From the IMG/VR virus record IMGVR_UViG_3300046460_000097: a stretch of 64,000 nucleotides of DNA; one strand, 5' to 3'. A program made the position numbers and the translations under genes. Under the pieces are notes generated by a model. It saw only the letters and a program-made list of their open reading frames with translations, was not told the origin of the DNA and searched no databases. Of this stretch, positions 1 through 64,000 are shown in pieces. The stretch comes from a virus (taxonomy: Duplodnaviria > Caudoviricetes). Each line of letters opens with the position of its first letter. Positions within the stretch are counted from its first letter, which is position 1.

Positions 1-777
1 GGAGTTCATTGCACTGTAGCCTATTGCGTGAGGGAGCTTAGGACACCGTGCACTAGGCGCAACATAGTTACTGATCATCGGGTGAATAAAGTCAGACACC
101 TCACTGAAGCGGCGCAAACTATCCGCTGGTGAAGCTACGATAGTGTCGGTCGGATTGGCACGGTCATCAGCGCCCGTGGGAAGACGAACAATGAATTGAT
201 CGAAGCCCTTGGTAATGATCTTCCGCTGGTTGACCGGGGTGGTCGTAGTGGTGGGCATCCAAGGACCGTTATCATCCGTACCGAAATGCACGCCCGACTT
301 GTAGAACACATCGTAAAGAACAGCGATGTGGATAGGGGCGTTGGGGACGTAACAAATCTTCCCTCTCCGGATCCACTTGTTCCAAGTCGGGAGTGGGTTA
401 GAAGTGTACGGCGACGGGGCGATCGTTAACAACGCCATGAGGTCAGCCGGGAAAATGAAGTCTGTCGAGTTAACAGTCCCGAAGAACCCTAACTGGGTAT
501 CACCCCAAACCAGATCACGCGGCCCTGGGCCGTTGTTGTAATCGGCAACTACCTTAATCGGGTTAGAGTAAGCACTCTGTCCGCCGTTGACGGTTTCAAG
601 GGTGTAGTAGTACGTGTTACGACGAACAACAGTTTCATCGGTCCACGTGGTGATCGCGCCATCGAGGGTTGCCAGTGCCGTCCCGAGCTGGTCGTTAGGC
701 TTTTGTGTATCATTTCGATAAATCTTGGTGGTCACCGGAATCTGGTTACGGTTCAACCACTTGAGTTTAACGTACAT
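1..777 (-). CDS. Virion structural/tail protein, paralog of 788..1759 (3' end beyond window edge)
   Basis: Not in ORF track (runs off edge). ATG at 777 with GAGGT RBS; translates MYVKLKWLNRNQIPVTTKIYRND... with an FN3-like N-terminus and NGPGPRDLVWGDTQLGFFG motif matching the neighbour's SGPGSKNLLYGNEQLGYFG. Confidence 0.8.
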   Translation of the reverse strand, partial: MYVKLKWLNRNQIPVTTKIYRNDTQKPNDQLGTALATLDGAITTWTDETVVRRNTYYYTLETVNGGQSAYSNPIKVVADYNNGPGPRDLVWGDTQLGFFGTVNSTDFIFPADLMALLTIAPSPYTSNPLPTWNKWIRRGKICYVPNAPIHIAVLYDVFYKSGVHFGTDDNGPWMPTTTTTPVNQRKIITKGFDQFIVRLPTGADDRANPTDTIVASPADSLRRFSEVSDFIHPMISNYVAPSARCPKLPHAIGYSAMNS

Positions 778-787
778 TAGTTATACC

Positions 788-1759
788 TCATGTGTACACG
801 ATGTCGGTTACCACTAGCTGGTTTAGTAGACCAGTTTCTAGCTGTACTTCGGTCCGTTTAATTTTCAGTACCTGACTTGGGTACGTAACGTCAGTAACGA
901 CTGCTGGTTCATGAATGACGACCGTTGTAGTAGTCCCACGGTACTTGGCCAGTCCTACACTCTGGATGACGTCAGTGATTGATGCGGGTTGTAGCGGATC
1001 AAGCTGCGCTGCCAAATCGATATACGGCAACAGCGGTAGTTCGTTCCCAGGAATCAACTCAAGTGCGGGAAGCCAATAGTTAAGCTCCGTCTTAGGTGAG
1101 GAATACGTATACGTGTTATCGACGTGTTGTGCGTATGACGGGCCGGCGACGTAGGTACGTTGTGTAGGAACCTTTCGGCCACCCCAAGCAAAGGAGCTAG
1201 CGGAGAAGATACCCCACTTAGGTCCGCTATAAGCAGCAGGAGCACCTTGTACCAGCGCGTAGATCAACTGCACGAATTCAGAGCCACTAATGTTAGCCCC
1301 AGCACCGGTTAACAATTGCTGCGAGCCTGAACTGGTAGGGTCTGGGTTTGAATCGGCGGCAAACAAACGAACTTTTAGAACATCGGTTCCGACGTTCAAG
1401 ATTTTAAACTGATTCGTCGGAGTAGCGGTTGGATAATTACCGTTGCTGTCCACACCGTAAACTAGACCGGCGTTGTACAACTGGTTCCAGCTGAGGTTGT
1501 AAGCAAGGGTGTTGGTTGGAAAATAAAGGACCTTGCCTTTGTAGAACATCTTTACCCAGGTGTACGGTGCACCCTCGTCATTCCCGTTAAAGAAGTTAAA
1601 CAAACTTCTTAGTTTTCCTAAGGTGACAAGTTCAGCTGGGGTAAGCGTTCCGAAGTAACCTAATTGTTCGTTGCCGTAAAGAAGGTTCTTCGAGCCAGGT
1701 CCGGAGTTAGGAAAATTCGTCTGACCTCTTGAACCTAACCCTACGAGTGCTTCAAACAT
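788..1759 (-). CDS. Virion structural/tail-associated protein (phiKZ-like paralog family)
   Basis: 323-aa ORF, GAGGAG RBS, GPG..L..G...LGYFG motif shared with upstream paralog, co-oriented with tail fibre. Confidence 0.7.
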   Translation of the reverse strand: MFEALVGLGSRGQTNFPNSGPGSKNLLYGNEQLGYFGTLTPAELVTLGKLRSLFNFFNGNDEGAPYTWVKMFYKGKVLYFPTNTLAYNLSWNQLYNAGLVYGVDSNGNYPTATPTNQFKILNVGTDVLKVRLFAADSNPDPTSSGSQQLLTGAGANISGSEFVQLIYALVQGAPAAYSGPKWGIFSASSFAWGGRKVPTQRTYVAGPSYAQHVDNTYTYSSPKTELNYWLPALELIPGNELPLLPYIDLAAQLDPLQPASITDVIQSVGLAKYRGTTTTVVIHEPAVVTDVTYPSQVLKIKRTEVQLETGLLNQLVVTDIVYT

Positions 1760-1787
1760 GATGCGACTCCTCTAAAATAAACACACG

Positions 1788-1815
1788 AGAACCTCCCCCG
1801 TTAAAGGGAGGCTCT
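1788..1815 (-). terminator. Stem-loop/putative intrinsic terminator
   Basis: Minus strand AGAGCCTCCC-8nt-GGGAGGTTCT followed by a T-rich stretch. Confidence 0.55.
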
Positions 1816-1828
1816 GTGCGCTAATGGG

Positions 1829-4800
1829 TTAAGGCACTACTGCGCCTGCTGCACCCACCCACTCAACACCATCCCAGGTGAAGGTAAGGTAAGTGCGGCT
1901 ACCGGTCAGAGCAGGAGGAGACCCCGTGTTCCAGACCAGAGCGGTAGCCCCAGTAGGAGCGAAGGTAATGACACCTGCAGCACCGTTGACTTTCACTACC
2001 ACAACCAACGCACGAGCACCGTTTGGACTAGCAGTCTTCGGACCGTCCGCCAGCGTGATGGTTTTGGCAGTTGCACCGGAGTTATCGATCCGGCAGAACA
2101 GGTTAACGTTCGGGTCGATGCCACCAGTCGCAGACAGGGCCAGAATCGGCACGTCGTAACGGTCGAAGGAGACCCAGCCAGTGCCTTTGTAGACGTATTG
2201 CTTACCGTCGTTCGCAGGCGCTGCGATACCTTGAGCTGGCAGAACCACCCAAGTCTTGTCGCCCTTACGGACATACAAGTTGCTGTCCGTTGGGACGTCA
2301 GCGAAGCCAGGTACGAATGCAGTGATCTGCGCCTGGATTTTGCCGAAGGCCGTGAGGACCGTGTCAGCAGCAGTGATAGCACCACCAGTACCGAAGGAGA
2401 CACCAGCCAGCGTAACTGCACGCACACGAGCAGGGGTGTGGTAGAGGTTAGTCGTACCTTCAGCTACGGCGTCTGTAGTTCCAGGCGAAGCTACCAGTCC
2501 AATGTAAACAGAACCAGTCCAGCGGAACTGTGCGTTGGTTGCGAGGGAGATGTAGATCTTCCCTGTTTCACCCGTTGCAGGGAATGCCGCTTGGTTAGCA
2601 AACTCCAGAACGTCATCGACGTAGCTAGGCAACTGACCTGCTGGGATCTTGCCAGCAACCAGAGTCGGAACACTAACACCCAACTCAGCAACCGGAACAC
2701 CACCCAAGCTGGTAATCGTAGGAACGTTATACTGCAGCCAAGTGTGGTCACCTTTACGCAGGTAGGTGTTGCTGTCCGTAGGAACGTCAGCGAACCCTGG
2801 GAATGGCAGTTCAACCCACTCACCTTCGTTGTCGGTGTTACCATCCTTGAGAGAACGGACGTACATCTTGCCCGGTTCCATGTCTGGCACTTCGTCAACC
2901 GGCAGTACGATCCACTCGTTGCCCAGACGTACAGCCTTACCGAAGGACAGCAGCGGCGAGTTAACATCACCCGCAACCAGTTGACCCCAGTACTGCCAGC
3001 CGCCTACAGCAGACTTGTAGTAGACCTTGAAGGTATCCGACACAGCCCAGTCACCGATGTTACCGGTGAAACCTGCACCCGGTTCATCAACACCAGCAGG
3101 CAGAGTAATCCAGACGGAGCCTTTATCACCCTTGTCGCCTTTCTTGCCGATACCGATAGGGCCTTGAACACCTTGAACACCCTGAGGACCACGAACCAGA
3201 CCGATGTCGATCCACTTGCCGCCTTCAGCAGTAGTCCAGATAGCCAGGTTGTTACCAACCAGATAGCCATCGCCCAGTGTACCGGTCGGATGAGCAGCAG
3301 CCAGATCACCGATGGTGTTGTACGCACCCAAGATCTGGATGGACGTACCTGGATCGCCCTTCTCACCGTTTTCACCTGGAGGACCCTCTGGACCGGTGAT
3401 GTCGAATGGACCTTCCCACTCGCCTTCAGTCAGAACGTAGAGTTCCTTGGTGCTGACGATGAACCAGCCGTCACCATTCTGAGCACCCTGTTGGATGCTA
3501 GGCAGGTATTGAGGACCAGCCACGTAACCACGCAGGTTGATACCGGTACCTTGGTCACCTTTAGGGCCAGGAGCGCCCACAGGACCACAGTCAACCCACA
3601 CACCGCCCAAGGAGATGAACAGGATGTTGTTCAGGTCGACGTAAGCCTTACCTGGGTTGGTCACTGGATCTGGAACTTCTTCGTTACCAGGAGTCAGGAT
3701 CTTGATGATCGTGATCGAGGAGCCGTTAGCACCAGGAGAACCGTTCTCACCGTCAGCGCCTTTGAAGGAACCCAGCGCTACCCAGTTACCGCCGATCTGA
3801 GCATACAGGGTGTTGGTGTCACGTACAGCCCATACATCTTGTTCCGCTGGAGAAGCCGGCAGTGCGGTGTAAGTAGCAACCGAACCCTTAACGATGATGT
3901 TGGTACCGTTGGTACCGTTGGTGCCTTTCAGCGAAGCCAAGAACTCAGCCGACGAACCGGTGAAGCCCTGAGACAGCCACAGTTGGTAAGTAGACTGCCC
4001 GCGGAAAGGACCAACGTCTACCCAGTTACCGCCGGTGAGAACATGCAGGTGACCGTCGTCATCGGTAACGTAACCATCCTGCTCTACCGGGTTAACGATG
4101 TTACCCAGTTGAGGAGCGTTGGCGACAGTGCCTTTAACGTTCAGGTTCTGACCGCGTGGACCTTCTGGACCCGGAACAACAGAGTGCAACGAAGTCAACC
4201 ACTGTTGCAGTGTGCCGCCGTAACCGTCAGTGACAGCGAGATCGTAAGCAGACAGACCGCCTACAGAACCCAAGTCGACATATTCGCCCGGATCAGTTAC
4301 CCAGACGTACAGGTGGCTACCAACGTACCAAGCCTCGGTTGGAGTACCCGGAGTTGGCAGAGCTGCTTCGTTAACCTTGGAGCCCTTAACTTCGAACGGG
4401 GCACGAGCAGGACCTTCAGGACCTTCAGGACCTGGAGTGATCGAAACCAGACTGGCGAGGAATGCGTCTTCGTCACCAACACCACCTCGGTCTTTCCAGA
4501 TCTGGTAAGCGGACTTACCAATCAGAGTCGCCAGCCATTGAGGCTTGGTACCCACGAAACCTGTTTCAACAGCCGTGTCATAGGCACTTTGACCTTCAGG
4601 GCCTTCCAGACCGATGGAGTTCCAAACTGGATCCAGGTCAGGATCGCTGCCGTCACCACCCGGGATCAGCAACCACAGGTCGCTCTTCCAGATGTAGGCA
4701 TCACCGATGGTCGAAGACTGCCACGCAGGAAGCGCAGAGCCATCAGGCCATGTACCCAGCAGGGTAACACCGCGTTGACCCAGCAGAGAACCAGAGCTTG

Positions 4801-6205
4801 GCCAGTCAGTGCCGTTCCAGATACGCAGAGCACCTTGAACGAAGTACGCAGTACCGATAGCCAAGCCCGCAGTTGGGATGGCGTCCAGCGCTGCTTCGTT
4901 GTCCAGTGTACCCACGAGGGTAATAGCGCCAGCATCACCTTTAACACCTTTCAGGCTGGCGATGAACTGTGCTTCGGTACCGCTGTTGCCCAGATCTTTC
5001 CAGGACTGGTACGCCGACTTGCCGATCAGGCTGGTCAGGTACTCAGACTGAGTGCCAGGGAAGCCAGCAGCTTTCGCGAGGTCATACGCGGACAGCCCGT
5101 CATCACCTTTAAGACCGATGGTTACCCAACCTTCAACAGGGATGAGCATCCAGATGTCTTTCTTCCAGTAGTACGCATCGCCAATCTCGTTGGCATCTAC
5201 GGCAGGAAGAGGAACAGCGTCAGGCCATTGACCCAGAACAGTGATACCACGTTTGCCCAACAGCGAGTTGGAATGGATCCACTCGTCGCCGTTCCACACG
5301 GACATACCGGCAGCAACGAAGTACGCATCACCAACCGACAGACCGGCTGTAGGGATCGCGTCGAGGTCTTCGAAGTTGTTCAGCGTACCCAACAGCAGGA
5401 TGGAGCCGGATTCGCCATTAGTGCCCTTCAGGGACTCTAGGAACTCGGCTTCGGTGCCAGCAGGGTGACCGTTGTCTTTCCACGTTTGATACGCGGACTT
5501 ACCAACGAGGGTCAGGAGCCATTCGGCTTCAGTGCCGCTGTTGCCTTGACCGAGCCAGATTTGGTAAGCAGTCTTGCCAACCAAGCTGGCAGCGAACTCT
5601 GCTTCAGTGCCAGTGTTGCCTTGGTCTTTCCAAGACTGGTAAGCACTCTTACCTACGAGGCTAACAAGCCACTGTGGTTTGGTGCCAGAGAAGCCACCTG
5701 CAACAGCGATGTCGTAAGCACTGTCACCGGTGTCGCCTTTCAGACCGATAGTGACCCAGTCATCCGGTTCAGGGATAAGGAGCCAGATGTCGCTCTTCCA
5801 GATGTAGGCGTCGCCCACTTCGTTGTTGTCGCGGGTAGGCAGCGCCAAACCATCTGGCCAGCGACCCAGCAGGGTGATACCGCGCGGACCGAGCAGGGAA
5901 CCGGAGTCTACCCATTCGATCATGTTCCAGACGCAGAGAGACGACTCAACAAAGTAAGCATCACCTTTCTTGAGGTCTTCGGTTGGAATGGCGTCCAGAT
6001 CCGCGTGAGTGTTCAGCGTACCGATGACGTTGAGGCCACCAACGATCAGCGCAGCGAGCTGGGCTTTCAGGTAGTCGGTACGCGCAGCCAACGCGACGGC
6101 CTGTTTGTTAGAAGGAGCGGCCTCGTCGCCGCCCTTTACGTCTTCTCCCTCCGCCAAAAGCGGTACGGCGGGAAAAGTGTCGGGTTTTTCCGTGATGTCA
6201 GTCAT
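1829..6205 (-). CDS. Collagen-like repeat tail fibre protein
   Basis: 1458 aa; Gly-X-Y runs (GPEGPEGP, GAPGPKGDQG, GPQGVQGVQGP), ten G.SAY..W/A-type repeats, fibre motifs LPSYVDDVLEF..FPATGETGKIY and ADVPTDSN.Y.RKGD.TW. Confidence 0.85.
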   Translation of the reverse strand: MTDITEKPDTFPAVPLLAEGEDVKGGDEAAPSNKQAVALAARTDYLKAQLAALIVGGLNVIGTLNTHADLDAIPTEDLKKGDAYFVESSLCVWNMIEWVDSGSLLGPRGITLLGRWPDGLALPTRDNNEVGDAYIWKSDIWLLIPEPDDWVTIGLKGDTGDSAYDIAVAGGFSGTKPQWLVSLVGKSAYQSWKDQGNTGTEAEFAASLVGKTAYQIWLGQGNSGTEAEWLLTLVGKSAYQTWKDNGHPAGTEAEFLESLKGTNGESGSILLLGTLNNFEDLDAIPTAGLSVGDAYFVAAGMSVWNGDEWIHSNSLLGKRGITVLGQWPDAVPLPAVDANEIGDAYYWKKDIWMLIPVEGWVTIGLKGDDGLSAYDLAKAAGFPGTQSEYLTSLIGKSAYQSWKDLGNSGTEAQFIASLKGVKGDAGAITLVGTLDNEAALDAIPTAGLAIGTAYFVQGALRIWNGTDWPSSGSLLGQRGVTLLGTWPDGSALPAWQSSTIGDAYIWKSDLWLLIPGGDGSDPDLDPVWNSIGLEGPEGQSAYDTAVETGFVGTKPQWLATLIGKSAYQIWKDRGGVGDEDAFLASLVSITPGPEGPEGPARAPFEVKGSKVNEAALPTPGTPTEAWYVGSHLYVWVTDPGEYVDLGSVGGLSAYDLAVTDGYGGTLQQWLTSLHSVVPGPEGPRGQNLNVKGTVANAPQLGNIVNPVEQDGYVTDDDGHLHVLTGGNWVDVGPFRGQSTYQLWLSQGFTGSSAEFLASLKGTNGTNGTNIIVKGSVATYTALPASPAEQDVWAVRDTNTLYAQIGGNWVALGSFKGADGENGSPGANGSSITIIKILTPGNEEVPDPVTNPGKAYVDLNNILFISLGGVWVDCGPVGAPGPKGDQGTGINLRGYVAGPQYLPSIQQGAQNGDGWFIVSTKELYVLTEGEWEGPFDITGPEGPPGENGEKGDPGTSIQILGAYNTIGDLAAAHPTGTLGDGYLVGNNLAIWTTAEGGKWIDIGLVRGPQGVQGVQGPIGIGKKGDKGDKGSVWITLPAGVDEPGAGFTGNIGDWAVSDTFKVYYKSAVGGWQYWGQLVAGDVNSPLLSFGKAVRLGNEWIVLPVDEVPDMEPGKMYVRSLKDGNTDNEGEWVELPFPGFADVPTDSNTYLRKGDHTWLQYNVPTITSLGGVPVAELGVSVPTLVAGKIPAGQLPSYVDDVLEFANQAAFPATGETGKIYISLATNAQFRWTGSVYIGLVASPGTTDAVAEGTTNLYHTPARVRAVTLAGVSFGTGGAITAADTVLTAFGKIQAQITAFVPGFADVPTDSNLYVRKGDKTWVVLPAQGIAAPANDGKQYVYKGTGWVSFDRYDVPILALSATGGIDPNVNLFCRIDNSGATAKTITLADGPKTASPNGARALVVVVKVNGAAGVITFAPTGATALVWNTGSPPALTGSRTYLTFTWDGVEWVGAAGAVVP

Positions 6206-6215
6206 AACTCAACCT

Positions 6216-6794
6216 TTAATAAGTGATAGTACCGTCGTGTTTGTAAGTACCGTCGTATTTCTTGGCGCCTGTTGGATTAGCTTCGACGATGGTAAGCGTC
6301 CCTACCACGGTATGTGAATCGATGGTCGCCGTAGTGACATCGAAGTCAACAGTGATTTCCGTATCGAGCAAAGCGTACTGACAACTGTTCTTGATGATCG
6401 ACTTAACCATCACAGGAGACAGATCCCCATTGCTAACAAGAATTGCTCCTGTCGTGCTACCGCCCTCTCCTGACAAGAGGTAAAAGCCCTGCATGCCTTT
6501 TGTCTTTAGAACCTCGAGGGTGAGAGGTCCCGGCTCGATCGGGTTTGCAATACCGTCATCGCTATACGTAGCGGGGGTATATTTCTGGTCTACACCAGTG
6601 AAAAGATTTGGGGAATCGACGTCCACCAAATAACTGATAATGCCTGCATTCACCGCTTTCCGAAAGTTGGTGAACGCTACAGTGCCGAGTGTCAGGGTTG
6701 AGAGTGCATTTACGAAGTCGTGTTCATCCTTATATCGTTCCTGGTTATAAGCGATGAACCTGTCCAAAAACAGTTGATCATTTGGAAAGGCCAT
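6216..6794 (-). CDS. Hypothetical protein, probably virion-associated
   Basis: ORF 6216..6806; ATG at 6794 preceded by GGA; first gene of the fibre operon. Confidence 0.65.
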   Translation of the reverse strand: MAFPNDQLFLDRFIAYNQERYKDEHDFVNALSTLTLGTVAFTNFRKAVNAGIISYLVDVDSPNLFTGVDQKYTPATYSDDGIANPIEPGPLTLEVLKTKGMQGFYLLSGEGGSTTGAILVSNGDLSPVMVKSIIKNSCQYALLDTEITVDFDVTTATIDSHTVVGTLTIVEANPTGAKKYDGTYKHDGTITY

Positions 6795-6885
6795 ATTAAA
6801 TTCCACGGTAATGTCAGGGGTGGTAGATCATAAAATTGGGAAATAGAATAATGGTGTTAAATTACTTTATAACCGTTTTCACAAC

Positions 6886-6893
6886 TATATTAC
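6886..6893 (+). promoter_or_regulatory. phiKZ-type early promoter (TATATTAC)
   Basis: GTTTTCACAACTATATTACTAG; TATATTAC is the established phiKZ early-promoter core; heads a cluster of small genes. Confidence 0.8.
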
Positions 6894-6942
6894 TAGGGTA
6901 GATAACAGAAATTCGATTCTCTCCTCAAAAAGGAATATCTGC

Positions 6943-7446
6943 ATGCTGACTCCATCGCAAGAACTATTGGCTATTCTTCCTTACTACCCAATCGAGATTG
7001 ACAATCGGGTTTACTTCCCGACTCATGTTGGTCACCCAGCGGGTACCTTCCGAGTGGGTAAACTCGGCGACGCTGTATGGTACGTGGACATCCGTTCGCG
7101 TAAACCTTACTACCGTTCGTTGGCCGAACTGCAACATCGGGCGTTCCCTGTTGATCGTGAGAAGCTTCAGGAGGAACTGGACTTCCTAGCACGCGACGAG
7201 TACAAGGCGGTTCCTATTCACTTCCATGGTGAGTTGCATCCTGTGGTGTTGGTAACACGGGCTAGTCGTGGTGTGGTTGATGGGTTAACCAATCCTGAGA
7301 TCACCACCATCGGGGTGACTACCAAGGGTGTTCCTCTGGACGCTGCTGCGGGGTCTGTCAAGGTAGCTGCTGCATTGGTACAGAACAAGTGGTTCAAGGG
7401 ATTCCTCCGACTACCACTCATTTTGGAAGAAACTATTTATAAATAA
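6943..7446 (+). CDS. Hypothetical protein (early)
   Basis: 167-aa ORF, AAGGA RBS, downstream of early promoter. Confidence 0.75.
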   Translation: MLTPSQELLAILPYYPIEIDNRVYFPTHVGHPAGTFRVGKLGDAVWYVDIRSRKPYYRSLAELQHRAFPVDREKLQEELDFLARDEYKAVPIHFHGELHPVVLVTRASRGVVDGLTNPEITTIGVTTKGVPLDAAAGSVKVAAALVQNKWFKGFLRLPLILEETIYK

Positions 7447-7455
7447 GGGGGCGTC

Positions 7456-7722
7456 ATGGGCGAAGTAGTTCAATACGCTGAGATGGTTAAACGTCGTGCC
7501 AATAAACAAGGTGGGCGTGACTTTACTCCGGCAGCGGCGGTACGAAAAGAGAAACGACGCAATGAGATTACTGCACGGTTGAGAGAGATCAACAATGAAG
7601 TCGTGCAGCAAGAAGAAATCATTTACGTCGGGGGTACCGTTCTTCTGCGTGAAGGTGCTGCAATTAAACGGTTAGCTCTCCTGATGGAAGCAGCCAAGTT
7701 ACGCGATGAGTACATGGAGTAA
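7456..7722 (+). CDS. Hypothetical protein
   Basis: 88 aa, AGGGGG RBS, tightly packed. Confidence 0.7.
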   Translation: MGEVVQYAEMVKRRANKQGGRDFTPAAAVRKEKRRNEITARLREINNEVVQQEEIIYVGGTVLLREGAAIKRLALLMEAAKLRDEYME

Positions 7723-7724
7723 AC

Positions 7725-7937
7725 ATGGAAAACGATGAAGAAGTAAAACCACCACTGCGATTCAGTGCTTCTTGCGGTACGGGTTCAGCGCTAGCCGCTC
7801 TTTTGTTTCTGGTGTGCTGGGTTGTTGGCTGGGTATTGGCCAAGGGGTTCTGGAGCACCCTCATTTCGGTGTGTCTTCCTCCGTGGGGTTGGTACCTCAT
7901 CGTAGAGAAAATCATGTTGGCATACGGACTGGTCTAA
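7725..7937 (+). CDS. Small membrane protein (two hydrophobic segments)
   Basis: 70 aa, GGAG RBS; ALAALLFLVCWVVGWVLA and GFWSTLISVCLPPWGWYLIV. Confidence 0.75.
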   Translation: MENDEEVKPPLRFSASCGTGSALAALLFLVCWVVGWVLAKGFWSTLISVCLPPWGWYLIVEKIMLAYGLV

Positions 7938-7941
7938 CATT

Positions 7942-7966
7942 TTAGGGGAGGGGAGGCCTCCTCTAA
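7942..7966 (+). terminator. Stem-loop
   Basis: TTAGGGGAGG-5nt-CCTCCTCTAA. Confidence 0.5.
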
Positions 7967-7991
7967 TGCCAACTTGTATAGGGAACATGTA

Positions 7992-8276
7992 ATGCAATCA
8001 ACGATCGTTGAACAGGGCGTAGTCCCTACATCGAACAAAACTGTCATCCTTGGTAAAGTGCTTTTCAACGCAGCGCACGGGGAAGAAGAAGTTTATTCGG
8101 TTTACCACGAAGACGAAGGCCCAGCAAGTGGTGTGTTCTATATCACCCGGACCTGTGCCCGTATCGACTTCAACCTGGAAGTTGCAGGTGACGAAGATTA
8201 CGAGCGATTGTCTCGTGAAGCTGGCGGTTTGTGCGGTAAGACGTACAACGAAATGAAAGCGTTTCTTGAGCGGTAA
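7992..8276 (+). CDS. Hypothetical protein
   Basis: ATG at 7992 with AGGGA RBS; 94 aa. Confidence 0.7.
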   Translation: MQSTIVEQGVVPTSNKTVILGKVLFNAAHGEEEVYSVYHEDEGPASGVFYITRTCARIDFNLEVAGDEDYERLSREAGGLCGKTYNEMKAFLER

Positions 8277-8300
8277 ATAACGCGAATTAATTATAACCAC

Positions 8301-8337
8301 TAGGCCATCCTATCCCTACTCGGGATGGGATGGTTTA
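8301..8337 (+). terminator. Intrinsic terminator
   Basis: TAGGCCATCCTATCCC-TACTC-GGGATGGGATGGTTTA then TTT. Confidence 0.7.
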
Positions 8338-8400
8338 TTTAAGATACATTTGTTTTTGGGCCTATATTACTAGTAGGATAAAGGTAATCAATACCTTTCA
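8337..8400 (+). promoter_or_regulatory. Early promoter cassette copy 1 (TATATTAC at 8363-8370 plus 7-bp hairpin 8380-8398)
   Basis: 55/64 nt identical to 51705..51768 by manual alignment. Confidence 0.85.
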
Positions 8401-8422
8401 ATTGGTCTTCGAGGATACTGTT

Positions 8423-8848
8423 ATGGAAAGTAATAAACTGCAACCTCAGGTTCTGATCCGCAAGGGTGAGGAAGGTTTCGAACTCAACTATGGCAAACAA
8501 GTCATGGGTGAGTTGGATGGCATTAAGTTCTGTGCCGAGCAGTGGTACATGGAGCTGTTTCAGCTCCCGTACACTGTGGTGGAAGAAGTTCCGGTGTTCT
8601 TGCTGGACTTCCATGTGGACGTAGAGATGGGTAACGACCGGAAGATCTTCCATGCATTTGCAAAGGAAGACTTGCGACCTCTGGCCATCGCGTTCTCCAA
8701 GCTTAATGGCGGTCGTTGGGCTGGGGTTAGCCACAAGGTCCGTTGGCTGGAGACCTATCGTAACGGTCATGTGGAGAACGCTCATCAGACCATCGATGAG
8801 TTCTACCTCGACATGACTCCAGAGCAGATCGAACATTCCAAGTTCTGA
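8423..8848 (+). CDS. Hypothetical protein (early)
   Basis: ATG 8423 with GAGGA RBS; 141 aa. Confidence 0.75.
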   Translation: MESNKLQPQVLIRKGEEGFELNYGKQVMGELDGIKFCAEQWYMELFQLPYTVVEEVPVFLLDFHVDVEMGNDRKIFHAFAKEDLRPLAIAFSKLNGGRWAGVSHKVRWLETYRNGHVENAHQTIDEFYLDMTPEQIEHSKF

Positions 8849-8894
8849 TCTGCTTCTCCACCACAACACCCTCTCTTTGTACAAGGATACTGTT

Positions 8895-9194
8895 ATGAGC
8901 AATGAAGTTAACGTTACCGGTCGTCGTCGTGTTGTCGCTACCATGATGCGTGGTAAGAGTAAAGAAGTGATCATGGCGCGTCGCTATGCTTACTTCGATA
9001 CCGCTATGCCCAGGATGTTGCAACTGGCGATGACCTATTGTAACGAGGGCGATTTCATTGAGATCACCAGCGATGAATTTGGTTTTCAGCTGGGTGTTCT
9101 GCACGTCCGTAAGGGCGGTCGCTTCGAGGTGGACATGAGTCCATTGGTTAAATCCAGTCCATCCCTGCTCAAGCTCATGAGCGAAAAGGAGTAA
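8895..9194 (+). CDS. Hypothetical protein
   Basis: ATG 8895 with AAGGA RBS; 99 aa. Confidence 0.75.
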   Translation: MSNEVNVTGRRRVVATMMRGKSKEVIMARRYAYFDTAMPRMLQLAMTYCNEGDFIEITSDEFGFQLGVLHVRKGGRFEVDMSPLVKSSPSLLKLMSEKE

Positions 9195-9198
9195 CACC

Positions 9199-9465
9199 AT
9201 GGGTCAAGTTCTTCAGTTGTTCAACAACGACAAAGGTGCCAAGTACGTTCGGTCTCCTAAGGCAATCGCCTTGGCAGATAGGCTGAACCTGGGTCGCGCT
9301 ATCGAGACTCAACAGAACCTCGTGGATGTTTATTCCGACCTCGTGCATTCTTCGGTCGATCCTCGTGATTCTTTTGTTGCTCGTCAGTTTGCCAAAGAAG
9401 CACAGCTTGATCTCGATAAGCTGGTTGCTGAATACGCCGGCAAGTACGGTGTCCTGATACTGTAA
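9199..9465 (+). CDS. Hypothetical protein
   Basis: 88 aa, AAGGAG RBS. Confidence 0.75.
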   Translation: MGQVLQLFNNDKGAKYVRSPKAIALADRLNLGRAIETQQNLVDVYSDLVHSSVDPRDSFVARQFAKEAQLDLDKLVAEYAGKYGVLIL

Positions 9466-9475
9466 GGGGGTAAAG

Positions 9476-9796
9476 ATGTTCATCAGAATACTTAGTCCAA
9501 AGGAATACGAGGACAGTCTTCAGCGGATGGTCAGTACCTTAACGGAACTGGAGAGTGAAATTATTCTTCTGCGACGTAAGGCACGGACCATACACATCCT
9601 GGACATCTACAGTTACAAGACATACGCTCAGTTGAACGAAGCAGCCGATCGTCTTAGCGATTCTGCTAGAAAGCTGAATGAAGAAATCAGTCGCACGCAG
9701 AAACGTGGTTACATGTTAGCGTTCACTAAACCGGCGTGGGTAGACAAGTTTCAAGAGCTGGTTAGAAAACTTCCCGATACATTAAGAAACCGTTAG
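9476..9796 (+). CDS. Hypothetical coiled-coil protein
   Basis: 106 aa, AAGGGGG RBS. Confidence 0.7.
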   Translation: MFIRILSPKEYEDSLQRMVSTLTELESEIILLRRKARTIHILDIYSYKTYAQLNEAADRLSDSARKLNEEISRTQKRGYMLAFTKPAWVDKFQELVRKLPDTLRNR

Positions 9797-9809
9797 CAGG
9801 AGATTCACC

Positions 9810-10052
9810 ATGGACCGTACTACCATTCGTCAACAGATCAAGAAGCTGAACGAAGAAGCACAAACTTACAAAGGCTGCAAGCACCAAATCCTCTCCGCCG
9901 GTTATAACCTGCGAGTGGGCGTGTTCCGTAGTGCGGTGAATGTACGGGTGATGGACCAGATGAAAGCTGTCGGTCGTGCCCTCCGCGAAGAAGTCAAGAA
10001 ACTTCGCCAAGAAGAGACTGCCATTATCGGTAGCAACTCGGTAATGCTCTAA
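9810..10052 (+). CDS. Hypothetical coiled-coil protein
   Basis: 80 aa, AGGAG RBS. Confidence 0.75.
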   Translation: MDRTTIRQQIKKLNEEAQTYKGCKHQILSAGYNLRVGVFRSAVNVRVMDQMKAVGRALREEVKKLRQEETAIIGSNSVML

Positions 10053-10066
10053 ACTAAAGATTCCTT

Positions 10067-10103
10067 ATAACCCTCCTATCCCTTGATGGGGTAGGAGGGT
10101 TAT
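10067..10103. terminator. Bidirectional terminator (ATAACCC family)
   Basis: 16-bp stem ATAACCCTCCTATCCC-TTGAT-GGGGTAGGAGGGTTAT between convergent genes. Confidence 0.8.
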
Positions 10104-10125
10104 AGTTGTGGTTTCTTTTTTTGTC

Positions 10126-10959
10126 TCAGGAGAAACTATTATGTGTAACGACCCAGTCGTCTATGATGTACAAGCTGTCTTCGCTGTCAATGCTGATGCA
10201 AGCTGTTCCCATGGGTTTGAGTTGTTCAAAGGAAACAATCTTGAGTTTGACGTCTTCGTACAGACTCAAGTCAATGATAGAACCCAGGCTGTCACCCAGT
10301 AACCCGTCTACGAGCCCCACGATGTCCCTGTGCTTGAATTCAACCCGATACAGTGATTCATACGGGTCTAGCGTAGCGACGCCCCCAAGGCTCCACATGA
10401 GCTCCTTGAAGTTAGCAGCTCCTGTCTGGTTTTCCATCAGGACACTAACACCCCTCTCCGATATATGAACACTGGATAGTTCGATCATACGTTCTGCAAG
10501 TGCGTAGCGGTCTCCATATGAGAGTTCCATCACTGGGCTGTCTATAACTATACCAGATGAAACAAGAGAAGCCGCCAGCTGATGGAGGTCACGGTCGAGG
10601 CCCACCGTAGCTATGCTAGTCCCCCCTACCTCCCCCACTACCGGCAAGTAGTAACAGAACTGATCGAAGTGCCCGACAATATCTTGGGTGGTCGTAACGT
10701 ACCCCTGTGCACTCGGCTCGGCTTCGTGTACTTGCCAAAGATGTAGTGGGTGAGAATCAGCTGTGCGGCCATCCTCTAAGGTAAACCGAAAGCATTCAGT
10801 AACACCCTGAGGGAAACAGTTAGTGATGTTCGCTACGTTCCCCTTAGGCCCGATCACTTGGTCGCCTATCTTAAGGTCGCCAAGTCTTGTCCAGCCCCCT
10901 GGTGTCTTTACCAGGGTATGAAGTGGCATAGCTTTGCCACTAGCGAAGATGTTTACCAT
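10126..10959 (-). CDS. Free-standing intein (Hint) protein, class 3 signature, decayed LAGLIDADG, 9-aa N-extein and 3-aa C-extein
   Basis: ATG 10959 with AAGGA RBS; MVNIFASGK|AMPLHTLVKTPGGW..LGDLKIGDQV (block A), HLW (block B), CISIDSEDSLY (block F), VVTHN|SFS-stop (block G); intein 10138..10932, 265 aa. Confidence 0.88.
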   Translation of the reverse strand: MVNIFASGKAMPLHTLVKTPGGWTRLGDLKIGDQVIGPKGNVANITNCFPQGVTECFRFTLEDGRTADSHPLHLWQVHEAEPSAQGYVTTTQDIVGHFDQFCYYLPVVGEVGGTSIATVGLDRDLHQLAASLVSSGIVIDSPVMELSYGDRYALAERMIELSSVHISERGVSVLMENQTGAANFKELMWSLGGVATLDPYESLYRVEFKHRDIVGLVDGLLGDSLGSIIDLSLYEDVKLKIVSFEQLKPMGTACISIDSEDSLYIIDDWVVTHNSFS

Positions 10960-10988
10960 AAACCTTGTCCTTAAAAGGGAAACCAATA

Positions 10989-12182
10989 ATGTTCAAATTG
11001 TGGACAGTGGCAGAAGCAGAAGCACGCGGTAAAACCTTGTCGGATGACGCGTTCAACGAAATCAATGCACTGCGGAATTTCTTCTACCGCATGTACCCGG
11101 AGTTTGGCTTTGGTCACATGCCAGACATCTATACCTACCAAGGGTTGGCTGACACTGTCGAAGTCAAGTTCATTCGTTTTGAATGGGCTGGCAAGTCTTA
11201 CACCTTCGTTATCCAGGACTCTCTGTACGATTACTTCATTACCAGTTGGGAAGATGAGAGCCCGCATAAAGAGTGGTGTGACCGTCCTAACCAGTGCGTC
11301 GAGATGGTTCGTAAGCACTGGAAGCGCACTGTCACCAAGATGCCTATAGAGTTGCCTATGGACATCCTCACCAGCGTCCAGAATCAGGTCTACGGCTGGG
11401 AACACTTGACCGATGGTGACTTCACTCAGGTTTACTCTGTATGCGCCCGTATGGCCGCTGAGATGCGTGAGAAGTGTGCGTACGTTACACACCTCGCCGA
11501 CAAGCTGGGTCACATCATCAAGCAGAAAGACCACGACCTGTACCTGAGCTTCAAGGGTGTCGACTTCTTCCAGAAAATGAACATCGGTCTAGACCGTGTT
11601 TATCCGAAACTGCCTGAAAGTGGTGAAGTGTCTCTGGGTGATTCGGTCATCGATCTCGACGACTGGTACATGTACAACAAGATCGTCCAGGTCAACGTCA
11701 AACGTATCGGCCATGCGTCGAACCAGATCAACCGCATGATCAAGCGTTACCGCGGAATGATCTCCACCGACGTAGTCATCCAAGACATCTTCGATGCTGA
11801 ACTGAAGATCCAGTTGATGGCAGCCAGTCACTTCCTCAAGCGCATCTACGGCTACAGCGCTGAGCACGGTATGGAAATCATGGAAGGCGTCGCCAACGAC
11901 GTTATCGCTCGTCTGACCAAGCACGGTGGCAACATCGGTCTCGACTTGAACGAGTGGGTGGTTTACCAGTACCACGACGACAACTCGATGCCAACAGCTA
12001 TCAACGACGTTGCCGAGCTGGACTTCAAGAACGGACTGTACAACCGCTACACCCAGTCCTTCGTAGAAGCGCTGTACGCGTATCTGCTGGACACTCCGAA
12101 CCCGTACATCAAACCTTATACTTGGCGTCAAGTAGTAGAAGGTGATGACGGTATCGCGATTGGTTCTATCCGTCAGGTGTAA
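10989..12182 (+). CDS. Hypothetical protein
   Basis: 397 aa from ATG 10989 (AAGGG RBS), codon usage like well-expressed phage genes; no recognised motif. Confidence 0.8.
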   Translation: MFKLWTVAEAEARGKTLSDDAFNEINALRNFFYRMYPEFGFGHMPDIYTYQGLADTVEVKFIRFEWAGKSYTFVIQDSLYDYFITSWEDESPHKEWCDRPNQCVEMVRKHWKRTVTKMPIELPMDILTSVQNQVYGWEHLTDGDFTQVYSVCARMAAEMREKCAYVTHLADKLGHIIKQKDHDLYLSFKGVDFFQKMNIGLDRVYPKLPESGEVSLGDSVIDLDDWYMYNKIVQVNVKRIGHASNQINRMIKRYRGMISTDVVIQDIFDAELKIQLMAASHFLKRIYGYSAEHGMEIMEGVANDVIARLTKHGGNIGLDLNEWVVYQYHDDNSMPTAINDVAELDFKNGLYNRYTQSFVEALYAYLLDTPNPYIKPYTWRQVVEGDDGIAIGSIRQV

Positions 12183-12196
12183 CGAACAACCCAGTA

Positions 12197-12227
12197 CCCC
12201 TAGCAGCCCTTAACAGGCTGCTAGGGG
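12197..12227. terminator. Bidirectional terminator
   Basis: CCCCTAGCAGCC-7nt-GGCTGCTAGGGG between convergent genes. Confidence 0.75.
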
Positions 12228-12267
12228 CGCTATGGCTGCAATTGCGTATCAATGGAAGGCTACACCA

Positions 12268-12909
12268 TTAAGGTGCTGTAGCGGCAGCCAAGGCTGCTTC
12301 CAACTCAAGGTTGTATGCTTGAGCTGCGGCCAGCTGAGCAGTCAGGGCATTTACCTTGGCTACATCATTACTGGCGTCAGTGATCTTACCCTTGCGGGTA
12401 TTCTCGTAGGCGTCTGCTTGCGCTTGGCTGGTGTAACCAACAGTCGGGATCGTACCCAATGTAACGCGGGCGGTAATACCAACAGTTGTCAGCAGGTAGT
12501 TGGCCATGTGGTCCATTGCCTGTTGCAGGGTTTGTTGCATGCTCGGAGGAACGGCGCCCACGTCAGCCACAATGCACATACGTTCATACGACACACCATC
12601 GACCAGAGGAAACGAGGTCAGGTAAGTAGTAGGAACGTAAACAGGAATCCCGTTACGGTCCATCAAGGAAACGATGATCGCGTCTGCTGCTTTGGCACGA
12701 GCCAGCACAGTAGGGTAATCCTCGGCGACAACACCCACCGGTGCGAACACCAGCGTGTACAGGTCGAGCTTAGCCTGTTCCATCTCGAAGATGGTACGGG
12801 TCGCTTCAACGGTGTAGTACTTGCTCTGATCGACAATGGTGTTAAACGGAGCAGATGCTTCAAATCGTCCCGCAGCATGAATCGCGGGGATGATGTTTTT
12901 GTCAGCCAT
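12268..12909 (-). CDS. Conserved phiKZ-like virion structural protein (baseplate region)
   Basis: 213 aa; P....GRFE..APF, YVPTTYL.SFP, GAVPP pattern recalled from jumbo phage virion proteins. Confidence 0.6.
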   Translation of the reverse strand: MADKNIIPAIHAAGRFEASAPFNTIVDQSKYYTVEATRTIFEMEQAKLDLYTLVFAPVGVVAEDYPTVLARAKAADAIIVSLMDRNGIPVYVPTTYLTSFPLVDGVSYERMCIVADVGAVPPSMQQTLQQAMDHMANYLLTTVGITARVTLGTIPTVGYTSQAQADAYENTRKGKITDASNDVAKVNALTAQLAAAQAYNLELEAALAAATAP

Positions 12910-12911
12910 GG

Positions 12912-14255
12912 TTATTCACTCACAACGCCGTCTTGCAGCATTTGGTAGCGGGTCATTACCAGGATCTTTACCTTCCCGATACGACGAGCCACATAGACCT
13001 GACCGAAACGCATAACCCGGGTAACGCCAGTTGGAGGCAAGCTGGTAGGGGTAACTACCTCAGCTGCAGCCAACAGGTTTTCCATCTGACGAATGAACTC
13101 CATGGTGGCGCTATTCATCAGGTCGAAGTCTGGGTCAGTCGACTCGATCAACGAGTAATCAGGGAACAAGGCAGTGATCTTTTCCATCCCCGGGCGGTTG
13201 TTCAGCTTGGCCACGAAGGCACAGCTAAGCGACTTATAGAGGACAGGAACGACTTGCATGGATTTTATGACGTGAGCCGGCGTCATGTTCGGGGTCAAGT
13301 ACTTATCGACCAAGACCTGCATCGTTTCACGATCAGCAATTGGGGAAAAGTTCTTCGCACCGTTGGTCTTGTTGGTAAGGCCGTACCGATCGAACGACGG
13401 AATCACGTAGAACTCAAGCGGGTTGAAAAGGTCAGGGATCTTCTCTTCCCAACGAGGACGACCGAACTGAGAGTTGTCCAGGATCTCTTTCTGGATCTGC
13501 TCGAAGAGCTGGTCTTCCGCGTCAGAGCTGTTGCCCCACGCTACGAAGCGCCAATACCCCATATTGTAATTAGGGGTGTTGATCAGGTCCAAGATCTGGA
13601 AGCCAAGAACCTTACGCTCTGTATAAGGCCAGGCCGCTTGGTTGGTCAGAGCATGGGTCCGATCTTCAATTACATCGGGCGTTTCGAGATCAAAGCGGGC
13701 TTCGATCTGCTTGTAGTTCGCGTTCATCAGGAAGTCCATCTCGCCGATTGGGAGAGGGTGGCAAACTGTGAACTTTACAACAGGGTACTGATCCTGGAAA
13801 TAGGCGTCAGCGAACCACAGGTAGAACTCGTGTTTAGCGGCGCCAACAGTGTGAGTACCGTGGATGAAACTTGGGAACCAGATGGTGTTGTCGGTTACCA
13901 TCTCGCCGATATCGGTAATTTCGATATTGTTCGAAAAGGTCGCTTGCAACAGTGCTAGGGTGCCAGGACGGCTGCTAGTAATGTTACCCTGCTTTGCTTG
14001 GGCATACAGCCAGTCGCCGATATTGATTTGAACAAGAGCCAAGTTGGCCGGCATCTTGATATCGACGTTGTTGTTTTGGCTCAAGAAGTTGAAGAGCTCT
14101 GTAACACTGGCAGCGTTGTCATTGGCGAAAACCCCCGGGTCTCTTGCATAGGTCCGGGATTTGTTGGAAAGTTCACCAATAGGTGACAAACTTTCTAGTG
14201 CGTTATTGTAGAGTGGTGATATACTGCCAAACGATAAATAAACTACAGTGCTCAT
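12912..14255 (-). CDS. Conserved phiKZ-like virion structural protein (baseplate region)
   Basis: True start ATG 14255 with GAGGTG RBS (447 aa); SPIGELS..SRTYARD N-terminal motif; the longer 14618 start overlaps a real opposite-strand gene. Confidence 0.65.
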   Translation of the reverse strand: MSTVVYLSFGSISPLYNNALESLSPIGELSNKSRTYARDPGVFANDNAASVTELFNFLSQNNNVDIKMPANLALVQINIGDWLYAQAKQGNITSSRPGTLALLQATFSNNIEITDIGEMVTDNTIWFPSFIHGTHTVGAAKHEFYLWFADAYFQDQYPVVKFTVCHPLPIGEMDFLMNANYKQIEARFDLETPDVIEDRTHALTNQAAWPYTERKVLGFQILDLINTPNYNMGYWRFVAWGNSSDAEDQLFEQIQKEILDNSQFGRPRWEEKIPDLFNPLEFYVIPSFDRYGLTNKTNGAKNFSPIADRETMQVLVDKYLTPNMTPAHVIKSMQVVPVLYKSLSCAFVAKLNNRPGMEKITALFPDYSLIESTDPDFDLMNSATMEFIRQMENLLAAAEVVTPTSLPPTGVTRVMRFGQVYVARRIGKVKILVMTRYQMLQDGVVSE

Positions 14256-14286
14256 AACTCTCACCTCTTCGTGTAAGGATAGTCCC

Positions 14287-14772
14287 ATGTTAGCGGTCTT
14301 TAAAGAGCTAACCAACAGATTCATAGAATTTGTCCTAGCGTTAACAAAGGGTGCGACACTTGAAGAGCAGTTAACGTCAGCGCTAAAAACTTCTATTTTC
14401 CTGGTCTCTGTTCTACTGGTTGTGGTCACTAGCCTTGCGGTTGCTAACCTTAATCTGCGGATGGAAGTGTCAGACATGGAGGTGGGTATTTCTAAAGTGA
14501 ATCTCTTGTTCGATGGGGATAGTGGAGGGCCCATCAAGGGATTCATTCGTATTAACGAGGTGCTCTCCGAGCAAAACTCGACGATAAAGCAAGAAAATAT
14601 CCTGTTGCTCAAGAACACGGCTCATCTGGATGAAGAGAACCATTGGCTCAGGCTACACTTGGTACAGGTCCTCGATGAGAATCAGTTGTTACGGGTGAAC
14701 AATAAGGCACTGACAGATATGGCTCTCAGTCTCGGTAAATCGCCTAAAGCTAAAAGTTCACCGCAGCACTAA
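14287..14772 (+). CDS. Membrane-anchored coiled-coil protein
   Basis: ATG 14287 with AAGGA RBS; TM IFLVSVLLVVVTSLAVA followed by heptad-rich C-terminus. Confidence 0.7.
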   Translation: MLAVFKELTNRFIEFVLALTKGATLEEQLTSALKTSIFLVSVLLVVVTSLAVANLNLRMEVSDMEVGISKVNLLFDGDSGGPIKGFIRINEVLSEQNSTIKQENILLLKNTAHLDEENHWLRLHLVQVLDENQLLRVNNKALTDMALSLGKSPKAKSSPQH

Positions 14773-14808
14773 TTAATGTGTATCAACACCTCTTAAGGAC
14801 TGCCTGCG

Positions 14809-16320
14809 ATGGACGAAATCACTCCGACAATAAACATGGTTGTTTATTTGATTGCAAATGCTTTGGAAGCAGCAGAGGGAAAACATAAACGATTTCATTA
14901 CTTGGGCGGTCATGGCTACACCTATGACATCGCTCAAGAGGGTAAGAAGAAGCTGGCCAAGGATGTAGCGACTTCTACAGGGTATTACACCGGCAACAAG
15001 CAGAAGCCTAACACAGTGGTGGTCGTTAATGACATCATCAGTTTGACGGTTTGCGGTTCTGCTAGTGTCATCGAAAGTATGCTGTCTGGGTTCAAGGCTG
15101 TACTCGAACCGTTTGTTGTTAATCAGTCAGTGTACAAGAACCTGTGCGTCATTACTCCTCATCGTGAATTGGAAGTACTCAGCCGCCTCAAACCAGCTCA
15201 GCTGGATAAGGAAGGGGTTAAGCTGGGCACTCACGTGTTGTCTGCTTCTGAAATTGACCTGGCCAAGGAATGTCTAGCCTTGGTGACTGCTATTGCTACA
15301 GATGGGAAGGATCGCAAGGTTATCTTCGATCTAGCGGGTGCGGCAGAAGGCGGTTTGGGCAATCGTCTCGCGCACAAGCAATTGGAGTTGGCGGAAGTCG
15401 GTACTGTTATCGGTCACCTGAAAGGCATTAGCCTCTCGATCATGACTCGTAAAGAGTATGAAAATCCTGAATCGGATTTCAACAAGATCGTCAGTGCAAC
15501 ACGCTGGTACTTTCAGACCGGTAATGCTGTTGACTTCTACAAGCTGCTCAATGGTTTCCGCGTGTATGGCTTCGGTAAAGTGGAGCCGGACAAGAACTAC
15601 TACGGAAAGATCACACCGGACGTGACCTACTCCAAACTGTATACCCTGAAACCGATTCAGTTGCTGGACAAGTTGTTTGAGTTCACTTCCAAGAAGATCG
15701 CTAACCCTGATGGGTATCTGTCTGCTGGGACATTGAACAACCTGACCGGCAAAGATGTAGCGCGCATGATCGACACCATTCCGGCTGTTCCGCAAAATAC
15801 GGATCTGGTCTCTCCGGTTACTAAAGGTAACGGTAAGCCAGTCCTGATCGAGCTGATCAAACCGGTAATGATGTCGTACCGTGTACGCGAGTTCTTGGAT
15901 GTCATGGACTTCCAGTTGGAATCGTTCTTGAAGAAGGATGAGAACAACCAGTTCGGACACACCAAGTTCTACAACATCACCGATCAAGTGTACGTCAAGG
16001 AAGAAAACGGCAAGGGCGTAGTGAAGCTTAAACTGCATCCTGAATTTACACAGTTGAAGACATCATTCAAGGTACTGGTCGACCACCCTAAAGCGGTTAA
16101 GCCTGTGCCTATCATGTTGTCGGTTGGGTATGACATTCCAGAACGCAATGCTTTCAACTCGGTAGAAGATCCAGATGTAGAGGTGTGGGTTGCTGTGGAT
16201 ACTCGTAACGCTACGGGGCTCCGTTACAACACGTTGGTGAAGACAAATGAATTCATCTACATCCATACCAGTGCAGCGGCTAATCTGCGTGTGCTGAACA
16301 AGGCAGAGCTGGGGCAATAA
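14809..16320 (+). CDS. RNase H-like virion protein (phiKZ gp155-like), catalytic residues apparently lost
   Basis: 503 aa; G.HGY.Y N-terminal motif, GLGN.LA, GK..PDVTYS, GYDIPERN family motifs. Confidence 0.65.
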   Translation: MDEITPTINMVVYLIANALEAAEGKHKRFHYLGGHGYTYDIAQEGKKKLAKDVATSTGYYTGNKQKPNTVVVVNDIISLTVCGSASVIESMLSGFKAVLEPFVVNQSVYKNLCVITPHRELEVLSRLKPAQLDKEGVKLGTHVLSASEIDLAKECLALVTAIATDGKDRKVIFDLAGAAEGGLGNRLAHKQLELAEVGTVIGHLKGISLSIMTRKEYENPESDFNKIVSATRWYFQTGNAVDFYKLLNGFRVYGFGKVEPDKNYYGKITPDVTYSKLYTLKPIQLLDKLFEFTSKKIANPDGYLSAGTLNNLTGKDVARMIDTIPAVPQNTDLVSPVTKGNGKPVLIELIKPVMMSYRVREFLDVMDFQLESFLKKDENNQFGHTKFYNITDQVYVKEENGKGVVKLKLHPEFTQLKTSFKVLVDHPKAVKPVPIMLSVGYDIPERNAFNSVEDPDVEVWVAVDTRNATGLRYNTLVKTNEFIYIHTSAAANLRVLNKAELGQ

Positions 16321-16331
16321 CCCTGTATCAG

Positions 16332-16373
16332 CTATAACTCCCCTACCCCGTAAAAAGGGTAGGGGAGTTATAG
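16332..16373. terminator. Bidirectional terminator (ATAAC family)
   Basis: CTATAACTCCCCTACCC-8nt-GGGTAGGGGAGTTATAG, 17-bp stem between convergent genes. Confidence 0.8.
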
Positions 16374-16388
16374 TGCTTTATGGCTGCT

Positions 16389-17195
16389 TTACTTGAGTTC
16401 GGCGATGGTCTTCGCTTGCTCGTTGAATACAGCGGTCAGATCGTTCAGAAGCACCAGCAGAGCGCCTGCAAGGTTGGTCAGAGACACGAACTTGTTGACG
16501 ATGGCCTCTACGTCGGCAATGCCCTGCTCGCTTACCAGCAGCTCGTTAGCCTTGATCTTCTTGACCATCAGCGTACCGAGTTCGTGAACGTTGGTCAGCT
16601 CTTTAGCCAACAGTTCGATGTCACGCCCACCGAGAGTGCTCACGCCGTGGTTGAAGGTGATCATGCAGGCGAAGAACTCGTCGAAGTTGAAGTACACTTG
16701 GCCGAGGTTGAACTTCAGACGGCGGCTGTTGTCAGGGAGGTTCTTGACGAAGTTTTCAGCCTTGTTAAGGGCGGTGTCGAAGTCCTTGATAGTCCAGCCG
16801 AAGGACTTGTCAACGCGACCATTCTTGATGATTTGTTTCAACCAATCATATAGTCTCGCCGCCTCGGTCTTCAGACTGCACACGATGTACACACCGTCTA
16901 CAACGGCCTTGGTGTGTGCCATCATATTACCCATACCGGCTTGGAAACCTTCGGGGGTGATCATCTCAACGCCGGTGTTCTTGACGTACAAGATCTTGTT
17001 AGCTTCGATGTTGCGCTTGGCAGCCGAGTAGTCAACCTGATGGATCGATTTGCTCAGCGCAGCCATGCGACGATCGATGGAGGTGGAGAACTCTTTGAAG
17101 AACAGGTCGAAGTTCTCGCCCAAGCTCATTGCTTCCATACCTTGTACGGAAAGCAACGTATCTGGGTTCTTAACCAGCGCGATATAATTTTCCAT
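16389..17195 (-). CDS. Putative head protein (phiKZ gp153-like by position)
   Basis: 268 aa next to RecA-like gene; N-terminal GME|A and LGE motifs resemble prohead protease sites. Confidence 0.55.
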   Translation of the reverse strand: MENYIALVKNPDTLLSVQGMEAMSLGENFDLFFKEFSTSIDRRMAALSKSIHQVDYSAAKRNIEANKILYVKNTGVEMITPEGFQAGMGNMMAHTKAVVDGVYIVCSLKTEAARLYDWLKQIIKNGRVDKSFGWTIKDFDTALNKAENFVKNLPDNSRRLKFNLGQVYFNFDEFFACMITFNHGVSTLGGRDIELLAKELTNVHELGTLMVKKIKANELLVSEQGIADVEAIVNKFVSLTNLAGALLVLLNDLTAVFNEQAKTIAELK

Positions 17196-17303
17196 TACTG
17201 ACCTCTATATCAATATAGTTTAGGGGAGGGCAGTTTGCCCAAAGTGACCGGGGCAGAGTGGCCCTTGGATTGAAATTCATAAAATACCAGGAAGTTAAGA
17301 AAT

Positions 17304-18749
17304 ATGGCATCTCCGCACAGTTTTGTTAAAGCAATGAAGTCGTCCGATACTGTTATCCCGACTCTTCAGTTCTCGCCAATGATGGACATGATCAACGGTG
17401 AGTTCTTAGTGGGTCCGGATCAGGTCACCTACATGAATGGTGGACTGTGCCGCAACAACGCTGTAACCGGTGGTAACAACACGCAGAAGACCGGCCAAAC
17501 TGTATTGATGATGGCCAACGCGTTGTATCGTTATCACACGCTGATCGTGGCCTTCAAGGATATCGAGGCTACCTTTAACGTAGGTCGTCTGGCTGACATC
17601 GTGGACGAACTGTTCGGTATTCCGGGCTACTTCTACGCCGAGATTCTGGACAAGCGTTTCTTCTACTTCAGCCGTAACGACATCGAGAACCCTTGTGACG
17701 GTAACTTCGTTCACCAGTGGTTCAAAGACCGCCATGCTGATGTAAAGCAGGCGATCAAAGAAAAGCAGAACATCTACATCAATACTCCTTACCCGGGTAA
17801 CGATGGTAACGCGGTCAAGATCATTTCGCCGATCATGACTGTAGTCGACTCGATCTCTGAAATGCACTTCGCCAAGACCTCGGCCCACTTCCAAGAAGGT
17901 GAAGTCGACGAAGGCGGCGCGCAGAAGACTCGAGATCTGGTAATCGGTAACCAGCGTCGTATCGTCTATGAAGACTGTGACGTACTGGGTGGCGAATTCG
18001 GCGCTTATCAAGTGTGGACTGCTCAGGTAACTGACATCGTCAACATGACTGGTCAGCCGCTGGAAAAAGAATCCGTCTTCATTCGTCAAGGGAAGAAACT
18101 GAAAGGGCCTAAGTCCCTCCTGCGTATCCCACAAATCGGTTATGAAATCATCCGGGGTAGTGCACTTAAATCTGGCCAGGAATGGATGTACCCCAATCCG
18201 TTCGGCAGCGACGTGGTAATTGGTAAAGATGCAAAAGAAAACCCTGATCTGCTTTTCTACACAACTAACATTTATCGTAACAAGAGTGGCTCTAGTGGTA
18301 GCAGCCTGTTCTTTATTGGTTCCCAATCTCTAGGGATTCAAGAAGGGCTGTCGATGTACCACGCTATCAAGACGTCCGACATGTTCGGTCTTGAAGGCAG
18401 TGCTATCAGCCACGCTTGTGTGTTGTACCCTGAGTGCAAGGTTGGTCGTACCACCGTCTGGAAGAAGTCTATTGAAGACAAGAAGTTCTACCGGGCGCTG
18501 GGCATCTGCTACCAAATGTGGTTCATGCAAACGTTCTGGTTGACTCTGGAGCACAAGTACCGCATGACCCCGCAGGAAATGTACAACAAGATCAAAGAGC
18601 AAGGTTACGACTGGAATGACATCCTCGAGAACACCGTGGACTACTGGTTTACCAACCCGCTGATCACCAAGCACACCGTCTCCACGCTTGAACTGTTGAA
18701 GATCGCTCTGGGCGAGCGCAAGCCTTACTGGCTTGATAAGAAAAAGTAA
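17304..18749 (+). CDS. uvsX: RecA/RadA/UvsX-like recombinase (phiKZ gp152-like)
   Basis: 481 aa; variant Walker A VTGGNNTQKT, KDIEAT, Walker B VVDSISE. Confidence 0.75.
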   Translation: MASPHSFVKAMKSSDTVIPTLQFSPMMDMINGEFLVGPDQVTYMNGGLCRNNAVTGGNNTQKTGQTVLMMANALYRYHTLIVAFKDIEATFNVGRLADIVDELFGIPGYFYAEILDKRFFYFSRNDIENPCDGNFVHQWFKDRHADVKQAIKEKQNIYINTPYPGNDGNAVKIISPIMTVVDSISEMHFAKTSAHFQEGEVDEGGAQKTRDLVIGNQRRIVYEDCDVLGGEFGAYQVWTAQVTDIVNMTGQPLEKESVFIRQGKKLKGPKSLLRIPQIGYEIIRGSALKSGQEWMYPNPFGSDVVIGKDAKENPDLLFYTTNIYRNKSGSSGSSLFFIGSQSLGIQEGLSMYHAIKTSDMFGLEGSAISHACVLYPECKVGRTTVWKKSIEDKKFYRALGICYQMWFMQTFWLTLEHKYRMTPQEMYNKIKEQGYDWNDILENTVDYWFTNPLITKHTVSTLELLKIALGERKPYWLDKKK

Positions 18750-18813
18750 TTTGCATATGTATAGGGGATCCAAGCCATCGGGTCCCCATTCACTTTTAGG
18801 GGAATGGAAGCAA

Positions 18814-19176
18814 ATGGAAAGCTCTAACATCGTGCTGGTAGTATCTGACAGCAACTTCATGAACCTCTGTAAAGATCCGTTCGAATACATTACTCAGTTG
18901 AAAACTCGTTTGGCCGAACGCGCTAAGGGCGCCATTACCCTGTTCACTGTTTCGGGTAAGTACGGCCTCAGCAACATCGATTCCACGCTTCCTGTTATCC
19001 CGGTTGACGACAAGAACAAAACACTGTTCGGTCAGACGCTGGAAAACGCGACCATGATGTTCGACGAACTGTTGACCATCACTGTTTCACAAAACGATCC
19101 GTTCCTCTCGACGGCTTGTGAGGTGGTTACTAACGCCAACAAGACCATCACGAAGTACGGCTACCAGAGGAAGTAA
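18814..19176 (+). CDS. Hypothetical protein
   Basis: ATG 18814 with GGA RBS; 120 aa. Confidence 0.65.
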   Translation: MESSNIVLVVSDSNFMNLCKDPFEYITQLKTRLAERAKGAITLFTVSGKYGLSNIDSTLPVIPVDDKNKTLFGQTLENATMMFDELLTITVSQNDPFLSTACEVVTNANKTITKYGYQRK

Positions 19177-19178
19177 TC

Positions 19179-19865
19179 ATGGCCAAGGGCAACCGTAAGG
19201 AGGCCGAGGAGTTTGTACTCGGCTTCATGGGTGAGCTGACAGAGGGCGGTGGTAACCGGGTCATTTACTCTCGTTTGTTCGAGGCAATGAATGATGCTCA
19301 GTTTGGTGACTTTGTTGATAAGGTCGAACAACTGGGCTCTCTGTCAATCTGGGGTAGCAACTATAACCCCAAGGAAATGATCCACTACGAAAACCTCTTG
19401 CGTATCAGCAAGAAGTACGGGGTGGAGATCGAACAGCAGTTGATCGTGTTCGATGAAGAAACCGGCATCAAGTCCATGACTCCCTACAAGGCAATCGTGG
19501 GCACTGGCGAACTGCGTAAGCAACGTCAGATGTGGGTGAAGAAGTTCTCCGCTGCAAAGGACGACCACTCCATCGACGACCTCACCGGGCAGGTAATGGG
19601 CGACTCTCGTTCCACTGGTATCAGTCAGCCTGAAATCACGGTGTTGCGTAACCTCGGTTTGACCATCATGGCCAACGAGCTGTACAACGTGAAGGGCGGT
19701 GACCTGCAAGCATTGCGTTCCTACAAGAACGACCTGCTGACTACCGGTAAGACCAACACCAATGCCAGCCTGCAAAAGGGTGACATTGCCAAGTCGTTGA
19801 AGACTGCTCACTACCTGTTACGGGCTCGTGGTATCGACAACAACATGAACAAGCGTTACGGGTGA
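19179..19865 (+). CDS. rpoB: Virion RNA polymerase beta subunit, C-terminal fragment (phiKZ gp149-like)
   Basis: 228 aa; IDDLTGQVMGDSRSTGISQPEITVL and ELYNVKGGD correspond to the RpoB C-terminal region (TG.Y...TQQP...GEME..AL / E.LT.KSDD). Confidence 0.8.
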   Translation: MAKGNRKEAEEFVLGFMGELTEGGGNRVIYSRLFEAMNDAQFGDFVDKVEQLGSLSIWGSNYNPKEMIHYENLLRISKKYGVEIEQQLIVFDEETGIKSMTPYKAIVGTGELRKQRQMWVKKFSAAKDDHSIDDLTGQVMGDSRSTGISQPEITVLRNLGLTIMANELYNVKGGDLQALRSYKNDLLTTGKTNTNASLQKGDIAKSLKTAHYLLRARGIDNNMNKRYG

Positions 19866-19868
19866 TCT

Positions 19869-20285
19869 ATGGATGACATGCTGCACATTAAGTTGGTGGT
19901 TAACAACGCGATTGTTGACATGCAAGCCGATCCCCGGCCGGAACTGAAGCTGCCGTTGTCGAACCTGTTCATCAAGCCCCTTGCCAACTTCGGGCCTGGT
20001 TACGACGTGTTCATCGCTTCCATTGGTTCCGATGCAGCCGCGTATGACCGCTGGTTGAACCTTCAGATGAAACTGGTGACAGACTTCGGTCCTCAGCGGG
20101 AAAAGCTGATGGAAGAGTTCATGCAGGTGTTCAAGGACGTTATCTCCCAGACACCGGGTGGCGAGTCTCATACCACTCACGATGATGTCAACTCCATCAG
20201 TTTCCAGTTGGCGTTGATGCTGCGTGTGTACGGTGATTCCATTTCCTTGGAAACTCCGCCAGCAACAGCAGGTAAACAGAAATGA
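19869..20285 (+). CDS. Hypothetical protein
   Basis: 138 aa, tightly packed; ATGA overlap with next gene. Confidence 0.7.
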   Translation: MDDMLHIKLVVNNAIVDMQADPRPELKLPLSNLFIKPLANFGPGYDVFIASIGSDAAAYDRWLNLQMKLVTDFGPQREKLMEEFMQVFKDVISQTPGGESHTTHDDVNSISFQLALMLRVYGDSISLETPPATAGKQK

Positions 20286-21019
20286 ATCGGGTGTTGAAGG
20301 TTTACACCGAACTTGATTCGCTCTATGACTATCGTCGTGGGCTGTTGCAACTGTTGATGACTCCGAACATTTCTGACGACGCGCAACGCAAGTCAACGGG
20401 TGATACCCTGTGGCTGATGCATGTCGAAAAGAACTACAAGGAGCGTCGTTACGACACGTTCGAACATGCGTTCTTCAATATCAACCGTGAGAAGTTTGAC
20501 GAGTTGTATGAGAAGCGCACGATCTCCGACTGGTTGATGTATTACCCGTCGAACTTTCAGCGAGACTTCGTCAAGACACTTATTGACTTGGAAAAGTTGG
20601 GCGACAAGCCTATCAACATTCAGACCGTGGAGTTGTACGTTAACTGCAACCCTTACGTACTGGATGATGAACTGAAAGACATGTTTGTTAAGCACTGCAC
20701 TGCCGCGTTTAAAGGGCTTGTGAGCGTGAAGTTGGTTGAGTCGGATCCTTCGACCCATGACGCCAACTACTACAAGCAGTTCAACTACGTGTTCAAGTAC
20801 GACGCAATCATCGGGAAAGGTTCCAAGGCTCTGATGGATTCCATTAAGGGCAACCCTATTCCTGATACAGCCTTTGTCATTCCTGATATCTTGGCTAACA
20901 AGACTGATGAGTTTACAGGTAGCAACACGGACCTGATCTTCAGTATGTCGGTTACACTGGGTACCGTGATTAAACTGGTTCCCATCAAGCATCAGTTCTA
21001 CGACTATGGCGCGGAATAA
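20282..21019 (+). CDS. Conserved hypothetical protein, possible degenerate HAD-like fold
   Basis: 245 aa; N-terminal VYTELDSLYD resembles HAD motif I (hhhDxD..L.D) with D to E. Confidence 0.55.
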   Translation: MNRVLKVYTELDSLYDYRRGLLQLLMTPNISDDAQRKSTGDTLWLMHVEKNYKERRYDTFEHAFFNINREKFDELYEKRTISDWLMYYPSNFQRDFVKTLIDLEKLGDKPINIQTVELYVNCNPYVLDDELKDMFVKHCTAAFKGLVSVKLVESDPSTHDANYYKQFNYVFKYDAIIGKGSKALMDSIKGNPIPDTAFVIPDILANKTDEFTGSNTDLIFSMSVTLGTVIKLVPIKHQFYDYGAE

Positions 21020-21027
21020 TGAACCTA

Positions 21028-21056
21028 CTAGAGTAGAGGCAATGCCTCTACTCTAG
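21028..21056. terminator. Bidirectional terminator
   Basis: Perfect 13-bp stem CTAGAGTAGAGGC-AAT-GCCTCTACTCTAG plus T tract. Confidence 0.8.
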
Positions 21057-21078
21057 CTTTTATCTATGGGGATTGTTT

Positions 21079-21651
21079 TTACACGGCTTTACCATCGATA
21101 TCGACGATCTGGATACCTTGTGTCAATTCGTCAGGTTTGATAGGTGCAATGTTGTCGTTATCGCCCAGCAGAGACTTGCTAGGGTCGAGCAGGAACGTAC
21201 CGATCTCGAACACAGGCACGGCGATGGCACCAGAGGAGATACTCTTCATGGCTTCCAGCATCTGGTTGAAAGCAACGACGTTGTGTTCGCCTTCTTTCTT
21301 CTTGGCCTTTTCTTTACGGTTATCGCGGACAACCTTTTCCATGTGGCCGAGCAGAGACGTTACACCTTCCAGCAACGAAGCACTACCCGGTTTAGCCAGA
21401 TACTGTTGCATGGCGTATTTCAACAGCAAGGCACGGTTGGCCTGAATAGCGTCAACCAATTTATTTTGGTCTTCGTCTTCCAGATCCATCTGGAGTGACT
21501 TTTGTAATAGCAACAACACGCTTTCTACTTCAGCGTCTTCGATGCGATGTTTCGCGTCAACCATTGGAGTGTCGGCAAAAGGACTTGGCTCTTTGATCGG
21601 TAGCGGGGTTACATTGATCGGGGTGTCAGCTGTATTAATTGGGGTGTCCAT
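21079..21651 (-). CDS. Conserved hypothetical protein
   Basis: 190-aa ORF filling the gap between terminator and divergent promoter. Confidence 0.7.
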   Translation of the reverse strand: MDTPINTADTPINVTPLPIKEPSPFADTPMVDAKHRIEDAEVESVLLLLQKSLQMDLEDEDQNKLVDAIQANRALLLKYAMQQYLAKPGSASLLEGVTSLLGHMEKVVRDNRKEKAKKKEGEHNVVAFNQMLEAMKSISSGAIAVPVFEIGTFLLDPSKSLLGDNDNIAPIKPDELTQGIQIVDIDGKAV

Positions 21652-21664
21652 GATTTTTCAAACC

Positions 21665-21672
21665 TATATTAC
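21665..21672 (+). promoter_or_regulatory. phiKZ-type early promoter (TATATTAC)
   Basis: TTTTTCAAACCTATATTACTAG. Confidence 0.75.
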
Positions 21673-21699
21673 TAGTGGGACATATGTTGGGGATATTAA

Positions 21700-22338
21700 A
21701 TGGAGCTGACTAAACAGTCTGTGCTCAAGCTTTTGAGTCGAGTTCCTTTTGTTGGGAACTGGGCACAGCTTGAACACTGTAAATGGTTGCTTACGCAATT
21801 CGATCAAGTAGAGCGAGGATTCAACTCTCCTTCGATCAGATTTGCCGATGCATTAAAGCTTCTATACGATAATCTGCTGGAGACCTCTCAGCTGCATTTT
21901 GAGGAGGACTTCAAGTGGTTTAATACCATTGAGCTAAACACCTTTACAAAAACGTCTGGTGAGGCTCACAGGTTGTTAGAGGCGTTGCACAAAGGAAGAA
22001 CGGTAGACGTCGAAGACTTTTATCGTAGTCATGAAGTCAGGAAGAGTGTGGGCTTCATGCAATGGTACAGTAGTAGTTACACGTTGGATCTTTTCTTCGC
22101 TAATGGGGTTAGCACGATTGGGATGTATTGCGAGACGAATGCCGAACAGGTATCCGTTGAACAAGCGCTCGTCGCTAAGAAGAGACCGTGGAATCCACCG
22201 CTTGACGCATTCCTTGCGAGCAGATATTTCAAAATGATGGTGGAAGATCTGATCACCGTTGCTCGCATTGTAGTGCATTCACAAATAAGGGTGCTAAATG
22301 GAGAAGTCCAGAAAGCCACTAAAGGGAAGTCAGCTTAA
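21700..22338 (+). CDS. Hypothetical protein (early)
   Basis: 212 aa, GGGGA RBS, AT-richer codon use. Confidence 0.7.
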   Translation: MELTKQSVLKLLSRVPFVGNWAQLEHCKWLLTQFDQVERGFNSPSIRFADALKLLYDNLLETSQLHFEEDFKWFNTIELNTFTKTSGEAHRLLEALHKGRTVDVEDFYRSHEVRKSVGFMQWYSSSYTLDLFFANGVSTIGMYCETNAEQVSVEQALVAKKRPWNPPLDAFLASRYFKMMVEDLITVARIVVHSQIRVLNGEVQKATKGKSA

Positions 22339-22741
22339 CAGTATTTCGCAGAAGTATGTGGAAGATGACCAACTACAGGACATTCCTGCACGCTTGTTTC
22401 GAAAGCTGTTAAAGAAGATGGACATGAATCCTCGCAAGTGGGTCAACTACCTGCGGGACTATCTTGACTGGGTGATTACAACGAAGGACCCTGACAAGGC
22501 GAAGGCGGATCGCATCACACGTACTGGTAACATCAAGGACACTTACTTCCAGAAGCCCACGTTGACGTTTAACAAGCTGTTGGAAGGGGTGTCAATTTTA
22601 CGTATGGAGTCGTGTGAGATCACAATCACCGTCAGGGACACTGAGGGCAACGAATATGTGGTGTCCGAAGTAACGCGTATCGTTGGTAAAGATCGTAAAG
22701 ACCAGCCGGTTTATAAAGACGATCAGCCACCCGATCAGTAA
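22298..22741 (+). CDS. Conserved phiKZ-like hypothetical protein
   Basis: 147 aa; PARLFRKLL...W..YL..Y...GNI....PTLTFNKL pattern; overlaps upstream gene by 41 nt. Confidence 0.7.
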   Translation: MEKSRKPLKGSQLNSISQKYVEDDQLQDIPARLFRKLLKKMDMNPRKWVNYLRDYLDWVITTKDPDKAKADRITRTGNIKDTYFQKPTLTFNKLLEGVSILRMESCEITITVRDTEGNEYVVSEVTRIVGKDRKDQPVYKDDQPPDQ

Positions 22742-22752
22742 CGGGGTTATAG

Positions 22753-22774
22753 GGCAGGGGGTTATTCCCCTGCC
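22753..22774 (+). terminator. Intrinsic terminator
   Basis: GGCAGGGG-GTTATT-CCCCTGCC followed by T-rich run. Confidence 0.6.
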
Positions 22775-22813
22775 TAAACTCTCTTTATTTTTTTGTTTAA
22801 AGAGGAACTTCCC

Positions 22814-23917
22814 ATGGATCTATTTCAGGGACTGAGTTTAGACAAGTCGGTCAGCTCGTTCCAAAACAGTACCAACTCTGCCATGAAGGGGGTCAAGGAA
22901 AACAACCTGACGCCGGCAGACGTTACCACTACCAACATGAAGCAAGGGACTGCACTCAAGACCGCTCGTGATACGGGCGTGACGGGTACTATCACTGGCT
23001 ATCGTTCTGCCGTGGTAGAGCAACTCGACGGTATCATTGGTGCTCTGTCTGGTGGCTTCCTGAACACCAAGGCGATTACCAAGAGTATCAAGGTAGGACG
23101 TGACGGGGTAACCTTCAGCGATGATGCTCTGTTTAAGGCTGTAGGCGGTGCTGCGGGTGTTAACGTTAGCAGCCAAGGCGGTGCCATGCGTAAGCTGCAA
23201 CAAGAGCTGGCACAAGAGTTCAAGGCTATCACAGGCCTGAACATGGGTAGTCTCATTACCAACGATGGTAAGAAGTTCCGCGTCAGTCCTAACTGGCGTA
23301 GTTCCATTGGCCAACAAACCATTCGTATGTTTGGTAAAGCGGCTGGTGTGGACGACCTGTTGGACGTGAGCGCTAAGGGCGCCTTCTACAACGCGGTATT
23401 CAAAAGTTCCGTTTACATGGGGATGACTGACAGTTATCCGAAGATGTGGAACTCTTATCCGAAAGGGTTTGAGTTGATTCGTCGGGATGCTGCGCTGGAG
23501 GCCATGCGTACGGTTATCACGAATGGTGATATCGAGAGTTTCGATGCCATGCTCAAGTTGTTCGATACCAACACCAAGACGGTATTGTTGAGCAAGTATC
23601 CGACCTTCGTGACTATCCTGTTCAGTAACTTTCGTTTCGACCGGGACGTTATCCCAGAAGACTACGCGATCTTGCGTGGTAAGTTGCTGACCATTCTGGA
23701 AGACCTCATTGGTCCAGAGTGGTGGCTGAAGCAAACTTACTTCGGTAAGGTACTCGACCTTGGTTTGGTTAACAAGGCAAGTCCTGACATGATCAAGTTG
23801 CTGCAGCCGGTAGACGATTTGGCAGTGTTGCTGTGTACCGCCAATAAGTTCAGTGACGGCAGTGCGTTGGCACAGTTGAAACGTGACTTCCCAGGCGCAC
23901 CGAAGTACGCGTTCTAA
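22814..23917 (+). CDS. Putative virion structural (tail) protein
   Basis: ATG 22814 with GAGGA RBS; 367 aa; adjacent to tail lysin/baseplate genes. Confidence 0.6.
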   Translation: MDLFQGLSLDKSVSSFQNSTNSAMKGVKENNLTPADVTTTNMKQGTALKTARDTGVTGTITGYRSAVVEQLDGIIGALSGGFLNTKAITKSIKVGRDGVTFSDDALFKAVGGAAGVNVSSQGGAMRKLQQELAQEFKAITGLNMGSLITNDGKKFRVSPNWRSSIGQQTIRMFGKAAGVDDLLDVSAKGAFYNAVFKSSVYMGMTDSYPKMWNSYPKGFELIRRDAALEAMRTVITNGDIESFDAMLKLFDTNTKTVLLSKYPTFVTILFSNFRFDRDVIPEDYAILRGKLLTILEDLIGPEWWLKQTYFGKVLDLGLVNKASPDMIKLLQPVDDLAVLLCTANKFSDGSALAQLKRDFPGAPKYAF

Positions 23918-23925
23918 TAACAAGT

Positions 23926-23965
23926 TATAACCCCTCCCACTCCTTTCGGGGTGGGAGGGGTTATA
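23926..23965. terminator. Bidirectional terminator (ATAACCCC family)
   Basis: TATAACCCCTCCCACTCC-TTTC-GGGGTGGGAGGGGTTATA. Confidence 0.8.
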
Positions 23966-23981
23966 GTTGCTTCTTGCTTTT

Positions 23982-26159
23982 TTATCGGGAGATTGGTTTG
24001 GTGAAGATGTGGGCGAGGTCGCCGATGATACTGTCCGATACCTTGGAGGCGATGTTGTCAGCACGGATACTTTGTTTCATATCCAATGCCAAGCCAGTCA
24101 GGTTACGGTTCAACCTGGCATACTTCATCACGGTGTCGAGGTAGTTAATACCAGTGATACGTGAGAGGTAGTTGTTGTAGGCGGTGTCGTCGTTGAAGAT
24201 ACGGTTGGCCACCTGAGACGGACTGGTCAGATCGAGCAGGCTCATGGAACGGTCGATAGGCACCGATACCAGCGGCTCCAAGTCAACGATGGTGAAATCG
24301 ATCTTCAGGTTCAATGGCTTACGGTCAATCGTCCAGCCGGCATCACCCTGACCAAAGGTAAAGGTGCAACTTTCGATCATGCCGGTACGGATAACGGAAC
24401 GACCTTGGCAGAAGGCTTTAACCATGAACGGCGAGGTGTAGGAAGAACCACCCGCACTGAACGCGGCTACCAACGGCAGGAACAAAGCGAACGGAACCCA
24501 GATCTTCATGATCTGTTCATACGGGTGAGCGTAGTTACAAGTCGAGAAGATGGAGTAGCTTTCTTTGTGCAGGTTGGAAGTCGAACCGTCCCAGTGATCA
24601 GGAATCTTCACGTAGGAGTTGTTCGCCATTGCCAACGGGATGTTCCCGATAACAGTACCCGACAGAGCACCGATACCTGCGTCCTTGATGACGTTAACCA
24701 CACCGTCAATAATACCAATACCCGTAGCACCACCAGCGATGTCGAACTTGAAGTCGTTCGCCGCTTTAACGATGGAGTTGAACTTCTCGGCCATGGGCGA
24801 AGGGGTATGGGAGTTGGAGAAGCTATCCGTTGTAGGACCTTGTGCCCCATCTACACGCCAAGTCACTGCGTCTAAGCCGCCAGCAAAGGCGGTCTGTACC
24901 AAGTCCAGTACGTCACCAGCCCAAGTACGGTCGTTAGGGTTGTCGTCGTAGTTGATCTTCTCGCCGTTGGCGAATGCGTTCTCTCTTCCGTTAGCCGACG
25001 CAGGTTGGGCGCGCTGTCCCGCTTCATTTGGATTGAGAGAAGGAGTTCCGCCAGTATTGGCTTCACTCATGGTCTGCATCCCAGTTACCTGAGGACCGGC
25101 ACCCCCAGTACTAGCGCCACCTTTTTCGAAAGAAGCCAGACCGGCGCCTTCAGTAGAGACGTTGGCGTATGCGTCTTCGTTGATGTAGGCGCTGTCTTGC
25201 TCGACGTGACTACCTTCCGTTTCACTACGGTACTTACTGACCGAGTTCATCTCAGCTTCGATGAAGTCTTGTGTTGGGTTACCTGCATACACGGTGTCAT
25301 CGAAAGTGATCTCTTCCATCACCTGTTGCGCACGGGTGAGTTTCTCGGCAGGTGTGTTCAACACCTCGTTATCGAGCTTCGCCAACTTCTGCAACATGAC
25401 CCGGTGCTTACGAACACCCTTCATGATCAGTCGCATCAAGTCGATCGTACCGTCGGCGTTAATAACGTCGGGGAACAACAGACTCAGGTCAGAGACCGCC
25501 TTGGTGTTGTTGTAAGCGTCGTTGTCAGGCTTGAACCCGTACATCGGGTCCGTTTGTTCTTGGTTGCGCTTAGGCAACACAGGATCGATGTAGCCCAACT
25601 TAACCATGAGATCGTTGAGCACACCAGTCGCCGCCATGGTGTACGCACCCATCGCAGGCTTAACAGTGTAGAAGTTGTTCTTAGGCGAGTCCGTCAAGAA
25701 TGCCAAGAACTGGATACTCACACTCACCAACTGCATAGGCCAGAAAGCGATAGCGCCAGCCGCTTGACCCATGTAGTAAGCCAGACCTGGAGCACGACCT
25801 TTGTTCGCAATGATCGCCGCAGTAGGACTGAACATGTTGGTAATGAAACTCAACAGGCCAGCAAACTGCGCAACACCCGGGGTAAGTGTCAACAGAGTAA
25901 CGTTGTTCTCGTAGACCTCTTTGTACATGCTACCCATGCCGCCATCACGCGATTCCATGAAACGACTGTAACGCGGATCGGTAGCGGGACTGGACTGGGG
26001 AATAGGGTTGATGTAACGGTTGTCGCCTGTCGCGCTGCTGAACACGTTGAAGTAGCGATCCCAGTCCAACTGTTGCAGAAGGTCACTGGGAGGAACACCA
26101 CGAGTTAGCAGACGGAACGATTTGGTAATAATGTCTTTATCACGTGCACTGACTGCCAT
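23982..26159 (-). CDS. Virion tail/baseplate structural protein (phiKZ gp182-like)
   Basis: 725 aa immediately downstream of the tail lysin; C-terminal SPF..KAFCQGR..IR.GMIES.TFT.G motif. Confidence 0.7.
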   Translation of the reverse strand: MAVSARDKDIITKSFRLLTRGVPPSDLLQQLDWDRYFNVFSSATGDNRYINPIPQSSPATDPRYSRFMESRDGGMGSMYKEVYENNVTLLTLTPGVAQFAGLLSFITNMFSPTAAIIANKGRAPGLAYYMGQAAGAIAFWPMQLVSVSIQFLAFLTDSPKNNFYTVKPAMGAYTMAATGVLNDLMVKLGYIDPVLPKRNQEQTDPMYGFKPDNDAYNNTKAVSDLSLLFPDVINADGTIDLMRLIMKGVRKHRVMLQKLAKLDNEVLNTPAEKLTRAQQVMEEITFDDTVYAGNPTQDFIEAEMNSVSKYRSETEGSHVEQDSAYINEDAYANVSTEGAGLASFEKGGASTGGAGPQVTGMQTMSEANTGGTPSLNPNEAGQRAQPASANGRENAFANGEKINYDDNPNDRTWAGDVLDLVQTAFAGGLDAVTWRVDGAQGPTTDSFSNSHTPSPMAEKFNSIVKAANDFKFDIAGGATGIGIIDGVVNVIKDAGIGALSGTVIGNIPLAMANNSYVKIPDHWDGSTSNLHKESYSIFSTCNYAHPYEQIMKIWVPFALFLPLVAAFSAGGSSYTSPFMVKAFCQGRSVIRTGMIESCTFTFGQGDAGWTIDRKPLNLKIDFTIVDLEPLVSVPIDRSMSLLDLTSPSQVANRIFNDDTAYNNYLSRITGINYLDTVMKYARLNRNLTGLALDMKQSIRADNIASKVSDSIIGDLAHIFTKPISR

Positions 26160-26192
26160 TTAAAAAATCTCGCATTGGGTAAAGAAAAGAAA

Positions 26193-26215
26193 AGGTCGGG
26201 AGTTTCCCCCCGACC
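26193..26215 (-). terminator. Intrinsic terminator
   Basis: AGGTCGGG-7nt-CCCGACCT with U tract on minus strand. Confidence 0.65.
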
Positions 26216-26220
26216 TGAGT

Positions 26221-29200
26221 TTACACAGTCACAGATGGACCAGTTGGCTTACCGTTGCTGTTGATCTGGAGCAGTTGCTCGTGGATCGCTTTCAGCAAGG
26301 CGTTCTGTTGTTCACCGAGCGGTTGCATTACTGCCGCAACTGCTTCACCCACTGGCTGCTGTTCCACTACAGGGGATTCCTTATAGCTCGGACCAGGCAG
26401 AGGCAGAGGTGTTTGATTAGGCTGAGTAACCTGATCGTAGGTTTTAGGCGCACCAGGCGACTTACCGTATCCTTCTGGCATCGGTTGTTGCTGAGGCGCT
26501 CTAGGAGCACCACCGTTAGGCAGAGGAAGACCAGTGTAGCCATCAATCGATGCAACAGCGTTACCATTCACCAGCGGTTGCTTGGCATTCTCAGCAGCAG
26601 CCTTAATCATTTCTGGCGTAGCTACTGTCGAGGTGTCAGGTGGAGCAGAAGGCATGCCACTTGGAGCGGCTTCTGCCTGAGGTTCTGCACCTGTGCCACC
26701 TGGTAGTGTGTCTTGCCCGTTCTCTTGGTTTGCACCCGCCGCTGCAGCATACTTATCCGCTGCCTCTTTGGACTTAAACCCAACGTGCACGTGACCACCA
26801 GTAGCACCCGCTGAAGCTTTACGGTATTCGTTGATGATCAAGAAGTCAGCAGGCACCATACCGGCAGAACGAAGGATCTCGTTTACCACACCTACCGCTT
26901 GGTCACTTCCGTTAATACCGTTGGTCAGTGTGAAGTCCAACGCCAAGCCTACAGCATGCTTAGAGTTAGGCTTCTTGTTACGGTGATAAGCGTCGTTCAA
27001 AGCAGTGAACTGCTTGAAGTTCTGCACACGCGATTGAATGATGCTCGCCAAACGAGTGATAGCCGGATGAGACGGACCACCAGCAATGGTTTCAGACGAC
27101 TTAAGCCGTAGACCGCCGTTGTTAATCCCTACACCACCACCTACCAGTGAAGTACCTTCACCACCACCGCCACCATAACTACCGCCATCTGGATTACCAC
27201 CCGGAGCGATCATGCTTGGGGGAGTTCCGTAAGCACTGCTGTTACGCAGGCCACCGCCAGGGGCTGCACCCATAGAAGGTGTGTTACCACCGATCATAGG
27301 GGCCGAACCACCACCCGCACTGCTACCGCCACCACTTGGAGCCCCGCCACCGTACATCGATCCAGCTGTCTGAGAAGCCGACGCGTTGGTACCCGCCGCA
27401 CTTTCTTCATCCGCCTTCAACGAACCACTCTGAAGTTGCTTCAGGTAGTCGGTGTAGAGCGCAAAGCGTTTAGGCATGCCAGGCAGTTGGTTACCACCGT
27501 TCAAGCCTGTAGCCGCAGTACCGAAGTCACCGGACTGTGTAATGCTTTGCAACAGCTTACTGTTCTTGTAGAAGTTGACAGCAATAGCCGCCATTACGTT
27601 TGGATCGTTGGAAGCAAGCTCTGGTTTGTTCTCCAGATCAATGCCCAGCTGCTGACCGATCTTCGCATACTTCTCGCGACCTGTCAGTTGAACGAATCCT
27701 CGACCACGATACTTCCAGCCATCGCCGGGAGCTTTGTTACCGAGAGACTGCCCTTTACCACCGCCATAGACCGTGTTCGCAATAGCCACTTCGCCAGCCT
27801 GAATCAACTGACGAGCCTGATCAATGTTGGTGACTTCCTTAAAGGTCTTCACCAAGTTCTCAGGGCTAGTGTACTTCATGTTTTCAACAGTTTTGCTGTA
27901 ACCACCTGTTTCGTAGTTGGTCAGCGCCAGCATCTCAGCGATTGCACGAGGGTCAGTGAAGCCTTGTTTCAACATCTCGCGAATGATCAACTGTTCTGCT
28001 AGATTCTTCGGAACCTTCACGCCGTGGTCATCACCACCGTCAGCAGGGCGAACCCCGCTCAAGTCCAAGTGACTAGTATCGCTACTGCCAGTCAGAGGTT
28101 TGTACCCGTACTTGTTCTCAGGCGTCTGATAAGCACCCAGTTGGTTATAGGTGTTACCAGTACCCGCACCACGAGTAGTGTTGGTCCCGTACATGCCGCC
28201 CAGCGCCACATCACGAGTGCTCTTCGCCTGATCTGCAGTTTGGGTGTTAGCCTGCTTCTCAGTGAAACCACCGCCCGTCTTGTGAGGGGAGATCGTGTTA
28301 GCCCACGCTTGTGTACTGGTTTTACCCGCTTCGCCTTCAGGGTCTTTCATCTTCGCAGTAACGGAAGCTTCACCCAGCAGATTCAACATCCGTTCGACCT
28401 TAGCCGACTTGTCTGGGGAAGTACCGTCTTTAAACGGAGACGCACGCACGTTCCAGATAGAGGTAGAAGTGTTAGAGAACCACCCCGAGATCTCTACCTG
28501 AGTTTCGATCAACTTACGAGCGATTTCATAACGAGCGGTTACCGACAGGGTCTTCCAAACTGCGCCCGGCAAACCTTTACGGTAGGCTTGCATTGCACTG
28601 ATGTAACTAGACATGACAGGAATGAAACGATCACGGAACCAGAGGCACCAGTCGTCTGCATCACCCTTGTCCAGTCGGAAGGACTCTTTGAACAAACCAA
28701 AGATGTCACCCACCAAACCCTTGAACTCGATCTTGTCACCAGAGATGACGAACAGGGATTCGCAATAACGCTCAAGCTTCAGCACCGCCTCAACACGCCA
28801 GAGCAGATCTTGGTCGTTACCGTAGCACGCCAACCGGATACCCGTCAGCAGGTCAACAGGACGATCATCAGGGAGCATGTCCTTAATGAACACTTGAGCA
28901 ACCGCAGGAGCCACTTTGTAGGTGGTGTTCAGCTGTTGCAATTGTCCGTCGATAGCTGCCAAACGTTTCTTGGCTTCTAGACGTGCGCCACCCGGATCTT
29001 CCTCGTTAGCAAACGCTTTACGAGGATCGGCGAGTTGTGCTTCGAGCTTGGCCTTCTCTGCCTGCAATGCACCAGCACCCATGGCGGTGACTACAGTACC
29101 CTTATCCTCACCTTCAGTTTTGCGGTCAATGTAAACGCGCAATTCTTCCAGCAAGTTGTTGACTTTGATGACGGTGATCTTCTCGCCCATGATAGGCGTA

Positions 29201-32200
29201 TCAATGTCGATCTTGGCAACGATAGAGTAAGGATAGGGCATTACCCCTGCCAACGTCTGGTGAGTCTGCTTGGCAACCTTCAGCACGTCCTGTGTCTTCG
29301 CGTCGTCGTAGTCCTTCAGGTTCTTGATCTTCACCACATCCAAACAGGCCATGTAGGTGAGGAACACCGGCTTGAAACGACCGTTGAACCATGAGTAGAT
29401 GTCGCCCATTTGTTTCTTGTTACCGGGCTCCGTCACGAACATTTGAAGAACTTTATCCAGAGGAGCGCTCTTCGACAACGATGCACGAGCATTACCGATG
29501 ACCACATGGTCAGTCAGCATTTCCTCGATTTGCAGGATCTTCTTGGCCAGATCAGAATCAGGATCACTGATACCGTATTGCGCCATCCGGATTTCGTACT
29601 GCTTACCCGAACCACGCGTAACGTAGCGATAGATCCCGTAGCCAGCCGCGGCGATACCCAGCGCAGCCAAGGTGTAAGGGTTGAACAACAGAGGAGCCAG
29701 CATACCGGCACCTGCGGTTAATCCACCCCAAGCCATCCCTGCACCAGTAACGGCAACAGCACCTAGATCGACACCCACCACACCCGCAACAGCAGCAGCT
29801 GTTTGATAGGCACCGTAAGCTGTAGCAGCATCTCCAGCGAACCCTGCTACCTTATCGATAGCTCCGCCTTCATCGATGACACCCGAGCTTGCCAGCGCAT
29901 CTGTGGCCATGCCTACGGCCATACCAGCACCGAGCCACTTACCGCCACGCATCACACGACCGCCAGGAGTCTTGCGCTCAGCCGAACGAGCAGCCTTCTC
30001 TTCCTTGGTACGCTTCTTCTTCCGCAGGGTATCTGTAAAGTCACCCATGCCCTCACCCAGACTCCGTGTCTTCAGTAAGGTAAAGATCCCCTTGGCCACA
30101 GCTGTAATGCCTGTAGCGATCATTGGGAGCGTTCTGATACCGATGGTGCTGAACCGACCCAGACTTTTCCACCACGACTTGGCAAAGAACTTCGTGAGGA
30201 AGGAAGTGACACTGAAGAGACCACCGGTGATAGCAGCGATACCGCTACCAATCAAACCAAAAAGACCCATGCCGGCTTTCTTCTTGGCTTCTTTACCCGG
30301 ACCACCAGCACCCAATGCACCTGCGATGTTGATGATGGACTCGTCACGCTTCGTAGCCAGTGCTTCCTTAGCCTGAAGTGCCAAGTCTGCAGCCGAGTTG
30401 AGACGGAGACCTTCATGGCCTTCACCTTTACCCATACCTGCCGCGCGCTGGTCAGCGAGTTTGGAGAACTCACGGAAAGTACCCGGACCGTTCTTGAAGC
30501 CACGGTCTTCTTCCTCACGGCGAGCGATCTCCTCTGGCGGAACCTCGTTAGGAGGAGTTACCGGCATAGGTGGAACGACAGGCGCTACCACCGTAGGAGC
30601 AGAAGCTTCAGGAGGCGACGTAGGAAGGCCCTTAGGGCGGAACACCAACGGAGGTGTAGGCTTGGATGCAGCCACTGGTTTAGGTACCGGAGCCGAGGCT
30701 ACAGTTGCTTCTACCGGTGGAGTCACAGCCGACGGAGTAACAGGCGCTACAGGCGCAGTAGCTGCAGTCGATTCAACTGGAGGAGGTGGTGCCAGTTCCT
30801 CATGGGCATAACCCCAGTGCTTCAAGAGCAGGTGATAGATACGATCCACCGAGTTCACGATAGGAGAGTAGTCAGCCTTGAAAGCGCCAGCCACTTTGTC
30901 CTTAGCACCCGCCATGTGAGGAGCGGCCTTCGCCTTAACCTTCGCCATGAAGTCCATGCTGAGTTTGCCAAACCGACGAGAAGCTTCGCCCAGCTTGTTA
31001 ACACTCACACCCATGGAAGTCTTCAGACCACGATCATAGTCTTCCTGAGTAATCAGTACTTGACCATCTTTATCGTAAACAGGCCCGTCGATCTCGTTCC
31101 AACCGTTGATCTGTACCGCGTAGCCGTCTTCCCCACGCTTCCAGTATTCACCCAATGCAAACTTGGTGCCTGCCAGAATTGGAGACTCGTCCCCTTCCTT
31201 GTACACGTCCATCTGGTAGAAGCGGGTGACCAGCTTATTCTTCAGCGCAATAGCTCGACCGAATGGATCGATGAACTTAAACGCCTTGATAGCCAGATCT
31301 CGTACTTTACTCAGCCCATTGAGGAACACTTCCTTGTTCTCTTTGGTGAAGAGTTTAGCCGCTAAACGACGAGCGCCGATAAAGACTTTGGTAGCGTTAT
31401 CCCACACACTGCCGCTGATCTCTTTCCAAGAGGTAATGATCGTGCTCTTGGTAGCGTCGTAGTAATCCTTACGCTGCAGCTTCCATGCCTCCAGAATCGG
31501 TTGGTCGGCACCTTCTTCATAAAGGTCTTCCGAGTCCTCTGCTGCACGGGCATTCGCCATACTGCGGATCTTGCCGTAAGCCAGAGCTGCCGCGGCACCA
31601 CCACCGATCAGCGCTGCCGCTTTAGGGTTGTGGAACGCCATGGTAGCCAAGCCACCCAACAAGCCGCCCAAGATCAGAGGTTCGTGGTCCAGGAGTTTGT
31701 CGACCCCATTGTTGAACATGTCCTTAAAGTTGGTTTCACGCAGACGATCGATGATGCCACGTTTTGTAGCGTTAACTTCTTTCTCTTCCTGACTCGATTC
31801 CCGCTTGCCGGGTTGGTTGTTGAGCATGCGAGTCAGGATATCGTTGCGAGTACCTGCCAGCGTGATCAGTTCGGCCACACGCTCGTTGAGGTCGGACACA
31901 CCTTTGCTCAGAGGAGCCATGTCCATCGCTTGGTTCATCGGGTGGTTTTGACCCAACCCAGCGATAGCAGCCTTCAGATCACCAATACTGCCTAGCGATT
32001 CTGTCAGCTTGTCCATCCCTTGCACTTTGATGCCATCAGGACCGACCTGAGAGTCGTCAGACGCTCTTTTAGGATCCGTGATAGGGCTCAGGCTCGGGTT
32101 GTGGTTACCGCCGAATGCACGCGACCTCAGAGGCACCAAGTCTTCTTCAACAATAGCAGGACGGTATTCGGGATTAGCGATGAAGTTGCTCATCGTGTTC

Positions 32201-34338
32201 CAGAACAGATCCATGTTGACATCATCGCGACCGAACTCGTCAGTAGTGATCAGACCAGCTTCCTTCAAAGCGTCGTAGCTGCCGTTGCTTTTCAGCAGGT
32301 CCATCCGTTTGGTCATGTCAGGAACAATGTTCCCCAGACTACGGTTAGCATCCGCTACACCCACAACTTTTGCACGGGCCTTCTCGGTAGGCAACATGCC
32401 AGCCATGCCGATACGGTCGAGGTCAGTACCGTCCCTGAACTGGGTAATGTGGTCGTCGGTGATGTCGAACTCAGCCTTCATTGCACGGCGGATCTCGGCA
32501 GCAATCTTCGGAGAGGTGATTCCCTTCTCATCCAAGTTCATGAAGCGATAAGGAACGAACGCCTTGTTCTGGTCAGCGTCCTTAATCAACTGGAGCGACA
32601 GAACCTTCTTGGCCTCAGGGCTCAAACCGCTGTTACCCGCGATGCTATCTGCAAGGTTGTTAGCTGCTTGGGCGGCTGGCGCGAACTGGTTGTGGTCCAA
32701 CACCAAGTTAGTAGCACGGGCTACCTTCTGTTGATGGGTATTGAAACGGCTTCGGGTATAGTCGTAAGACCACGCCTTCATTCCGTCATCACCAGTACGG
32801 AACTTCTCGATCGACAAGTGAATCTGACTCAGCCATTGCGGCAGGATCTCGTTCAGTGTGCGGTCGCTGCGACGAGTCCACAGTTGCTGCTCGTGCATGT
32901 CCTCCAGTGTACGCCCTTCCAGCGAGTAGCGAGAACCGCTGCTGTTCCAGGTGTTGCTGTAAACGTGACCCAGTCCTTTGTTAGCTGTGCTCTTCAGGGT
33001 CTTGAGGATGTTCCACTCAATCTTGCTGATTGGCTTCTTACCGGCCGGCAGGGTTGCGAGGTATTCATCATAGTCCACGACTTCGTTGTATTCGAAGCCG
33101 CCGTTGTAGAACTCGGACAAGCTGTTGGCTAAGCCTTCAGCGTTACCCGTTGCATAGGACGCAACGTTACCCAAGTCTTCCAAACGTTTGTAAGCGTCTT
33201 CAGCCCACTTGGCAAAAGCAGGGAATTGCTTCTTGAACTTGCCGAGGTATTCTTGACCTTTGTTCGACTTGAACATACGCGGCAGGTTGTTGAGGAAGAT
33301 CCCCGCTGCTGCGTTACCCAGCATGTCGCCCATGTTGATAGGCGCGCCTTCGGTCATCTCAGAAGCCATGCGCAGACTGCTGGCTACGTCAGCAATACCA
33401 CCTACCGCACCTTCGCGAGCATCCTTACCGAAACGCTCGTTAATGAAGTCAGAGATACCACCGAACTTGCTCTTGACCGTACTGAACACTTCATCACGCA
33501 AAGCTTTACGAACAGCCTGACTGTGAGAGGTCTTCTCGTAGTCGGACATCTTCGAGAACTTGCTGATGTCTTTCAATTCAGCGATGAGACGGTGCTGTGC
33601 AGCTTCCTGGAACTTGAAGTACTTAGCCTGAGTCAGGTAGGTACGAGTCGCCACGTTCAAATGCATGGCATCTGTACGAGCCTGCACACGACGCTGATGA
33701 TCGAGCAACTGTTCCAACAACTGGTTACTGCGAACGACCGTACGGCTGATGGCGCCGATACCAGCGATCTGGCGACCACCAATCTCGTTCATCATGCCAA
33801 TCGTACGATCGGCCACCATGGTCATCGTATCGCGTTCGAGCAGGGAGTTAGCGTCTTCGTTCTGAAGTTGTGCTGCTACCTCTTCCTGACTAACGTCGCC
33901 ACCCATGGAGGGAGCATCAGGACCACTCGAATAATCGCGCTTTTCCCAGTCACTGAAGTCGTGTTCTGAGAACTTATATAGCCCATCGGAGATTTTATTA
34001 GGGGTGCCTTTAGCTAACTTGTCCGCACCACGTTTTGCCAGGTACTGGAGATCCTGTACAGTTTGATAACTGTCCCCTTTAATTTCCTCCATGACCTCTT
34101 TGCGACGATCATTGAGTTGCTGCACGTTACTGAAGGCACTCAGCCAGGTGTTAGGCAGTGCCATCTTGAGTGTGTTGATTTTGGCGTCAGTGTCGCCGAC
34201 GGATTTGCTGACGATACCGGACAAGAAACCGGTAGTGAAGCTACGGATAAACCCTTTCTTAGGCTTATCGAAATCGTCATCAAAGTCTAGATCGCCACCG
34301 AAGGGATCATCATCCCATTTGAAATCATCATCGGCCAT
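26221..34338 (-). CDS. Tail-associated lysin/tape-measure-like protein (phiKZ gp181-like) with GH19 and M15-type domains
   Basis: 2705 aa; acidic N-terminus, several Gly/Ala-rich hydrophobic segments, GH19 motifs (YETGG..K.VENM.Y; GDGWKYRGRGFVQLTGRE.Y), SKHAVGLALD and GGHVHV motifs. Confidence 0.88.
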   Translation of the reverse strand: MADDDFKWDDDPFGGDLDFDDDFDKPKKGFIRSFTTGFLSGIVSKSVGDTDAKINTLKMALPNTWLSAFSNVQQLNDRRKEVMEEIKGDSYQTVQDLQYLAKRGADKLAKGTPNKISDGLYKFSEHDFSDWEKRDYSSGPDAPSMGGDVSQEEVAAQLQNEDANSLLERDTMTMVADRTIGMMNEIGGRQIAGIGAISRTVVRSNQLLEQLLDHQRRVQARTDAMHLNVATRTYLTQAKYFKFQEAAQHRLIAELKDISKFSKMSDYEKTSHSQAVRKALRDEVFSTVKSKFGGISDFINERFGKDAREGAVGGIADVASSLRMASEMTEGAPINMGDMLGNAAAGIFLNNLPRMFKSNKGQEYLGKFKKQFPAFAKWAEDAYKRLEDLGNVASYATGNAEGLANSLSEFYNGGFEYNEVVDYDEYLATLPAGKKPISKIEWNILKTLKSTANKGLGHVYSNTWNSSGSRYSLEGRTLEDMHEQQLWTRRSDRTLNEILPQWLSQIHLSIEKFRTGDDGMKAWSYDYTRSRFNTHQQKVARATNLVLDHNQFAPAAQAANNLADSIAGNSGLSPEAKKVLSLQLIKDADQNKAFVPYRFMNLDEKGITSPKIAAEIRRAMKAEFDITDDHITQFRDGTDLDRIGMAGMLPTEKARAKVVGVADANRSLGNIVPDMTKRMDLLKSNGSYDALKEAGLITTDEFGRDDVNMDLFWNTMSNFIANPEYRPAIVEEDLVPLRSRAFGGNHNPSLSPITDPKRASDDSQVGPDGIKVQGMDKLTESLGSIGDLKAAIAGLGQNHPMNQAMDMAPLSKGVSDLNERVAELITLAGTRNDILTRMLNNQPGKRESSQEEKEVNATKRGIIDRLRETNFKDMFNNGVDKLLDHEPLILGGLLGGLATMAFHNPKAAALIGGGAAAALAYGKIRSMANARAAEDSEDLYEEGADQPILEAWKLQRKDYYDATKSTIITSWKEISGSVWDNATKVFIGARRLAAKLFTKENKEVFLNGLSKVRDLAIKAFKFIDPFGRAIALKNKLVTRFYQMDVYKEGDESPILAGTKFALGEYWKRGEDGYAVQINGWNEIDGPVYDKDGQVLITQEDYDRGLKTSMGVSVNKLGEASRRFGKLSMDFMAKVKAKAAPHMAGAKDKVAGAFKADYSPIVNSVDRIYHLLLKHWGYAHEELAPPPPVESTAATAPVAPVTPSAVTPPVEATVASAPVPKPVAASKPTPPLVFRPKGLPTSPPEASAPTVVAPVVPPMPVTPPNEVPPEEIARREEEDRGFKNGPGTFREFSKLADQRAAGMGKGEGHEGLRLNSAADLALQAKEALATKRDESIINIAGALGAGGPGKEAKKKAGMGLFGLIGSGIAAITGGLFSVTSFLTKFFAKSWWKSLGRFSTIGIRTLPMIATGITAVAKGIFTLLKTRSLGEGMGDFTDTLRKKKRTKEEKAARSAERKTPGGRVMRGGKWLGAGMAVGMATDALASSGVIDEGGAIDKVAGFAGDAATAYGAYQTAAAVAGVVGVDLGAVAVTGAGMAWGGLTAGAGMLAPLLFNPYTLAALGIAAAGYGIYRYVTRGSGKQYEIRMAQYGISDPDSDLAKKILQIEEMLTDHVVIGNARASLSKSAPLDKVLQMFVTEPGNKKQMGDIYSWFNGRFKPVFLTYMACLDVVKIKNLKDYDDAKTQDVLKVAKQTHQTLAGVMPYPYSIVAKIDIDTPIMGEKITVIKVNNLLEELRVYIDRKTEGEDKGTVVTAMGAGALQAEKAKLEAQLADPRKAFANEEDPGGARLEAKKRLAAIDGQLQQLNTTYKVAPAVAQVFIKDMLPDDRPVDLLTGIRLACYGNDQDLLWRVEAVLKLERYCESLFVISGDKIEFKGLVGDIFGLFKESFRLDKGDADDWCLWFRDRFIPVMSSYISAMQAYRKGLPGAVWKTLSVTARYEIARKLIETQVEISGWFSNTSTSIWNVRASPFKDGTSPDKSAKVERMLNLLGEASVTAKMKDPEGEAGKTSTQAWANTISPHKTGGGFTEKQANTQTADQAKSTRDVALGGMYGTNTTRGAGTGNTYNQLGAYQTPENKYGYKPLTGSSDTSHLDLSGVRPADGGDDHGVKVPKNLAEQLIIREMLKQGFTDPRAIAEMLALTNYETGGYSKTVENMKYTSPENLVKTFKEVTNIDQARQLIQAGEVAIANTVYGGGKGQSLGNKAPGDGWKYRGRGFVQLTGREKYAKIGQQLGIDLENKPELASNDPNVMAAIAVNFYKNSKLLQSITQSGDFGTAATGLNGGNQLPGMPKRFALYTDYLKQLQSGSLKADEESAAGTNASASQTAGSMYGGGAPSGGGSSAGGGSAPMIGGNTPSMGAAPGGGLRNSSAYGTPPSMIAPGGNPDGGSYGGGGGEGTSLVGGGVGINNGGLRLKSSETIAGGPSHPAITRLASIIQSRVQNFKQFTALNDAYHRNKKPNSKHAVGLALDFTLTNGINGSDQAVGVVNEILRSAGMVPADFLIINEYRKASAGATGGHVHVGFKSKEAADKYAAAAGANQENGQDTLPGGTGAEPQAEAAPSGMPSAPPDTSTVATPEMIKAAAENAKQPLVNGNAVASIDGYTGLPLPNGGAPRAPQQQPMPEGYGKSPGAPKTYDQVTQPNQTPLPLPGPSYKESPVVEQQPVGEAVAAVMQPLGEQQNALLKAIHEQLLQINSNGKPTGPSVTV

Positions 34339-34364
34339 CTTTAACTCCTAAGGGAAAAATTGTA

Positions 34365-35984
34365 ATGAAACCCACGAACCTTACGTTACTGGACTTTAAC
34401 AAGATTGTACCGGGTGTTTATAAACCCGTTACGTCCACTGACGCGTTTGAAGGCATGACCCAGAACCTCAACGACGAGGGGCTGTATTCCATCGAGATCT
34501 TTGGTAAGTTGGGCAGCAAAGAGCGCGACGAAACCGAAGCGTACATTGATACCAAGTTGGATATTTTCAACCCGACGTACTTCGGGGCACTGGCTCAAGT
34601 TAAGGGTCTCTACCTCGGAATTCTCAAAGGGACGGAATACGCGGTATGGGATCCGGAGACCAAGGATTTCATAAAATCCAACCTGCTGGAAGGCGAGACT
34701 GGGTTCAGTTTCTTTATTAAGCACTTTAACAAGTTGACACCGTCTACCACCGATTCCTATAAACGGAAACAACGGGTAGCCTTGATCAGCCGTTTCAAGC
34801 CAGTGGCGCTGGCGCCTAAGGTATTGGTGCCGCCTGCTGGCCTGCGCGACATCGAGTTCCAGCCTAACGGGGTTCCTGTTGAGCCTGAGATCACCGAACT
34901 CTACCGCAAGCTGTTGTTCCGTACTCGCGTAGTATCGTTGAGCAGCAACGGTGAAGATTCTGAGAACCCTCTGTACGATACTGTGCGTTGGGGTTTGCAG
35001 AACTCTTATAACGAAATCGACCAGTACATCTTCAGCCTGCTGGACGGCAAGGGAGGTCTGATGCAACGCCGGGTTTCTACTCGTGGCGTGGTGTCTGGTA
35101 CCCGTAACGTTATTACCGCGCGTAAGGTCTCCAGACCGAATCTGTTCCAGACCAACGGGGTTGACCCTAACACGACCGACATCGGGCTGTATCAGGCTCT
35201 CCTGAACTTCCAGTACGTCTGTATCCATGCACTCCTCACTCGCTACCTGGAAAACATCTTCACTCCGGGTTCACAAAGTGTGAAGTTGGTGAATACTAAA
35301 ACGCTGGAGTATGAATATGTTGAGGTGGCACCTGCTGTCGTCGAGAAATGGTCAACGGCTACGGGCCTGACCAAACTCTTCAACGGGTTCGGTAACAGCC
35401 GTCTGCGTTCCAAGCCTATTATGATCAGCGGCCACTATCTGGCACTGGTTTACGATGATGGCACTGACGTTTGTGTCCTCAACGACATCAACGACCTGCC
35501 AGAAGGTAAGGACAAGAAACTGGTTACTCCTATCACGTATATGGAGTTGTTCTACCTGTCCTGTCACAAGACCATCATGGAACAAGTGACACAGCAGACT
35601 CGTTACCCCGTAATTGGTATCGGTTCGATTGTACCGGCTAAGGTTAACCTTCTGACTATTGAAGGCGCCAGCACTCGGAACATTCGTACCACTGATTGGG
35701 ATATCAAGGAAACCTGCACTCGCTACCCGCACAAGACTGACAGTCCTGATTACTTCGACGCCATGTCGGTTGACCCTACTCGTGAAGCCGGTTACGACTC
35801 CGACCACGACGGTGACCAACTGAACAGCAACAGCGTCTGCGGTGAAGACAGCAAGGCCCAAGTACATGACCTGCTGGGCAAGCGCGAATACTACATCAGT
35901 GGTAGCGGTCGTTTCCTGTATGACCCTGTCAACGAACCCATTTTGTTTATGCTGAAGGCCGCCACCAGCGGTATGGAGGAATAA
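34365..35984 (+). CDS. rpoC: Virion RNA polymerase beta' subunit, N-terminal fragment (phiKZ gp180-like)
   Basis: 539 aa; GLYSIEIFG, VPPAGLRD, TRYPV and catalytic D-S-D-H-D-G-D motif. Confidence 0.9.
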   Translation: MKPTNLTLLDFNKIVPGVYKPVTSTDAFEGMTQNLNDEGLYSIEIFGKLGSKERDETEAYIDTKLDIFNPTYFGALAQVKGLYLGILKGTEYAVWDPETKDFIKSNLLEGETGFSFFIKHFNKLTPSTTDSYKRKQRVALISRFKPVALAPKVLVPPAGLRDIEFQPNGVPVEPEITELYRKLLFRTRVVSLSSNGEDSENPLYDTVRWGLQNSYNEIDQYIFSLLDGKGGLMQRRVSTRGVVSGTRNVITARKVSRPNLFQTNGVDPNTTDIGLYQALLNFQYVCIHALLTRYLENIFTPGSQSVKLVNTKTLEYEYVEVAPAVVEKWSTATGLTKLFNGFGNSRLRSKPIMISGHYLALVYDDGTDVCVLNDINDLPEGKDKKLVTPITYMELFYLSCHKTIMEQVTQQTRYPVIGIGSIVPAKVNLLTIEGASTRNIRTTDWDIKETCTRYPHKTDSPDYFDAMSVDPTREAGYDSDHDGDQLNSNSVCGEDSKAQVHDLLGKREYYISGSGRFLYDPVNEPILFMLKAATSGMEE

Positions 35985-35988
35985 CGGT

Positions 35989-38900
35989 ATGCAGCAACCT
36001 ATTGAACTGAGAGGTTTCTTGCAGTCTGTAGCCGGGTTGGAGTGGTTAGACCAACCCTTGGGCGTTGCTTGCCCTCTGGCTGCTGTGACTGGCAGTGAAG
36101 CACTGGCTCAGTACGCAATGTTCTACAAAGCGTTTGTACAACGCAAGAAGCAAGAGTTGGTATCGCCTAACTTCATTGGCATCGGTGAGATCATTCTCCC
36201 ACGGGCTTCGTTGGTTCATTACTTCCCGGCTAACCCTCTGGAAGTAGGTCCTACCACTTCTGAAGCATTCATCAGTAACTATCCTGATGATGTGTTCGTC
36301 GAGTTCCCTACACACTTCACTCCGGTAATTGGTAGTGGGCGTGCGGTGGCCATTGAAGTCCGTAAGGTTATCCAGGGATATCGTGCGAGTCATTACACGT
36401 ATAACTGGACCAAGGACATCGGTACCGTTTACAATAAAGACAAAGTGTTGATCGTCAAGACTTACGGTCTGATCGACAAGATGTGGGTTGCTCGTCCTTC
36501 GATGTTCATTAACTTCGAGCGACACTACAACCGTTATTCGATGCTGATGGATAGCATCAACGCAGAAGCTGTTAAGGGTAAGCGTAAGCAGTTCTTCCGT
36601 ATTGACCTGCCGTTGCACCTGCCTAGCTTCAGTGAACTGTTGATCGATTACGATCACTACATCGAAAGCTTTAAAGACGGCATTCCACATGCCAGTAACA
36701 AAACCGTTCGCTTGACCAAAGCAGAAAGCTCGTATTGGTTGATGGACTGGATGGCCTACCTCTTCGGGGATACCGAGTACAGCTTGTTCGGCAAGTTGAC
36801 TCCTGAAGCCATCGACAGCATGCACCTGATCTTTGCTTTCAACAGTCGTTCCTTGGTGCTGCATCTGGGTACGCTGAAAGGCTGGTTGGACGAACTGCTG
36901 GAAAGCAAGTACGCACCAAAGGAAGGTAAAGGTCCCGAGAGTCATCGTGCAGGGCATCCAAAGCGTCTGAACGTGTCTAAGCGGGTTTACCTCGCATTGT
37001 TGAACCTCACTCGTGGTGGCATTAGTGAAGGAGAAGTTGTAAAGGAGGAGGAAAATGTCAGAGAAGGAGAAGAGGCCGAAGCGTCTGGCTCTGTGGCTGC
37101 AGCAGCGAAGGGATCTGAGAAAGGAAAAGGACGAGCATCCAGCGAAGGAGGAGGGGGCAAAGTTTCTGGCAAGATTGACACTGCCCCAACTGTTTCTGGT
37201 GGTGGCTCTATCCTTGATGTTCTCGATCCTGTTCAAAGAGTGGACAGCGGAGATGCTGAAGGGACCGGACAAGAGGGAGACGCAAGCGATCCTGAGAGCG
37301 TTGAGGAATGGACATCCCATGTAGATGACACTCTACTGGAACAAGAGTCCACTGTTACCGAAACCTCTACCGCCAAGGATCCGTTCCCTAAGCTGGAGAG
37401 TGGTATCTCCGCAGCTCTTGAAGAACGTGCACGTGATGGCGTCCTGACGGTTGCTGAGCAACAGTTCTTCATGCGTAAGGGTACCCAAGTCTACAAGATC
37501 AAGATGGAGAACGGCCAGACGCTGGCTGAGTTCATTGAGATCGACGACAAGGAACTGAAGACCCTCAGCAGTGACGCCAAGATCGAAGGTAACTTCCCCA
37601 CTATTCTCGATGAGAGTATGTTGGTGAGTCGTGCCAAGGTATTGAAGCAGGGCTATGTGGATAAGTTCCTCCACAAAGATACTGCTCGTATGGTTGTCAG
37701 TATTCAGAACGCTGGCTTTGCTCTCAACGATTTCAAACACACCATTGTTTCCGGTGTTGAAGGTTCCTATGACGTCTATGGGTTCCAAGTTCATCATGTT
37801 GATGGCGAACAATCGACTCACCAGATCCGCATGCCTCGCGTGGGCAAGGATGGTGCGTTCATGGTCGACGGCGTTAAGACCCACCTCCAACTGCAACGGA
37901 TGGAGCTGGTGGTTCGCAAGATTGGTAAAGACAAGGTTGCACTGACCACCCACTACGACCGTAAGCTGATGATCTCTCGCAGCAAGAAGGTAGTAGACGA
38001 CCTAGGTCTGTGGATGGTCAAGCAAGTCCTCCTGAAGGCCTCTGTGGCTGCGAACGGGATTACCTTGAGCCGTGGTAGCGGTTACAACAAAGACTTGGTC
38101 AGTCCGCGTATCTACAGCCTCTTTGCCACCAAGTTCCAATGGATCGCCAAAGGTGACATTACCTTGGACTTCCGCATCGACAAGTTGCTGGAAGAGTACC
38201 CTCAGTTCAAGAAGTACACCAAGCAGGACATGTTCCTTATTGGCGTGAAGGACAAGAAGCCGTTGACCATCGACAGTTACGGTAACCTGTACCTGGACGA
38301 GAAAGAGTTCAACACCATTGAAGGTCTGCTGGATATCCATGGCGCCAAGACTCCTAGCGAGTACGCCGTGATCAACATCAGCGGTTACCCGTTCCCGATG
38401 GGTGTTGTGCTCTGCTACTACTTTGGTATTGATGAGCTGTTAAAGGTTATCAAAGCGGAAACTCGCTCGGTGCCTATGGGTACCCGTCCGAAGTTGGGGC
38501 CTGACGAATATTCCATCCAGTTTAACGACGAGTATCTGATCTTTAACCGTCGTGAGAAGCTGACCACCTTGATCTTCGGTGGCATGCCTAAGTTGACCAA
38601 CATCAGTAACTTCAGTCGAAGTGACCTGAACAACAAAGGCATTTGGGGTCCTTTGATGGGGGATCCGAAAGTCCGTCCACAACAGTTCTTGGAAATGAAG
38701 AACCTCTACGACATGTTCATCGACCCGATCTCCAAAGATCAGTTGAAGCGCATGGGGTACTCCACTTCCTTCCACCACCTGCTGATTGACGCTACGAAGC
38801 TGCTGGAGACCGATTACACTCGACACGGTGTAGAGATCGAGGAACAACGGGTCGTTGGCTACGAGCGCTTTGCGGGGCACATGTACCGTGAGCTGGTGAG

Positions 38901-40428
38901 CTCTGTTCGTAAGTTCCGCAGTAAGGGCAAGGGTCGTAAGCAGAAACTCGACATTAACCCTGAAGCGGTGATTGTGAACATCCTCAAGGACACCTCGGTG
39001 AACTTGGTAGAGGAAGTTAACCCGATTCACCAATGTAAGGATCAGGAAGAGCTGACCTTCGGTGGTACGGGTGGTCGTAGTGGTATCACCGTCGTTAAGC
39101 GTGACCGTGTTCAGTTGGACAGTTACCGGGGCATTGTGTCTGAGGCGAACAAGGACAGCGGGCAAGTAGGTTTCGTTACCTACCTGACTTCTGACCCTCG
39201 CATCGAAGACTACCGGGGCAACATCAACCTCAAGGAGAAACCTTCCTTGACGGGTATTAACTCGGTAACGGGTAACTTGGCTTTTGGTATGTCTAAGGAC
39301 GACCCTAAGCGGGGGATGTTTACCAGCACACAGGCTAGCCAAGCGGTCAGCGCACAGAACTACAGCCCGAACATCAGTCGTACCGGTTATGACAACATCA
39401 TCGCACACCGTACTTCCGAGTTGTACAGTAAGGTGGCGAGCGATGACGGTAAGGTGACTCAGGTTACCGACGACATGCTGGAAGTGACGTATGCGGATGG
39501 GACTGTCGACAAATACCCTCTGGGTCTGGAGATCGGTGAGGCAAGCGGTGAGTACCACCGACACACTCGTATTACCGATATGAAAGTAGGCGACAAGTTC
39601 AAGAAGGGTGATGTCCTCGGCTTCGACAAGCAGTGGTTTACTCGGGATATCTTCTGCCCTGGTCAAGTTGCTTGGAACGCAGGTCGTATGGTTCGCATTG
39701 CGTTGGTAGAAGACCAAGATACCTACGAAGACTCCATCGCTATCTCGAAAGAGATCATGGAAGAATCGGTTACTCCTTTCATCAAGATTAAACGCTTTGC
39801 TGTTGATGTCGAGCAAGTCGTTAACTTCCGGGTGAAAGTAGGGGATCAAATCGACTACGACGCGATTTTATGCGAAATCGAAGACGACCACCAAGTCGGT
39901 GGCGGAGGTGATAATGAATTGGCCAGTGATGTTAACCGGCTAGGCATTAAGCAAGTCCGTTCCACTCACCACGGTGAAGTCGTTCAAATCGATGTAACCT
40001 ACAACTCTCCACTGGAGAAGATGTCCGAAGGTGTGCGCAAGTTCATTGTGGCTAACGACAAGCTGCGGAAACGCAAAGCCTCTATCGATAGCACCAAGTC
40101 AGAAACCGGTAGCGTGAGTAACAACCTCAACGTGAACAAACCGGTACTGGCTCCGGGCAAAGCACTCTTCGAGATCTACGTGGAGTCGATGGACCCAAGC
40201 ACCATCTCCGACAAATACGTCATCGGCAACCAGATGAAGGGTACTGTCGGCAGTGTGATCAAGAAGGCTTTGATGACACGCGACGGGCGCAAGATCGACG
40301 TGAAGGCTAGCTTTAAAGGTATGTTTAACCGGATGGTTCTTAGCCTTCGGGATAAACTGGCGTCTAACGAAGTGACTATCCAGATCACTCGGAAGTTCAT
40401 CGCTATTTACAGGGGTACCAATAAATGA
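35989..40428 (+). CDS. rpoB: Virion RNA polymerase beta subunit, N-terminal fragment (phiKZ gp178-like)
   Basis: 1479 aa; DDPKRGMFTSTQASQA, RTGYD, DTYEDSI.IS, GNQMKGTVG motifs. Confidence 0.9.
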   Translation: MQQPIELRGFLQSVAGLEWLDQPLGVACPLAAVTGSEALAQYAMFYKAFVQRKKQELVSPNFIGIGEIILPRASLVHYFPANPLEVGPTTSEAFISNYPDDVFVEFPTHFTPVIGSGRAVAIEVRKVIQGYRASHYTYNWTKDIGTVYNKDKVLIVKTYGLIDKMWVARPSMFINFERHYNRYSMLMDSINAEAVKGKRKQFFRIDLPLHLPSFSELLIDYDHYIESFKDGIPHASNKTVRLTKAESSYWLMDWMAYLFGDTEYSLFGKLTPEAIDSMHLIFAFNSRSLVLHLGTLKGWLDELLESKYAPKEGKGPESHRAGHPKRLNVSKRVYLALLNLTRGGISEGEVVKEEENVREGEEAEASGSVAAAAKGSEKGKGRASSEGGGGKVSGKIDTAPTVSGGGSILDVLDPVQRVDSGDAEGTGQEGDASDPESVEEWTSHVDDTLLEQESTVTETSTAKDPFPKLESGISAALEERARDGVLTVAEQQFFMRKGTQVYKIKMENGQTLAEFIEIDDKELKTLSSDAKIEGNFPTILDESMLVSRAKVLKQGYVDKFLHKDTARMVVSIQNAGFALNDFKHTIVSGVEGSYDVYGFQVHHVDGEQSTHQIRMPRVGKDGAFMVDGVKTHLQLQRMELVVRKIGKDKVALTTHYDRKLMISRSKKVVDDLGLWMVKQVLLKASVAANGITLSRGSGYNKDLVSPRIYSLFATKFQWIAKGDITLDFRIDKLLEEYPQFKKYTKQDMFLIGVKDKKPLTIDSYGNLYLDEKEFNTIEGLLDIHGAKTPSEYAVINISGYPFPMGVVLCYYFGIDELLKVIKAETRSVPMGTRPKLGPDEYSIQFNDEYLIFNRREKLTTLIFGGMPKLTNISNFSRSDLNNKGIWGPLMGDPKVRPQQFLEMKNLYDMFIDPISKDQLKRMGYSTSFHHLLIDATKLLETDYTRHGVEIEEQRVVGYERFAGHMYRELVSSVRKFRSKGKGRKQKLDINPEAVIVNILKDTSVNLVEEVNPIHQCKDQEELTFGGTGGRSGITVVKRDRVQLDSYRGIVSEANKDSGQVGFVTYLTSDPRIEDYRGNINLKEKPSLTGINSVTGNLAFGMSKDDPKRGMFTSTQASQAVSAQNYSPNISRTGYDNIIAHRTSELYSKVASDDGKVTQVTDDMLEVTYADGTVDKYPLGLEIGEASGEYHRHTRITDMKVGDKFKKGDVLGFDKQWFTRDIFCPGQVAWNAGRMVRIALVEDQDTYEDSIAISKEIMEESVTPFIKIKRFAVDVEQVVNFRVKVGDQIDYDAILCEIEDDHQVGGGGDNELASDVNRLGIKQVRSTHHGEVVQIDVTYNSPLEKMSEGVRKFIVANDKLRKRKASIDSTKSETGSVSNNLNVNKPVLAPGKALFEIYVESMDPSTISDKYVIGNQMKGTVGSVIKKALMTRDGRKIDVKASFKGMFNRMVLSLRDKLASNEVTIQITRKFIAIYRGTNK
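37055..37324 (+). CDS. Candidate overprinted single-TM membrane protein in +1 frame of RNAP beta
   Basis: 89 aa; AAAGGAGGAGG RBS before ATG; 20-residue hydrophobic stretch; host frame here is a low-complexity linker with atypical codons. Confidence 0.6.
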   Translation: MSEKEKRPKRLALWLQQRRDLRKEKDEHPAKEEGAKFLARLTLPQLFLVVALSLMFSILFKEWTAEMLKGPDKRETQAILRALRNGHPM

Positions 40429-41354
40429 ACTACAGTACCGTCAACGGTGTTAAAGACATCCAAGTCCTGTTAAAGGAAGCGGCTGTCTACACTGGCAAGA
40501 TTGACGGTGTCTGGGGTACTGGAACTCGGGATGCAGTCTTGAAGTTATTTCATGGCTGCCGTCTCCCGACTGCCGGGGGTCAAACGACCCTCGTTTCCAT
40601 CTCCGCAGGCTCCGACTTCGCTGGTGCTAAAGATGGCATCATGGGCATTCAGAGCAATCTGAAGTTGTTCCAATTGTACACCGGTGCCGTCGATGGCTTG
40701 ATGGGTCCCGGTACGTTCAAAGGTTTCTATGCTGCATTCGTCGCTTATCGTAAAGCGAACAAGCTGCCGGTCTATGACCTCGGCTGGAGCAAACGGGTGC
40801 CGGGCATCTTCACTCAACGTGTCAAGCAGTGGTGTGATGCCAAGGGTTACTGGGCAAACGCTGCACACGGTCTCATGGGCTGCATGAGCTTCGAGTCCGG
40901 TAACACCTTCAGTCCTTCCAAGCAGAACAACGGTGGGGCCAAGTACTTTGGTCTGATCCAGTTCGGCGATGCGGCTTGCCAAGATCTGGCCAAGTTCCTG
41001 AAAGACCCAAGCATCACTCTGGAAGCTGTTAAGGCTATGTCCCAGATGGATCAGCTGGAGTTGGTCTTCAAGTACTTCGCCATGTGGGAAAGCCGTGGCA
41101 AGGTTTACAAGCGCATGGAAGACTTCTACCTGACGATCTTCTACCCTGCCGCTGTTGGCAAGGCTCCGGATGAGGTGTTGTTCACCAAGAATTCCGCTGT
41201 TCCAATCATCGCCAAGTCGTACCTGCAAAACAACGGGTTCGATCTGGACAAAGATGGCGCCATTACTGTTGGCGAAATCTGTACACGTGTTTCCCAAGCT
41301 TACTACGACGGTCTGGATCCGGCTAACCGGAATATCCTGTCGGTCGCCGCCTAA
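40425..41354 (+). CDS. Modular endolysin (two peptidoglycan-binding repeats plus lysozyme/transglycosylase-like domain)
   Basis: 309 aa; Y.GKIDGVWG.GT and YTGAVDGLMGPGT PG-binding motifs; catalytic MSFES...YFGLIQF; ATGA overlap with beta gene. Confidence 0.85.
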   Translation: MNYSTVNGVKDIQVLLKEAAVYTGKIDGVWGTGTRDAVLKLFHGCRLPTAGGQTTLVSISAGSDFAGAKDGIMGIQSNLKLFQLYTGAVDGLMGPGTFKGFYAAFVAYRKANKLPVYDLGWSKRVPGIFTQRVKQWCDAKGYWANAAHGLMGCMSFESGNTFSPSKQNNGGAKYFGLIQFGDAACQDLAKFLKDPSITLEAVKAMSQMDQLELVFKYFAMWESRGKVYKRMEDFYLTIFYPAAVGKAPDEVLFTKNSAVPIIAKSYLQNNGFDLDKDGAITVGEICTRVSQAYYDGLDPANRNILSVAA

Positions 41355-41384
41355 TCCAACCACCCCTTTAAAGGAGATCAGTCG

Positions 41385-41558
41385 ATGACTGACAAAGCTT
41401 TGATTGACAAAATCATCACTGTGGCTAACGTCACAGAGTTGGTAAAGAAGACCGTCGCCAAACTGGGCCTGGAATTCATCGCACCCCTGGACGAATCGAT
41501 CCAGGATGAAAAGATCAGCAAGGCCATCGTGGCTCGCACTAAAGGGACTTCGAAATGA
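41385..41558 (+). CDS. Small hypothetical protein (57 aa, below ORF track cutoff)
   Basis: AAGGAG RBS, MTDKALIDKIITVANVTELVKKTVAKLGLEF...; ATGA overlap with 41555. Confidence 0.75.
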   Translation: MTDKALIDKIITVANVTELVKKTVAKLGLEFIAPLDESIQDEKISKAIVARTKGTSK

Positions 41559-43081
41559 TTCGTGAATCGAGCATTGCTCTGGGCGAGCTGATTGCAGTTA
41601 CCGGTGCCTCCATCGTTCCGACGACCATCATCGAAGGTCTGAACGGCGAATCCATCGGCGCCATGGCGTACACCGACGATTTCCGTAAAGAGATCGTTGC
41701 TACCACTTCCAACGGTATGCACACCGAAACCCTGGAAGCTGCAAGTGATCGTCTGGCCGAGATCATCCGCAACTCCATGAACAACATCCGCGACTACGGC
41801 GTTCCGCTGGCGTCCAAGATTGTTAACGCCACCAACCTGCTGTACTCGAAGGGCCGTCTGGAAAGTCTGACGACCGACATGTTCCGCGTCAGCTTCATCA
41901 ACATCGACGATCCGTTCTTCAAGTCGGCGCTGTACCCTGCTGAAGTCCGCGACAAGTCTCTGTCGTATACCTCGGTTGATCTGCGCGGTCTGGAACGTCT
42001 GCAATTCGAATGGCCGGAAGACTCGACTGTTCTGAAGTTCATCGACTCCTCGCATCCTGACATGGTAGAGATCATCTCCAGCCAGGACGAGTCCCTGAAC
42101 AACGCAGCTTCCTTCCTCAGCAACATCAACGAACTGGGTAACCTGTTCGAAAACAAGGACGGTGTGTTCGACTTCTCCAAGGTCAAGACCCTACGGGTTA
42201 ACCTGCTGCTGAAGATGTACGTCCTGTTGACCAAGATGTACGCGAAAGAAGATCCAGTGCCTTGGCTCAAGGTTGGTGATCTGGCTACCTACCGTTCCTT
42301 CGTCAACCTGATGTGGAACGGCATGACCCTGTACCTCATCCACCTGAAGGCCGTAGTTGAAAGCTACAAGGCTCGCAAGCTGGTGCTGGTGCAAGAGAAG
42401 CCGGTGCGTCTAACCGACCATCCGAACAGCAACTTCAAGGACACCCGCTTCATGTCCGGCGAAGTGCGTGCGTACTACACCAACGACATGTTGGATCGCA
42501 TCGACGCTGCTCACGTGAGCTTCGGCGAAATGATCAAGGGTTACTTCTGGGCGAACCTGACCGGCGGTAGTCTGCAACTGCAATCGGTGATCGACAACCC
42601 ATCGCTGGGTGCTGGTCAGGCCAAAGAGTACTACGCTTCGATCCATGAGCGTCTGACTCTGCAATCGACCAAGCTGTTTGTGGCTGGCGGCTTGAAGGCC
42701 ATCGGTGAGTTCATCGCTGAAACCCCTGCACTGGCTGCACGTGTTGGCGAGCTGCGTAAGAACAGCACCGACATGATGTCGACCTGGCTCCAGAAGAACT
42801 TCTACAGCGAGCTGGAAAAAGCCCATTACGTTATTGCCGACAAACTCGGTGACGGTGAAATGGCAATCGCTGAAGGCGAAGAAGATCCTCGTCTGGCAGT
42901 TGTGTTGTCTACTCCGCTGGTGCCTGTGTTCCTGCGTGCTTGCGGTGCTCAGATGGCGGCCGACATCATCGAAGACACCTTCATCACCACTGCTGACTGT
43001 GACAACATCGCAGACAAGCGTGAGCGCCTGCACGTGTCGGTGATCAACCTGATCGTCTCTCGTTCTTTGGATAAGGCATAA
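41555..43081 (+). CDS. Head/ejection protein (phiKZ gp177-like by synteny)
   Basis: 508 aa, strongly biased codons, between beta and the protease module. Confidence 0.6.
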   Translation: MIRESSIALGELIAVTGASIVPTTIIEGLNGESIGAMAYTDDFRKEIVATTSNGMHTETLEAASDRLAEIIRNSMNNIRDYGVPLASKIVNATNLLYSKGRLESLTTDMFRVSFINIDDPFFKSALYPAEVRDKSLSYTSVDLRGLERLQFEWPEDSTVLKFIDSSHPDMVEIISSQDESLNNAASFLSNINELGNLFENKDGVFDFSKVKTLRVNLLLKMYVLLTKMYAKEDPVPWLKVGDLATYRSFVNLMWNGMTLYLIHLKAVVESYKARKLVLVQEKPVRLTDHPNSNFKDTRFMSGEVRAYYTNDMLDRIDAAHVSFGEMIKGYFWANLTGGSLQLQSVIDNPSLGAGQAKEYYASIHERLTLQSTKLFVAGGLKAIGEFIAETPALAARVGELRKNSTDMMSTWLQKNFYSELEKAHYVIADKLGDGEMAIAEGEEDPRLAVVLSTPLVPVFLRACGAQMAADIIEDTFITTADCDNIADKRERLHVSVINLIVSRSLDKA

Positions 43082-43087
43082 CTCGGC

Positions 43088-43816
43088 ATGGATGTTGAGA
43101 ATCTCAAGCACGATCCGTCGATAGGCGACAAACTGTTCGACGAGTTGGAAGATGGTTCTGTTGTTGCTAAGCGGGACTTTGAAATCCATCTCCCTAAACG
43201 TTTTGTAGACAATGGAATGGCTACCGTTGAGGAGACAGTGTCGACAGTGGCTGTGCTGGGGTTGGTAATACCGGGGGAGTCCTACGCTTCCCTGGTAGCA
43301 CTAATGGACATCACCCTAGTGCCGCTCAGTATCCGTGAAGTGGGTATTAAAGGGGTTCAGTATCTGGTTCTGGAATTCACCAAAGGCGACACGGTGATTG
43401 AGAACCGCAAAGTGATTCAGGACCCGAACAAGCCCTATGCGTTTTACATGGAGTTCCTCTACTACGCCAAGTTACCTTGGTATGTTGACGAAGACATTCT
43501 GTCGGCCTTGTTTGACAACGCCAGGAATGAAAGCGGCGCTGATGTGGGTAGTAGTCCCCAGGTAATGCGAATATTCACTTCGCTGATGTTTCGTGATCCA
43601 GACAATCTGGAAAAACCGTACCGGGGAAGTAAGGCAATGTTAGAAGGGAGACCTCCAGTAGTTGTGGGTCTCAACAACAGCGGTCTTTTGATTGATGGTA
43701 CCTTCCCGAAACTGGGTGGTGGCTATATGAAAGATAACACCTTGGCCGCTATTGTGAACCCTGATACCAAAGTCACTGACTTGGAGAAAGTAATCAAAGG
43801 GGTCCCAACAACATGA
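43088..43816 (+). CDS. Probable virion RNAP beta' middle subunit (phiKZ gp176/SPN3US gp244-like)
   Basis: 242 aa, directly upstream of prohead protease as in recalled phiKZ/SPN3US gene order; no motif checked independently. Confidence 0.55.
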   Translation: MDVENLKHDPSIGDKLFDELEDGSVVAKRDFEIHLPKRFVDNGMATVEETVSTVAVLGLVIPGESYASLVALMDITLVPLSIREVGIKGVQYLVLEFTKGDTVIENRKVIQDPNKPYAFYMEFLYYAKLPWYVDEDILSALFDNARNESGADVGSSPQVMRIFTSLMFRDPDNLEKPYRGSKAMLEGRPPVVVGLNNSGLLIDGTFPKLGGGYMKDNTLAAIVNPDTKVTDLEKVIKGVPTT

Positions 43817-44667
43817 CGAAGATCATTACCTTCGGCAACACGATTCTCGAGGGCAGCGGTAAAAAGGGGATCTTGAAACCAATGGATCCGGGTGGTGCTT
43901 ACTACTTGGTAAACGCCGGTGGTTTCAACATTCCCAATCGGGCAGGTATCGTTTACGGTTTCAACGATTACCTGAAAGAATGTATGCGGGAAGACAGCGA
44001 CCTTAACCGTCGTGTGTCTGAAGGGCAGGTTCAGTGTGAACTCGGTCACCCACCGCAGTACTTCTGGGAAAACGTTGGTGGTCGTATCGTGCAAACGCCG
44101 ATCACTGACATCTACCAGTGGATCCACCGTCTGCGTACGGTAATGGAACCAAACGTGTGTGGCGCTATCCGGAAGATCCATTGGGTCATGACGGGTGGCG
44201 ATAAGGATCCGATCTACAACCAGATCGAAGTTCGTCCGTTCGGCGTGCATGGTCACATCATGCAAGCCAGCCTCGAAGATCCTGACATGAACACTGCGTT
44301 CAGTATCCGTACTGTAACCAAACCGCAGAAAATGGGGGAGCGTAACCGTGAGGTAGATTACTTCTCGACTTACGATATGGTGATTGAGCAAGGTATGCTG
44401 CATGCCTGCAAACACCGTACCGCGGGTCTGGAAGACTTCATGTCCTCCGCGTTGGTGGATTCGACCCCAGCGGAAGTGTCGACTACTGTCGATGAGTTCT
44501 TCTTCCTGTGCGATAAGCACATGGGTAGCGACGCTGCAATGGCTCGCTTTGCTGGCAACGAAAGCTTCGATCGTGTCAAGGCCATGGTCAATGACTTGAA
44601 GAAGCGCTACACCCAGGACAAACCAATTAAACTGGTGCGTTCGAGCTCGCTGTCGGTGTTCATGTAA
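43813..44667 (+). CDS. Prohead serine protease (phiKZ gp175-like)
   Basis: 284 aa; ELGHP (catalytic His), NTAFSIRT (Ser), YDMVIEQG; possible self-cleavage site AGLE near C-terminus. Confidence 0.88.
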   Translation: MTKIITFGNTILEGSGKKGILKPMDPGGAYYLVNAGGFNIPNRAGIVYGFNDYLKECMREDSDLNRRVSEGQVQCELGHPPQYFWENVGGRIVQTPITDIYQWIHRLRTVMEPNVCGAIRKIHWVMTGGDKDPIYNQIEVRPFGVHGHIMQASLEDPDMNTAFSIRTVTKPQKMGERNREVDYFSTYDMVIEQGMLHACKHRTAGLEDFMSSALVDSTPAEVSTTVDEFFFLCDKHMGSDAAMARFAGNESFDRVKAMVNDLKKRYTQDKPIKLVRSSSLSVFM

Positions 44668-44677
44668 ACAACATTCT

Positions 44678-44709
44678 CTAGGGTCAAGGGCTTCGGCTCT
44701 TGGCTCTAG
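44678..44709 (+). terminator. Stem-loop terminator
   Basis: CTAGGGTCAAGGGC-TTCG-GCTCTTGGCTCTAG. Confidence 0.65.
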
Positions 44710-44791
44710 GGCTATGTTTATATTTTTCAACAGTGGTCGCATACCTATAGCCTAACGGGGCGCACACAATTTTTAAATGAGGAATGATGTA

Positions 44792-45742
44792 ATGGATGAT
44801 AAAACTCAAGCTGCAACCCAGATGCTGGAACAACTGTCCTTCGTAAACGTTCTCCGCGACACTCTGGGTTCTGCGAAGGTTATCGCCGCACTCCGCGACA
44901 CCTCCAACAAAGAGTGGGACAACTGCAAAGACGCCAACACCGGTGATCACCTGATCAAAGGTATCTTCCAGAGCACCCAGAAGGGCGACGCAGTACGTAT
45001 CTACATCGCCAAGGTCATGGCACAGTACATGCGCTCGGTCGGTGCACGCGCTAACGCATGGACCAAGAACACCATCGCCGCCGAGAACTTCACCAACACT
45101 TCCATCAGCAACCGTATCTCGGCCGCTGAGTTCCAAGAAGCTGACGAGCTGTTCAAGATCGTCGCTACTCGCCTGATCGGTTTCGACGACGGCGTGATTG
45201 ACTTCGTTGTTGCCAAGACCCCTAAGGCCAAGGCAGAGGCGCTGGTGGTTTATCTGGCCTCTCGTTTCGATCTGGCTGAAAGTCCTGAAAAGGCTGCCGA
45301 GCATTACGCCGGTATCATCGACCTGTTCTCCGTCAAGTTCGAAAAAGACGGTTTCGATGAGCTGTACTTCCTGAAGACCGTCGGTCAAGTTATCAACTAC
45401 TACAGCTACAGTGTTGGCGAAGAGCTGAAACTGACCAACCCTTTCGACGTGCTGGAAATGCTGGAGAGCGAAGCCGACTACGGCAACATCGGTGAGATGG
45501 GTACTGTGCTGGCTGGTGGTCCTATCGAAGTCATCATCGACAAGGATGACCCGGATCCACAGGTTACCATCGATCACGTGCGGGCGCAGTGGGCGAATCT
45601 CGACGTGCGTGTTGTAATGCCAGACGGTAACGTGGTTGAGTTCAAGAAAGACGGCAGTGTAGTGGCCAATGCTCAAGGTCCGGTGGAAGTTGTTGCAGGT
45701 GCTGATGAAGGCAATCAGATCCGTAGCACTCTGATCGGCTAA
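44792..45742 (+). CDS. Hypothetical protein (highly expressed codon usage)
   Basis: ATG 44792 with GAGGA RBS; 316 aa. Confidence 0.8.
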   Translation: MDDKTQAATQMLEQLSFVNVLRDTLGSAKVIAALRDTSNKEWDNCKDANTGDHLIKGIFQSTQKGDAVRIYIAKVMAQYMRSVGARANAWTKNTIAAENFTNTSISNRISAAEFQEADELFKIVATRLIGFDDGVIDFVVAKTPKAKAEALVVYLASRFDLAESPEKAAEHYAGIIDLFSVKFEKDGFDELYFLKTVGQVINYYSYSVGEELKLTNPFDVLEMLESEADYGNIGEMGTVLAGGPIEVIIDKDDPDPQVTIDHVRAQWANLDVRVVMPDGNVVEFKKDGSVVANAQGPVEVVAGADEGNQIRSTLIG

Positions 45743-45765
45743 CAAGCGTAAAAAGATTTCAGGTC

Positions 45766-45773
45766 TATATTAC
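45766..45773 (+). promoter_or_regulatory. phiKZ-type early promoter (TATATTAC)
   Basis: TTTCAGGTCTATATTAC, 17 nt identical to the 51731 promoter. Confidence 0.8.
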
Positions 45774-45867
45774 TTAGGGGAAGAGACAGACTAACGTCTG
45801 GGGGAACGTGACTAACACCTTCTCTTTCTCTCCCCCTTTCCTAATGGCACCCAAGAGGTTTTTTACA

Positions 45868-46308
45868 ATGAGCTTGAACAACTCTTACACCGATTTCATG
45901 AACGCTGGCGTTAAGTCTCTGGTCGATAACAGCAACTACGACAAGGCGACCAACCACGTTACTTTCGATGCGTCGAAGTTGGAACTGCCAGAAGGTGTTA
46001 CTGCGGAATCGATGCAGTCCCACGTCAGCGTGATCAACCAACTGTCCGCCCAAGCTGAAACGGCCGTAGCTGAAATCGCCCGTACTCAGTTCGCTGACAA
46101 CAACAAGTTGACCACTGTTGACGGCACCCTGGACTTCGGCGGCTTCACCGTTAACTCCCAGCACCACCTACAACAGCAAGTCGGCGACGACTTCCTGTGG
46201 GGCATCAGCAGCACCGCTATCGACTACGTTCACAGCGAAGAGCAAACCAGCTGGTTGACTGAGCAGCGCGACGCAAGCGCCGATCTGGCCGCTAAACTGT
46301 TCGGTTAA
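45868..46308 (+). CDS. Conserved hypothetical early protein
   Basis: ATG 45868 with GAGG RBS; 146 aa. Confidence 0.8.
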   Translation: MSLNNSYTDFMNAGVKSLVDNSNYDKATNHVTFDASKLELPEGVTAESMQSHVSVINQLSAQAETAVAEIARTQFADNNKLTTVDGTLDFGGFTVNSQHHLQQQVGDDFLWGISSTAIDYVHSEEQTSWLTEQRDASADLAAKLFG

Positions 46309-46341
46309 TTTACAAAGCAATATTAAACAGGAGTGGCCCGT

Positions 46342-46671
46342 ATGCCATATGTAGAAGTTATCCACAAAGTGCCAGAAGAAGTGACTTTCCTCACAAAGAA
46401 GATCGCCACAAGTATCTGGCGCAATGCTGATAAAGCTACCGTGTTTCACGTAGGTGACTTTCACGTTGTTGTTAAAGGTTCAGGTGTTGGACACACCATT
46501 TCGATTTATGACTTCAATACGTCGGAAAGACCAATGGCCTCTTGTATGACGTTTATCCGTTACGTTTATACTTACGCCAGCAAGGGGTTCCTGGAAAAAC
46601 GTCTCACTATTGACGTTATCCTCGATACACTCAGGCGACTTTCTGAGTTGACTCAATCGGACGCGATCTGA
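46342..46671 (+). CDS. Hypothetical protein, member of local paralog family
   Basis: AGGAG RBS; 109 aa; VGDFHVVVK...ISIYDF. Confidence 0.75.
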   Translation: MPYVEVIHKVPEEVTFLTKKIATSIWRNADKATVFHVGDFHVVVKGSGVGHTISIYDFNTSERPMASCMTFIRYVYTYASKGFLEKRLTIDVILDTLRRLSELTQSDAI

Positions 46672-46697
46672 CAATCTGAAAATACCTTAGGAATAAT

Positions 46698-46727
46698 GGA
46701 TGACTGAGGAGCAATCCTTGGTCATCC
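46698..46727 (+). terminator. Stem-loop with GCAA tetraloop
   Basis: GGATGACTGAGGA-GCAA-TCCTTGGTCATCC. Confidence 0.55.
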
Positions 46728-46743
46728 CTATGAGGATCTCGTT

Positions 46744-47088
46744 ATGCCTGTTATTTTGGAAGATGGTAAATACGCTGGTTACGACGCAGTTGAATTACGC
46801 GCTGCTGTTAAGACGTTTAATGACCTGATGACGGAACGTAACAAACCGTTCGCTGTGATCAAGATCGAAGATGGTCAACCGGATGGCGGGCGTTTCCAGA
46901 TCGAGCGTACTGTTGAGCACGTGTTGATCTATCGTGTTCTTCCTGTTGGTCTGTTGTACATTGCCAAGATGAGTATCGACGGCACCGAGGAAATCTACGG
47001 TGACGATCAGACCATCGGCGAAGCATTCGCTGTAGATATTTTGAACGATGTGATTCTGAACATCGACAAGGTAGCCACAGCAGGTTGA
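46744..47088 (+). CDS. Hypothetical protein
   Basis: 114 aa, GAGGA RBS. Confidence 0.75.
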   Translation: MPVILEDGKYAGYDAVELRAAVKTFNDLMTERNKPFAVIKIEDGQPDGGRFQIERTVEHVLIYRVLPVGLLYIAKMSIDGTEEIYGDDQTIGEAFAVDILNDVILNIDKVATAG

Positions 47089-47092
47089 TTGT

Positions 47093-47118
47093 GGGGCTAA
47101 GGAGAAATCCTTAGCTTC
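47093..47118 (+). terminator. Intrinsic terminator
   Basis: GGGGCTAAGGA-GAAA-TCCTTAGCTTC then T-rich. Confidence 0.65.
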
Positions 47119-47154
47119 GCTTTATAGCGCATTTTCATTTTTCGTCGGTGCCCT

Positions 47155-47484
47155 ATGTCCATCGTTATTCAAATTGACAACCTCTTTAAGCGGATGGCTG
47201 ACGCCGGCGTAGTCAATATACCAAAGCGCCAGTATGCAGTACGTCACGGAACGGAAGATTTTAAAGTTCTCTTTGACAGTAAGTTAAAGAGAGCGGGTAT
47301 CTGGATGAAGACAGATCACATCGATAAACCCGGTAAAGAGGTCTATATACAGGTCGCCAGGTTTTATCCGCGTTGTACGTCTTGGACAGGTACTCCTCGT
47401 ACAGATATGTGGATGAACAAATTTGTAGCCGTCTTAGAAGCGGCTGAAGCGATTATTGTGAAGGAGCATCAAGATGGAAAGTGA
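47155..47484 (+). CDS. Hypothetical protein
   Basis: 109 aa; overlaps next start. Confidence 0.7.
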   Translation: MSIVIQIDNLFKRMADAGVVNIPKRQYAVRHGTEDFKVLFDSKLKRAGIWMKTDHIDKPGKEVYIQVARFYPRCTSWTGTPRTDMWMNKFVAVLEAAEAIIVKEHQDGK

Positions 47485-48562
47485 AGTAGAAAAGCTTTTG
47501 GCTGAACTGGAACAGATGGGCATCTTTGATGTCGACTTTCCAGAGCAGTTGGTAGGGAGTGTTGTGTTCGCAGTTAAGTCTGATGAGCGCACTCTTAGCC
47601 TTCGCCGTTTGGTGGGTAGTGTTGCATACCCTGAGATCACCTCGCGTCCTTGGTTCACTTACAAGGCCTCTAACCGGGAACAGATCTATCACACTCAGGG
47701 TCTTGAAGAAGACGTCCTTATTGACGCGCTCACGCGGTTCCGTGACAACATGGCCGTGCTGATCAACCGCTCTTTGAAGTGCCGGTTGCGTCTACCTACC
47801 GGTCACCCTGAGAACGATCTGTTCGTCCGTGATAAAGACGAGTGGATAAAGCTTCAGCGGAATCAGGAAGCAGAGCCTCTGACGGCTAATGTTGTATCAC
47901 CTGATGCTGAGCTGATGAAAACGTTTAACAAGCTCGTCGAGTTGGATGTCTTCAATCCAATGAACGGGTGTTTGCCAGTTGGTCAGTTTTACGTCCGGAT
48001 ATTCCCTGTTGCTCAGAAGCTGGAAGTTTACCACTTCCAAGACACCGCTTCGTTGTTGGCGAGCATCAAGCCAGACCTACAGATCTACTCCGACGCGAGT
48101 AAGTTCGGTATGGAAGAGCTGGAGAATGTCCTGAAGCACTTGTTAGAAAACCTTACCGCCCAGATTGAACCACGATCTTACAAAGAACTGCTTGCCGAGT
48201 TAGATGGTTTTGAAAGAAATAAAGTTGTTGGTAAGCACTACCAGCCTGAAGATAATGAACCGAGCCCATTCGGTCCGCCGGTCAAACTCGCTACCGACAA
48301 CCCGTGGGTGGTGTGGCGTCGTACTGCGCATCCTGAGTACCCTACCGACGGGCATGCTGCTCGGGACGCCTTGATTGCCTTGTTGATGAATGAACCAAGA
48401 CGACCAAAGATCGACTTGGAAACCGTTCCATTCAACTTCGAAACGGATACTCATAAGCTTTCACTGGGATGGGTTATCCATATGTTCTACAATTTCGGCA
48501 AGCCGTGGGAAGAAGTACACTGCATCGGCATTGCCCGCCTCGACCAACACAAACGTTACTAA
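47474..48562 (+). CDS. Hypothetical multi-domain protein with internal repeat
   Basis: 362 aa, AAGGAG RBS. Confidence 0.75.
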   Translation: MESEVEKLLAELEQMGIFDVDFPEQLVGSVVFAVKSDERTLSLRRLVGSVAYPEITSRPWFTYKASNREQIYHTQGLEEDVLIDALTRFRDNMAVLINRSLKCRLRLPTGHPENDLFVRDKDEWIKLQRNQEAEPLTANVVSPDAELMKTFNKLVELDVFNPMNGCLPVGQFYVRIFPVAQKLEVYHFQDTASLLASIKPDLQIYSDASKFGMEELENVLKHLLENLTAQIEPRSYKELLAELDGFERNKVVGKHYQPEDNEPSPFGPPVKLATDNPWVVWRRTAHPEYPTDGHAARDALIALLMNEPRRPKIDLETVPFNFETDTHKLSLGWVIHMFYNFGKPWEEVHCIGIARLDQHKRY

Positions 48563-48576
48563 CCTGGAGCAACACA

Positions 48577-49419
48577 ATGATCCTGAAGTCTCTTCCGAAA
48601 CATTCCGAAACCACTTACGGTGTTCACCCGGCCATTCTGGCCGAGATCGTTCGTGATAACGCGTTCACCCTGATGGCGCCGGATGTTATCCATCAGGCCA
48701 TGAAAGATCTGGATCAAGGTGTCATGGGTGCTGTGCGTTCCCTGATCGCCAAGTTCGACCTGCTACGCCAAGGTATCGCGTACGGCCTGACCTACCGCAT
48801 CGACTGGTCCAACCCAGTAGCCCCGCGTCTGATGTTCCTGGTCTACAAGCGCAACAAGAAGAACGCCAACAAAGAGCTGCAATCGGTTTTCTCTCTGGGC
48901 GCCGGTGGTCACATCGAAGGTCTCGACCTGTCGTACCACCAACTCGATCTGGGTGGTGGTGAGTTCGAGATGACTCAAGCAGTCGACATGTTCGAATCCA
49001 TGGAAGATTCTTTCGCTCGTGAATATGGCGAAGAAGTAATCCTGCTGGATCAGAACGGTAGCGACATTACTGATCTGGTTATCGACCCACTGTACAACGA
49101 CGGCTTCCCGAAAGTCGGTTTCGTGATGGACAGCAGCCCACTTCCAGGTTACGTCGGCACCATTCACTTCGGCGTGGTTTACGCTATTCATGCCGCTGAC
49201 GCCGTCGGCTTCGACATGAAAGAAGAAATGAACGACGCGGTGTGCTGGGCTTCTGCAGATCAGCTGCTGAGCGATCCAGTCTTCACCGGTGTAGTTGAGT
49301 TCGAGCCATGGTCGCAAATGATCCTCGATCAGATCTACGATCTGGAAAAGCACATCATCGAACACTTCGTCCTGGAAACTGTTGACAAGGCAGCCTCTGC
49401 CGAAGCGACCACTTTCTAA
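48577..49419 (+). CDS. Nudix-family phosphoesterase (COG4112-like)
   Basis: ATG 48577 with GGAG RBS; SLGAGGHIE, REYGEEV, VGTIHFGVVY, FEPWSQ motifs. Confidence 0.8.
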   Translation: MILKSLPKHSETTYGVHPAILAEIVRDNAFTLMAPDVIHQAMKDLDQGVMGAVRSLIAKFDLLRQGIAYGLTYRIDWSNPVAPRLMFLVYKRNKKNANKELQSVFSLGAGGHIEGLDLSYHQLDLGGGEFEMTQAVDMFESMEDSFAREYGEEVILLDQNGSDITDLVIDPLYNDGFPKVGFVMDSSPLPGYVGTIHFGVVYAIHAADAVGFDMKEEMNDAVCWASADQLLSDPVFTGVVEFEPWSQMILDQIYDLEKHIIEHFVLETVDKAASAEATTF

Positions 49420-49426
49420 CCCGGTC

Positions 49427-49452
49427 AGCCCTGCTCCTTCGGGGGCAGGGTT
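49427..49452 (+). terminator. Stem-loop terminator
   Basis: AGCCCTGCTCC-TTCG-GGGGCAGGGTT. Confidence 0.65.
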
Positions 49453-49486
49453 ATTACCGCTACATTTTTGTTAAAAGGATTTTCCT

Positions 49487-49858
49487 ATGAGCAGTAACCG
49501 TATTAAAGAACCAACCACAGAACTTACCGACCTGTACCACCAAACAACACGTGCTTTCAATGGTGGAGTGGATGGTGTGTTTGTCTGTGGGCAGTTGACT
49601 GTTGTTCTGGTTGAACGGAAACACTTCGCACCGGATATCTACGTATACAACTTCAAGCGTAGTCGTAAGCCGTTGATTGAACTGGGTAATGCTGGGCAAT
49701 CTCTGTTGTTCCGTCCCTACTCGAAAGAAGGGGTGAACGGTGACAGCTACCTCAATGAGGAAGATATCCTCAAAGAGATGCGGTTGATTCCTAAGCTGAT
49801 GAAAGAACGTGTTCGTAATCACATCATTCACGAGATGGCAGTTCATAGCGGGAACTAA
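49487..49858 (+). CDS. Hypothetical protein, member of local paralog family
   Basis: 123 aa, AAGGA RBS; CGQLTVVLV...IYVYNFKRSRKP. Confidence 0.75.
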   Translation: MSSNRIKEPTTELTDLYHQTTRAFNGGVDGVFVCGQLTVVLVERKHFAPDIYVYNFKRSRKPLIELGNAGQSLLFRPYSKEGVNGDSYLNEEDILKEMRLIPKLMKERVRNHIIHEMAVHSGN

Positions 49859-49887
49859 CTCTATGGGACAACCATGAGGCCCTTCTA

Positions 49888-50118
49888 ATGTCTATCGAAC
49901 TGGCGTCTAAAATTGAACAGCTGCAAATGCGACTGCACTCAGTTTGTAAAGAAAAGCAATGTCCAGTGCTCGCAGAAGAATTAAGCACCACGCTGGGATT
50001 AATCCCGGCGCTGTATGAAAAGATCCGTCACGGTGAACCCGGTCATGAAGCGTGGCTGAAGGATGCTATTGAAGCGCACTTCTTAAAGAAACCCATGCCT
50101 GATTACGTGGCGAAATAA
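49888..50118 (+). CDS. Hypothetical protein
   Basis: 76 aa, GAGG RBS. Confidence 0.7.
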   Translation: MSIELASKIEQLQMRLHSVCKEKQCPVLAEELSTTLGLIPALYEKIRHGEPGHEAWLKDAIEAHFLKKPMPDYVAK

Positions 50119-50128
50119 CGGAGCAGTT

Positions 50129-50851
50129 ATGAAGGGCAAATTTGTTGTTGTTGATGGTCTGGGTGGGGCTGGTAAGTCCACCGTCTTGGACAAGATCGAA
50201 GCCTTCTGTAAAGATGGCGGTTTGGACTACGTTCGTACTCGTGAACCGGGTGGCACGTTTGCAGCTGAATATCTGCGCAAGCTGTGCCGCGAAGGTATTC
50301 CGGGTGATCCTGATAAACTGGAACCTATCACTCAGGCGCTGTTGTTTAATGCAGCCCGCGCTGAGAACGTCCAGAAGGTCATCCTGCCTGCGTTGCGGGC
50401 TGGTAAGGTGGTTCTGTGCGATCGTTTCGCAGACACCACCTACGCGTTCCAGGGCGGTGCCTTAGGTGTAGATCTGGGTGTGTTGCAAGGTATCCATCAG
50501 TTGGCACATGGTATCAACCCGGATATGACCTTCTTGCTGGACGGTAAGCCAGAAGTCTTCCTGCAACGTATCTCTCCAGAAGAGATGGCGAGTGATCAGT
50601 TCGATAACTTAGAGCTGACCAAGCTGAAGAACGCACGGTCGATGTATCTGACCATGTCGACGACGTACCCTGAACAGTATCGAGTGATCGATGCTATGCA
50701 GTCGCAGGAACAAGTGTTCGCACAGATCCTGCCGTATCTGCAAGAGCTGAAGAATCTGATGCGCCAGCGACCTAGCACCAAAGGTGTACAAGTCATTCAA
50801 GATGCGTTTCCTGGGGGCTCGGTAAGTATCAAACATACATCCGAGGTTTAA
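50129..50851 (+). CDS. tmk: Thymidylate kinase
   Basis: FVVVDGLGGAGKST P-loop, TREPGGT, LFNAARA, LCDRFADTTYAFQG, PDMTFLLD. Confidence 0.95.
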   Translation: MKGKFVVVDGLGGAGKSTVLDKIEAFCKDGGLDYVRTREPGGTFAAEYLRKLCREGIPGDPDKLEPITQALLFNAARAENVQKVILPALRAGKVVLCDRFADTTYAFQGGALGVDLGVLQGIHQLAHGINPDMTFLLDGKPEVFLQRISPEEMASDQFDNLELTKLKNARSMYLTMSTTYPEQYRVIDAMQSQEQVFAQILPYLQELKNLMRQRPSTKGVQVIQDAFPGGSVSIKHTSEV

Positions 50852-50852
50852 A

Positions 50853-51038
50853 ATGTCTGCTGAAGACGAAATGATCGACAAGCTCCGTTTGGAGCAATAC
50901 GGAAAGGTCTATTCCACGACCCCTCCGGAACGTCCACCGTACAACCCTAACGGGCTTAAAGAGAACCCTGACTTCGTCAAGAACTCTGAGCCTGCTAAGC
51001 AGTACGAGTTCGGTATGCCGTTGTCCGTACGCAAGTAA
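50853..51038 (+). CDS. Small hypothetical protein
   Basis: 61 aa, GAGG RBS. Confidence 0.65.
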   Translation: MSAEDEMIDKLRLEQYGKVYSTTPPERPPYNPNGLKENPDFVKNSEPAKQYEFGMPLSVRK

Positions 51039-51046
51039 GGTGTGAT

Positions 51047-51658
51047 ATGAAACTCTACCATTACTCCAGTGCGCATTACGATCAGTTACAAAGCCGTCGT
51101 GTAACAGGGCTTCCGATGCTTCCGGGTATGCGGGTCTCTGACGATTACTTGGATCACATCTCAGTCTTCTTCGATCCCATTCCTTCTAAGCTCATGCCGG
51201 AGATCTTTTATAAAGGTCATCCGTTCTGGTTTAAAGGTCATGTGATTTATGAGCACGTGGTCGAGGTAGCTGATCTGGAAGATGAGTTCAACTTCCGCAT
51301 GGTAGAGAGTGATCGACGGACAGAGCTGTTGGATAAGTTCTCTGAAGAGCACAATTGGGAAGATGACGATCCCAAGATCTTGGCCAAGTGGAAGGTCGAG
51401 GAGCTCAAGATGCAGCGCAAGTATCACGAGATTGGTTTTGATAAAGCCAGCCTCATTGCGTTGATTAAGACCCTACCTCGTGACGTTACGAAGTATGGGT
51501 ACTTGAAGGCTAGATCCCGTGATGACTTTGACCTCGGTTACAACAAGTATGCTGCCAACGTTCCGCACCTCATGCTGTACGTGCGCACAGGTATCATACC
51601 GGTTAAGGAAGTGTTTGAGTTGACCATCGGTAGCGACCACCGCAAGAAAGTTGTGTGA
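51047..51658 (+). CDS. Hypothetical protein, possible ADP-ribosyltransferase fold
   Basis: 203 aa; LYHYS start, HISVF, IYEHVV, PHLMLY...GIIPV. Confidence 0.6.
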   Translation: MKLYHYSSAHYDQLQSRRVTGLPMLPGMRVSDDYLDHISVFFDPIPSKLMPEIFYKGHPFWFKGHVIYEHVVEVADLEDEFNFRMVESDRRTELLDKFSEEHNWEDDDPKILAKWKVEELKMQRKYHEIGFDKASLIALIKTLPRDVTKYGYLKARSRDDFDLGYNKYAANVPHLMLYVRTGIIPVKEVFELTIGSDHRKKVV

Positions 51659-51665
51659 GCCACAC

Positions 51666-51705
51666 TATAACCCCTCCTAGCCTTTGCGGGCTAGGAGGGG
51701 TTATA
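51666..51705 (+). terminator. Terminator (ATAACCCC family)
   Basis: TATAACCCCTCCTAGCC-loop-GGCTAGGAGGGGTTATA. Confidence 0.8.
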
Positions 51706-51768
51706 TTTAAGATACATTTGTTTTCAGGTCTATATTACCAGTACGATAAAGACAATCAATGTCTTTCA
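51705..51768 (+). promoter_or_regulatory. Early promoter cassette copy 2 (TATATTAC at 51731-51738 plus hairpin 51748-51766)
   Basis: 55/64 nt identical to 8337..8400. Confidence 0.85.
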
Positions 51769-51787
51769 CACTCTGGAGCAATACCTC

Positions 51788-52630
51788 ATGACTACTACTA
51801 CTTCTTTCATGGCTGACCGTTTCGCTAAACTGCTGTCCAACATCGCTTTCGAAATTCCATTCGACCCTGAGTGGAAAAACGGCACTGGTTACTTTGACCA
51901 TGCTGTTGATTGCTACGTACCTGAAGGTCGCGTAGTTAAATCGATCTGCCCTGACACTGAGCGTCGCATCGTTCTGGTGGGCACTGTTCTGGGTACCGTT
52001 GTGGTATTCGAACGTTACACGCCGAAGCCAGAAGCCAAGCAGGCATTCATCCTGACCTGGCACGCACCAAACGCGCTGAAAGGTTTCATTGGCGAGCCAG
52101 CACTGACTTCCGATGGTCTGGAAGGTATCGTGTGCACTTACTACCCGCAAGACAACATCAGCAAGCACGTTAACAAGCTGATCGACGCAGGTATCAAAGC
52201 ACGTGCTGTTCTGGCTGAGAAGGCTGCTGAAATGGTTGCAACGCAAGTTGAACCAGAAGTAGTGACCTCGGAAACTCGAGTTCTCACTGGCTTCGAAGCA
52301 GTTGTTGCGGCAGTCAAATCGGTTAACGGTTTGGTGCTCGACGATCACCGTGGTAACGGTGGTAAGCTGCAACTGTGCGGCGTGGCTACTCTGGACAAAG
52401 GGGATTCTTCTATCCCAGTTGCTCTGATCCACGACGACTACTTCTCGTTGAACGAAGTTTACCTGGACGATCAAGGTGTTGCTCACATCTCTACCCGTGC
52501 GGTAGGTGGCGTGATCCACACTCCAAAGCGTCTGAGCGTAACCTTGGCTGATGGTATTGCCAAGTACAACGACGAATCTCGCACTGCCAAATGGACGTGC
52601 GGTACCGTAGAGAACGTAACAACGTTCTAA
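51788..52630 (+). CDS. Hypothetical early protein (highly expressed codon usage)
   Basis: 280 aa, GGAG RBS; EWKNGTGYFD and GTVVVFERY motifs recalled from other phages. Confidence 0.8.
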   Translation: MTTTTSFMADRFAKLLSNIAFEIPFDPEWKNGTGYFDHAVDCYVPEGRVVKSICPDTERRIVLVGTVLGTVVVFERYTPKPEAKQAFILTWHAPNALKGFIGEPALTSDGLEGIVCTYYPQDNISKHVNKLIDAGIKARAVLAEKAAEMVATQVEPEVVTSETRVLTGFEAVVAAVKSVNGLVLDDHRGNGGKLQLCGVATLDKGDSSIPVALIHDDYFSLNEVYLDDQGVAHISTRAVGGVIHTPKRLSVTLADGIAKYNDESRTAKWTCGTVENVTTF

Positions 52631-52642
52631 TTACCTCAAGGT

Positions 52643-52676
52643 AAGGAGCAGGGGATTTCCTCTGCTCTTTATTTTT
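52643..52676 (+). terminator. Intrinsic terminator
   Basis: GAGCAGGGG-ATTT-CCTCTGCTC plus long T tract. Confidence 0.7.
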
Positions 52677-52716
52677 TGGGGAGTCTCGTTATCTCTTTAG
52701 GACCAAGGAGCTTCAA

Positions 52717-53187
52717 ATGAAAGTGTTCTTCTCTCTGGCGTTGATTTATCTGTTGGGTTCTTTCAGCAACGCCTTCGCTGATATTCCTGATGAGATCCCT
52801 GGTCATCATGAAGACGTGTTGTTGGATTGCAACACTACGGCGAACAAACGTGTACTCGTTATGCGTGATCCAAAGACCGATACCTTCACGATCCTTTACG
52901 GTAGTGATCTCGTGCGCCCAGAACGCACCACAGTTAGACAAGGTAATGACATGGGTACTTCGCGTACTCTGTCTACTACTGAGTCGACTGAGATCCGAGA
53001 GATCTACGTATCGGAGCCACCCGAGTTTGTAACCGTGGGTGTGGTGGATAAAGGTGGCGTTCTCTCTGCTTACTACAGTGTGCAGAAAGACATCACCAAG
53101 ATCGTTTCAGATAAGTGTGTTCCGGAGACGATTAAAAGCAAATTCGATTTCTCAGAGAACTTTCAATCTCTGACTGAAGTTGATTGA
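52717..53187 (+). CDS. Secreted/periplasmic protein
   Basis: 156 aa, AAGGAG RBS; Sec signal MKVFFSLALIYLLGSFSNAFA|D; two cysteines. Confidence 0.8.
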   Translation: MKVFFSLALIYLLGSFSNAFADIPDEIPGHHEDVLLDCNTTANKRVLVMRDPKTDTFTILYGSDLVRPERTTVRQGNDMGTSRTLSTTESTEIREIYVSEPPEFVTVGVVDKGGVLSAYYSVQKDITKIVSDKCVPETIKSKFDFSENFQSLTEVD

Positions 53188-53191
53188 CGCC

Positions 53192-53209
53192 GGGGAGGTT
53201 ATCCTCCCC
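53192..53209 (+). terminator. Intrinsic terminator
   Basis: GGGGAGG-TTAT-CCTCCCC followed by T-rich run. Confidence 0.55.
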
Positions 53210-53249
53210 TCTTCGTCTCCTTTATTTTTTTGTTTAAAGGAGCAAGTTT

Positions 53250-53987
53250 ATGATCAACCGTTTCCGTGCGGTAGACCGTAAGAATCTGGATACCTTTCAG
53301 GGGATCATTGAAGTAGCAGGTGGCTACGTCCCGTTGGACTTTATCTTCAAGATCTTCAACCACATGAAAAAGAATCCAGACGGGTATGATCATCATTGGT
53401 TGCTTAAAGCTCTCAGGACTGCACAGGACCTGTCGGATCTCCATAGCCTCCCAGAAGGCATGAGATCGATCATGTACGCCGTTACATTATTAATGGAGAC
53501 TGGTCGCACTTACGACGGACAACACCCCCACGACGCTTCTGGGGCCTTTGCAGTGGTGTTCCTGAACGAGCACGCGGATGCTTTCTTCACGGATGAGGAA
53601 ATCAAGTCTATCTTTAATTGCTGCCGACGAATGACCCTTACCAACATGCGTCCTTCAGTGGACACTCAAATCGCCGTCATAGCGCAGGAGGTGCGGTTAC
53701 TTGCTGATGTGTTTTATCCAGATCCAGCGAAGCTCGTTATCGACTTCGTTAAAAACAATTCTACGCCTAATCTGACACCTATGGGACCCGATCAGTGGTG
53801 CCAAGAGTTGGCAGAGCACTTTGCAGAAAAGTATGGTCGGAAGGGAACGGCTTGGAAAGCACTCCCGATCATGGTTCTCAACAACAAACAGGAGCAGCTC
53901 CGGAACTTCCAGATTATTGCCGATGACCGTGGAGCCATCGGTGATCTAGTGAAGAATAACTACAATCGAATATTCGCTAAAAGGTAA
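53250..53987 (+). CDS. HD-domain-like protein with degenerate metal site
   Basis: 245 aa; helix pattern H..W..AL..A..L...YAVTLLMETGR....HPH.ASG matches HD hydrolases but HD reads ME. Confidence 0.6.
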   Translation: MINRFRAVDRKNLDTFQGIIEVAGGYVPLDFIFKIFNHMKKNPDGYDHHWLLKALRTAQDLSDLHSLPEGMRSIMYAVTLLMETGRTYDGQHPHDASGAFAVVFLNEHADAFFTDEEIKSIFNCCRRMTLTNMRPSVDTQIAVIAQEVRLLADVFYPDPAKLVIDFVKNNSTPNLTPMGPDQWCQELAEHFAEKYGRKGTAWKALPIMVLNNKQEQLRNFQIIADDRGAIGDLVKNNYNRIFAKR

Positions 53988-53993
53988 ATCAAC

Positions 53994-54428
53994 ATGGTTG
54001 ATTTCATCATGAATCTGGCAGTGGGCGTTGTCTGGCTTACGATCGCTGGGTTGCTGATTATTCGGCGCAGGGAAAGGCGTGGGTTGCGTTATGGCATTAG
54101 CCTACTGGATGACGGTATGGAGTTCTGGTACCGTCTAGGTGTGTATGCTGGAACCGTCAGAATGATCCGTGATGTTAACGTTAAAGTTCCTCAGCTCGAT
54201 GGTCACGTGCTAGGATGGGAATGCAAGTTTCCTACATGTTTCACTAATAAGGAAATGTGCCAGTACATCTGTGTCAACGCACCGACTGCTGTGGATGAGA
54301 GTGCATTCCATCCGACAGACCTGATGATCTTTAATGAAGTCGTTAACCGGAACAACAACGGGCTCGTTAGTATCTACGGTCAGATCTTTATCTACGACAA
54401 TAGCGACTATAAGCCATTTGAAAAATGA
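53994..54428 (+). CDS. Membrane-anchored hypothetical protein
   Basis: 144 aa; N-terminal TM LAVGVVWLTIAGLLII followed by RRRERR. Confidence 0.7.
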   Translation: MVDFIMNLAVGVVWLTIAGLLIIRRRERRGLRYGISLLDDGMEFWYRLGVYAGTVRMIRDVNVKVPQLDGHVLGWECKFPTCFTNKEMCQYICVNAPTAVDESAFHPTDLMIFNEVVNRNNNGLVSIYGQIFIYDNSDYKPFEK

Positions 54429-54436
54429 GAAGACAT

Positions 54437-54479
54437 AATAAACCCCTACCCCATCCGTGAGGAGGGGTAGGGGTTTATT
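54437..54479. terminator. Bidirectional terminator
   Basis: AATAAACCCCTACCCC...GGGGTAGGGGTTTATT between convergent genes. Confidence 0.8.
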
Positions 54480-54501
54480 ACTTGTTTCAACGCTCGGGTT
54501 A

Positions 54502-55437
54502 TTAGCCCAAGTATTCCGTGTTGGCCACGGTTGCTTTCGAGTTGGTCATACGCTCGATGGTACCAGCGTCGCTCAGACTCTCCAGGATCGCGGTGCGCTC
54601 TTGGAAGCCAGGCGGTGCAGTGATAGCATCAGGGTTGTACAACGGCAACAGCGCGAGCATTTGACGGGCAATGGTCTTGACCGCCAGGGTGTCGAACTCA
54701 ACTACACCGGTGAATTCCATCTGGATTTGACGGATGGTGTTTTCTTCCGACTTGTTGCGCTTCAGCTCGATCGGCACGGTGTTAACCGGCTGACCACCAA
54801 CAACGATGGCGGCGTGAGACACGTCCTTCATGTTGCGGGTTGGCTCGAAGTAGATCGCCGAGTACGAAGTCTCGTCGAGCAACATGTCTCCCGGATCGTC
54901 GAGGATGACCATCTTGGCGTTCAGGATCTCAGGATCCATCAGGCCCCAACGCGACCAGATTTTGATCATGTTGGTGAAGGGCTCACCTTCCACGTCGTAA
55001 ACAGTGTGCGTTACCGCACCCAGGCTACGGGTAGCGCCGACCGGGATCGACATTTTGTGGCCGGTCCATTCCATCGCGCCGAAGTTAACTTCGGTGGAGT
55101 CACGGAGACCTTCGAACGACTGCGAACGGTTCTCGAAGAAAGCCTTGCAGAGCGAGTGAAGTTTATCGCCGCCTGGCAGACGCGAGAACATTGCAGGGGT
55201 GCTGAGAACGATGCACCAGGCTTGTTGCGAGACGTGTGGCTGAGCCGACATGTACTCGAAAACGTTGCCGGCCCAACCGTACATGCCGCCGTCGTCACCA
55301 TTGATGACGGGACGGTTTTCCTGGTCCATCGCAACAACGAACGGATCGCTGGCGCTGAGCAGGGTATTGTCAGTACGGTGAGGGTAGTTCGTGTTCGAAC
55401 CAGCGCTCGACTTGACTGGAACTGGGGTGGTAGCCAT
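54502..55437 (-). CDS. Tail tube protein (phiKZ gp30-like)
   Basis: 311 aa directly downstream of sheath; GGMYGWAG, P.G.TRS, W.R.GLMDP, EFTG motifs. Confidence 0.8.
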   Translation of the reverse strand: MATTPVPVKSSAGSNTNYPHRTDNTLLSASDPFVVAMDQENRPVINGDDGGMYGWAGNVFEYMSAQPHVSQQAWCIVLSTPAMFSRLPGGDKLHSLCKAFFENRSQSFEGLRDSTEVNFGAMEWTGHKMSIPVGATRSLGAVTHTVYDVEGEPFTNMIKIWSRWGLMDPEILNAKMVILDDPGDMLLDETSYSAIYFEPTRNMKDVSHAAIVVGGQPVNTVPIELKRNKSEENTIRQIQMEFTGVVEFDTLAVKTIARQMLALLPLYNPDAITAPPGFQERTAILESLSDAGTIERMTNSKATVANTEYLG

Positions 55438-55447
55438 TGACTGCTCC

Positions 55448-57613
55448 TTACGCAGTAGTCAGATCTTCTTCGTTGTACGCGAAGAGATCCAGGTTCATCA
55501 TGTACTTACCTTTGTTGAAGTAAGCGTGAGCGATGGTGTTCATCACAGCGCGACCGCCCGGTTGGGTTTCGTCGTAAGACGGGTCGAACGTGATCTGACG
55601 AACCAGACCACCCAGTGCATCGCGGCATTTACGCTCTGCGTTGTCCTTGAACAACGAGATGTATTGGCCGGCCGACAGCGAGGTGTCGCCGCACAGGCTG
55701 TTCCACTCGTCCTGAGCGATCTTCTCGATGCACACGCACAGGAAGTTGGTGACCAGGTCTTTCAACACGGAGTCCGGGTTGTTGTACACGGTGACCAGCG
55801 CTGGGCGGAACAGAGTTTCAACGTTACGAGGGCGCAGAGTCACACCACCGTTGTTGAAGTTGTCGTTCGCAACGAAGTCTTCTTCGAACTCGATGTTCGG
55901 GGAGTGCATGGTCCGCAGGTTGCGGTTGTCCTTGCTATCCGGCGAGAAGGCAGCCGAGATCGTGCCACGGGAGTTACCGGCGAACAGGGCGAAGGCGTAA
56001 GCCAGGTCCAGGTTACCGGAGAACGCGTCACCAGTACGCTCGTCGATCAGGTACGCTTCGATCAGGTTGATCGCGGCGCGGCTGGTAGGAGTGCCCCACT
56101 TCTCCGACTCTGGGTAGAGACGGCAGGTAGCTGCCAGCGCAGTGAAACGCGAGTAGACGTCGGCCAACTCGTTGGTCTTGCCCGGTTCCCAGACGGTAGC
56201 ATCCGGTACCACGATGATGTCCTTACGGCTGGACAGCAACTGGATAGCCAGATCCTTGACTTCTTGGGAGAAGCCCACGTCCCACCAGAACGACTGACGG
56301 TTACGAGTATAGTTCTTGGTCTCGGTTCCGGCCAAGTACTCGGTCATGTCACGAGCGATCAGGTAGTTGGTCGCTTCCCACGCCTGAGCGGCGGTCAGCG
56401 GGTACTTGGCGTTGGCCAGTACGTTGAACGGGTCATCCAGCGCAGGCTGGTCGATCCATGCAGGTACTTTGCCATCGTCGCCCAGGAACGGAGAGATACC
56501 GCCCGAAGCTTTAACAGCGCCCGACATGTCCCATGCAACCGAGCTGCCCATTTGCAGAGCGTAGTACGGAGCACCGGTGTGGTTCTGGCAGGTGAACGGG
56601 TTCATCTGCTGGAATGGGAACTGGCTGACTTCTACCAGAGTGCTGTTGTTCGGCTTTTCGATGGCGTACATTGCCTGGCAGAGCGAGGTAATGTGGTCGT
56701 CGTACGAGTAGACCGAGTTGAACGGCTGCTGAACCAGGTTAACCTTACGGTTAACGTTGGCGCCGGTGAACTGGCCGAAGCCGTTCTTCAGGCTGAACTG
56801 CTGCAGACCCTGTTCGGCTTTGAAGAGGGTGTAGCTCACGGATTCCAGACGAGCTGGAGTCTTGGCGTAGGTACGAATACCTGCTTCGCTCTCGGTGAAC
56901 ATCTTCAGGTCGAACGGGAACACGCCGGTCTGGGTAACGAAGTCGGCAATGGAACGCCAGTTAACCATATCGTTACGAACACCGGTCACCAGGCCGCTGC
57001 GGTTGTATTCGTCGCCGACGCCAGCAATAGCTTCGTACAGCGGGAACACCACAGTTTCTGGGATAGCTGGAACGTCGCCAACAGCAGGAGTGCCTGCGAT
57101 GGTACGACGAGTCAGCGCACCGACTTCTTTGGTGGCTGCGTCCGGATCAGGTTTGATCTCGATCTGCAGGCCTTCGAACTCTTCGCCGGTTTCAACTTTG
57201 GCACCGGTGTTGTCGCGAACGAAGTTACCAGCCAAGTCACGCTGGTAGTCCTTGATGGTCACTTTCTGCACGAATGCAGACATAGCAACGCGGGCTACCT
57301 TGGTGTTGGCGCTGACGCGGCGAACGCCGATAGCGGATTGGCCGCCAGCGATCAGTTGCTGCAACAGCAATGCGTTCGGGTTGTAGTACGGGGTATGGTG
57401 GTCCAGTACGTTACCGAAAGTACGAATGAAATCCGCAGTACTGATCCAGCTGGTACCTTTATCACTGGCCAGTGGGCCCTTTGGCGTGATCATGGTAAGA
57501 ACAGGAAGGTGCAGCGGGAACGTGGGTTGGGTGACGTTATAATCCGGGATCGACTTGTCGTTGATACCGTAGTTATTCACCTTCCCCGGGATGATCTTTT
57601 GAAGAACAGTCAT
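55448..57613 (-). CDS. Tail sheath protein (phiKZ gp29-like)
   Basis: 721 aa; G.ND.S..., FPLHLP....PKGP, WWDVGF, C-terminal FNKGKY.M motifs; size and position. Confidence 0.88.
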   Translation of the reverse strand: MTVLQKIIPGKVNNYGINDKSIPDYNVTQPTFPLHLPVLTMITPKGPLASDKGTSWISTADFIRTFGNVLDHHTPYYNPNALLLQQLIAGGQSAIGVRRVSANTKVARVAMSAFVQKVTIKDYQRDLAGNFVRDNTGAKVETGEEFEGLQIEIKPDPDAATKEVGALTRRTIAGTPAVGDVPAIPETVVFPLYEAIAGVGDEYNRSGLVTGVRNDMVNWRSIADFVTQTGVFPFDLKMFTESEAGIRTYAKTPARLESVSYTLFKAEQGLQQFSLKNGFGQFTGANVNRKVNLVQQPFNSVYSYDDHITSLCQAMYAIEKPNNSTLVEVSQFPFQQMNPFTCQNHTGAPYYALQMGSSVAWDMSGAVKASGGISPFLGDDGKVPAWIDQPALDDPFNVLANAKYPLTAAQAWEATNYLIARDMTEYLAGTETKNYTRNRQSFWWDVGFSQEVKDLAIQLLSSRKDIIVVPDATVWEPGKTNELADVYSRFTALAATCRLYPESEKWGTPTSRAAINLIEAYLIDERTGDAFSGNLDLAYAFALFAGNSRGTISAAFSPDSKDNRNLRTMHSPNIEFEEDFVANDNFNNGGVTLRPRNVETLFRPALVTVYNNPDSVLKDLVTNFLCVCIEKIAQDEWNSLCGDTSLSAGQYISLFKDNAERKCRDALGGLVRQITFDPSYDETQPGGRAVMNTIAHAYFNKGKYMMNLDLFAYNEEDLTTA

Positions 57614-57731
57614 GGAGAACCTCGTGGATGTCCTGGAAGTGGGTCCTGAAACAATCGTATGCTAGCCATTTCTGGGCCGTACAGTGTGTTATACCACTGG
57701 CACATAACATGTTATTTTTAGAGGTTCCTCC

Positions 57732-58610
57732 ATGCTGATCAACGCCTATGACACAACTGCCGGAAAGCCTTATCGGTCGACGGACAAGATTGAAAGCACA
57801 ATTAAAACGTTGCATGTTACTCGCAACCTGACCCCTACCAAAAAGCCGGGCGTCTTCGTTATCACCAATGAAGAGGCTTATCCGTTCCCGGTATTCGCTT
57901 TCCCGATCACCATGGAAGCGTTCAACCGTCAACTGATTACTGTTTACGATGAGCGTCCTTTCCGTAACAAGTCGAACGCCATCGTGCATGCCAACGAGGT
58001 GACCATCTCCCGGTTGGCTGCGTTCCTGCAACACGACGTAGCAGAGGGTAACCTGACCCCGCTGAAGAACTGCCGACTGATTGCGACCAAAGCTTTCTCG
58101 GAAGCACTGGGCAGCAAGATCGTTCGTAGTGCCGGTTTGGAATCCAACGAAGCACTGACCCTGAAGATCCTGTTGGCCTACTACTTCCTGTGCCTGAGCG
58201 AGAGCAACAGCACCGACCTGACACTGGTGGGCATCAACGTTATCCGTTCGATCTTCGGTAGCGAGAAAGGTTACATCCTCGGTGTTATTGAAGACCTGCC
58301 TCGTCTGGCGACCCTCGTTGACCTCCAGGAAGCTATCCTCAGCAACCCAGTGTTGTACAAACTGAAGGGTCTGACCATGGGCGACTTCTTGGCTGTGGTC
58401 GGTGGTATCAGTTTCAGTTCGCTGGGTAACAAGATTCTCATGGCTGCGGCTGAAGCACCTTGCTTGTTTACAGCAATGGTGTATGGCGTGGCTCGCTTCA
58501 AGGTTTACAACAAGACTCCTCTGGGGATCGCTCTTGATCCTAAATATAACAAGGGTGTTCTCGAATCGTTTACTCAACATATCGATTACACCTACGACCT
58601 CAACGGGTAA
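57732..58610 (+). CDS. Virion structural protein (phiKZ gp28-like)
   Basis: 292 aa, GAGG RBS, divergent from sheath; NAYDTTAG and AAEAPCLF.AM motifs. Confidence 0.65.
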   Translation: MLINAYDTTAGKPYRSTDKIESTIKTLHVTRNLTPTKKPGVFVITNEEAYPFPVFAFPITMEAFNRQLITVYDERPFRNKSNAIVHANEVTISRLAAFLQHDVAEGNLTPLKNCRLIATKAFSEALGSKIVRSAGLESNEALTLKILLAYYFLCLSESNSTDLTLVGINVIRSIFGSEKGYILGVIEDLPRLATLVDLQEAILSNPVLYKLKGLTMGDFLAVVGGISFSSLGNKILMAAAEAPCLFTAMVYGVARFKVYNKTPLGIALDPKYNKGVLESFTQHIDYTYDLNG

Positions 58611-58615
58611 ACAAC

Positions 58616-61279
58616 ATGGGTATTCGTGGACCGGAAGACAGTACTCCGTTGGTGAACTACACGGACTTTAACCTTTGGTCGAATCCGGAAGAGAACCAAC
58701 AGTACCAAGTCGAAATGAATCGTGTGACCGGAGACTTTGGCGTAAGCTTTAACTTCGGTTACATGAACAAGTGGCGAGTCCTGCCGAAGAAGAACACGTT
58801 TTACCACGTCTACTCTATCGGCGGTTTGTCCCCAGGTTTCTGGAACTTCAAGAACACCATCCTCGGGCGTAACCCGCTGGACCGTTGGTGTAATGCTGCG
58901 TCGTTGGCGAAGGCTCGTGGTATCCAGTTGGATATCTACAACTCCAAGGGCTACCAAGCCTCCCGTGGTCACTGCTGGATCATGGTGACTTACGACGGGC
59001 TGGTATTGATCGCCATCGAGAAGATGTCGCAGTATCCGATTGATCTGGATTCGCACATGCACTTCCGCTGCTACACGCCGAGTGTGTTGGTGGATCTCAG
59101 TCGACTGCTGCAAGGTGAAGTCAACAACCCATTCACCTACGAAACCATGGTCTACGAGAATGCGGGTGAGCTGGCTACACTGATGGCTCGCTACAGCTAC
59201 TTCAAGGCCAAGCCGGGTTACACCGGTGTGTACTACAACGGGGCGTTCTTCAATGGTGCGCCTAACGCCATCCCCGGAATCAAGCCGGGTGACATCGTTG
59301 AGTTCTGGCATGACCCTACGGTGATTCGCACCGAGATCTACCAGTACAAGAACTTGGCGGACTTCTACTCCGATCTGGACAAGAAGCGTAAGGTGATACT
59401 GCACCCTGCTAAACGTAAGGGCGACTTCACCATCCGCTACTTCGATGACAACGACTACTTCTTGGTAGGTCCAAACAAGAAGGGGTTGTATCTTCATCGG
59501 AACAGCGAGACCACAGTTCGTCAGTTGACTCATGTTGACGTGTCGATCGCTGCGGACTACATCGAGTCGGCTGCCGCTTACCATCCGGACTTGTCGGATA
59601 CCGACAAGATCAGCATCATGATCATGGTTCGGAAAACTGACTGGGAATACAAGTGGCCGAATGAGCATCATCGCATTCGTTACCTGTACCGTTTCCCAGA
59701 CGCCGATATCATCAAGGCTTTCACTGGTGCTCGGGCGAACATGCCAGAGTGGACAGCTGCAGGACTGGAGACTGGGGCTACAATGGGTCTGTTGCGTCGT
59801 CAGTGGGGCGAGATCAAGAAGGATGATGCAATCCTTTCGACCGGCTACAACGCGGCTACACGAGTGCTTAGCGAGACTCCTCTGCGGGCTACCTACTTGC
59901 TGGGTCAACGCGGTATCGAGATTCCAGTAACCTATCGTCCGTCCTGCACCGCTTGGGAACACGATTCCAATGGCAAGCTGCTGGGCTTCTGGAACATGGT
60001 GGGCAATCGCTACTATGCTCCTCGTAGCCCTACCTGTGCCATGGTCGAGTTCACCATGGGTGAGTACAGTCGCAAGCTGGACACCACTGTTACCAATCAG
60101 AACCTACCACTAGAGGCTGATTGGGACTACCAAGTCTACACTTGTGCATGGAGTATCGTGCTGGGTGAGCTGGTAGGTGAATGGACTAACGTCACTGACG
60201 ATAGCACCATGTATGTCATCACGGATGGGGTTCTGACCTGGAAGGGGCTGGATAAGGTCAACAAGCGCGGGATCATTATTTCTAACAAGAAGATCCTCGC
60301 TTATCAATTCCAGTTGAACCACCTTGACCGTAGCTTGGCGTTTGCTCTGACTGAGATCTACGAAGACGGCGGTTTGTTGGCTCCTGTGACCTTTGCCCAG
60401 GTTGATATCTGGTTGAACGGACACCCGCTGATCGATAAGGTAGATTGGATCTATGACGACCAGTACTGCTACATCAACAACAAAGAGTTCTTGGTTGACG
60501 GTCCTCAAACGATCACTGTACGGGCGCACGGCCTCGGTAAAGATGTGGTTGAGCCAAACACTGACACCGAGCTGGGATATGTGGATGGCGGCGTTATTGG
60601 CCGCTTCAATCGCTATAATCTTCGCGGTGATCGAGTTACTCGTACGGTTATTAATGGAGCCCTTTACCTGACGGATGAAGTTCCCCGGGCTGAGCGTTCT
60701 ATTCCGGATGGTCAGTGGAGCGCCTTGAACGGTCGTCCGTACATGGTTAAACACCAGTACTGTCCGGTCAAGTATGTGGACCCTGTCCACAGCTACCCGT
60801 ACCGTGCTCGCAGTCGTGAGGTCGACCAGCGTGTCAGTGACTACATGACCCTGTGGTTGCCTAAGCCTCGTACTGCCGCTGAAGAGATCACTTGGGAATC
60901 GGCATCGCTGCCGGCGGGTTCTAACCTCCCTGCGGTTCCGAACTTGCAGGATAAGTATCGCCTGTACAGTCCGTTCCTGAACGTGGTGGTTAACGGTGTG
61001 CTGAACAACTTGATTCCTTTGCCTGCAATGGGGTCCGGTGAAACAGCTTACAGCATGCAAGACGTTAAGGATGCTGTGGCTCCGTACATCTGGTGGCTGA
61101 AGTACGATCCTGTTATCCGTAAGTACGACCGTCGTTACTTCGCGATTACCCCGTTTGCAAACTACGGTAAACTTACCGTGTCGGATAAAGAGCTTATCTT
61201 CTTCAAACAGGTCAACGATTTGTACCTCGAATCGGTCTGTGTGATTGAAGGTTACTTCGAGGTGAACAACAATGTTTGA
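58616..61279 (+). CDS. Virion structural/baseplate protein (phiKZ gp27-like)
   Basis: 887 aa; W.NPE.N.QY, LWLNG..LI, DKYRLYSPF motifs; synteny. Confidence 0.7.
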   Translation: MGIRGPEDSTPLVNYTDFNLWSNPEENQQYQVEMNRVTGDFGVSFNFGYMNKWRVLPKKNTFYHVYSIGGLSPGFWNFKNTILGRNPLDRWCNAASLAKARGIQLDIYNSKGYQASRGHCWIMVTYDGLVLIAIEKMSQYPIDLDSHMHFRCYTPSVLVDLSRLLQGEVNNPFTYETMVYENAGELATLMARYSYFKAKPGYTGVYYNGAFFNGAPNAIPGIKPGDIVEFWHDPTVIRTEIYQYKNLADFYSDLDKKRKVILHPAKRKGDFTIRYFDDNDYFLVGPNKKGLYLHRNSETTVRQLTHVDVSIAADYIESAAAYHPDLSDTDKISIMIMVRKTDWEYKWPNEHHRIRYLYRFPDADIIKAFTGARANMPEWTAAGLETGATMGLLRRQWGEIKKDDAILSTGYNAATRVLSETPLRATYLLGQRGIEIPVTYRPSCTAWEHDSNGKLLGFWNMVGNRYYAPRSPTCAMVEFTMGEYSRKLDTTVTNQNLPLEADWDYQVYTCAWSIVLGELVGEWTNVTDDSTMYVITDGVLTWKGLDKVNKRGIIISNKKILAYQFQLNHLDRSLAFALTEIYEDGGLLAPVTFAQVDIWLNGHPLIDKVDWIYDDQYCYINNKEFLVDGPQTITVRAHGLGKDVVEPNTDTELGYVDGGVIGRFNRYNLRGDRVTRTVINGALYLTDEVPRAERSIPDGQWSALNGRPYMVKHQYCPVKYVDPVHSYPYRARSREVDQRVSDYMTLWLPKPRTAAEEITWESASLPAGSNLPAVPNLQDKYRLYSPFLNVVVNGVLNNLIPLPAMGSGETAYSMQDVKDAVAPYIWWLKYDPVIRKYDRRYFAITPFANYGKLTVSDKELIFFKQVNDLYLESVCVIEGYFEVNNNV

Positions 61280-62996
61280 CCAAACCCCCTTGTCCTCCGC
61301 GGTTAACGCGGTAGCAGGTACATCCATCAGCCCCATGAACACCGGGGAGCGAAAGGTTCTCCACTACATCGAGAACATCTTCGACCCGGATAAACATCCG
61401 ATTACCGACCTGACCAGTTACGTGGTTCCTCAGGAAGGTGAGCTGGTGTTCGACGTGGACAACGGTATCATCTACCGTGTAGCCAATGTTGCTTGGCAGT
61501 CTACCCTGAAGTCGACGCTGGTGCCATGGGAGTTCACGACCACTGCTGGCGCTGGCACTACTGACCAGGATTACATCTTCGGTCTGCGTGGCGGTCCTCA
61601 GAACGGTGAAGCCCTGCTGGCCATCGACTACAGCGTACGTCCTAACGTCGCTCGTGTTGATTCCACCATCATGCGTCCAGGTGCTGCTTACGGTCTGGTG
61701 TATCTGGGTTCTGCTGCTGTCGATAGCAACATCATTTCGGCACAGTACGACTCGTCGCTGAACATGGTGAACAAGCAGGTGCCTACCAAGCTGGCTGCGA
61801 TCAATGGTTATGATAACAAAGCGATCATGACCACCGGTGCATTCAGTGTGACCAAGAACGAAGAAGCACTGCCTGACGGCACTCGTTGCTGGTTGGTGTT
61901 CTACGACATTGCTGGCGAGTACATTCCTCCGGCGCAGCCGTTGATGGTACAGCACTCGGCGTACATGAAAGATCACCAAGTCGGCGTCAAGTACGTCACT
62001 GGTGTGGAACTCATCACGCCATGGTTCACCAACATCAGCGATCCTGATCGTATCATCGTTCCGATCAACGTTGCTTTGGCTACCGTCGAGTTCCGTGCGG
62101 TTACGCATTACTCCGACGGCAGTACCTCGGCGCCAGCTCCGGTTAACAACGGCGAATACTCGCTGTTTGGTATCTCGGAATACCGTCCGAAGTTCCCGGG
62201 TCAAACGGGTGAGCTCACGCTGACCAAGAAATTGGCAGCCAACGAGCAACACTACATTGCCAACCCTGGCAACCCGAACTTCGCTCGTAAGAGCTACACC
62301 ATCGAGGCCGGTGCGTCGAAGGGTGCTTACTCTCCGAAGATCTACACGTACCCGCAATGGGATGCGACTCTGGGCGGCTACCGTCTGCAGCACTTCCTGT
62401 ACGACTTGGATCGTCGCACGTTCACCGAGGTTACTGCGTTTGTCAAGTACAACGACAAGTCCCCGGCGTACAAGCCATCCTCGTACGGTCTGTCTCAGCC
62501 GTTGATCTTCAACCTGAACCTGAAAGATGTCAACTCGACGTACGAAAGTGTGATCTTCATCCAGCACACCGAAATCATCCTGTTGAAAGACATCAACGGT
62601 CCGGGCACTCGCTGGCAGGTGAACTTCTCTTACGGGAAGCCGATCTACAGCGCGTTGGTCGCGGGCGTGAAGGGTACTGGTGCGGCTACCAAGTTCAACA
62701 TCATGAACGGGTTCGACTCGTTGCCTGAATGGCTTGATGGCATGTACCAATCTGTTTACCCGGCTTACGACGTGTGGAACGAAGACAAGGCGCCGATCCC
62801 GACGCACTTCGACCTCATGCACGAAGACGGTCGTAAATGGCGCTTCGACATCGCGGTTGCGTGGAACAAGGACAACGCTATCAGCATCTCGATGCAGAAG
62901 GGCAAGACCTGGTACATCGACTGGATCAACAAGAACGCTTCGGGTACCGAGCTGCAGTTGGGTCAGACCGGCATCACTGTCGAACTGATCTCTTGA
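61272..62996 (+). CDS. Virion structural/baseplate protein (phiKZ gp26-like)
   Basis: 574 aa, GAGGTG RBS, 8-nt overlap with upstream gene; synteny before terminase. Confidence 0.7.
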   Translation: MFDQTPLSSAVNAVAGTSISPMNTGERKVLHYIENIFDPDKHPITDLTSYVVPQEGELVFDVDNGIIYRVANVAWQSTLKSTLVPWEFTTTAGAGTTDQDYIFGLRGGPQNGEALLAIDYSVRPNVARVDSTIMRPGAAYGLVYLGSAAVDSNIISAQYDSSLNMVNKQVPTKLAAINGYDNKAIMTTGAFSVTKNEEALPDGTRCWLVFYDIAGEYIPPAQPLMVQHSAYMKDHQVGVKYVTGVELITPWFTNISDPDRIIVPINVALATVEFRAVTHYSDGSTSAPAPVNNGEYSLFGISEYRPKFPGQTGELTLTKKLAANEQHYIANPGNPNFARKSYTIEAGASKGAYSPKIYTYPQWDATLGGYRLQHFLYDLDRRTFTEVTAFVKYNDKSPAYKPSSYGLSQPLIFNLNLKDVNSTYESVIFIQHTEIILLKDINGPGTRWQVNFSYGKPIYSALVAGVKGTGAATKFNIMNGFDSLPEWLDGMYQSVYPAYDVWNEDKAPIPTHFDLMHEDGRKWRFDIAVAWNKDNAISISMQKGKTWYIDWINKNASGTELQLGQTGITVELIS

Positions 62997-63029
62997 TGTT
63001 ATACAACCACCCATCACTGGAGTAGAAGT

Positions 63030-63221
63030 ATGACGTCGTCTGTTAAAGCATCGGCCCATTGCGCTGATAACAAGGAAGTTGTGGTTCGTGTGATCAACAT
63101 GGCTACCAATGAGCAGCTCGAAGAATTCGTTCTGCAAAACGGCGAAGTCAAGGAAGTTTACGTTTGGGATGAGCGAGCTGTCATCACTCACGAGCGTCCA
63201 AAATCGGTTGAAGCTGTGTAA
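63030..63221 (+). CDS. Small hypothetical protein
   Basis: 63 aa, GGAG RBS; AHC..NKEV.V...LQNGE...VYV. Confidence 0.75.
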   Translation: MTSSVKASAHCADNKEVVVRVINMATNEQLEEFVLQNGEVKEVYVWDERAVITHERPKSVEAV

Positions 63222-63232
63222 CACCGTTCTAA

Positions 63233-63260
63233 CAGGCCAAGGGGTAACACCCTTGGTCTG
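63233..63260 (+). terminator. Intrinsic terminator
   Basis: CAGGCCAAGGG-loop-CCCTTGGTCTG plus T tract. Confidence 0.7.
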
Positions 63261-63302
63261 CTTTCTTTTTTGTCTGATGTATATTTTTAACGGGGATGAT
63301 CC

Positions 63303-64000
63303 ATGTCGGAAACCACTGAGATTCCCAATCTCAAGTTTGCTAAGGATCTGGTCAATTACCTCGGCTGTCAGAACCTCCCTAAGGAACTGATTGACGATCG
63401 TAAGAAACGGGTCGATTGGGAAAAGCGTACCGAAGATGAGCTGACCATGGCTCACTTCAATGAAGATAGTTTGTTCAAGATCAAGACGGTTCGTTTCCTC
63501 AAGGACTTCGCGCGTTACAAAGCGGCTCCTGATCTGAAGACCACCAACACCAGCTTTCTGCGTACCGCTGAGATCTTCCGTCAGCAAGGGATTAAGAACT
63601 ATTACTTCCTGCTGCAACTGAACAACCCGGCACTGGTGGGTGTGGATCCGTATGACGAGAACCTGACCCATGACCAGAAGCTGATGGTCATGCACGAATG
63701 CGAGACCAACTTCTGGTACTTCCTTCGTGAGGTGTGCAAGCTGCGACCTGATCGTCAGTTCTTGGCTAACCGGGGTAACATCAGTTTCATCTGGAGTTAC
63801 CTGAACCACATCACCACGTACATGATCATGCCTCGTCAACAGGGCAAGTATCAGGATGACAACAACAAGGTCCGGATTAAGCCTAAGGGTCGTGCTGATA
63901 CACCGGATGACATGTGGGCAAAGATTGGCAGCCTGCAGTTGGGTGATGAAGTTATCGACCGTTACGGCAATGTGTGTAACGTGATCGGTGTACACCCTCA
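63303..64000 (+). CDS. terL: Terminase large subunit (phiKZ gp25-like), 5' part, intein-containing
   Basis: Not in ORF track (runs off edge). ATG 63303; TTNTSF, GIKNYYF, GVDPYD, EC.TNFWYFLRE, Walker A MPRQQGK. Confidence 0.9.
   Translation, partial: MSETTEIPNLKFAKDLVNYLGCQNLPKELIDDRKKRVDWEKRTEDELTMAHFNEDSLFKIKTVRFLKDFARYKAAPDLKTTNTSFLRTAEIFRQQGIKNYYFLLQLNNPALVGVDPYDENLTHDQKLMVMHECETNFWYFLREVCKLRPDRQFLANRGNISFIWSYLNHITTYMIMPRQQGKYQDDNNKVRIKPKGRADTPDDMWAKIGSLQLGDEVIDRYGNVCNVIGVHP
63849..64000 (+). mobile_element. Intein N-terminal region inserted in terminase Walker A (truncated by window)
   Basis: After RQQGK: YQDDNNKVRI...WAKIGSLQLGDEVIDRYGNVCNVIGVHP, the Hint N-terminal W..IG.L..GD.V...G pattern. 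Confidence 0.85.

Follow-up and report, generated by a model that had tools for sequence, protein, structure and literature searches.

An intein-derived gene that outlived its helicase in EL-like jumbo phages

Sequence comparisons identify a free-standing open reading frame (ORF) in a 64,000-nt stretch of viral DNA (IMG/VR record IMGVR_UViG_3300046460_000097, henceforth the window) as the intein of an SNF2-type helicase, homologous to gp166 of Pseudomonas phage EL, that has outlived its host gene. This assignment follows from the synteny with EL gp166, from the start and first codons of the ORF, which are those of the helicase, and from the P-loop remnant (GK|...|S) left at the edges of the intein. 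Taking the evidence as a whole, we consider it likely that this helicase intein was recurrently exapted as a stand-alone protein, with a job that does not involve extein ligation.

A Free-Standing ORF With Minimal Flanks

The ORF is situated on the minus strand, extending from an ATG at 10959 to a TGA at 10126–10128, and codes for 277 amino acids. Its deduced product comprises a 9-residue leader ending in Gly-Lys, a 265-residue intein (Ala10–Asn274) and a 3-residue tail, Ser-Phe-Ser. The features of the region, in coordinates of the window, are:

10126–10959, minus strand: whole free-standing ORF, 277 codons plus TGA; a 98% identical copy is found in the independent assemblies L006, L007 and L009.
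10933–10959, minus strand: 9-codon leader, MVNIFASGK; the first ca. 5 helicase codons, joined to the 4 codons that precede the splice site in Walker A.
10138–10932, minus strand: intein proper, Ala10–Asn274, 265 aa; 41% identical to the intein of EL gp166, 60–62% to those of six closer helicases.
10660–10932, minus strand: N-terminal Hint part, residues 10–100; Ala10 at 10930–10932, His73 at 10741–10743 and Trp75 at 10735–10737.
10294–10659, minus strand: central nuclease-dead LAGLIDADG half-domain, residues 101–222; catalytic acids replaced by Ser, net charge −8.
10138–10293, minus strand: C-terminal Hint part, residues 223–274; Cys254 at 10198–10200 and Thr272-His273-Asn274 at 10138–10146.
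10129–10137, minus strand: 3-codon tail SFS, remnant of the start of the C-extein (TFT in EL); Ser275 is the +1 nucleophile.
10968–10972, minus strand: AAGGA, the former ribosome binding site of the helicase gene, 9 nt before the ATG.
10065–10105, no strand assigned: 18-bp hairpin between convergent genes; it follows gp165 in helicase-bearing relatives and directly follows the intein ORF here.
10990–12182, plus strand: divergent neighbor, homolog of EL gp167; left edge of the old helicase locus.

The ATG at 10959 is the likely start codon, because it is preceded at 9 nt by AAGGA and because all homologs begin at the methionine of an M-x-N-L motif; an alternative TTG at 10986 would add nine residues to the product. 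A preliminary description of this DNA, made from the sequence alone, had proposed an independently translated ORF with its own ribosome binding site and stop codon and exteins of just 9 and 3 residues, and the 277-aa ORF agrees with it in full. The divergent plus-strand neighbor codes for 397 aa and starts only 30 bp from the ORF. At the other end, the T-run of the hairpin at 10065–10105 (−28.7 kcal/mol, z −5) lies on the plus strand. This hairpin is mainly the terminator of the convergent small plus-strand genes, shared with the intein ORF; the terminator that had been described after the ORF thus exists as a hairpin, but is not proper to this gene.

Some actinophage inteins contain a hidden nuclease gene, in antisense or out of frame. 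The plus-strand ORFs overlapping the intein ORF are short (no more than 120 aa) and unconserved.

Class-3 Splicing Residues and a Dead Nuclease Domain

Neither Pfam nor NCBIfam assigned the window protein to any family, and its identity rests on PHROGs, a PDB sequence search, its homologs and its predicted fold. Relatives of the protein did match Hom_end_hint and Intein_splicing, as well as LAGLIDADG_3, which is matched by eight relatives and not by the window protein; the last two profiles are among those that the preliminary description had singled out for such a search. The PHROG families recovered with the window protein include intein-bearing terminases, primases and helicase loaders, and a phmmer search against PDB retrieved a class-3-like variant of the gp41-1 intein (6riz, E 6e-9) and class-3 DnaB inteins (E about 1e-6 to 2e-6). 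Class-3 inteins are documented in DnaB of mycobacteriophage Bethlehem, in Deinococcus Snf2 and as MchDnaB-1 (PMC2807308, PMC7664689).

In the alignment to 6riz, Trp75 and Cys254 of the window protein fall on the engineered Trp (W65) and Cys (C107) of gp41-1, respectively, and its VVTHN pairs with ILTHN. The window copy contains the complete class-3 signature, i.e., the non-nucleophilic Ala10, Trp75, Cys254 and Thr272, along with the further splicing residues His73, His273, Asn274 and Ser275 (+1). Likewise, Lys-1, His B10, Trp B12, Cys F4, Thr-His-Asn and a Ser or Thr at +1 are present in all 20 host-embedded relatives. Both this alignment and the embedded relatives bear out the earlier proposal of intact class-3 splicing residues.

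The middle 120 residues appear to contain one LAGLIDADG half-domain and the first motif helix, with the second half-domain missing; the central domain is made of two LAGLIDADG-type helices and one alpha-beta-beta-alpha-beta-beta-alpha unit. Its two motif sites read LAASLVSSG and ERMIELSS, vs. GLLDxDG in distant relatives. Judged by this residue criterion, both catalytic acids are lost from the window copy, which is not an active homing endonuclease; the LAGLIDADG half lacking its acids and the nuclease decay that had been noticed by eye are therefore confirmed. The window protein is also acidic (pI 4.7, net charge −18, of which −8 in the central domain), as is the free family (pI 4.7–5.9), unlike relatives that keep the LAGLIDADG motif, which tend to be neutral to basic. 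Because the protein is acidic and the LAGLIDADG acids are missing, both DNA cleavage and DNA binding by the free protein appear unlikely.

An AlphaFold2 model, built from a 33-sequence alignment, had a pLDDT of 90.2 and a pTM of 0.88. It was similar to PI-SceI (TM 0.72 over the query) and to class-3 mini-inteins (TM about 0.8 over the target), with weak structural matches to BIL2 (6y75) and Hedgehog (1at0). An intein in the strict sense is an in-frame insert that ligates two host parts, and the flanks here amount to only 9 and 3 residues; the ORF is thus an intein-derived gene, and not a strict-sense intein.

The ORF Occupies the Slot of a Helicase Gene

A megablast search with the locus against GenBank phages yielded no match. 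Comparison by tblastx showed that the window belongs to an EL-like jumbo phage, whose structural genes have 50–75% protein identity to those of EL, and located the ORF in the gp166 slot, between homologs of gp167, gp168 (DUF7194) and gp169 on one side and small plus-strand genes on the other. Concordantly, the best GenBank phage match of the protein was to the interior of EL gp166 (41% identity, 98% coverage), a 940-aa SNF2-type helicase annotated as "DarB-like" or "DNA helicase" that carries its intein inserted in the Walker A loop (GSGK|AMPL...VTHN|TFT).

Full intein-bearing helicases of 940–950 aa occupy this slot in EL and in eight metagenomic or cultured relatives (L010–L014, L016, L017 and L019), so that the comparison with EL-like phages advised in the preliminary description did uncover a lost intein-bearing helicase. 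In addition, one relative (P0165/L029) contains in the slot an intein-free helicase of 681 aa, with an uninterrupted GSGK|TF. The locus therefore has three states: helicase alone, helicase with intein, and intein alone.

The free ORFs share with the helicase genes the upstream region, the ATG and the first 4–18 codons, starting with MxNL(FS) vs. MFNLFSV in the helicases, and a TAAGGAC motif precedes the start of EL gp166 as well as the free ORFs of L008, L018, L021 and L024. The transition between states is best seen in L020, whose DNA is 82–90% identical to the helicase locus of L016 save for two deletions. The first extends from around codon 19 to six codons before the intein. The second begins at codon +2 and stops short of the last four codons of the helicase; these and the +1 Thr are kept, and gp165 follows as in L016. 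By this comparison, L020 derives from an L016-like helicase by nothing more than two deletions. The suggestion that the window ORF is the last relic of an eroded ATPase or helicase gene fits its origin, as seen in the gp166 synteny, the helicase start codons and the GK|...|S remnant.

The Helicase Is Missing From Genomes With the Free Form

We searched in six frames, with the N- and C-exteins of EL as queries, near-complete relatives and the two half-genome records closest to the window. Neither extein was found by this search in the free-form genomes G002 (96% complete) and G003 (100% complete), and both were likewise absent from the half-genome records closest to the window phage, G001 and G004. 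The positive control, G005, produced matches to the N- and C-exteins with E values of 1e-73 and 1e-212, respectively.

The 98% identical copy has the same surroundings in each of the three other assemblies that contain it, and positions 9800–11300 are spanned, with substitutions only and no indels, by contigs of 15.5 kb and 126 kb obtained in other studies from soil and rhizosphere.

An assembly break was considered as a source of the short ORF and rejected, because the 15.5-kb and 126-kb contigs come from other samples and bridge both junctions. The preliminary description had set against its own reading the case of relatives with a full-length ATPase at this site and a copy broken in assembly or recently truncated: the full-length ATPase was indeed found in relatives, but the copy is not broken in assembly, nor is it a recent truncation evolving neutrally.

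Free Forms Arose More Than Once

Free-standing homologs of 248–309 aa, with 28–98% identity to the window protein (P0003–P0010, P0012–P0014, and P0082), were identified by protein searches, both length-restricted and exhaustive, and lie in the same slot in every case where the genomic context could be read. An extein-less gene is present in this slot, with an intact reading frame, in at least 13 sequenced relatives, which answers positively whether an extein-less copy is conserved at the locus.

In a phylogeny of 40 inteins, rooted with more distant helicase inteins, the EL-type inteins formed a clade (support 100/99) in which the host-embedded forms (those of EL, L014, L013 and a clade of six phages) were scattered among the free forms. 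The window intein was sister to the six-phage helicase clade (99/95), the free P0004 was included within that clade (99/91), and the free P0008 was sister to L013 (99/83). Monophyly of the free forms cost 109 log-likelihood units and was rejected (AU p 4e-5). Six separate losses of the helicase follow from this topology, provided that exteins are never regained. A tree of the flanking structural proteins gp169 and gp168, which is independent of the intein, also placed the window as sister to the six helicase phages (100/99) and rejected the monophyly of free forms (AU p 5e-6).

The end points of the deletions vary accordingly among free forms, with leaders of 9, 13, 14, 16–17, 19, 24 or 26 residues and tails that stop at different codons, and gp165 is retained in L020 and L025 and lost in the others. 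From these data, at least three independent origins of the free form are secure (L020, L023 and the rest) and the number is probably five or six. The count assumes no regain of exteins, and both trees could be blurred by recombination in co-infections. If the trees have been reshuffled in this way, the window, L008, the L018 group and L023, whose 3′ junctions are alike and lie at the terminator, could share one old C-side deletion, which is compatible with their junction sequences, synonymous divergence among them being saturated.

The coexistence of three locus states in related phages and a patchy distribution over the phage tree are also what a selfish stand-alone homing element would produce, one that spreads from phage to phage during co-infection, perhaps through attack on intein-free helicase alleles, and is maintained by selection at the level of the gene. 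The synonymous divergence of the intein exceeds that of exteins and flanks in several pairs, as expected if it were mobile, and the yeast HO and WHO proteins show that extein-less, intein-like nucleases exist (PMC7282813). Nevertheless, we consider this explanation unlikely: the catalytic acids are gone from both LAGLIDADG motifs in the window copy and most of the clade, and the protein is acidic against the basic character of motif-keeping relatives. Moreover, the free forms always lie in the helicase slot with helicase-derived leaders, which points to deletion in place and not to insertion, and the target gene is absent from free-form genomes.

The Free Gene Is Under Purifying Selection

Free copies that share one deletion (L018, L021 and L024) had dN/dS values of 0.07–0.11 at dS of 0.5–1.1, values of dS above about 1 being near saturation, and the ratio was 0.094 for L015 vs. 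L025. These figures are similar to those of the embedded inteins (0.06–0.14), the helicase exteins (0.06–0.08) and the virion protein gp169 (0.06–0.14), with gp167 showing 0.15–0.19. For the window lineage by itself there are few substitutions to count: dN/dS was 0.16 against L009, from 9 synonymous and 5 non-synonymous changes, and of the 18 SNPs that the population of the window phage shows in this ORF, 12 are synonymous and 6 non-synonymous (binomial p 1e-4), indels being absent.

The constraint extends over the whole protein. In pairs of free copies with dS of at least 0.5, the N-Hint, central and C-Hint regions alike had dN/dS of 0.03–0.12; taken by part, pairs of free forms gave 0.04–0.12 for the N-Hint and 0.08–0.12 for the central region. 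The comparison of catalytic and nuclease segments proposed beforehand hence found all three regions constrained. The dead-nuclease domain is constrained inside the helicases too, with dN/dS of 0.08–0.18.

By these substitution ratios, the free gene persists under purifying selection as strong as that on virion genes. Since such selection persists, the Hint and dead-LAGLIDADG body would constitute a working phage protein and not a decaying relic, and the present state of the ORF (dN/dS of about 0.1, conserved and recurrent in relatives) fits the domesticated Hint protein that had been listed among its possible explanations.

A neutral relic, i.e., a functionless pseudogene remnant of the dead helicase that has not yet been erased, is very unlikely in comparison with the domesticated protein. 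It does have a published precedent, the Arth_1007 intein, an inactive class-3 intein left with only 66 extein residues (PMC3196547), and the window lineage is young, being sister to helicase-bearing phages. Against it stand the low ratios of 0.07–0.11 accumulated over dS of 0.5–1.1 between free copies that already shared their deletion, the intact frames of at least 13 diverged free copies, and the 12 synonymous vs. 6 non-synonymous SNPs without indels in the window phage population. Furthermore, retention was repeated, in frame and with preservation of the start codon, and His B10 and Cys F4, both missing from Arth_1007, are present in the window copy.

Extein Ligation Is Dispensable for the Free Forms

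The residues that are invariant in embedded inteins have not been kept evenly after loss of the helicase. The former Walker lysine (−1) is K, N, Q, L, E or R in free forms, and the C-terminal Asn or the +1 nucleophile has been lost in five of nine free sublineages, where the junction reads Thr-Arg-stop, has Leu or Gly at +1, or has changed Asn to Ser. Because of these losses, extein ligation is not the selected activity. His B10, Trp B12, Cys F4 and Thr G5, in turn, are kept in eight of the nine sublineages; only P0082 has lost all four, and its gene, of 270 aa, nonetheless remains intact in the slot. As far as residue conservation indicates, the fold itself is certainly selected and the N-terminal cleavage centre may be, while His, Trp and Cys may have been conserved for the stability of the fold and not for catalysis. 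The window copy is a young offshoot in which every splicing residue is present, and it could still splice out a 12-mer.

The retention of an N-terminal cleavage centre (Gly-2, Ala1, His B10, Trp B12 and Cys F4) in eight of nine free sublineages, while the C-terminal junction decays, would also be expected of a processing device, in which a leader peptide is released or transferred via the Cys254 thioester in the manner of BIL and Hedgehog domains, or which acts in trans with the inteins of the terminase or of a second helicase. Solved BIL domains weakly resemble the modeled fold, and this phage type has at least two more inteins, one in a second helicase and one in a terminase-like gene at the end of the window. 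We regard such a device as highly improbable: leaders of 9–26 residues without a conserved sequence leave no conserved peptide cargo, the other inteins are complete, full length and with their own catalytic residues, and P0082 persists without catalytic residues as an intact gene in the same slot. For the same reasons, the peptide-generating device imagined in the preliminary description finds no backing in the leaders, and nothing points to the ORF as a trans-acting partner of the terminase intein.

A Model for the Origin and Action of the Free Protein

Returning to the exapted, stand-alone protein that we favor, its origin involved two in-frame deletions, which took away some 140 codons of the N-extein and some 520 of the C-extein; in the window lineage the downstream gp165 was also lost, up to the shared terminator. 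The intein would still be translated because the helicase ribosome binding site, ATG and first codons were kept. The short precursor would then fold, and Cys254, aided by His73 and Trp75, would attack the Lys9-Ala10 bond, leading to removal of the leader. In the window copy, Asn274 and Ser275 could finish splicing, with the 12-mer as a by-product. The released acidic body, of ca. 30 kDa, would act alone, and contacts with proteins are likelier for it than cleavage or binding of DNA.

That the central domain is constrained in embedded copies too suggests that a host-independent job predates the loss of the helicase. A bolder reading, which we put forward only tentatively, is that the intein was already a phage gene nested in the helicase gene, the intein being indispensable and the helicase dispensable, with a thioester centre used for self-activation through leader removal or for conjugation. 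If true, this would represent a new kind of phage effector, such as an acidic, protein-binding anti-defence or regulatory factor.

Relation to Known Inteins and Intein-Derived Proteins

The closest known relative is the EL gp166 intein, with which the window protein shares homology over its whole length, insertion after the Walker A Lys, Ala1, the Trp/Cys/Thr signature, His-Asn, and a Ser or Thr at +1. It differs in that the window form is without a host protein and that sister free lineages lose Asn or the +1 nucleophile; because of this loss, splicing is not what is maintained in free forms.

The Arth_1007 intein of Arsp-FB24 (Tori and Perler, 2011; PMC3196547), of class-3 type and phage origin, similarly retains tiny exteins, of 52 and 14 residues, after loss of its host gene, and is inactive. 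Its authors argued that a dead extein leaves no selection on the intein (PMC3196547). It is, however, known as one decayed copy without His B10 and Cys F4, whereas the window family keeps these residues, is under selection, occurs in many phages and has originated repeatedly.

Yeast HO and WHO are extein-less, intein-derived nucleases with a zinc finger, for which motif G is dispensable (Coughlan et al., 2020; PMC7282813). In common with them, the window ORF has its own expression signals (ribosome binding site, ATG and stop codon), no exteins, signs of selection and an intein body kept for a non-splicing job. HO and WHO are, in contrast, active LAGLIDADG nucleases with an added zinc finger, eukaryotic and of single origin, whereas the window family has lost the nuclease acids, has neither nuclease nor zinc finger nor any other added domain, is acidic and has originated several times, through loss of the host gene around the intein. 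The likeness is therefore not one of homology, and the window family has an independent origin.

The Hint domains of BIL and Hedgehog proteins share the fold, and their N-terminal cleavage or transfer needs no extein ligation. They differ from the window family in being domains of larger proteins with a defined cargo, which do not descend from class-3 helicase inteins and have no LAGLIDADG remnant. A literature search on stand-alone, orphan or extein-less inteins found no report of a family like this one; outside yeast HO and WHO, it returned no domesticated stand-alone intein protein, whether from phages, of class 3, nuclease-dead or recurrent.

Inteins are usually seen as molecular parasites, which persist because their imprecise removal kills an essential host protein. 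Both theory and the example of Arth_1007 would have the intein decay once the host gene dies, and the opposite has happened here, repeatedly: after a two-sided deletion of the helicase, the free intein evolves like a normal essential gene. Having three natural alleles at one locus makes it directly testable whether inteins benefit their carriers, and the free family offers a natural mutagenesis series, in which the splicing residues that still count after the need for ligation has gone can be read off. With its flanks of 9 and 3 residues, such a compact class-3 Hint protein would also be a candidate self-cleaving tag.

Sequence variation of the intein ORF

The free-standing intein ORF and the tail-fibre/lipase block are separated by a group of small genes:

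window 6943–10052, plus strand: about nine small genes of 70–170 aa each

These genes show almost no similarity to those at the same position in Pseudomonas phage EL, gp159–gp164, and the stretch looks like accessory DNA that evolves fast.

Codon 251 of the intein ORF (window 10208), immediately ahead of block F (E-T-x-C), specifies Gly in the window and Glu in almost all relatives. Since the Glu allele is also present in contigs from two other samples, Gly251 of the window represents a variant allele within the population.

Among the related loci L010–L019, L021 and L025, the intein had diverged more at synonymous sites (dS) than its own exteins and the flanking virion gene gp169 in the same phage pairs. 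Examples are 1.13 against 0.34 for L018 and L021, both with the free-standing intein, and 1.01 against 0.68 for L016 and L010, both with an intein-bearing helicase. This raised dS hints at a separate history of the intein, by exchange between phages, or at different codon constraints.

Distribution of gp165

Gene gp165 codes for a protein of 330–360 aa and is transcribed directly downstream of the helicase gene. It was located in four of the related loci:

L016 12421–13419: gp165, locus with an intein-bearing helicase
L014 12400–13455: gp165, locus with an intein-bearing helicase
L020 1859–2275: gp165, locus with the free-standing intein
L025 10865–11944: gp165, locus with the free-standing intein

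In most phages with the free-standing intein, gp165 has disappeared along with the exteins, and two such phages retain it. No gp165 adjoins the intein-free helicase of L029 either, indicating that the two genes do not always occur together.

Inteins in other ATPase genes

Two further genes carry insertions:

window 63303–63998, plus strand: terminase-like ORF, open at the window end
L002 1078–3372: second DExH helicase, 764 aa, in the half-genome record G001 from the nearest relative of the window's phage

The terminase-like ORF contains an intein-like insert directly after its Walker A motif (…PRQQGK), with a Hint block A and with Tyr, instead of Cys or Ser, as residue 1. This insert, which resembles the intein of the SNF2-type helicase in only 28 residues, is possibly a second intein of the class-3 type. 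The 764-aa helicase contains a full-length intein, inserted at GYGK|A…THN|T, that belongs to the same family as the SNF2-type helicase intein (30 % identity) and has a better kept LAGLIDADG motif (GLMDNGG). The presence of a same-family intein in this second helicase indicates that these phages harbor several related class-3 inteins in the P-loops of different ATPases.

What the first reader, a model, noticed from the sequence alone, without database searches (positions are those of the whole stretch)
37041..37324. Overprinted membrane-protein gene hidden in the +1 frame of the virion RNAP beta subunit
Seen: AAAGGAGGAGGAAA-ATG (AGGAGG 6 nt before ATG 37055) opens an 89-aa ORF with a charged N-terminus (13 K/R, 8 D/E in 40 aa), a clean 20-residue hydrophobic segment (LTLPQLFLVVALSLMFSILF, 37175-37234) and a short amphipathic tail. 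In the beta frame exactly this interval is a low-complexity Gly/Glu/Ser linker with 9 GGA plus AGA/CGA codons, which look rare elsewhere in the gene, and 14 of 20 codons over the TM end in T, as expected if the other frame constrains them. Inference: a genuine dual-coding region. An N-in single-TM protein in the same operon as the endolysin is a candidate for the holin/antiholin or membrane-tether function that is poorly defined in phiKZ-like phages.
Basis: partly seen in the sequence, partly recalled or inferred. Interest (0 to 1): 0.85.

Follow-up and report, generated by a model that had tools for sequence, protein, structure and literature searches.

The report
Membrane-protein gene nested in polymerase gene
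A small, never-annotated membrane-protein gene is written in a second reading frame inside the virion RNA-polymerase gene of a whole clade of giant phages (including EL, OBP and RisingSun) and has been kept by natural selection, most likely to help control when the host cell bursts.

Summary

**The ORF and its conservation**
- The 89-codon +1 ORF (37055-37324) lies in the disordered linker of the virion RNAP beta gene (phiKZ gp178 homologue).
- The ORF is kept in all 43 distinct IMG/VR homologues and in every named phage down to about 37% identity. It keeps an ATG (most with a Shine-Dalgarno-like purine run), a basic N-terminus, one TM helix and a conserved tail.
- The carriers form one clade: EL, RisingSun, Miami, VP4B, FishSpeaker, OBP and others. 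The ORF is absent from phiKZ, Phabio, Goslar, RSL2, SPN3US-like and Ea35-70.

**Selection**
- In five separate subclades, selection inside the overlap acts on the +1 frame (dN/dS 0.05-0.42).
- The polymerase frame there evolves neutrally (about 0.6-1.3) but stays stop-free. Outside the overlap its dN/dS is about 0.05-0.11.
- The switch in constraint matches the ORF boundaries.

**Annotation and homology**
- No GenBank record examined annotates the ORF.
- No free-standing homologue exists among 1.84 billion representative proteins.

**Function (inferred only)**
- The product is predicted to be an N-in single-pass inner-membrane protein, made from the late mRNA that also carries a signal-less endolysin.
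- I put a lysis-control role at about 0.5. A conserved 2-TM protein next to a spanin pair elsewhere in these genomes is a rival holin.

I put the probability that this is a real coding gene at 0.9 or more.

The parts
37043..37051 (+). Shine-Dalgarno run (AGGAGGAGG) for the nested gene; lies in host codons for K-E-E-E
   Evidence: Sequence read. A purine-rich SD-like motif (AGGA, AAGGAG, AGGAGG or GAGGT) lies 5-8 nt before the positionally equivalent ATG in most lineages.
37055..37324 (+). Nested (+1 frame) gene, 89 aa plus stop (P0001): the overprinted single-pass membrane protein
   Evidence: ORF. Open in 43 of 43 IMG/VR homologues and all named clade members. +1-frame dN/dS is 0.15 (CI 0.09-0.24) in close relatives and 0.05-0.42 in five subclades. 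It is the only stretch longer than 18 codons of the 1479-codon alignment with no +1 stop in any sequence.
37055..37174 (+). N-terminal basic domain (aa 1-40), predicted cytoplasmic; holds the conserved W-[LIM]-[QK]-[QEK]-R-R motif
   Evidence: 13 K/R against 8 D/E. Alignment A2. This is the most strongly constrained part: alt dN/dS 0.13, host frame 0.98. AF2 predicts helices at residues 8-26 and 29-39.
37175..37234 (+). Transmembrane helix (aa 41-60), with a conserved L-S-[LVI]-[MIT]-[FL]-S core
   Evidence: Kyte-Doolittle 17-residue maximum is 2.25. AF2 helix 43-68 has pLDDT 86-90. 14 of 21 host codons end in T. Alt dN/dS is 0.34.
37235..37321 (+). C-terminal tail (aa 61-89), predicted periplasmic; conserved P-x-E-x-R-E-x-E-x-[IL]-[LM] helix ending near Gly
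   Evidence: Alignment A2. AF2 helix 72-84. Alt dN/dS is 0.44, CI 0.24-0.77. The stop falls inside the host HVDD motif.
35989..40428 (+). Host gene: virion RNA polymerase beta-type subunit, 1479 aa (P0002), homologue of phiKZ gp178. Residues about 345-445 form the acidic/Gly-rich linker that carries the nested gene.
   Evidence: phrog_3148, E=0. tblastn finds 310 jumbo-phage records. phiKZ gp178. Host-frame dN/dS is 0.05-0.11 outside the overlap and about 1 inside it. The host frame stays open although only 0.05% of synonymous reshuffles of the nested gene leave it open.
34365..35984 (+). Upstream gene of the same unit: second virion RNAP subunit (phiKZ gp180-like)
   Evidence: phrog_2986, E=6.5e-205. 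Synteny with phiKZ gp180/gp178.
40425..41354 (+). Downstream endolysin (PG_binding_1 plus lysozyme/transglycosylase domain), with no signal peptide or SAR. Its ATG overlaps the host stop (ATGA).
   Evidence: Homologues sit directly downstream of the host gene in RisingSun, EL-like phages, Aphrodite1, Yubaba, Survivor and others. OBP_279 is annotated as endolysin.

Best explanation
**Shown by comparison.** 37055-37324 is a real protein-coding gene overprinted in the +1 frame on the disordered linker of the virion RNAP beta gene. It arose once, at the base of the jumbo-phage clade that includes EL, RisingSun, Miami, VP4B, FishSpeaker and OBP. It has been under purifying selection ever since. The polymerase frame across the same 90 codons is only required to stay open.

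**Inferred mechanism.**
1. Ribosomes start internally at the SD/ATG on the late mRNA that also encodes the two RNAP subunits and the endolysin.
2. The 89-aa product inserts in the inner membrane N-in/C-out. This gives a basic 40-aa cytoplasmic domain, one TM helix and a 29-aa periplasmic helix.
3. It acts in lysis control for the adjacent signal-less endolysin. It could be a class-III-topology holin, or a holin partner or antiholin of the conserved 2-TM protein encoded next to the spanins.

**My probabilities.** Real translated gene, at least 0.9. Independent initiation rather than frameshifting, about 0.9 given that it is real. Lysis-related role, about 0.5. The sole holin, about 0.2.
For: **Gene reality**
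- The +1 ORF with ATG, basic N-terminus and TM is present in all 43 distinct IMG/VR homologues (37-100% identity).
- It is also present in EL-like PaBa1, EL, RisingSun, Joad, Miami, BUCTxx100, VP4B, Aphrodite1, FishSpeaker, OBP, Yubaba, Survivor, pAEv1810 and D3. In the same stretch the +2 frame is open for only 13-91 codons, and 14-54 in the carriers.
- Gene-wide control: residues 357-433 are the only stretch longer than 18 codons with no +1 stop in any of the 43 sequences.
- Close relatives: changes that are nonsynonymous in the host frame but silent in +1 accumulate at d=0.67, like silent sites elsewhere. Changes that are silent in the host frame but alter +1 reach only d=0.13. This gives +1 dN/dS 0.15 (CI 0.09-0.24) and host 0.75 (CI 0.38-1.56). 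The +2 control gives 1.6. In the rest of the gene the host frame is 0.08 and +1 is 0.69-0.83.
- Five separate subclades replicate this, with +1 dN/dS of 0.27, 0.16, 0.05, 0.36 and 0.41.
- The constraint switches at the ORF boundaries.
- In 21 of 21 close pairs the +1 protein is at least as conserved as the host linker, for example 86% against 58%.
- The rare-codon skew points the same way.
- Carriers are monophyletic on the RNAP tree, 20 of 20.

**Lysis lead**
- The endolysin lacks a signal peptide and is translationally coupled to the host gene.
- The predicted topology matches the experimentally shown phiKZ holin gp142, which has a single N-in/C-out TMD, a cytoplasmic N-domain and a short periplasmic tail (PMC12894885).
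- gp142 homologues are found only in the phiKZ-proper group, which lacks the nested gene.
- From my own knowledge, many classic overprinted phage genes are lysis genes: phiX174 E, MS2 L and lambda Rz1.
Against: - There is no direct evidence of translation. No ribosome profiling or proteomics is available for any carrier.
- The product has no homology to any holin family or to gp142 (hhalign probability 0.2%; Pfam and PHROGs empty).
- A more conventional holin candidate exists. It is a 2-TM protein (phrog_14084) convergent with an Rz/Rz1-like overlapping pair. The arrangement is conserved in EL, RisingSun, OBP and VP4B.
- Ea35-70 has that 2-TM protein and an endolysin in the same position after its gp178 homologue, yet no nested TM ORF. 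The nested protein is therefore not a universal requirement for releasing this endolysin.
- The strongly conserved basic N-terminal motif suggests a specific cytoplasmic partner, which need not be a lysis protein.
- SD-like motifs and lysine/arginine codons arise readily in the +1 reading of a Glu-rich linker, so they are weak evidence on their own.
Confidence: 0.5

Rival explanations
1. The nested gene is real and makes the same bitopic inner-membrane protein, but its job is not lysis. Possibilities include a membrane tether or assembly factor for head or ejection proteins, with its basic cytoplasmic domain binding an acidic partner such as the RNAP linker it overlaps. Others are a superinfection-exclusion or other envelope-modifying protein.
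For: - The gene sits in a head-protein block: two virion RNAP subunits, two virion structural proteins and the head protease.
- The N-terminal cytoplasmic domain is the most constrained part (alt dN/dS 0.13).
- A conventional holin candidate plus spanins already exist elsewhere in these genomes.
- Ea35-70 manages with the same endolysin position and no nested gene.
- The vRNAP is assembled as a multimer before incorporation into the prohead (PMC5694885).
Against: - The gene is clade-specific. phiKZ, Phabio and Goslar lack it, so it cannot be the general assembly anchor of the family.
- Sitting in the gene immediately upstream of the endolysin would then be coincidence.
- No family match supports any such role.
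Confidence: 0.38
2. The +1 frame is not initiated independently but is reached by programmed ribosomal frameshifting. This would give a truncated N-terminal domain of the RNAP subunit fused to a basic/TM tail, a membrane-anchored form of the roughly 355-aa N-domain.
For: - SD-like purine runs lie just upstream, and such runs can stimulate frameshifting (general knowledge).
- The N-terminal domain of the homologous 201phi2-1 subunit behaves as a separable propeptide, cleaved at residue 275 (PMC5694885).
Against: - In the window and most of its close relatives a +1-frame stop lies only 4-5 codons before the ATG, leaving a 12-15 nt window for a shift.
- No conserved slippery heptamer or slow codon is present, and the sequence in that window differs between lineages.
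- Every one of 38 distinct nested proteins begins with an ATG upstream of the TM.
- +1-frame constraint starts at the ATG, not before it.
Confidence: 0.04
3. No protein is made. The open +1 frame is a by-product of linker composition, and the conservation reflects a nucleotide-level constraint (RNA structure, a regulatory site) or chance.
For: - Given the host amino-acid sequence, the +1 frame stays open in 1-33% of synonymous reshuffles per lineage, and 26% in the window.
- Glu-rich linkers automatically read as Lys/Arg-rich with SD-like runs in +1.
- This genome carries long meaningless antisense ORFs of 424 and 469 aa.
Against: - The constraint has codon periodicity in the +1 frame. Sites silent in +1 evolve at the neutral rate, and sites that change the +1 protein are about 5-fold slower. 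This holds in five subclades and has sharp boundaries.
- Substitutions in +1 are conservative (similarity 86-93% against 68-80% in the host frame).
- The joint probability of openness plus an equally hydrophobic segment is 0.07 or less in every lineage, and often below 0.002.
- phiKZ-type acidic linkers of the same kind are full of +1 stops.
Confidence: 0.04

Closest known systems
phiX174 gene E inside gene D, and MS2 gene L across coat/replicase (overprinted lysis genes; from my own knowledge)
   Same: - A small (75-91 aa) single-TM membrane protein encoded out of frame inside or over another gene.
- It is translated from its own internal start.
- MS2 L also has a basic N-terminal domain followed by a hydrophobic domain with a conserved Leu-Ser. 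The nested family likewise keeps an L-S core in its TM.
   Different: - Those are single-gene lysis proteins of tiny ssDNA/ssRNA phages with no endolysin. Here the phage is about 220 kb and has an endolysin and spanins.
- There is no sequence relationship.
- Here the host frame has become a neutrally evolving spacer. In the phiX174 and MS2 cases the overlapped genes encode folded proteins (my own knowledge).
Lambda Rz1 embedded in Rz, and the EL 115947-116661 pair seen here (embedded o-spanin genes)
   Same: A lysis-related envelope protein wholly or partly nested in the +1 frame of another gene in a dsDNA phage. This shows that overprinting is not confined to tiny genomes.
   Different: - The nested protein has no lipobox and no Cys, so it is not an o-spanin.
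- Its periplasmic part is only about 29 aa, too short for an i-spanin.
- Its host gene is an RNA polymerase subunit, not its functional partner.
phiKZ gp142, 'class IIIb' holin (Manohar et al. 2026, PMC12894885)
   Same: - Jumbo phage of the same family.
- Single TMD, N-in/C-out.
- The regulatory soluble domain is on the cytoplasmic N-terminal side and the periplasmic tail is short.
- It serves a soluble transglycosylase-type endolysin.
- The two have complementary distributions: gp142 occurs only in phiKZ-proper relatives, which lack the nested gene.
   Different: - No detectable homology (hhalign probability 0.2%).
- gp142 is a free-standing 131-aa gene inside a five-gene lysis cassette, with an acidic/helical N-domain of about 75-80 aa. 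The nested protein has a 40-aa highly basic N-domain.
- Holin activity has not been tested here.
Generic overprinted genes born in disordered regions of viral proteins (concept from the overlapping-gene literature; my own knowledge)
   Same: A young frame encoded over a low-complexity, disordered segment of an older gene, with unusual codon usage imposed on the older frame.
   Different: The usual asymmetry is reversed. Here the novel frame carries essentially all the amino-acid constraint and the ancestral frame carries none beyond staying open.

Membership tests
Overprinted (out-of-frame nested) protein-coding gene | Alternative frame stays open in homologues far beyond chance | tested here: met
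   43 of 43 IMG/VR homologues and 14 named phages. It is the only +1 stretch longer than 18 codons that is stop-free in all sequences. The joint shuffle probabilities are small.
Overprinted (out-of-frame nested) protein-coding gene | Purifying selection on the amino-acid sequence of the alternative frame | tested here: met
   dNN/dNS is 0.15 (CI 0.09-0.24), and 0.05-0.42 in five subclades. Controls give 0.67-0.86 (+1 elsewhere in the gene) and 1.1-3.9 (+2 frame). The boundaries match the ORF.
Overprinted (out-of-frame nested) protein-coding gene | Own start codon with ribosome-binding site, conserved in position | tested here: met
   An ATG lies 80-108 codons before the stop in nearly all lineages, most with an AGGA, AAGGAG, AGGAGG or GAGGT motif 5-8 nt upstream. 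Yubaba and OBP are less clear.
Overprinted (out-of-frame nested) protein-coding gene | Demonstrated translation (ribosome footprints or peptide) | not testable with these tools
   No ribosome profiling or membrane proteomics of a carrier phage was found.
Holin (class III topology; phiKZ gp142 type) | At least one TMD; N-in/C-out single pass | tested here: inconclusive
   One TM helix is clear. The orientation is inferred only from the positive-inside rule, with 13 K/R in the N-domain. No experimental topology exists.
Holin (class III topology; phiKZ gp142 type) | Sequence or profile homology to gp142 or another holin family | tested here: not met
   hhalign of A2 against gp142 gives probability 0.2%. 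Pfam and PHROGs give no match. The profile search finds only other nested copies.
Holin (class III topology; phiKZ gp142 type) | Encoded with the endolysin it serves, and the endolysin lacks an export signal | tested here: met
   Same strand and same unit. The host gene's stop overlaps the endolysin start, and the endolysin begins with a PG-binding domain and no signal peptide. The nested gene is 3.1 kb upstream of the endolysin, not adjacent to it.
Holin (class III topology; phiKZ gp142 type) | Timed, PMF-sensitive lethal hole formation; complements a holin defect | not testable with these tools
   This needs the lambda S-defective/pRE or arabinose-plasmid assays used in PMC12894885.
Spanin (i-, o- or u-spanin) | Lipobox Cys (o/u-spanin), or a long coiled-coil periplasmic domain after an N-terminal TM (i-spanin) | tested here: not met
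   P0001 has no Cys. The TM starts at residue 41 and the periplasmic tail is only 29 aa. A separate spanin pair exists in EL.
MS2 L-like single-gene lysis protein | Basic N-domain, then a hydrophobic domain with conserved Leu-Ser; acts without an endolysin | tested here: inconclusive
   The domain order and an L-S core in the TM are present. The phage, however, encodes an endolysin and spanins, and no homology can be shown. This is a resemblance only.

The most novel reading that the evidence does not exclude
A gene born de novo inside the spacer of the virion RNA-polymerase gene has become the lysis clock, as holin or antiholin, of the EL/OBP-type nucleus-forming phages. Because it is translated from the same late mRNA as the packaged polymerase and the endolysin, lysis timing would be tied to head-protein synthesis. 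The ancestral frame over it has decayed into a neutrally drifting, stop-free tether.
Probability: 0.3. Interest if true: 0.88.

Novelty: new member of a known kind. Interest (0 to 1): 0.77.

Why it matters
- It adds an unannotated, strongly selected gene to well-studied model and therapy-candidate jumbo phages: EL, OBP, RisingSun, and Vibrio, Klebsiella and Aeromonas phages. Gene callers skip it everywhere because it is nested.
- It is an unusually clean natural example of overprinting in a large genome where there is no pressure for compression. The new frame carries all the amino-acid constraint, and the old frame only has to stay open.
- This is useful for theories of de novo gene birth and for benchmarking overlapping-gene detectors.
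- It gives a concrete, cheap-to-test candidate for the poorly defined lysis control of the non-phiKZ branch of Chimalliviridae.
- The test is practical. The host linker tolerates substitutions, so clean nested-frame knockouts are easy to design.
- Anyone engineering or truncating the RNAP linker in these phages would unknowingly hit this gene.

Tried and rejected
1. **Searches for relatives.** A word-indexed search of 5.8 billion proteins with P0001 found nothing. Pfam and PHROGs found nothing for P0001 or for any of the 34 family members. The ESM Atlas gave no usable hit.
2. **Profile search of 1.84 billion representatives.** It found 6 proteins. The three I traced all lie at contig ends inside truncated RNAP genes, so they are not free-standing homologues.
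3. **Structure.** AF2 with the 34-sequence alignment gives four helices at mean pLDDT 70. I did not run a fold search, because a helix-TM-helix model would give meaningless matches.
4. **Complex prediction (EL nested protein with the EL 2-TM protein).** No verdict. I do not use it either way.
5. **Homology to the phiKZ holin gp142.** None.
6. **Co-occurrence with a downstream endolysin as an argument for lysis.** This is imperfect, since Ea35-70 has the endolysin there without the nested gene.
7. **ORF openness in the single window sequence.** Not significant given the host protein (P=0.26).
8. **The other long +1 ORF in the host gene (37655-37945, 96 aa).** It is not conserved. The host frame there has dN/dS 0.07, and relatives carry +1 stops in that stretch.
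9. **Programmed frameshifting.** Considered and judged unlikely.
10. **** fetched the wrong phiKZ region.
11. **Literature searches.** I found no prior report of this gene.
Full report
**What is in the window.** The 89-codon ORF at 37055-37324 (P0001) exists as described.
- It lies in the +1 frame of a 1479-codon ORF, 35989-40428 (P0002).
- P0002 is the large virion RNA-polymerase beta-type subunit of phiKZ-like jumbo phages (phrog_3148, E=0).
- tblastn finds 310 jumbo-phage records, the best being EL-like at 58% identity and RisingSun/Joad at 54-55%. The phiKZ counterpart is gp178.
- The ATG is preceded by AAAGGAGGAGGAAA.
- The N-terminal 40 residues hold 13 K/R and 8 D/E, and residues 41-60 are hydrophobic.
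  - GGA supplies 9 of 17 Gly codons in the overlap against 3 of 104 elsewhere (p=4e-7).
  - The three Arg codons in the overlap are AGA or CGA.
  - 14 of 21 host codons over the TM end in T, where 7.4 are expected from the amino acids.
- On this one sequence alone, openness of the frame is unremarkable. 26% of synonymous reshuffles keep it open, and 0.8% are both open and as hydrophobic.
- The genome also carries long meaningless antisense ORFs.

**Context.**
- Upstream lies the second virion RNAP subunit (34365-35984, phrog_2986).
- Downstream, with its ATG overlapping the host stop, is a 309-aa endolysin. It has PG_binding_1 plus a lysozyme/transglycosylase domain and no signal sequence.
- Then follow a soluble 57-aa protein, two virion structural proteins and the head protease.
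- In OBP the downstream gene is the characterised endolysin OBP_279.
- Homologues of the window endolysin sit directly after the host gene in RisingSun, EL-like phages, Aphrodite1, Yubaba, Survivor and others.

**Retention in relatives.**
- IMG/VR holds the window's own contig (110.5 kb) and many relatives.
- In all 43 distinct full-length homologues (37-100% identity) the +1 frame is open across the linker. In each it encodes a protein of about 75-122 aa with a basic N-terminus, one TM segment and a conserved tail (the apparent exception L087 was checked).
- The same holds for the named phages EL and EL-like PaBa1, RisingSun, Joad, Miami, BUCTxx100, VP4B, Aphrodite1, FishSpeaker, OBP, Yubaba, Survivor, pAEv1810 and D3.
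- In the same stretch the +2 frame is open for only 13-91 codons, and 14-54 in the carriers.
- Along the whole 1479-codon alignment, residues 357-433 are the only stretch longer than 18 codons with no +1 stop in any of the 43 sequences.
- The more distant homologues carry a comparable acidic linker but no such ORF. These are Ea35-70, Goslar, LucasX, RSL2, Phabio, the SPN3US-like SPFM17 and phiKZ gp178. Proteus phage 10 is ambiguous.
- Carriers form a single clade on the RNAP tree (20 of 20), which fits a single origin.
- None of the GenBank records examined annotates the ORF.

**Which frame is under selection.** I wrote an OLGenie-style pairwise estimator. It classes every possible and every observed change by its effect in both frames.
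- Among six close relatives, changes that alter the polymerase frame but are silent in +1 accumulate at d=0.67, like silent sites elsewhere in the gene (0.65-0.76).
- Changes that are silent in the polymerase frame but alter the +1 protein reach only d=0.13.
- Hence +1 dN/dS is 0.15 (bootstrap CI 0.09-0.24), and polymerase-frame dN/dS inside the overlap is 0.75 (CI 0.38-1.56).
- The +2 control gives 1.6.
- In the rest of the gene the polymerase frame gives 0.08 and the +1 frame 0.69-0.83.
- Five separate subclades replicate the result:

| Subclade | +1 dN/dS in the overlap |
|---|---|
| window-like | 0.27 |
| 53-56% identity group | 0.16 |
| 42-43% identity group | 0.05 |
| Vibrio phages | 0.36 |
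| OBP-like | 0.41 |

- In all five the CI lies below 1, and polymerase-frame values in the overlap are 0.6-1.3.
- The switch is sharp:

| Region | Host-frame dN/dS | +1-frame dN/dS |
|---|---|---|
| 50 codons upstream of the ORF | 0.22 | 0.75 |
| Three parts of the nested ORF | about 1 | 0.13, 0.34, 0.44 |
| 55 codons downstream of the ORF | 0.10 | 0.66 |

- In 21 of 21 close pairs the +1 protein is at least as conserved as the host linker.
- The host frame still stays open in every lineage. Yet only 0.05% of synonymous reshuffles of the nested gene leave it open.
- Both frames are therefore read. The nested one is selected for its sequence, and the host one for continuity.

**Expression route.**
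- Every distinct nested protein starts with an ATG upstream of the TM.
- Most lineages have an SD-like motif 5-8 nt before it.
- In the window and most of its close relatives a +1 stop lies only 4-5 codons upstream of the ATG.
- The +1 constraint begins at the ATG.
- Internal initiation is therefore much more likely than frameshifting.

**The protein.**
- Alignment A2 (34 sequences) shows four conserved elements:
  - a W-[LIM]-[QK]-E-R-R-type basic motif;
  - an [FL]-L-A-[RK] lead-in;
  - a TM with an L-S-x-x-F-S core;
  - a P-x-E-x-R-E-x-E-x-[IL] helix.
- AF2 gives helices at 8-26, 29-39, 43-68 and 72-84, with mean pLDDT 70 and the TM at 86-90.
- The positive-inside rule predicts an N-in/C-out orientation.
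- No family matches.
- A profile search of 1.84 billion proteins found six hits. The three I traced are the same nested gene, called by gene finders only where a contig end truncates the RNAP gene.
- On these searches the family exists only as an overprint.

**Function.** This part is inference.
- For a lysis role:
  - The gene is co-transcribed with a signal-less endolysin.
  - Its predicted topology matches the experimentally established phiKZ holin gp142, which has a single TMD, N-in/C-out, with the soluble domain on the cytoplasmic side (PMC12894885).
  - gp142 homologues occur only in the phiKZ-proper group. They are absent from EL, OBP, RisingSun, VP4B and the window contig.
  - From my own knowledge, many classic overprinted phage genes are lysis genes.
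- Against a lysis role:
  - There is no homology to gp142.
  - EL encodes an Rz/Rz1-like overlapping pair (116170-116661 and 115947-116396, the latter with a lipobox). A convergent 2-TM protein lies beside it (115511-115882, phrog_14084).
  - The 2-TM protein and the i-spanin-like gene are conserved together in RisingSun, OBP and VP4B. This is the more conventional holin candidate.
  - Ea35-70 has that 2-TM protein and an endolysin after its gp178 homologue, but no nested gene.
- I therefore put a lysis-related role (holin, co-holin or antiholin) at about 0.5, and the sole holin at about 0.2.
- Another membrane role stands at about 0.38.
- Frameshift fusion and no protein stand at about 0.04 each.

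**The host linker.**
- The N-terminal domain of the homologous 201phi2-1 subunit is removed as a propeptide at residue 275. The SPN3US homologue is not processed, and phiKZ gp178 probably is not (PMC5694885).
- So the overlap lies in the flexible connection between a separable N-domain and the polymerase body. This is a plausible cradle for a new frame.

**Novelty.** Overprinting is a known phenomenon, so this is a new member of a known kind.
- I found no report or annotation of this gene.
- It is conserved across a large clade that includes model phages.
- It reverses the usual asymmetry between old and new frames.
- The scan's other notes on this stretch are first-reader notes on the same genome only.

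Noticed in passing
EL genome (L107 15511-16661; EL coordinates 115511-116661); also L114-L121: This looks like a lysis cluster that lacks an endolysin. It has an i-spanin-like gene (163 aa, N-terminal TM plus helical periplasmic part). An out-of-frame overlapping lipoprotein gene (149 aa, lipobox LILVGC) overlaps it. A convergent 2-TM protein (124 aa, phrog_14084) lies alongside. All three are annotated 'unknown function' in PHROGs. The 2-TM protein and the i-spanin-like gene are conserved together in RisingSun, OBP (2-TM gene duplicated in tandem) and VP4B. The 2-TM protein is also in Ea35-70.
   Followed up: partly
L073, L075, L090, L092 (OBP-like IMG/VR relatives), +1 frame of the linker: In this subgroup the +1 frame is open for about 150 codons. 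It contains a second, upstream hydrophobic segment before the conserved basic/TM part. This could be a two-TM variant of the nested protein or a longer N-terminal extension.
   Followed up: no
L059, L061, L063, L066, L077, L097 (42-44% relatives): The nested protein carries an extra C-terminal extension of about 35 aa, rich in E/Q/K/R and coiled-coil-like. The +1 frame here has the strongest constraint of all groups (dN/dS 0.05).
   Followed up: partly
window 36046-37320 (-) and 38440-39849 (-): There are very long antisense ORFs (424 and 469 aa) inside the polymerase gene. They look like by-products of codon usage. A public gene call on a related contig (L101, 3025-3714, minus strand) appears to have picked such an antisense ORF instead of the polymerase N-terminus.
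   Followed up: no
EL-like phages: L024 (HHBS8_1) 3386-3844; rows H13-H21; FishSpeaker L022 3374-3779: The polymerase gene is interrupted by an insertion of about 400-460 bp in EL, HHBS8_1 and others, and is annotated there as two CDS with tiny ORFs between them. It is uninterrupted in GXNNE2/GXNNA8. FishSpeaker, Aeromonas PS1/PS2/CF8 and Pectobacterium vB_ParM-25 (the last with an HNH endonuclease) are split similarly. This is probably a mobile intron.
   Followed up: no
window 41385-41558 (+): A soluble 57-aa protein (phrog_17945) lies between the endolysin and the head genes. It has no TM or lipobox. It is the positional counterpart of phiKZ 177.1, which follows gp178.
   Followed up: partly
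window 37655-37945 (+): This is a second long +1 ORF (96 aa) in the same host gene. It is not conserved: relatives have +1 stops there, and the host frame stays under strong constraint. It served as an internal negative control.
   Followed up: yes
Proteus phage 10, L033, host codons 428-496, +1 frame: A 69-codon +1 ORF in the linker of this non-carrier begins with a hydrophobic segment followed by a basic stretch, the reverse order. It is unclear whether this is a remnant, an independent overprint or chance.
   Followed up: no
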